Notes: a model not told the origin generated them from the sequence alone. DNA of 10,958 bases from Promethearchaeota archaeon (GCA_019058015.1 JAHLWH010000093.1:1-10958); one strand, 5' to 3'. Counted from the first letter of the stretch, positions 1-10,958 are shown. Translations and numbers: made by a program.

Positions 1-115
1 CTTCTACAGGGATAATAAATTCTTCTTCAACCTCTTCTTCCTCAATTACTTCAAAATCTTCCTTAAATTCCTCTTCGAAATCTTCTATTAATCCATCGTC
101 TTTTTTCTCTGACAT
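1..115 (-). CDS. Partial CDS (5' end only) with a highly acidic N-terminus; possibly 30S ribosomal protein uS2
   Basis: Manual translation from ATG at 115-113 gives MSEKKDDGLIEDFEEEFKEDFEVIEEEEVEEEFIIPVE, open to the window edge; not in the ORF track. 'EEFIIPVE' resembles the 'EELLVPLE' start of archaeal uS2, but the diagnostic GVHIG motif would lie outside the window. Confidence 0.6.
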   Translation of the reverse strand, partial: MSEKKDDGLIEDFEEEFKEDFEVIEEEEVEEEFIIPVE

Positions 116-136
116 AATATCTCTGACATAGTATCT
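106..136. repeat. 14-bp tandem duplication spanning the start codon of the partial gene
   Basis: TCTCTGACATAATA (106-119), TCTCTGACATAGTA (120-133), then TCT; one mismatch between copies. Confidence 0.75.
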
Positions 137-293
137 TTTATATGTTTAATATTAAACTCTAATAAAATATAACTTTAATAATTTTTGATTTCTAAAAAAA
201 TAGATTAAAATTTAAGTTCTTACGTTATATTTTAAATAAATATAGTCCAAAAAAAAGTTAAAATTTCAAATTGAATAAAAAGAGAGAAAAAAA

Positions 294-806
294 ATGAGAA
301 ATATTGGAAGATTGCCAATTGGAATTATTGTGGGAATTCTAGTTAGTTTTTTTTTGGCTTGGGGGTTTTCTGCATGGGCTGATTTCAGCGATATGATTAC
401 AACTTTGCAAACCTCGCCGAGCACAGGACTGTATAGATGGATTGGAAAGACATTTTCATTAGATTTAAATTTAATTGGTTTCTTTTCCCACCTGCCTTCT
501 GATTTTGTGGGAGTAATAACAGGATTATTTAGCGGTAATATGCTTGCCTGGATTTTTACAGGAGGTATTGCAGCTTGTATCACTAAGGGAACTAAAAGAG
601 GAATTGCAGCTGCATTATTAGTTTTTGTAATTGATTTTCTTATATGGATTCTTTTTGCTATTTTATCTGGAGTGGATTTGTTAAGCATGTTTTCTGGTGA
701 AGATTTAATAATTACATTCGGAATTATTCTAGGCGGATCTCTAGGTTCATTAATAGGAGGTTTCACATTCGGTTTTGCCTCCGGTCCATATGAAGAATTA
801 CTCTAA
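294..806 (+). CDS. Hypothetical integral membrane protein (about 4 TM helices, Gly-rich; loosely DUF5518-like)
   Basis: 170-aa ORF with hydrophobic segments (LPIGIIVGILVSFFLAWGF, MLAWIFTGGIAACI, GIAAALLVFVIDFLIWILFAIL, IITFGIILGGSLGSLIGGF) and small-residue helix-packing motifs. Confidence 0.8.
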   Translation: MRNIGRLPIGIIVGILVSFFLAWGFSAWADFSDMITTLQTSPSTGLYRWIGKTFSLDLNLIGFFSHLPSDFVGVITGLFSGNMLAWIFTGGIAACITKGTKRGIAAALLVFVIDFLIWILFAILSGVDLLSMFSGEDLIITFGIILGGSLGSLIGGFTFGFASGPYEELL

Positions 807-885
807 AAATAACATTTCTGATTAGAAAAAAATGCTTCTATTTGAATAGAATATTTCAAAATAAGTGCATTAAGTCATTAGATGT

Positions 886-1824
886 TTAATGAATGTATTT
901 TAAAACGTTATCTCCTTTATCAACATTTCCGATTAAGCACGCAACCACATCACATTTAACTCGGAGGATTAAAAAAACATTTTTTAATTTAATTTTATCA
1001 AATAATGACATGAATGTTTCTAGATTTGCCTGTCCTTTAGCAATAATTAACGGTTCGTCTATAAGCCATTGTAAAAATTTAGGATTTACTAATTCTGGGT
1101 CAATGCCATAAGAATTTGATCCTGTAGTGATAATTTTATCTGCAAATTCTTCTAGTTTAACTATATTGGCATCATCTAATGTGGCATCGTTTGTGATTGG
1201 CCCTCCTTTTAAGACTGCAGTGGATTTAATGCCATTTTCTTTTAATAATCTCATTACCATTTTATCAAACACTATTTCACCGGCATTATCGAGTATATAG
1301 CATACTTTTTTATATTTATTGAGTTTTTCGTTTAATTTATCTATTTGATTTATTTTTAATCCTTGAGTTTTAATTTGATAAAATTTCTGTTTAATATTTT
1401 CTGGGTTAAGATTAATTTCATGGCCAGCAGTAGCAAAATCGATTATGTTTCCTGTTATCGAGCCAAGAATTGCGAAATATAATTTTTCTTTGAAAGTTTT
1501 ACCTTTATTTATTTCCTTCCAAAAGAAGTCTTCAAGGTTTAGAATCGTTTTATTGCTAAGTTCTTTTAGATCTTTATAAGGGTCTTTAATACCGGTAATA
1601 TTTTTTATAGATTCATACACTTTTGCAGAAAATCTAAAGGGATAGCTATATTCGGAAAATTCTTCTCCTAAAATTTTGAGAATTTGTTTTATTGCTCTAA
1701 ATTTAATTTCTTTCTTTTTTTCTTTATTAAGATTTGTTTGTTCCAGAGAAAGATCGAGTGTTTTACATGCGATTTCAAATGTGCATGAGGCGCAAATTGG
1801 TTCAATATAGGTTTTTTTTCGCAT
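886..1824 (-). CDS. DUF89/ARMT1-like damage-control phosphatase (subfamily I, PH1575-like)
   Basis: N-terminal CxxC (CASC), GNIIDF, DNAGEIVFD, GGPITNDAT, IIAKGQANLET and RVKC motifs. Confidence 0.93.
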   Translation of the reverse strand: MRKKTYIEPICASCTFEIACKTLDLSLEQTNLNKEKKKEIKFRAIKQILKILGEEFSEYSYPFRFSAKVYESIKNITGIKDPYKDLKELSNKTILNLEDFFWKEINKGKTFKEKLYFAILGSITGNIIDFATAGHEINLNPENIKQKFYQIKTQGLKINQIDKLNEKLNKYKKVCYILDNAGEIVFDKMVMRLLKENGIKSTAVLKGGPITNDATLDDANIVKLEEFADKIITTGSNSYGIDPELVNPKFLQWLIDEPLIIAKGQANLETFMSLFDKIKLKNVFLILRVKCDVVACLIGNVDKGDNVLKYIH

Positions 1825-1902
1825 ATGAGCATTACTTCAATGAATTGAAAAGATTATTATGGATAAAATAATATTATTACAATAATTACTGTTAATAAAA
1901 AT

Positions 1903-1920
1903 TTTCTGGAAATTTATCAA
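1903..1920 (+). promoter_or_regulatory. Putative BRE/TATA promoter element of the HD-domain gene
   Basis: TTTCTGGAAA followed by TTTATCAA; the 10-mer ends 43 nt before ATG 1956, and the same 10-mer sits at the same distance before vapB. Confidence 0.4.
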
Positions 1921-1955
1921 TTTTACATTCAAAATCAATGGTTTAAACTTAGGAA

Positions 1956-2492
1956 ATGAAGCAAGAAGAATATATAATTCCTTCAAGAGAACATGTTTTA
2001 GAATTACTGAGAGAAGTCAGAGTTCCGGCTCATGTTAGAAAACATTCAATTGCAGTTGCAAAAAAGGCTTTAGAAATTGCAAATAAGATCAAGAGAGCTG
2101 AAATCAATAAAAATTTAATAGAAATTGGAGCTCTAATACATGATATTGGGCGTTCAAAAACACACGGATTTAAGCATTCTCTTATTGGTGGTAAAATTTT
2201 AAGGAATATGGGGTATCCAAAAGAGTTAGCGTTAATTTGTGAGAGACATATTCTTGGTGGGCTTGATGCAGAAGATGCAGAAAGTATGGGGTTACCAAGA
2301 AAAGACTATTTACCTCAAACACTAGAAGAAAAAATTGTATGTTTAGCCGATAAGCATTTTACGGGGCATAAAGAGGTTACTATTCAACAGAGATTCAATA
2401 AATGGTTCAAAAAGTATGGTAGAAGTAAAATTCTATTAAAATCTAAAAAAAGAATAGAAGATATTCAAAAAGAAATAGAAGCTTTGATGTAA
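1956..2492 (+). CDS. HD-domain (HDIG) metal-dependent phosphohydrolase, TIGR00295-like
   Basis: HSIAV, LIHDIGRS, HGFKH, CERHILGG and EEKIVCLADK motifs give the H...HD...D metal-ligand set. Confidence 0.92.
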   Translation: MKQEEYIIPSREHVLELLREVRVPAHVRKHSIAVAKKALEIANKIKRAEINKNLIEIGALIHDIGRSKTHGFKHSLIGGKILRNMGYPKELALICERHILGGLDAEDAESMGLPRKDYLPQTLEEKIVCLADKHFTGHKEVTIQQRFNKWFKKYGRSKILLKSKKRIEDIQKEIEALM

Positions 2493-2586
2493 ATGTTAAG
2501 AAAATTTCCATTTTTTTATTACTATTGTCATTTCGGCGATTTAAAAGAATTAAGATTTTTGGGGATTTTTTAAATTGTTCCAAAGT

Positions 2587-2633
2587 TTTATAAATTAGGT
2601 AAGTTTCTTAATTTCTGGAAACTAATATATAAA
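2587..2633 (+). promoter_or_regulatory. vapBC promoter region with TATA-like boxes and an inverted repeat (candidate autoregulatory operator)
   Basis: TTTATAAA at 2587-2594; inverted repeat AGTTTC-N10-GAAACT at 2602-2623; TTTCTGGAAA at 2612-2621 followed by CTAATATATAAA. Confidence 0.4.
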
Positions 2634-2664
2634 TTTTTTATAGAATCTAAAAATATAAGGAAAA

Positions 2665-2934
2665 ATGAAACAAAAAACAGAAATCAAAAAGGTTGATTCG
2701 CAAGGTAGGATTGTATTACCACGGGATTGGAGGGAGAAAGTGCTTGGAAACGAAAATGAGGTGATAATAATTAAGGAAGGGGATTTTTTAAAGATAATAC
2801 CAAAAAAAAAAGGAGATTTAACAAAATTTTTTGATACATTGGATTTAAGTGCGGAATTTATTGAAGATCTTGCAGATTGGAACGAATTTGAGAAAAAAAT
2901 GTGGGAAGCGAAATGGAGGAGAGATGAAAAATAA
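2665..2934 (+). CDS. vapB: AbrB/MazE/SpoVT-family DNA-binding antitoxin
   Basis: KVDSQGRIVLPRDWREKV AbrB-fold signature, acidic C-terminal half, directly upstream of a PIN-domain gene. Confidence 0.9.
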   Translation: MKQKTEIKKVDSQGRIVLPRDWREKVLGNENEVIIIKEGDFLKIIPKKKGDLTKFFDTLDLSAEFIEDLADWNEFEKKMWEAKWRRDEK

Positions 2935-3374
2935 TTTATTTAGATGCGAATATTTTTATTTACGCTTATTTTAAAGTAAAAAAGCAGAAACTATCTCAAA
3001 AAATAATATGGATGAAAGAAGAAGCAAAAAAAATCATTCAAATGGTCAATGATGGTAAAGAAGAATTTTGTATTTCTTTAATTCAGTTATCAGAAATTGT
3101 TAATCTCCTTAAATATTCTATGTCATGGGAGCAATTACATTCATTTTTATGGGGTTTGATCTCAAATAATTCTATTGAAATATTAGAGGTATCTAAAATG
3201 ATTTATATTAATTCAATAGATAAAATACCAAAATTTGAAATGGATTCAAATGATATTTCTGCTTATTTATTAATGAAAGAAAAAGGAATAGATCGAATCT
3301 ACACATTTGATAAGAATTTTCGAGAATTAAAAGATATAATTTGCTTGCCTAAAATACCTGATAAATTTAATTAA
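2931..3374 (+). CDS. vapC: PIN-domain ribonuclease toxin; the true N-terminus lies upstream of the ORF-track ATG (3012) and has no canonical start codon
   Basis: The frame is open from 2928 and reads ATA ATT TAT TTA GAT GCG AAT = (I/M)IYLDANIFIY, containing the first PIN catalytic Asp; then QLSEI, DSND and YTFDKNF. ATA at 2931-2933 overlaps the vapB TAA (ATAA). GGAGG lies at 2915-2919. Confidence 0.85.
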   Translation: MIYLDANIFIYAYFKVKKQKLSQKIIWMKEEAKKIIQMVNDGKEEFCISLIQLSEIVNLLKYSMSWEQLHSFLWGLISNNSIEILEVSKMIYINSIDKIPKFEMDSNDISAYLLMKEKGIDRIYTFDKNFRELKDIICLPKIPDKFN

Positions 3375-3490
3375 AAATAAATTCTATTAATTTGCTTGTT
3401 TTTCTTAATTTTATTTGAAATTCCACTTCTATCTAATATTTTAAGAAGATTGTTGATAGTTTATTAATTTAGATTTCCATAACTAATATT

Positions 3491-4609
3491 ATGAGAATTA
3501 AGGATTTCAAGTTAGAACAATTTTTTACAAAACATGAATTCACTGCTCCTTATTTATTATGTTGCTCGGATTGTGAATCATTTAGCGTGGGGGAATTATT
3601 AGAATTAGAAGAGAATTCGGAAGAAGAATTAAAAGGATTGTCATTAGGTTATACAGAGACACAAGGTATCCCCCTTCTTAGAAAAGAGATATCCAATTTA
3701 TATAAAAACATAGATCCAGATGATGTAATTGTTCTTTTAGGAGCAGAAGAGGGTATTTTTATTTTTATGAATGTTTTTCTTGATAAAGGGGATCACATTA
3801 TAGTTCAGTATCCCGCTTATCAATCGCTTTTTGAAGTTGCAATCTCAATAGGTTGTGAAGTTACTAAATGGGAAATGAATGAGCAAAATAATTGGGAACT
3901 TGATATTGATTTCTTAAAAAATAGTATTAAAAATAATACTAAAGCGATTGTAATAAATTGTCCAAATAATCCCACCGGCTATTTAATGTCTAAGGAAAAA
4001 TTACAGATGATCATTGATATTGCAAAAAAAAATGACATTTATATTTTCTCTGATGAAGTATATAGATTTTTGGAATATGATGATAAAGATAGGCTTCCAG
4101 CGATGTGTGATATATATAATAAAGGAATTTCTCTTGGAGATATGTCTAAAACATTTGCACTTCCAGGATTAAGAATAGGTTGGATTGCAACTAAGGATAA
4201 ATCCTTAATTAAAAAAGTTATTTCTTTTAAGCATTATACATCAATATGCAATAGTGCGCCAAGCGAATTTTTTTCGATATTAGTTTTAAAGAATAAAGAA
4301 TATGTTATAAAAAGAAATTTAAATCTCATAGAAAATAATCTTAAGTTATTAGATAAATTCTTTAAGGATTATAATCATCTCTTTGCATGGGTAAAACCAC
4401 AAGCAGGCGTAATTGGTTTCCCTCGGATAAAATTTAATGAAGATATTGAAAAATTTTATACTGATTTATTAAATAAAAAAGGCGTTTTATTGATGCCTAG
4501 CACAAATTTTGATTTTGGAGGTAAGCATTTCAGAATTAGGTTTGGTAGAAAAAATATGCCTGAAGCATTAGAAAAATTAGAGAAATACATACAAGAGTAC
4601 TATTTATGA
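3491..4609 (+). CDS. Class I/II PLP-dependent aminotransferase (aspartate aminotransferase fold)
   Basis: GYTETQG, GAEEG, PAYQ, NCPNNPTG, SDEVYR and DMSKTFALPGLRIGW (PLP lysine) motifs, plus C-terminal FRI. Confidence 0.93.
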   Translation: MRIKDFKLEQFFTKHEFTAPYLLCCSDCESFSVGELLELEENSEEELKGLSLGYTETQGIPLLRKEISNLYKNIDPDDVIVLLGAEEGIFIFMNVFLDKGDHIIVQYPAYQSLFEVAISIGCEVTKWEMNEQNNWELDIDFLKNSIKNNTKAIVINCPNNPTGYLMSKEKLQMIIDIAKKNDIYIFSDEVYRFLEYDDKDRLPAMCDIYNKGISLGDMSKTFALPGLRIGWIATKDKSLIKKVISFKHYTSICNSAPSEFFSILVLKNKEYVIKRNLNLIENNLKLLDKFFKDYNHLFAWVKPQAGVIGFPRIKFNEDIEKFYTDLLNKKGVLLMPSTNFDFGGKHFRIRFGRKNMPEALEKLEKYIQEYYL

Positions 4610-4635
4610 AGAAAAAAATTAAAAAAATAAGAACT

Positions 4636-4697
4636 TGAGAAAATTTCTCATTTGTGCTTTTATTTTTACTATTTTGTTGTTTTTTTTTTCGCTTTTT
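4636..4697 (+). terminator. Putative terminator after the aminotransferase: palindrome followed by long T tracts
   Basis: TGAGAAA-A-TTTCTCA at 4636-4650, followed by T-rich sequence including a run of ten T at 4680-4689. Confidence 0.5.
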
Positions 4698-4730
4698 CTA
4701 TATAGAGAATTTCAATAAAAAAAAATGTAA

Positions 4731-4760
4731 AGAAAAAGTTTATTATACTTTATAAAGTAT
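4731..4760 (+). promoter_or_regulatory. Promoter/operator of the kinase cluster: BRE/TATA-like element plus perfect 16-bp palindrome
   Basis: GAAAAAG-TTTATTAT at 4731-4746 overlaps ATACTTTATAAAGTAT (4745-4760), which itself contains TTTATAAA; ribosome-binding site GAGGT at 4791-4795. Confidence 0.55.
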
Positions 4761-4801
4761 TTTTTACTGATAATTAAGATTTAGTTATATGAGGTTTATC
4801 T

Positions 4802-6310
4802 ATGTCCAAAGAAGATGGAATTTTATGTATTGATGTATCTTCTCAAAAAATAAAAGTAGCAATTGTAAGTGAAAATTGTGATATCATAGCAATTGCTGAA
4901 AAAAACTTCTTTTTTAAAAATGATGATATTGAAGGTTTCGCAAAAAGTTATAATACAGATGAGATCTGGAACATCTTGATGAGTTGTATTAAAGATGTAA
5001 TTAGAAAATCTAAAATTAATCCAATGAATATTTTAGGAATTACTTCATGCACTCAAAGACAAGCGTGTGTTTTTCTTTCTGATGAGGGTGAAGTAATATA
5101 TGCTGGTCCAAATTGTGATATACGTGGAATAGATTCACAATATTTAATAGATGATGAGTTTGAAGAAGAAGAACTATTTAATATCACTGGACATAATCCT
5201 CCATTAATATTTCCACTTGCTAGACTCCTATGGTTCCAAGAAGAAAGAGAAGATTTATTTGAAAAAATTGGCAAAGTTTTATTATTTGATGATTGGATTG
5301 TCTATAAGTTAACTGATATCTTTTGTACTGATCCAACTTCTGCAGCTGAATCTCTCATATTTGATGTATCTAAAAGTAAATGGTCTGATAAAATTATTGA
5401 TACATTTGATTTTAATAGAGATCTTTTCCCAGAAATTATTCAAGTTTCAGACATTGTTGGAGATTTAAAGACAGATATAGCCAAGAAATTTAATTTACCC
5501 AAATCCATTCCTGTTGTTAAAACTGGAGCTGATACTCAAGCGAGTTTAATAGGAACTGCATGTATTGAAGATAATCAAATTGGAATTACTATAGGCACAA
5601 CAGCTCCTTTATATCTTGTGGTTAATTCACCCCGCTTAGACCCAAATTTAAATATGTGGACTACACTACATGCCATTAAAGATAAATGGTTAATTGAAAG
5701 TAATACTGGAATGACCGGAAAAATTTATGATTGGTATAAAGATTCATTTCTAAGTGGGTTATCCAATGATTTGGACTCTATTACTGAAAAATATTTATTA
5801 GAAACAGAACCAGGTGCAAATTCTACACTTGCTTTTCTTGGTCCAGAAAGAATGGATATAAATAGTCAAACTAATATTAAACCAGGAGTTTTTATATTAC
5901 CAACTCCAGGTTCAATTTCAGAAATTCTTTCAGACAGAAAAAATTTTTTAAGAGCGATATTTGAAAATATAGGTTTTGGGATTTTAGAAAATTTAATCCA
6001 AATATTAAATTTTGAAAGTAATCATAAAGAGATATTTTTCAGTGGAGGCTTGGCAAACTCAAAAAGTTTTAATCAAATTCTCTCAAATATTTTAAATAAA
6101 GAATTATACCTGCCTAATATCAAAGAATCTGCATTTTCAGGTGAAGCAATCAATGTTTTAATTGGATTAGAATATTATCAGAATTATAGAAATGCAATAA
6201 ATAAACTTGTTAAATTAACTAAGATTAGTCCTGATGAAGATATCGCATTGAAATATGAAAAGATTTATCATCGTTGGAGTCGTATTAAAAAACAACTAAA
6301 ATTTGTGTAG
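4802..6310 (+). CDS. FGGY-family carbohydrate kinase, YoaC / autoinducer-2-kinase (LsrK)-like subgroup
   Basis: 502 aa; TSCTQRQACVFL..GEVIYAGPNCDIRG, ARLLW, DWIVYKLT, TDPTSAAESLIFD, GADTQAS, IGTT, RAIFENI and SGGLANS motifs. Confidence 0.9.
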   Translation: MSKEDGILCIDVSSQKIKVAIVSENCDIIAIAEKNFFFKNDDIEGFAKSYNTDEIWNILMSCIKDVIRKSKINPMNILGITSCTQRQACVFLSDEGEVIYAGPNCDIRGIDSQYLIDDEFEEEELFNITGHNPPLIFPLARLLWFQEEREDLFEKIGKVLLFDDWIVYKLTDIFCTDPTSAAESLIFDVSKSKWSDKIIDTFDFNRDLFPEIIQVSDIVGDLKTDIAKKFNLPKSIPVVKTGADTQASLIGTACIEDNQIGITIGTTAPLYLVVNSPRLDPNLNMWTTLHAIKDKWLIESNTGMTGKIYDWYKDSFLSGLSNDLDSITEKYLLETEPGANSTLAFLGPERMDINSQTNIKPGVFILPTPGSISEILSDRKNFLRAIFENIGFGILENLIQILNFESNHKEIFFSGGLANSKSFNQILSNILNKELYLPNIKESAFSGEAINVLIGLEYYQNYRNAINKLVKLTKISPDEDIALKYEKIYHRWSRIKKQLKFV

Positions 6311-6421
6311 ATTATTCATTAAAAACTATAAAATCCTTTTAAAAATAAATTTTAAAAAATTTAATAATCTTAATTTAATTCTATAAGACGATTAAAAATA
6401 ATTGATCAATTCAAAAATAAG

Positions 6422-6784
6422 ATGAAAAAAAAAATGACTGAAATTAGTACAATCCAAGAAGGATTTAAAATGATAATAGATCGTTATAATTCCGAAGAAA
6501 AAATCAGAAAAAAACTTGCTAATTACGACGAGCCGATCGAACTTACATTTTTAGACAATAATCATAAAGCTATGATTATAGTTAATAAAGATCAAGGAAT
6601 TGAAATAAAAGATAATGTAGGAGATGATAATGCTCTTGTGAAAATTCATTTTGAGTCGGAACAAGTAATGATAGATTTGTTTAATGGAGAAATTGGGGCT
6701 GTTGGTGCATATTCCTCAGGAAAAATTAAAGTAATTGCAGGAAAAATAAGGAATTTGATAAAATTACGGAAATTATTATTTTAA
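6422..6784 (+). CDS. SCP2 sterol/lipid-carrier domain protein
   Basis: 120 aa with the SCP2 C-terminal signature DLFNGEIGAVGAYSSGKIKV.AG.IRNLIKL; start could be ATG 6422 or ATG 6434. Confidence 0.8.
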   Translation: MKKKMTEISTIQEGFKMIIDRYNSEEKIRKKLANYDEPIELTFLDNNHKAMIIVNKDQGIEIKDNVGDDNALVKIHFESEQVMIDLFNGEIGAVGAYSSGKIKVIAGKIRNLIKLRKLLF

Positions 6785-6792
6785 AAAAAAGG

Positions 6793-8487
6793 GTGTATCT
6801 CTTGAAAGCATTAATTACTGCAGAAATTACTGAACCTGAATTAAATAGATTAAAAGAAAGAATAGAAGTTATATATGAACCTTGGAAAGAATCAGGTATA
6901 CTATATTTTGATGAAGATGAACTAATTGAAAAATTAAAAGGAATAGATATTCTCATCAGCGAGGGCGATAATGTAAAGAAAAGAGTAATTGAAGAATCTT
7001 CGCTTAAGATAATCGCCTCCTGTAGAAACGATCCAAATAATATAGATTTTAAAACGGCATCCGAAAAAAGGATACCTGTTATTTATACACCAAAAAGGAA
7101 TTCTGACTCAGTAGCCGATCTGACTCTTTGTTTAATTTTAGCACTCGCAAGAAATCTAACTAAAGTTGATAAATATTTACATTCAGAGGATTTTGAAATA
7201 AATGATTTAGAAGATTGGGTTAGGGATTATAAAAAATTTGAAGGAATTGAGCTTAAAGGTAAGACTATTGGAGTTGTTGGATTTGGCAATATAGGAAAAT
7301 TAGTTGTACAGAGACTGATTCCTTTTGGGGTGAATTTTTTAATCGCTGATCCTTTTGTTGATAAAGAGAAAGTGAAAGAATTTGGAATTCTTGTAGAATT
7401 AAAAGAATTAATGCGTAGATCAGATTTTATAACTTTACATCTTCCCCCAATAGAAGCGACTAATAATTTAATCAATGAAAAAATGATTTCATTAATGAAG
7501 TCCAGTGCTTACTTGATTAATACAGCAAAAGGAAACGTTTTAGATTATAGAGCTTTAAAGAAAGCTTTAATGGATAAAAAAATTGCTGGAGCTGCTCTTG
7601 ACGTTTTCCCTCTAGAACCAATAGATGAAGATAATGAATTTTTAAAATTTGAAAATGTAATAGTGCTACCTCATTATGGTGGAAATACAATTAGTGTTAT
7701 AAAAAGACATTCAAAAATGATTATTGATGATGTGCTATCAATATTAGATAATGAACCACCTAAGAATATAGCAAACCCCGAAGTTTTAGGAAAAATAGGA
7801 AATATTCTTAAAGAAAAAACAGAAGACTCTAATGTTCCATATTATGAATTACGAAAAAAATTAGCAGATGTTGGATTACAATTATTAAAAGAAGGTTTTG
7901 TTTCTGGCTCCTCAGGAAATTTATCTATTAGAATTCCTGATGAAGAAAAAATTGTTATAACTCCAAGTAATGTAAAATATGAATTTATCAAGTCAAAAGA
8001 TATCTTAGTTTTAGATTTTGATGGAAATGTTCTAATTGGTGATAAAAATCCATCAGTTGAAAAAATAATGCACTTAACTATTTATAAAAAACGACCTGAT
8101 GTAGGAGCAATTATCCATTCTCATGGAGTTTACTCAACGGTACTAAGTCTCTTAAATCTTAATATACCACCCGTAATTGAAGAATTTGTTCCATATATTG
8201 GGGGAGAAGTAAAAGTGGCAGAATATGGTGAAGCTGGTTCCGAAGAAATTGCCGAGTATGCACTTAAAGCTTTAGGCGATACAAATGCTGTTATTTTAGC
8301 TAATCATGGAAATCTCTGTTGTGGAAGCCATATAGAAGGAGCATTGGAAGTTTTAAAAATGTTAGAAAGAACCGCTAAAATCTACTTATTTGCTAAATTA
8401 TTAGGCGAACCAAGGGAATTGCCCGAAGATACTGTGGACTATGAGCTTGATGTATTCGAGCTTTTCAAAGAGAGCAAAAAGGTATAA
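6793..8487 (+). CDS. Fusion protein: YoaD-like D-isomer-specific 2-hydroxyacid dehydrogenase (about aa 1-330) plus class II aldolase/adducin domain (FucA-like, about aa 350-564)
   Basis: Dehydrogenase motifs RNSDSVAD, GVVGFGNIG, ADPF, INTAKG, LDVFPLEP, PHYGG; aldolase motifs GSSGNLS, ITPS, PSVE, HSH, NHG. One uninterrupted frame with a linker. The likelier start is TTG at 6802 (MKALITAE), preceded by GGGTG at 6791-6795. Confidence 0.92.
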   Translation: MYLLKALITAEITEPELNRLKERIEVIYEPWKESGILYFDEDELIEKLKGIDILISEGDNVKKRVIEESSLKIIASCRNDPNNIDFKTASEKRIPVIYTPKRNSDSVADLTLCLILALARNLTKVDKYLHSEDFEINDLEDWVRDYKKFEGIELKGKTIGVVGFGNIGKLVVQRLIPFGVNFLIADPFVDKEKVKEFGILVELKELMRRSDFITLHLPPIEATNNLINEKMISLMKSSAYLINTAKGNVLDYRALKKALMDKKIAGAALDVFPLEPIDEDNEFLKFENVIVLPHYGGNTISVIKRHSKMIIDDVLSILDNEPPKNIANPEVLGKIGNILKEKTEDSNVPYYELRKKLADVGLQLLKEGFVSGSSGNLSIRIPDEEKIVITPSNVKYEFIKSKDILVLDFDGNVLIGDKNPSVEKIMHLTIYKKRPDVGAIIHSHGVYSTVLSLLNLNIPPVIEEFVPYIGGEVKVAEYGEAGSEEIAEYALKALGDTNAVILANHGNLCCGSHIEGALEVLKMLERTAKIYLFAKLLGEPRELPEDTVDYELDVFELFKESKKV

Positions 8488-8521
8488 TCATTAAGTTTAT
8501 TTCTATTATCATTTATTAATT

Positions 8522-9004
8522 TTATTTTATCTTATTTAATATTCCACCTGCTTCTAATATCTCTACTAAAAATTTAGGAATTTTACACATCTGAATTTTG
8601 ACCTTTTTTGTTTCATTTACAATTTCTTCATTCTTTAAAGAAATTTTTAAAATATCTCCTTCAGAGAATTTCTTTTTTACATCATTAATTTTTAGAGCAG
8701 GGACACCAAGATTAATTAGATTTCGAAAGTAGATTCGAGCAAATGATTCTGCTATTACAGTTTCAATTCCTAAAACTTTTAAAACATTAACTGCTTCTTC
8801 TCTAGAACTTCCCGACCCAAAATTTTTACCTGCAACAATAATATCGCCTTTTCTCACGTTTTGAACAAAATCTGGTCTTACATTCTCTAAAACGTGTTTT
8901 GCAATTTCACCATTATCCCTTAAAATTAAATATCGATGAGGTATGATATCATCAGTATTTATATTATCGCCGAATAAAAAAACTCTACCTTTAATCTCCT
9001 TCAT
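8522..9004 (-). CDS. leuD: 3-isopropylmalate dehydratase small subunit (LeuD/HacB/DmdB family)
   Basis: FGDNINTDDIIP, GKNFGSGSSREEA and SFARIYFRNLINLG motifs; GAGGTG ribosome-binding site in the last codons of the upstream gene. Confidence 0.93.
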   Translation of the reverse strand: MKEIKGRVFLFGDNINTDDIIPHRYLILRDNGEIAKHVLENVRPDFVQNVRKGDIIVAGKNFGSGSSREEAVNVLKVLGIETVIAESFARIYFRNLINLGVPALKINDVKKKFSEGDILKISLKNEEIVNETKKVKIQMCKIPKFLVEILEAGGILNKIK

Positions 9005-9013
9005 AATATTGTG

Positions 9014-10291
9014 TTACACCTCTCTTGGATCAACAATTTTTCCCTTTAATGCGGAAGCAACAGTGGTTGTTGGTGAGGCTAAATATATTTGCGATGTAAT
9101 ATCACCCATTCTCCCAATAAAATTTCTATTCGTAGTACTTATACAAATCTCACTTGGACCCAATACACCTAAATGACCTCCAATACAAGGTCCACAAGTT
9201 GGATTCCCAACTATTGCTCCTGAATTAAGGAAGATTTCAATTTATCCTTCCCTTATGGCTTTTAAATAATTTTCTTGTGAAGCTGGAATAACAATTAATC
9301 TAACATCTGGATGAATTTTTTTATTTTTTAAAATTTGGGCTGCTTGACGCAGATCTTCTAGCCTTCCATTTGTGCAACTACCCAAGAAAGCTTGATCAAT
9401 TTTAATTTCCGGTAATTCTGATACAGGCACTACATTATCAGGACTTGGTGGTTTTGCTACAACAGGCACTATTTGGGATAAATCATAATTAAATTCTTCT
9501 ATATAGACTGCATTATCATCAGGCATTGTAAGTTTATAGTTAGAAATTGACCTTCCTTTTAACCATTCAACTATTTTATTATCCGGTATGAATATTCCAC
9601 TCTTTGCTCCTGCTTCTACTACCATGTTGGAGACTGTCATTCGAGAATCAATAGAGAGAGATTTAACCCCATCTCCATGAAACTCCATAGATTTATATTC
9701 TGCACCACCGATTGAAAGATCTCTAATTATTTGCAAGATTAAATCTTTAGACATTACTTTTTCTCTTAATTGTCCTTTAAGGGAGAACTTTTGTGTTTCA
9801 GGAACCATAAACCATAATTTTCCTGTTGCAAACACCACCGACACGTCGGTTGCACCAATACCGGTCGAGAAACAATTGAAAGCTCCATATGTTGTTGTAT
9901 GGCTATCTGACCCAACAATTAGCATTCCAGGTCTTGCGAAACCTAATTCTGGTAAAACTTGATGGCATATTCCCTTATCCATACCAATATCATGTTTAAA
10001 TTTATATTTTTTGGCAAATTTTCGACAATCTTGGTGCATTTTAGCTGCTTCTATTGAAGGTGCCGGAACCCAATGGTCAAGAATAAAGAATATTTTATCT
10101 GGATCCCATACTTTATCGAGCTCGAGTTTTTCATATTCCTTATGGATGCGTCCACCAATTTGCTCATGAACCATAACAAGATCGATATCTGCTTCAATAA
10201 ATTCTCCAGGTGACACTGATTTGTTGGAGGAATGTTCGCTTAAAATCTTCTCAGCAATGGTTTTTCCAGAATTTTCAGTCAATAATTTCAC
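9014..10291 (-). pseudogene. leuC: 3-isopropylmalate dehydratase large subunit (LeuC/HacA family) interrupted by an in-frame TAA at 9244-9242 (nonsense allele or sequence error)
   Basis: TIAEKIL, DHWVP, GICHQ, GSDSHTTTYGA and GSCTNGR motifs. After AIREG* the same frame continues [27 protein letters not shown]...[12 protein letters not shown]...YLASP...GKIVDPREV* to 9014, giving 425 codons before the natural stop. Confidence 0.88.
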
Positions 10292-10310
10292 AAAATAAAT
10301 TGAATAATAA

Positions 10311-10318
10311 TTATATAA
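10311..10318 (-). promoter_or_regulatory. Candidate TATA box for leuCD
   Basis: TTATATAA lies 20-27 nt upstream of GTG 10291 (alternative TTG start at 10282), which would imply a leaderless or very short-leader transcript. Confidence 0.35.
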
Positions 10319-10328
10319 GATATTGTTT

Positions 10329-10958
10329 TTAGCTATAAAATCTTTTCAATACTCTTAGTGCGTTCAAAGTATTCCATTTGCTTAATTTTCCTTTTCGTTC
10401 AATACTTGTTTGAAAACGTCCATTGAATATTCGTTCCATTTTCCATTTACCCTCATTATCTTGTTTTTTAATCACAAGATCAATAGCATCTTGCATTCTC
10501 TCATCATTGTAACCTAAATTAAGTAAGATTTCCAACATCTCCAAGGCATCAGTTTGCCATAGTCGAGGAAATCCAAAAATTATCCAGTCTTTGTGGGCAA
10601 TTTGAGACAAATCATGACTTTTTTTATAGAGATGATGATTAAACAAGTAGTCAACTGATTTTTCAATCGTATTTTTAATACTTTTGGAGCGTTTATTTGG
10701 AGGAATTTCTGCGAGTGCCTTTAATGTCTTTACTATACCCATGTGGCATGTGTGTGTTCCCCAACATTTTTCATATCTATAAGGCCAACCTTGTGGAGCT
10801 TCTACTATTCCATCATCAAAACGTTGATATTGTACAAACCAGTCAATTGCTTTTTGAATTCGTGGGTCATCTAAATAACCAAATCTAATCATAGTCCAAA
10901 CCATATTACCGGTTAAGAATGGAATTATTGCATCACGGTTACCTCCATTATTGAAATC
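10329..10958 (-). CDS. Partial CDS (5' end outside window): alpha/alpha-barrel prenyltransferase/terpene-cyclase-like repeat protein of unknown function
   Basis: The frame stays open past the ORF-track ATG (10904) to the edge: DFNNGGNRDAIIPFLTGNMVW. It has QW-like repeats (KAIDWFVQYQRFDDG, DAIDLVIKKQDNEGKW) plus FGFP.WQTDALE and SKWNTL.ALRVLK. Confidence 0.75.
   Translation of the reverse strand, partial: DFNNGGNRDAIIPFLTGNMVWTMIRFGYLDDPRIQKAIDWFVQYQRFDDGIVEAPQGWPYRYEKCWGTHTCHMGIVKTLKALAEIPPNKRSKSIKNTIEKSVDYLFNHHLYKKSHDLSQIAHKDWIIFGFPRLWQTDALEMLEILLNLGYNDERMQDAIDLVIKKQDNEGKWKMERIFNGRFQTSIERKGKLSKWNTLNALRVLKRFYS

Follow-up and report, generated by a model that had tools for sequence, protein, structure and literature searches.

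Among the closest described systems is the DHAP shunt (DrdK-DrdI-DrdA; MtnK/MtnP-MtnA-Ald2), which disposes of 5-deoxyribose and methylthioribose by phosphorylating a SAM-derived 5-substituted ribose unit and turning it into a ribulose-1-phosphate, and in which a FucA-fold class II aldolase yields DHAP and an aldehyde. The L-fucose and L-rhamnose routes of E. coli (FucK-FucA-FucO/AldA; RhaB-RhaD) likewise combine an FGGY kinase with a class II aldolase that releases DHAP and an aldehyde, the latter being oxidised or reduced subsequently. The AI-2 kinase LsrK (PDB 5ya0) acts on a terminal CH2OH beside a CHOH, while SCPx/MFE-2 and the alkylsulfatase SdsA1 have catalytic domains with an attached SCP2 domain, which presents the hydrophobic substrate. 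The yoaDCB genes of Bacillus subtilis form an S-box operon for a dehydrogenase of the D-2-hydroxyacid dehydrogenase family, an FGGY kinase and a permease, to our knowledge without an aldolase or an SCP2 protein. In the portion of the published account that touches on it, a role for yoaDCB in cysteine degradation is put forward as speculation (PMC2885750).

The window analysed here, the whole stretch of 10,958 nucleotides (JAHLWH010000093.1:1-10958), comes from an Asgard archaeon (Promethearchaeota) from sediments. As described in an earlier note on this DNA, positions 4802-8487 of the plus strand contain three co-oriented ORFs, encoding an FGGY kinase, a 120-aa protein of SCP2 fold and a fusion of a D-2-hydroxyacid dehydrogenase with a class II aldolase (Table 1). 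The region 5' of the kinase gene is probably that gene's own promoter region. The real start of the fusion gene is probably the TTG at 6802, since this codon gives MKALITA as in the orthologs and has GGGTG before it.

Table 1. Features of the kinase-SCP2-dehydrogenase-aldolase locus in the window.
Feature	Position	Strand	Basis
AT-rich intergenic region, 5' of kinase	4610..4801	+	read from sequence
FGGY-family kinase, 502 aa	4802..6310	+	Pfam FGGY_N/FGGY_C, LsrK-sister clade in tree
SCP2-fold small protein, 120 aa, soluble form	6422..6784	+	ortholog profile, AlphaFold model, Foldseek
Fusion ORF, 564 aa	6793-8487	+	2-Hacid_dh_C, 2-Hacid_dh, Aldolase_II (Pfam)
D-isomer 2-hydroxyacid dehydrogenase domain, residues 1-335	6793..7797	+	Pfam, kept residues, tree
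Class II (FucA-type, zinc) aldolase domain, residues 350-564	7840..8487	+	Pfam, Zn ligands, PDB matches

The kinase is a member of the FGGY family by both Pfam domains (FGGY_N, PF00370, 6.9e-47, 160.5 bits against a cut-off of 28.8; FGGY_C, PF02782, 3.3e-8, 34 bits against 27). LsrK is its top NCBIfam match (NF008187, 220.7 bits, under the cut-off of 528) as well as its best PDB match (5ya0, 8.6e-40), and an FGGY tree of 53 rows places the module kinases and E. coli LsrK as sister groups in a joint clade with an SH-aLRT of 99, apart from XylB, LyxK, FucK, RhaB, AraB and GlpK. The protein was therefore rightly called LsrK-like, since scores and tree alike make LsrK its closest characterised relative. 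Identification as the xylulokinase XylB (TIGR01312, 205.7 bits against 380.25) or as a fuculokinase (TIGR02628, 121.2 bits against 470.9) was rejected, as the tree also separates the protein from both of these E. coli enzymes, and so was identification as a true LsrK, given the equivalog cut-off and a position beside the E. coli LsrK clade rather than within it. Asgard and bacterial module kinases form a single group with LsrK as its sister; the identity between them is only some 25-31%, so their substrates may differ. The kinase is proposed to act on a polyol tail, phosphorylating its terminal CH2OH.

The N-terminal part of the fusion matches 2-Hacid_dh_C (PF02826, 3.1e-52, 177 bits, residues 113-296) and 2-Hacid_dh (PF00389, 1.1e-16, 61.2 bits) in Pfam, and keeps His292, Glu269, Asp264, the GxGxxG motif and Asp181 in E. 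coli SerA numbering; the SerA anion residues R60, R62 and K141 are absent. In a tree with E. coli references only, the module dehydrogenases form a single group away from SerA, GhrB and PdxB, and kinase-linked dehydrogenases of several systems cluster together. SerA itself (TIGR01327, 221.4 bits against 454, with the three anion residues lost and a separate position in the tree) and glyoxylate reductase (NF009714, 207 bits against 455, apart from E. coli GhrB) were rejected as identities. The grouping with SerA, xylulokinase or fuculokinase clades that the earlier note had weighed is thus not seen for the dehydrogenase, nor for the module kinases, which fall outside the XylB and FucK branches. 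D-2-hydroxyacid dehydrogenases normally require a carboxylate, and the substrate- or carboxylate-binding Arg240 (SerA numbering) is Lys in type A, the window's type, and Arg in the other types. For these reasons the polyol-phosphate oxidation that we propose below would be without precedent in the family.

The C-terminal part matches Aldolase_II (PF00596, 4.8e-47, residues 356-532 of the fusion). All module rows retain the FucA zinc ligands H92, H94 and H155, together with Glu73 and the phosphate-binding Gly-Asn pair, G28 and N29; S71 is kept in the aldolase domain, and Y113 is replaced by Glu or Asp in module rows. The catalytic Glu of the FucA type is present, as opposed to the Asp of epimerases, which places the domain with the class II proteins of aldolase type, and its PDB matches include FucA (4c24, 6.2e-39) and 6btd of B. 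thuringiensis (1.7e-36). No equivalog cut-off was reached among the FucA (NF005302, 166.4 bits against 264), DrdA, Ru1P aldolase (NF053831, 148.1 against 300) and OtnC decarboxylase (NF043034, 123.5 against 250) models, and the aldolase parts of the module fall into two groups with an unresolved backbone, which may be of more than one origin. With the zinc ligands and the FucA-type Glu kept in the aldolase, and the His, Glu and Asp residues and the NAD motif kept in the dehydrogenase, the two domains are putative active enzymes.

A tetronate-type sugar-acid route could use the same protein families: the dehydrogenase would act on a hydroxy-acid, the kinase would follow, and an aldolase-fold decarboxylase like OtnC/3OtnC would lead to DHAP or pentulose phosphate. 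We regard this as improbable. It has in its favour that 2-hydroxy acids are the usual substrates of the dehydrogenase family, that the aldolase domain has a match to the OtnC model, and that type A loci have the additional Aldolase_II and TIM barrel genes described in the last paragraph; against this, the tetronate kinases known to us are all DUF1537 proteins and none is FGGY, no OtnI-type isomerase is linked in the module, and type A has lost the carboxylate-binding Arg to Lys. The route also leaves the SCP2 protein and the lipid context unexplained, and the aldehyde oxidoreductase and dehydrogenase neighbours described below imply an aldehyde product. The dehydrogenase-kinase-decarboxylase logic on which it draws is that of Ltn3D-3OtnK-3OtnC, as set out in the relevant part of the source (PMC12994016).

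The 120-aa protein of the window lies under the gathering cut-off of Pfam SCP2 (PF02036; 13.7 bits against 21.3, E 0.082). Its orthologs, however, score from 28.6 (L029) to 47.2 bits against the same model, a profile of 22 orthologs finds the SCP2 structures of man and rabbit among PDB entries (E 3e-5), and the top Foldseek PDB matches of the AlphaFold model (pLDDT 88.3) are exclusively domains of SCP2 or SCP2-like type (E 5.5e-6, prob 1.0), with matches to SCP2 domains of the SCPx/MFE-2/SdsA1 kind. On these grounds we conclude that the protein has the SCP2 fold and belongs to the SCP2 family, as had been suggested before. It is proposed to be a carrier for the hydrophobic portion of the substrate or product. 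The type A protein is soluble; in all 13 of the long Asgard SCP2 proteins one or two N-terminal TM-like segments and a charged linker precede a C-terminal SCP2 domain, and in one Asgard type the SCP2 protein is, by prediction, membrane-anchored.

At 39 of 41 Asgard loci the kinase gene adjoins the dehydrogenase/aldolase gene (19 of 20 in a first set of loci, 19 of 20 in a second), and an SCP2-like ORF is found at 38 of the 41, the window included. Within Asgard the module spans six families, in which gene orders vary and parts are fused, split or reshuffled. Many bacteria have instead a single protein of ~1300 aa in the order kinase-dehydrogenase-SCP2-aldolase: FGGY, 2-Hacid_dh, SCP2 and Aldolase_II occurred in one chain in 5 of the 11 long kinase relatives scanned, and one ORF matched kinase, dehydrogenase and aldolase at no fewer than 27 of 80 bacterial loci. 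Linkage of the parts is far above chance, and the module, carried by many phyla in many habitats, is not confined to Asgard. The Asgard and bacterial kinases, dehydrogenases and SCP2 parts are homologous, since the kinases form one group, the dehydrogenases form one group and the Asgard SCP2 protein matches its counterpart in the four-domain proteins of bacteria in profile-profile comparison (95.4% probability, E 2e-8). The window's own module has the four parts adjacent or fused and a kinase in the LsrK-sister clade. Together, the Asgard adjacency counts, the varied orders, splits and fusions and the bacterial one-chain proteins argue that the three genes are a functional unit. The linkage foreseen by the earlier note thus recurs in other genomes, and its view of the fusion as a Rosetta-stone clue proves stronger than claimed, all four parts being joined in bacteria. 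A literature search found no paper on a kinase-SCP2-dehydrogenase-aldolase module and, with three of the four terms covered, no report of SCP2 joined to kinase, dehydrogenase or aldolase partners. We conclude that the three-gene set is a real, widely conserved and undescribed family.

It can be seen that the module shares with the DHAP shunt an aldolase that matches 6btd and the Ru1P-aldolase model (148 bits), whereas its kinase is FGGY rather than of MtnK/APH type, there is no MtnA-type isomerase, so that the keto group would come from a D-2-hydroxyacid dehydrogenase, an SCP2 lipid carrier takes part and the aldolase is under every equivalog cut-off. From the fucose and rhamnose routes it differs in a kinase outside the FucK and RhaB branches, in having no sugar isomerase, and in the addition of the dehydrogenase and SCP2 protein. 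With yoaDCB it shares the pairing of a gene of the D-2-hydroxyacid dehydrogenase family with an FGGY kinase gene.

Our main reading, to which we give a probability of about 0.5, is that the three genes work together as a single catabolic module for an amphiphile with a terminal polyol, from which DHAP is released, with bacteriohopanepolyol as the leading candidate substrate. What follows on substrate, step order and pathway direction is inferred. The SCP2 protein would hold the hydrophobic part of a molecule whose head has four adjacent oxygenated carbons; the LsrK-like kinase would phosphorylate the terminal primary hydroxyl, and the NAD-dependent dehydrogenase domain would oxidise the adjacent secondary hydroxyl to give a ketose-1-phosphate-like head. 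The zinc aldolase domain would then cut the C3-C4 bond to give DHAP, which could enter central metabolism, and a lipid aldehyde, to be converted to the acid by an aldehyde:ferredoxin oxidoreductase (AFOR) or, in aerobes, by an aldehyde dehydrogenase (ALDH). In bacteriohopanepolyols the candidate head is the tetrol side chain (C32-C35), a 5'-deoxyribose-derived C5 unit, whose cleavage would yield DHAP and leave the hopanoid as a C32 aldehyde or acid. BHT once oxidised and phosphorylated would be a 5-substituted D-ribulose-1-phosphate, and DrdA/Ald2-type class II aldolases cleave that head.

The neighbourhoods bear on the nature of both product and substrate. AFOR was the commonest of the shared neighbours, occurring at 10 bacterial and 12 Asgard loci (22 of 120), and ALDH was a neighbour at 5 bacterial loci, which suggests an aldehyde product. 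Bacterial neighbours also included P450s (12 loci), acyl-CoA synthetases (11), acyl-CoA dehydrogenases (7), a KshA-like Rieske protein (5), thiolase, CoA-transferase and a CasG-like steroid-24-oyl-CoA synthetase (617.6 bits, under its cut-off of 750), and a GH2 glycosidase that ends in an SCP2 domain is a further neighbour of the module. Together with the anchored SCP2 proteins, these neighbours (P450s, acyl-CoA enzymes, Rieske, GH2-SCP2 and CasG-like proteins) point to a lipid-linked polyol substrate. The earlier idea of a kinase-redox-aldolase route from a hydrophobic polyol or SAM-derived C5 compound to DHAP and an aldehyde fits the aldehyde oxidoreductases, the anchored SCP2 and the hopanoid genes described below. 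AI-2/DPD, also named then, is not favoured, as no lsr-type genes (LsrR, LsrACDB, LsrF or LsrG) lie near the window's module and the SCP2 protein and lipid context speak against it.

The substrate might alternatively be small and soluble (a pentitol, tetritol, deoxy-sugar alcohol, 5-deoxyribose-type or AI-2/DPD-like compound), cleaved to DHAP and glycolaldehyde, acetaldehyde or lactaldehyde, with SCP2 as a mere scaffold. LsrK as nearest characterised kinase and the sub-threshold FucA, DrdA and Ru1P-aldolase matches would suit such a compound, and AFORs oxidise small aldehydes too. A SorC-type regulator lies upstream of the module in Bellilinea, and SCP2-less dehydrogenase, FGGY and aldolase sets (L142, L144) sit with SorC regulators and ABC uptake genes, suggesting that the core chemistry serves soluble substrates as well. 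The kinases of these SorC/ABC loci are, however, LyxK-like and outside the module clade in the FGGY tree, no isomerase or sugar transporter is conserved by the module in the Asgard loci, and elsewhere in the host genome a RhaB-like kinase is already paired with a FucA-like aldolase. Taken with the prevalence of SCP2 in Asgard loci and bacterial fusions, its anchoring in every long form, and the P450, acyl-CoA and hpn neighbours, this makes a soluble substrate unlikely in our view.

The only substrate-specific neighbours found were hopanoid genes (SHC, HpnA, HpnH, HpnB, HpnG-like). One four-domain gene (L083) lies within an hpn cluster with all four neighbours above cut-offs (SHC 774.8, HpnB 389, HpnA 446.4 and HpnH 541.7 bits), and another (L095) is near an SHC gene (555 bits); SHC is present at 2 of 80 bacterial loci and an HpnA-family gene is next to the module at 7 of the 80. 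There were no hopanoid genes in the window and none over cut-off (SHC, HpnH, HpnG, HpnA) in the Asgard loci; the host genome has no SHC and no HpnA above cut-off, and SHC was found in 0 of 5 and 1 of 5 of the carrier genomes checked. These absences count against a hopanoid substrate. The scarcity of SHC among carriers, the spread of the module over phyla and habitats, and a class III aminotransferase and M28 hydrolase co-operonic with it at 6 bacterial loci would accord with the same mechanism acting on another amphiphile whose head is a polyol or amino-polyol, such as alkyl tetrols, lipids with a ribityl or ribosyl link, or transaminated long-chain bases of phytosphingosine type. We consider this quite unlikely, as the substrate-specific neighbours are hopanoid alone and no sphingolipid gene was present in the loci scanned. 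The function of HpnA itself is given as unproven in the section of the source that deals with it (PMC5462960).

The position of L083 among hopanoid biosynthesis genes would also suit a biosynthetic module, in which hopanoid producers would run the aldolase as a condensing enzyme, extending a lipid aldehyde by a polyol side chain or remodelling that chain; that part of the same source names no known enzyme for the step from ribosylhopane to BHT (PMC5462960). Such a role is highly improbable: most carriers checked are without SHC, and the ATP-using kinase and AFOR/ALDH and acyl-CoA neighbours suit breakdown. Moreover, the known hopanoid side chain arises from adenosylhopane via HpnH and HpnG.

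We offer tentatively a more doubtful proposal, in which this module lets Asgard archaea, along with many bacteria of sediments and soils, draw carbon from bacterial hopanoids. It would then be the missing enzyme system through which bacteriohopanepolyols lose their C33-C35 unit as DHAP and become C32 hopanoid aldehydes and acids, and an enzymatic source of the C32 hopanoic acids and hopanols dominant in young sediments. It would also be the first hopanoid catabolic step described, in Asgard with a dedicated and sometimes membrane-tethered SCP2 carrier.

At type A loci the neighbours of the module are housekeeping genes only (PyrC, a TrmY-like protein and AMMECR1), which, with the soluble SCP2 protein of this type, speaks against the main reading. 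The upstream aminotransferase neighbour is not at L023 and is restricted to the window's genus (the window, L021 and L022). An Aldolase_II paralog and a xylose-isomerase-like TIM barrel protein are encoded 6-8 kb from the module at type A loci.

The earlier note had read the FGGY kinase, the SCP2-fold protein and the dehydrogenase-aldolase fusion as parts of one candidate pathway, and their genes proved to be linked in other Asgard genomes. Among 40 loci retrieved in two sets of 20 (41 loci with the window), the kinase gene adjoins the dehydrogenase/aldolase gene in 19 of the 20 loci of each set, the exceptions being a 2.9-kb contig in the first and locus L051 in the second. A profile search detected an SCP2-like ORF in 38 of the 41 loci, including the window, and none in L051, L054 and L009. 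The order seen in the window, kinase, SCP2 and fusion all on the same strand, is termed here type A; in type B loci a divergent kinase gene is followed by a long SCP2 protein and the fusion; family f26 has the order SCP2, aldolase, kinase, dehydrogenase and family f11 the order SCP2, dehydrogenase, kinase, aldolase. As the linkage survives these reshuffled gene orders, the module parts are likely to act together.

The fusion is full-length in 20 of 41 genomes of the same order and is split into two adjoining genes in a further genome, G012. Across the phylum, 73 of 301 sampled genomes gave a match at E <= 1e-90, and two Asgard families in this sample have only an unfused dehydrogenase of ~340 aa. 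More than 100 relatives of the fusion protein share 53-99% identity at equal length, and those with a named source come from Promethearchaeota/Lokiarchaeota, Heimdall-, Hod-, Hermod- and Thorarchaeota MAGs. The window itself (G+C ~28%) is contig C85 of a 3.84 Mb Asgard genome that is 94% complete, and near-identical DNA occurs in metagenomes of sediments, salt marshes and vents, which come from some ten studies in addition to the possible source; no RNA data set was listed with a match to 4802-8487. The gap between the SCP2 and fusion genes is only 8 bases; since orthologs of the fusion begin MKALITA, its real start is probably the TTG at 6802, which is preceded in the window by GGGTG.

Predicted features of the window
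Feature	Position	Strand	Size	Remarks
ARMT1-type phosphatase	elsewhere in window			
HD protein gene	elsewhere in window			
VapB(AbrB)/PIN toxin-antitoxin pair	2665-3374			between HD gene and aminotransferase
Class I/II aminotransferase	3491-4609			PRK07324-like, 318.6 bits, below cut-off; also GntC/VioD-like
FGGY kinase	4802-6310	+	502 aa	
SCP2-fold ORF	6422-6784	+	120 aa	
Dehydrogenase-aldolase fusion ORF	6793-8487	+	564 aa	
D-isomer 2-hydroxyacid dehydrogenase part of fusion	residues 7-328			Pfam
Class II aldolase part of fusion	residues 356-532			Pfam
LeuD/LeuC-type dehydratase pair	LeuC/HacA-type large subunit within 9014-10291	-		
Gene with weak squalene-hopene-cyclase C-terminal repeats	10329-10958	-		17.3 bits, below cut-off

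Taken alone, the window's SCP2-fold protein scores 13.7 bits against Pfam SCP2, below the cut-off of 21.3. Its orthologs lie above this cut-off (28.6 to 47.2 bits), a profile of 22 of them matches PDB entries for human and rabbit SCP2 (E 3e-5), and the top of the Foldseek list for its AlphaFold model (pLDDT 88.3) holds only SCP2 proteins and SCP2-like domains (E from 5.5e-6), including Thermus SCP2, AF1534, alkylsulfatase C-terminal domains, UbiJ-SCP2 and MFE-2 SCP2L. For these reasons we regard its predicted identity as an SCP2 protein as settled at the level of sequence and model. In type B loci the SCP2 domain forms the C-terminal end of a 256-314-aa protein, and in all 13 such proteins the N-terminus carries one or two hydrophobic, TM-like segments, after which comes a charged linker. 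Complex prediction for the SCP2 protein and the dehydrogenase-aldolase fusion, from their own alignments, gave a score of 0.00 (mark 0.32), which speaks neither for nor against binding. One SCP2 homolog is counted in MK-D1 in the accessible text of an Asgard lipid-transfer preprint (PMC12139934).

When the kinase was used as a HMMER query, 489 representatives were retrieved at E <= 1e-30. Of 11 long relatives, five (1285-1485 aa) carry FGGY, 2-Hacid_dh, SCP2 and Aldolase_II domains in that order according to Pfam, and the others combine kinase and dehydrogenase, with or without SCP2, or kinase and aldolase. By source name these long proteins belong to Chloroflexota, Actinomycetota and Syntrophaceae/Smithellaceae MAGs, and their automatic name is 'AI-2 kinase'. 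In a profile-profile comparison the Asgard SCP2 profile aligned with residues 956-1062 of the four-domain proteins (probability 95.4%, E 2e-8). An alignment of seven four-domain proteins, searched against species-representative genomes, found at least 543 relatives among 600 pattern stretches, of which 80 loci, all bacterial, were kept. The kept carriers include the cultured Bellilinea caldifistulae, many Anaerolineae, Myxococcota, 'delta proteobacteria', Spirochaetales, Binatia, Halioglobus, Thermoleophilia and Actinomycetota. At least 27 of the 80 loci have a single ORF that matches kinase, dehydrogenase and aldolase alike, and others show every partial fusion; the bacterial fusion and neighbour counts are lower bounds, ORF calling being crude in high-GC loci such as L082, L085 and L087. 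Carriers of the module include Asgard archaea, Chloroflexota, Myxococcota, Desulfobacterota-type 'delta' lineages, Actinomycetota, Spirochaetota, Binatia and Gammaproteobacteria.

It can be seen from an FGGY tree that all 34 module kinases, Asgard and bacterial, group together and form with their sister, E. coli LsrK, a clade (SH-aLRT 99) that leaves outside XylB, LyxK, GlpK, FucK, RhaB, AraB and the six other FGGY paralogs of the window's genome. Likewise, the kinase-linked dehydrogenases cluster together (SH-aLRT 95), with E. coli SerA, PdxB and GhrB falling outside, and both the Asgard and the bacterial four-domain subclades lie within this cluster. The aldolase parts fall into two groups on a backbone without resolution, and the tree gave no support for their monophyly. 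Every module part scores below the curated cut-offs of all characterised NCBIfam equivalogs. The aldolase domain retains three zinc histidines, the Gly-Asn phosphate site and FucA-type Glu73, in place of which epimerases have Asp; the position of FucA Tyr113 is Glu or Asp. In SerA numbering, the dehydrogenase retains His292, Glu269, Asp264, the GxGxxG motif and NAD-type Asp181, Lys replaces the substrate residue Arg240 in type A but not in the other types, and none of the anion-binding Arg60, Arg62 and Lys141 is present. Loci L142, L144, L146 and L135, which came from a dehydrogenase-based pattern scan, were rejected as module members and assigned to other systems because in the tree their kinases fall with LyxK or XylB; L154 is LsrK proper. 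The 25-hydroxysteroid kinase of anaerobic sterol degradation, as described in the accessible text of PMC8449060, is unrelated, being of the phosphotransferase (APH) family.

From the chemistry of these families, the LsrK-like kinase would phosphorylate a terminal CH2OH beside a CHOH, the dehydrogenase would oxidise the carbon beside the resulting CH2OP to give a ketose-1-phosphate, and the FucA-type aldolase would release DHAP and an aldehyde. SerA likewise oxidises the carbon beside CH2OP in 3-phosphoglycerate. After the ORFs from 119 loci had been clustered and the recurring clusters assigned names, the neighbour most often found in both domains of life proved to be aldehyde:ferredoxin oxidoreductase (AFOR; 22 of 120 loci, 10 bacterial and 12 Asgard); aldehyde dehydrogenase occurs in at least five bacterial loci. 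The presence of such aldehyde-oxidising enzymes argues for release of DHAP and an aldehyde. Also recurrent, in bacterial loci unless stated otherwise, were cytochrome P450 (at least 12 loci), SDR (at least 13 loci), acyl-CoA synthetase (at least 11, one Asgard), enoyl-CoA hydratase (at least eight, four Asgard), acyl-CoA dehydrogenases (at least seven), thiolase-like proteins and family III CoA-transferase (at least six each) and a KshA-like Rieske oxygenase (at least five), along with bacterial TetR regulators and a TonB receptor; one neighbour resembles the steroid-24-oyl-CoA synthetase CasG (617.6 bits, below the cut-off of 750). That the aldehyde would be hydrophobic is suggested by the SCP2 protein with its membrane anchor and by the neighbours of lipid catabolism. 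Two loci (L123:14033-16195 and L078) encode, directly downstream of the four-domain gene, a GH2 glycosidase whose C-terminus is an SCP2 domain (23.5 bits, over the cut-off), which hints at a glycosylated lipid as substrate.

Several points weigh against a lipid polyol as substrate. Identity between Asgard and bacterial module kinases is only ~25-31% and the aldolase tree lacks resolution, both of which weaken the proposed mechanism, as does the usual need of the dehydrogenase family for a carboxylate. A soluble substrate would be used by what we consider a cousin of the module in L142 and L144 (Ornatilinea and Leptolinea), an SCP2-less set in the order SorC regulator, ABC uptake, xylose-isomerase-like TIM barrel, Zn-ADH, Cys/Met PLP enzyme, LyxK-like FGGY kinase, class II aldolase and dehydrogenase; that such sets exist with ABC uptake counts against the lipid mechanism, although their kinases are LyxK-like, and they may be closer to yoaDC-type systems. 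For the window's own type A the lipid reading is further weakened because the SCP2 protein is soluble and the neighbours are housekeeping only. The type A genes upstream of the kinase (Methyltrn_RNA_2, Amidohydro_1 and AMMECR1) had been considered as a link to adenosyl-lipid deamination, which was ruled out by their identities: they encode a TrmY-like protein, a dihydroorotase (309.7 bits, over the cut-off) and AMMECR1, and are housekeeping synteny. On balance, we give the lipid-polyol mechanism a probability of about 0.5.

A few bacterial loci point to a particular lipid. In L083, from a 'delta proteobacterium' MAG, the four-domain gene (1328 aa) is embedded in a canonical hopanoid (hpn) cluster with genes for a squalene synthase-like protein, squalene-hopene cyclase (774.8 bits, cut-off 431), HpnB (389, cut-off 379), HpnA (446.4, cut-off 367.65), HpnH (541.7, cut-off 225), an HpnG-like protein (169.7, cut-off 187) and an HpnM-like protein. 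In L095 (Spirochaetales) the genes near the module include Dxr and a cyclase that scores 555 bits. Bacteriohopanetetrol (BHT) has as its side chain (C32-C35) a tetrol derived from the ribose of 5'-deoxyadenosyl; after the kinase and dehydrogenase steps BHT would become a 5-substituted D-ribulose-1-phosphate, cleavage of which would yield a C32 hopanoid aldehyde. Such a head is the target of DrdA/Ald2-type aldolases of the DHAP shunt. An HpnA-family gene adjoins the module in seven of the 80 bacterial loci, and in six of these it belongs to an operon of GntR, AFOR, class III aminotransferase, M28 hydrolase, HpnA and module; HpnA, whose role is unproven, has been suggested for the ribosylhopane-to-BHT step (PMC5462960). 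Module carriers are mostly not hopanoid producers, and no cyclase over the cut-off was found in five of five Anaerolineales-type genomes, four of five 'type II' genomes or the window's own genome. Nor were hpn genes found in any Asgard locus examined, which weakens the hopanoid and lipid readings alike, and we consider hopanoids, the leading candidate lipid, somewhat less likely than not to be the substrate in this archaeon. Three conserved genes (clusters c74, c75 and c76; one S9/alpha-beta hydrolase and two without family) flank the four-domain gene both in L083 (5427-7572 and 14043-15164) and in L100.

A literature search of main texts outside subscription journals found no publication on the module, none combining three of FGGY, SCP2, class II aldolase and 2-hydroxyacid dehydrogenase, and nothing on such a module in work on hopanoid degradation or catabolism, HpnA, bishomohopanoic acid or bacteriohopanetetrol. 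In the accessible parts of two sources, a class II aldolase appears in another context in a Hodarchaeales microcompartment preprint (PMC12747264), and what is said of YoaC and YoaD is a guess only (PMC2885750). If the lipid-polyol mechanism is true, the module would represent an unrecognised and very widespread degradation of lipid polyol tails, would extend DHAP shunt logic beyond small SAM by-products to membrane lipids, would assign a function to an SCP2 protein of the archaea that are most closely related to eukaryotes and could account for trimming of hopanoid biomarkers in early diagenesis. It is readily testable, as the genes are short and their products soluble, B. caldifistulae is in culture, and DHAP, NADH and lipid aldehyde are easily measured. 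The module may also guide study of dehydrogenase and FGGY pairs such as yoaDC.

Other genes were noted around the module. In eight type A loci (L028:10725-12680, L029:9993-11951, L063:10882-12924 and five more Asgard loci) a DHDPS/DapA-like barrel fused to an APH-type kinase (~650-680 aa) is encoded just downstream of the dehydrogenase-aldolase gene, and may be part of the same pathway. In several type A loci (for example L026:4209-5732 and L059:17926-19452) another, unfused Aldolase_II paralog sits beside a xylose-isomerase-like TIM-barrel gene at a distance of 6-8 kb from the module; in the aldolase tree this paralog makes up a separate clade. Elsewhere in the window's own genome (L045, C216:32508-36230), genes for a FucA-like aldolase and a RhaB-like rhamnulokinase, which scores 321.7 bits to E. 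coli RhaB, form a divergent pair and probably represent a classical deoxy-hexose route. Within the window, the aminotransferase gene is found upstream of the kinase only in its genus (the window, L021 and L022, not L023). The gene with squalene-cyclase repeats, whose L021 ortholog is 334 aa, is likewise a neighbour in this genus only. The VapB/PIN pair occupies the same place in L022 and would be a recent insertion or loss, since it is missing there in the same-genus L021. The LeuC/HacA-type subunit has an in-frame TAA at 9242-9244 on the minus strand (AIREG*IEIF vs AIREGLIEIF in the L021 ortholog, which has Leu), leaving an ORF of 349 rather than 425 aa with the frame beyond intact; the stop may mark a pseudogene, a recoded codon or a variant of the assembly.
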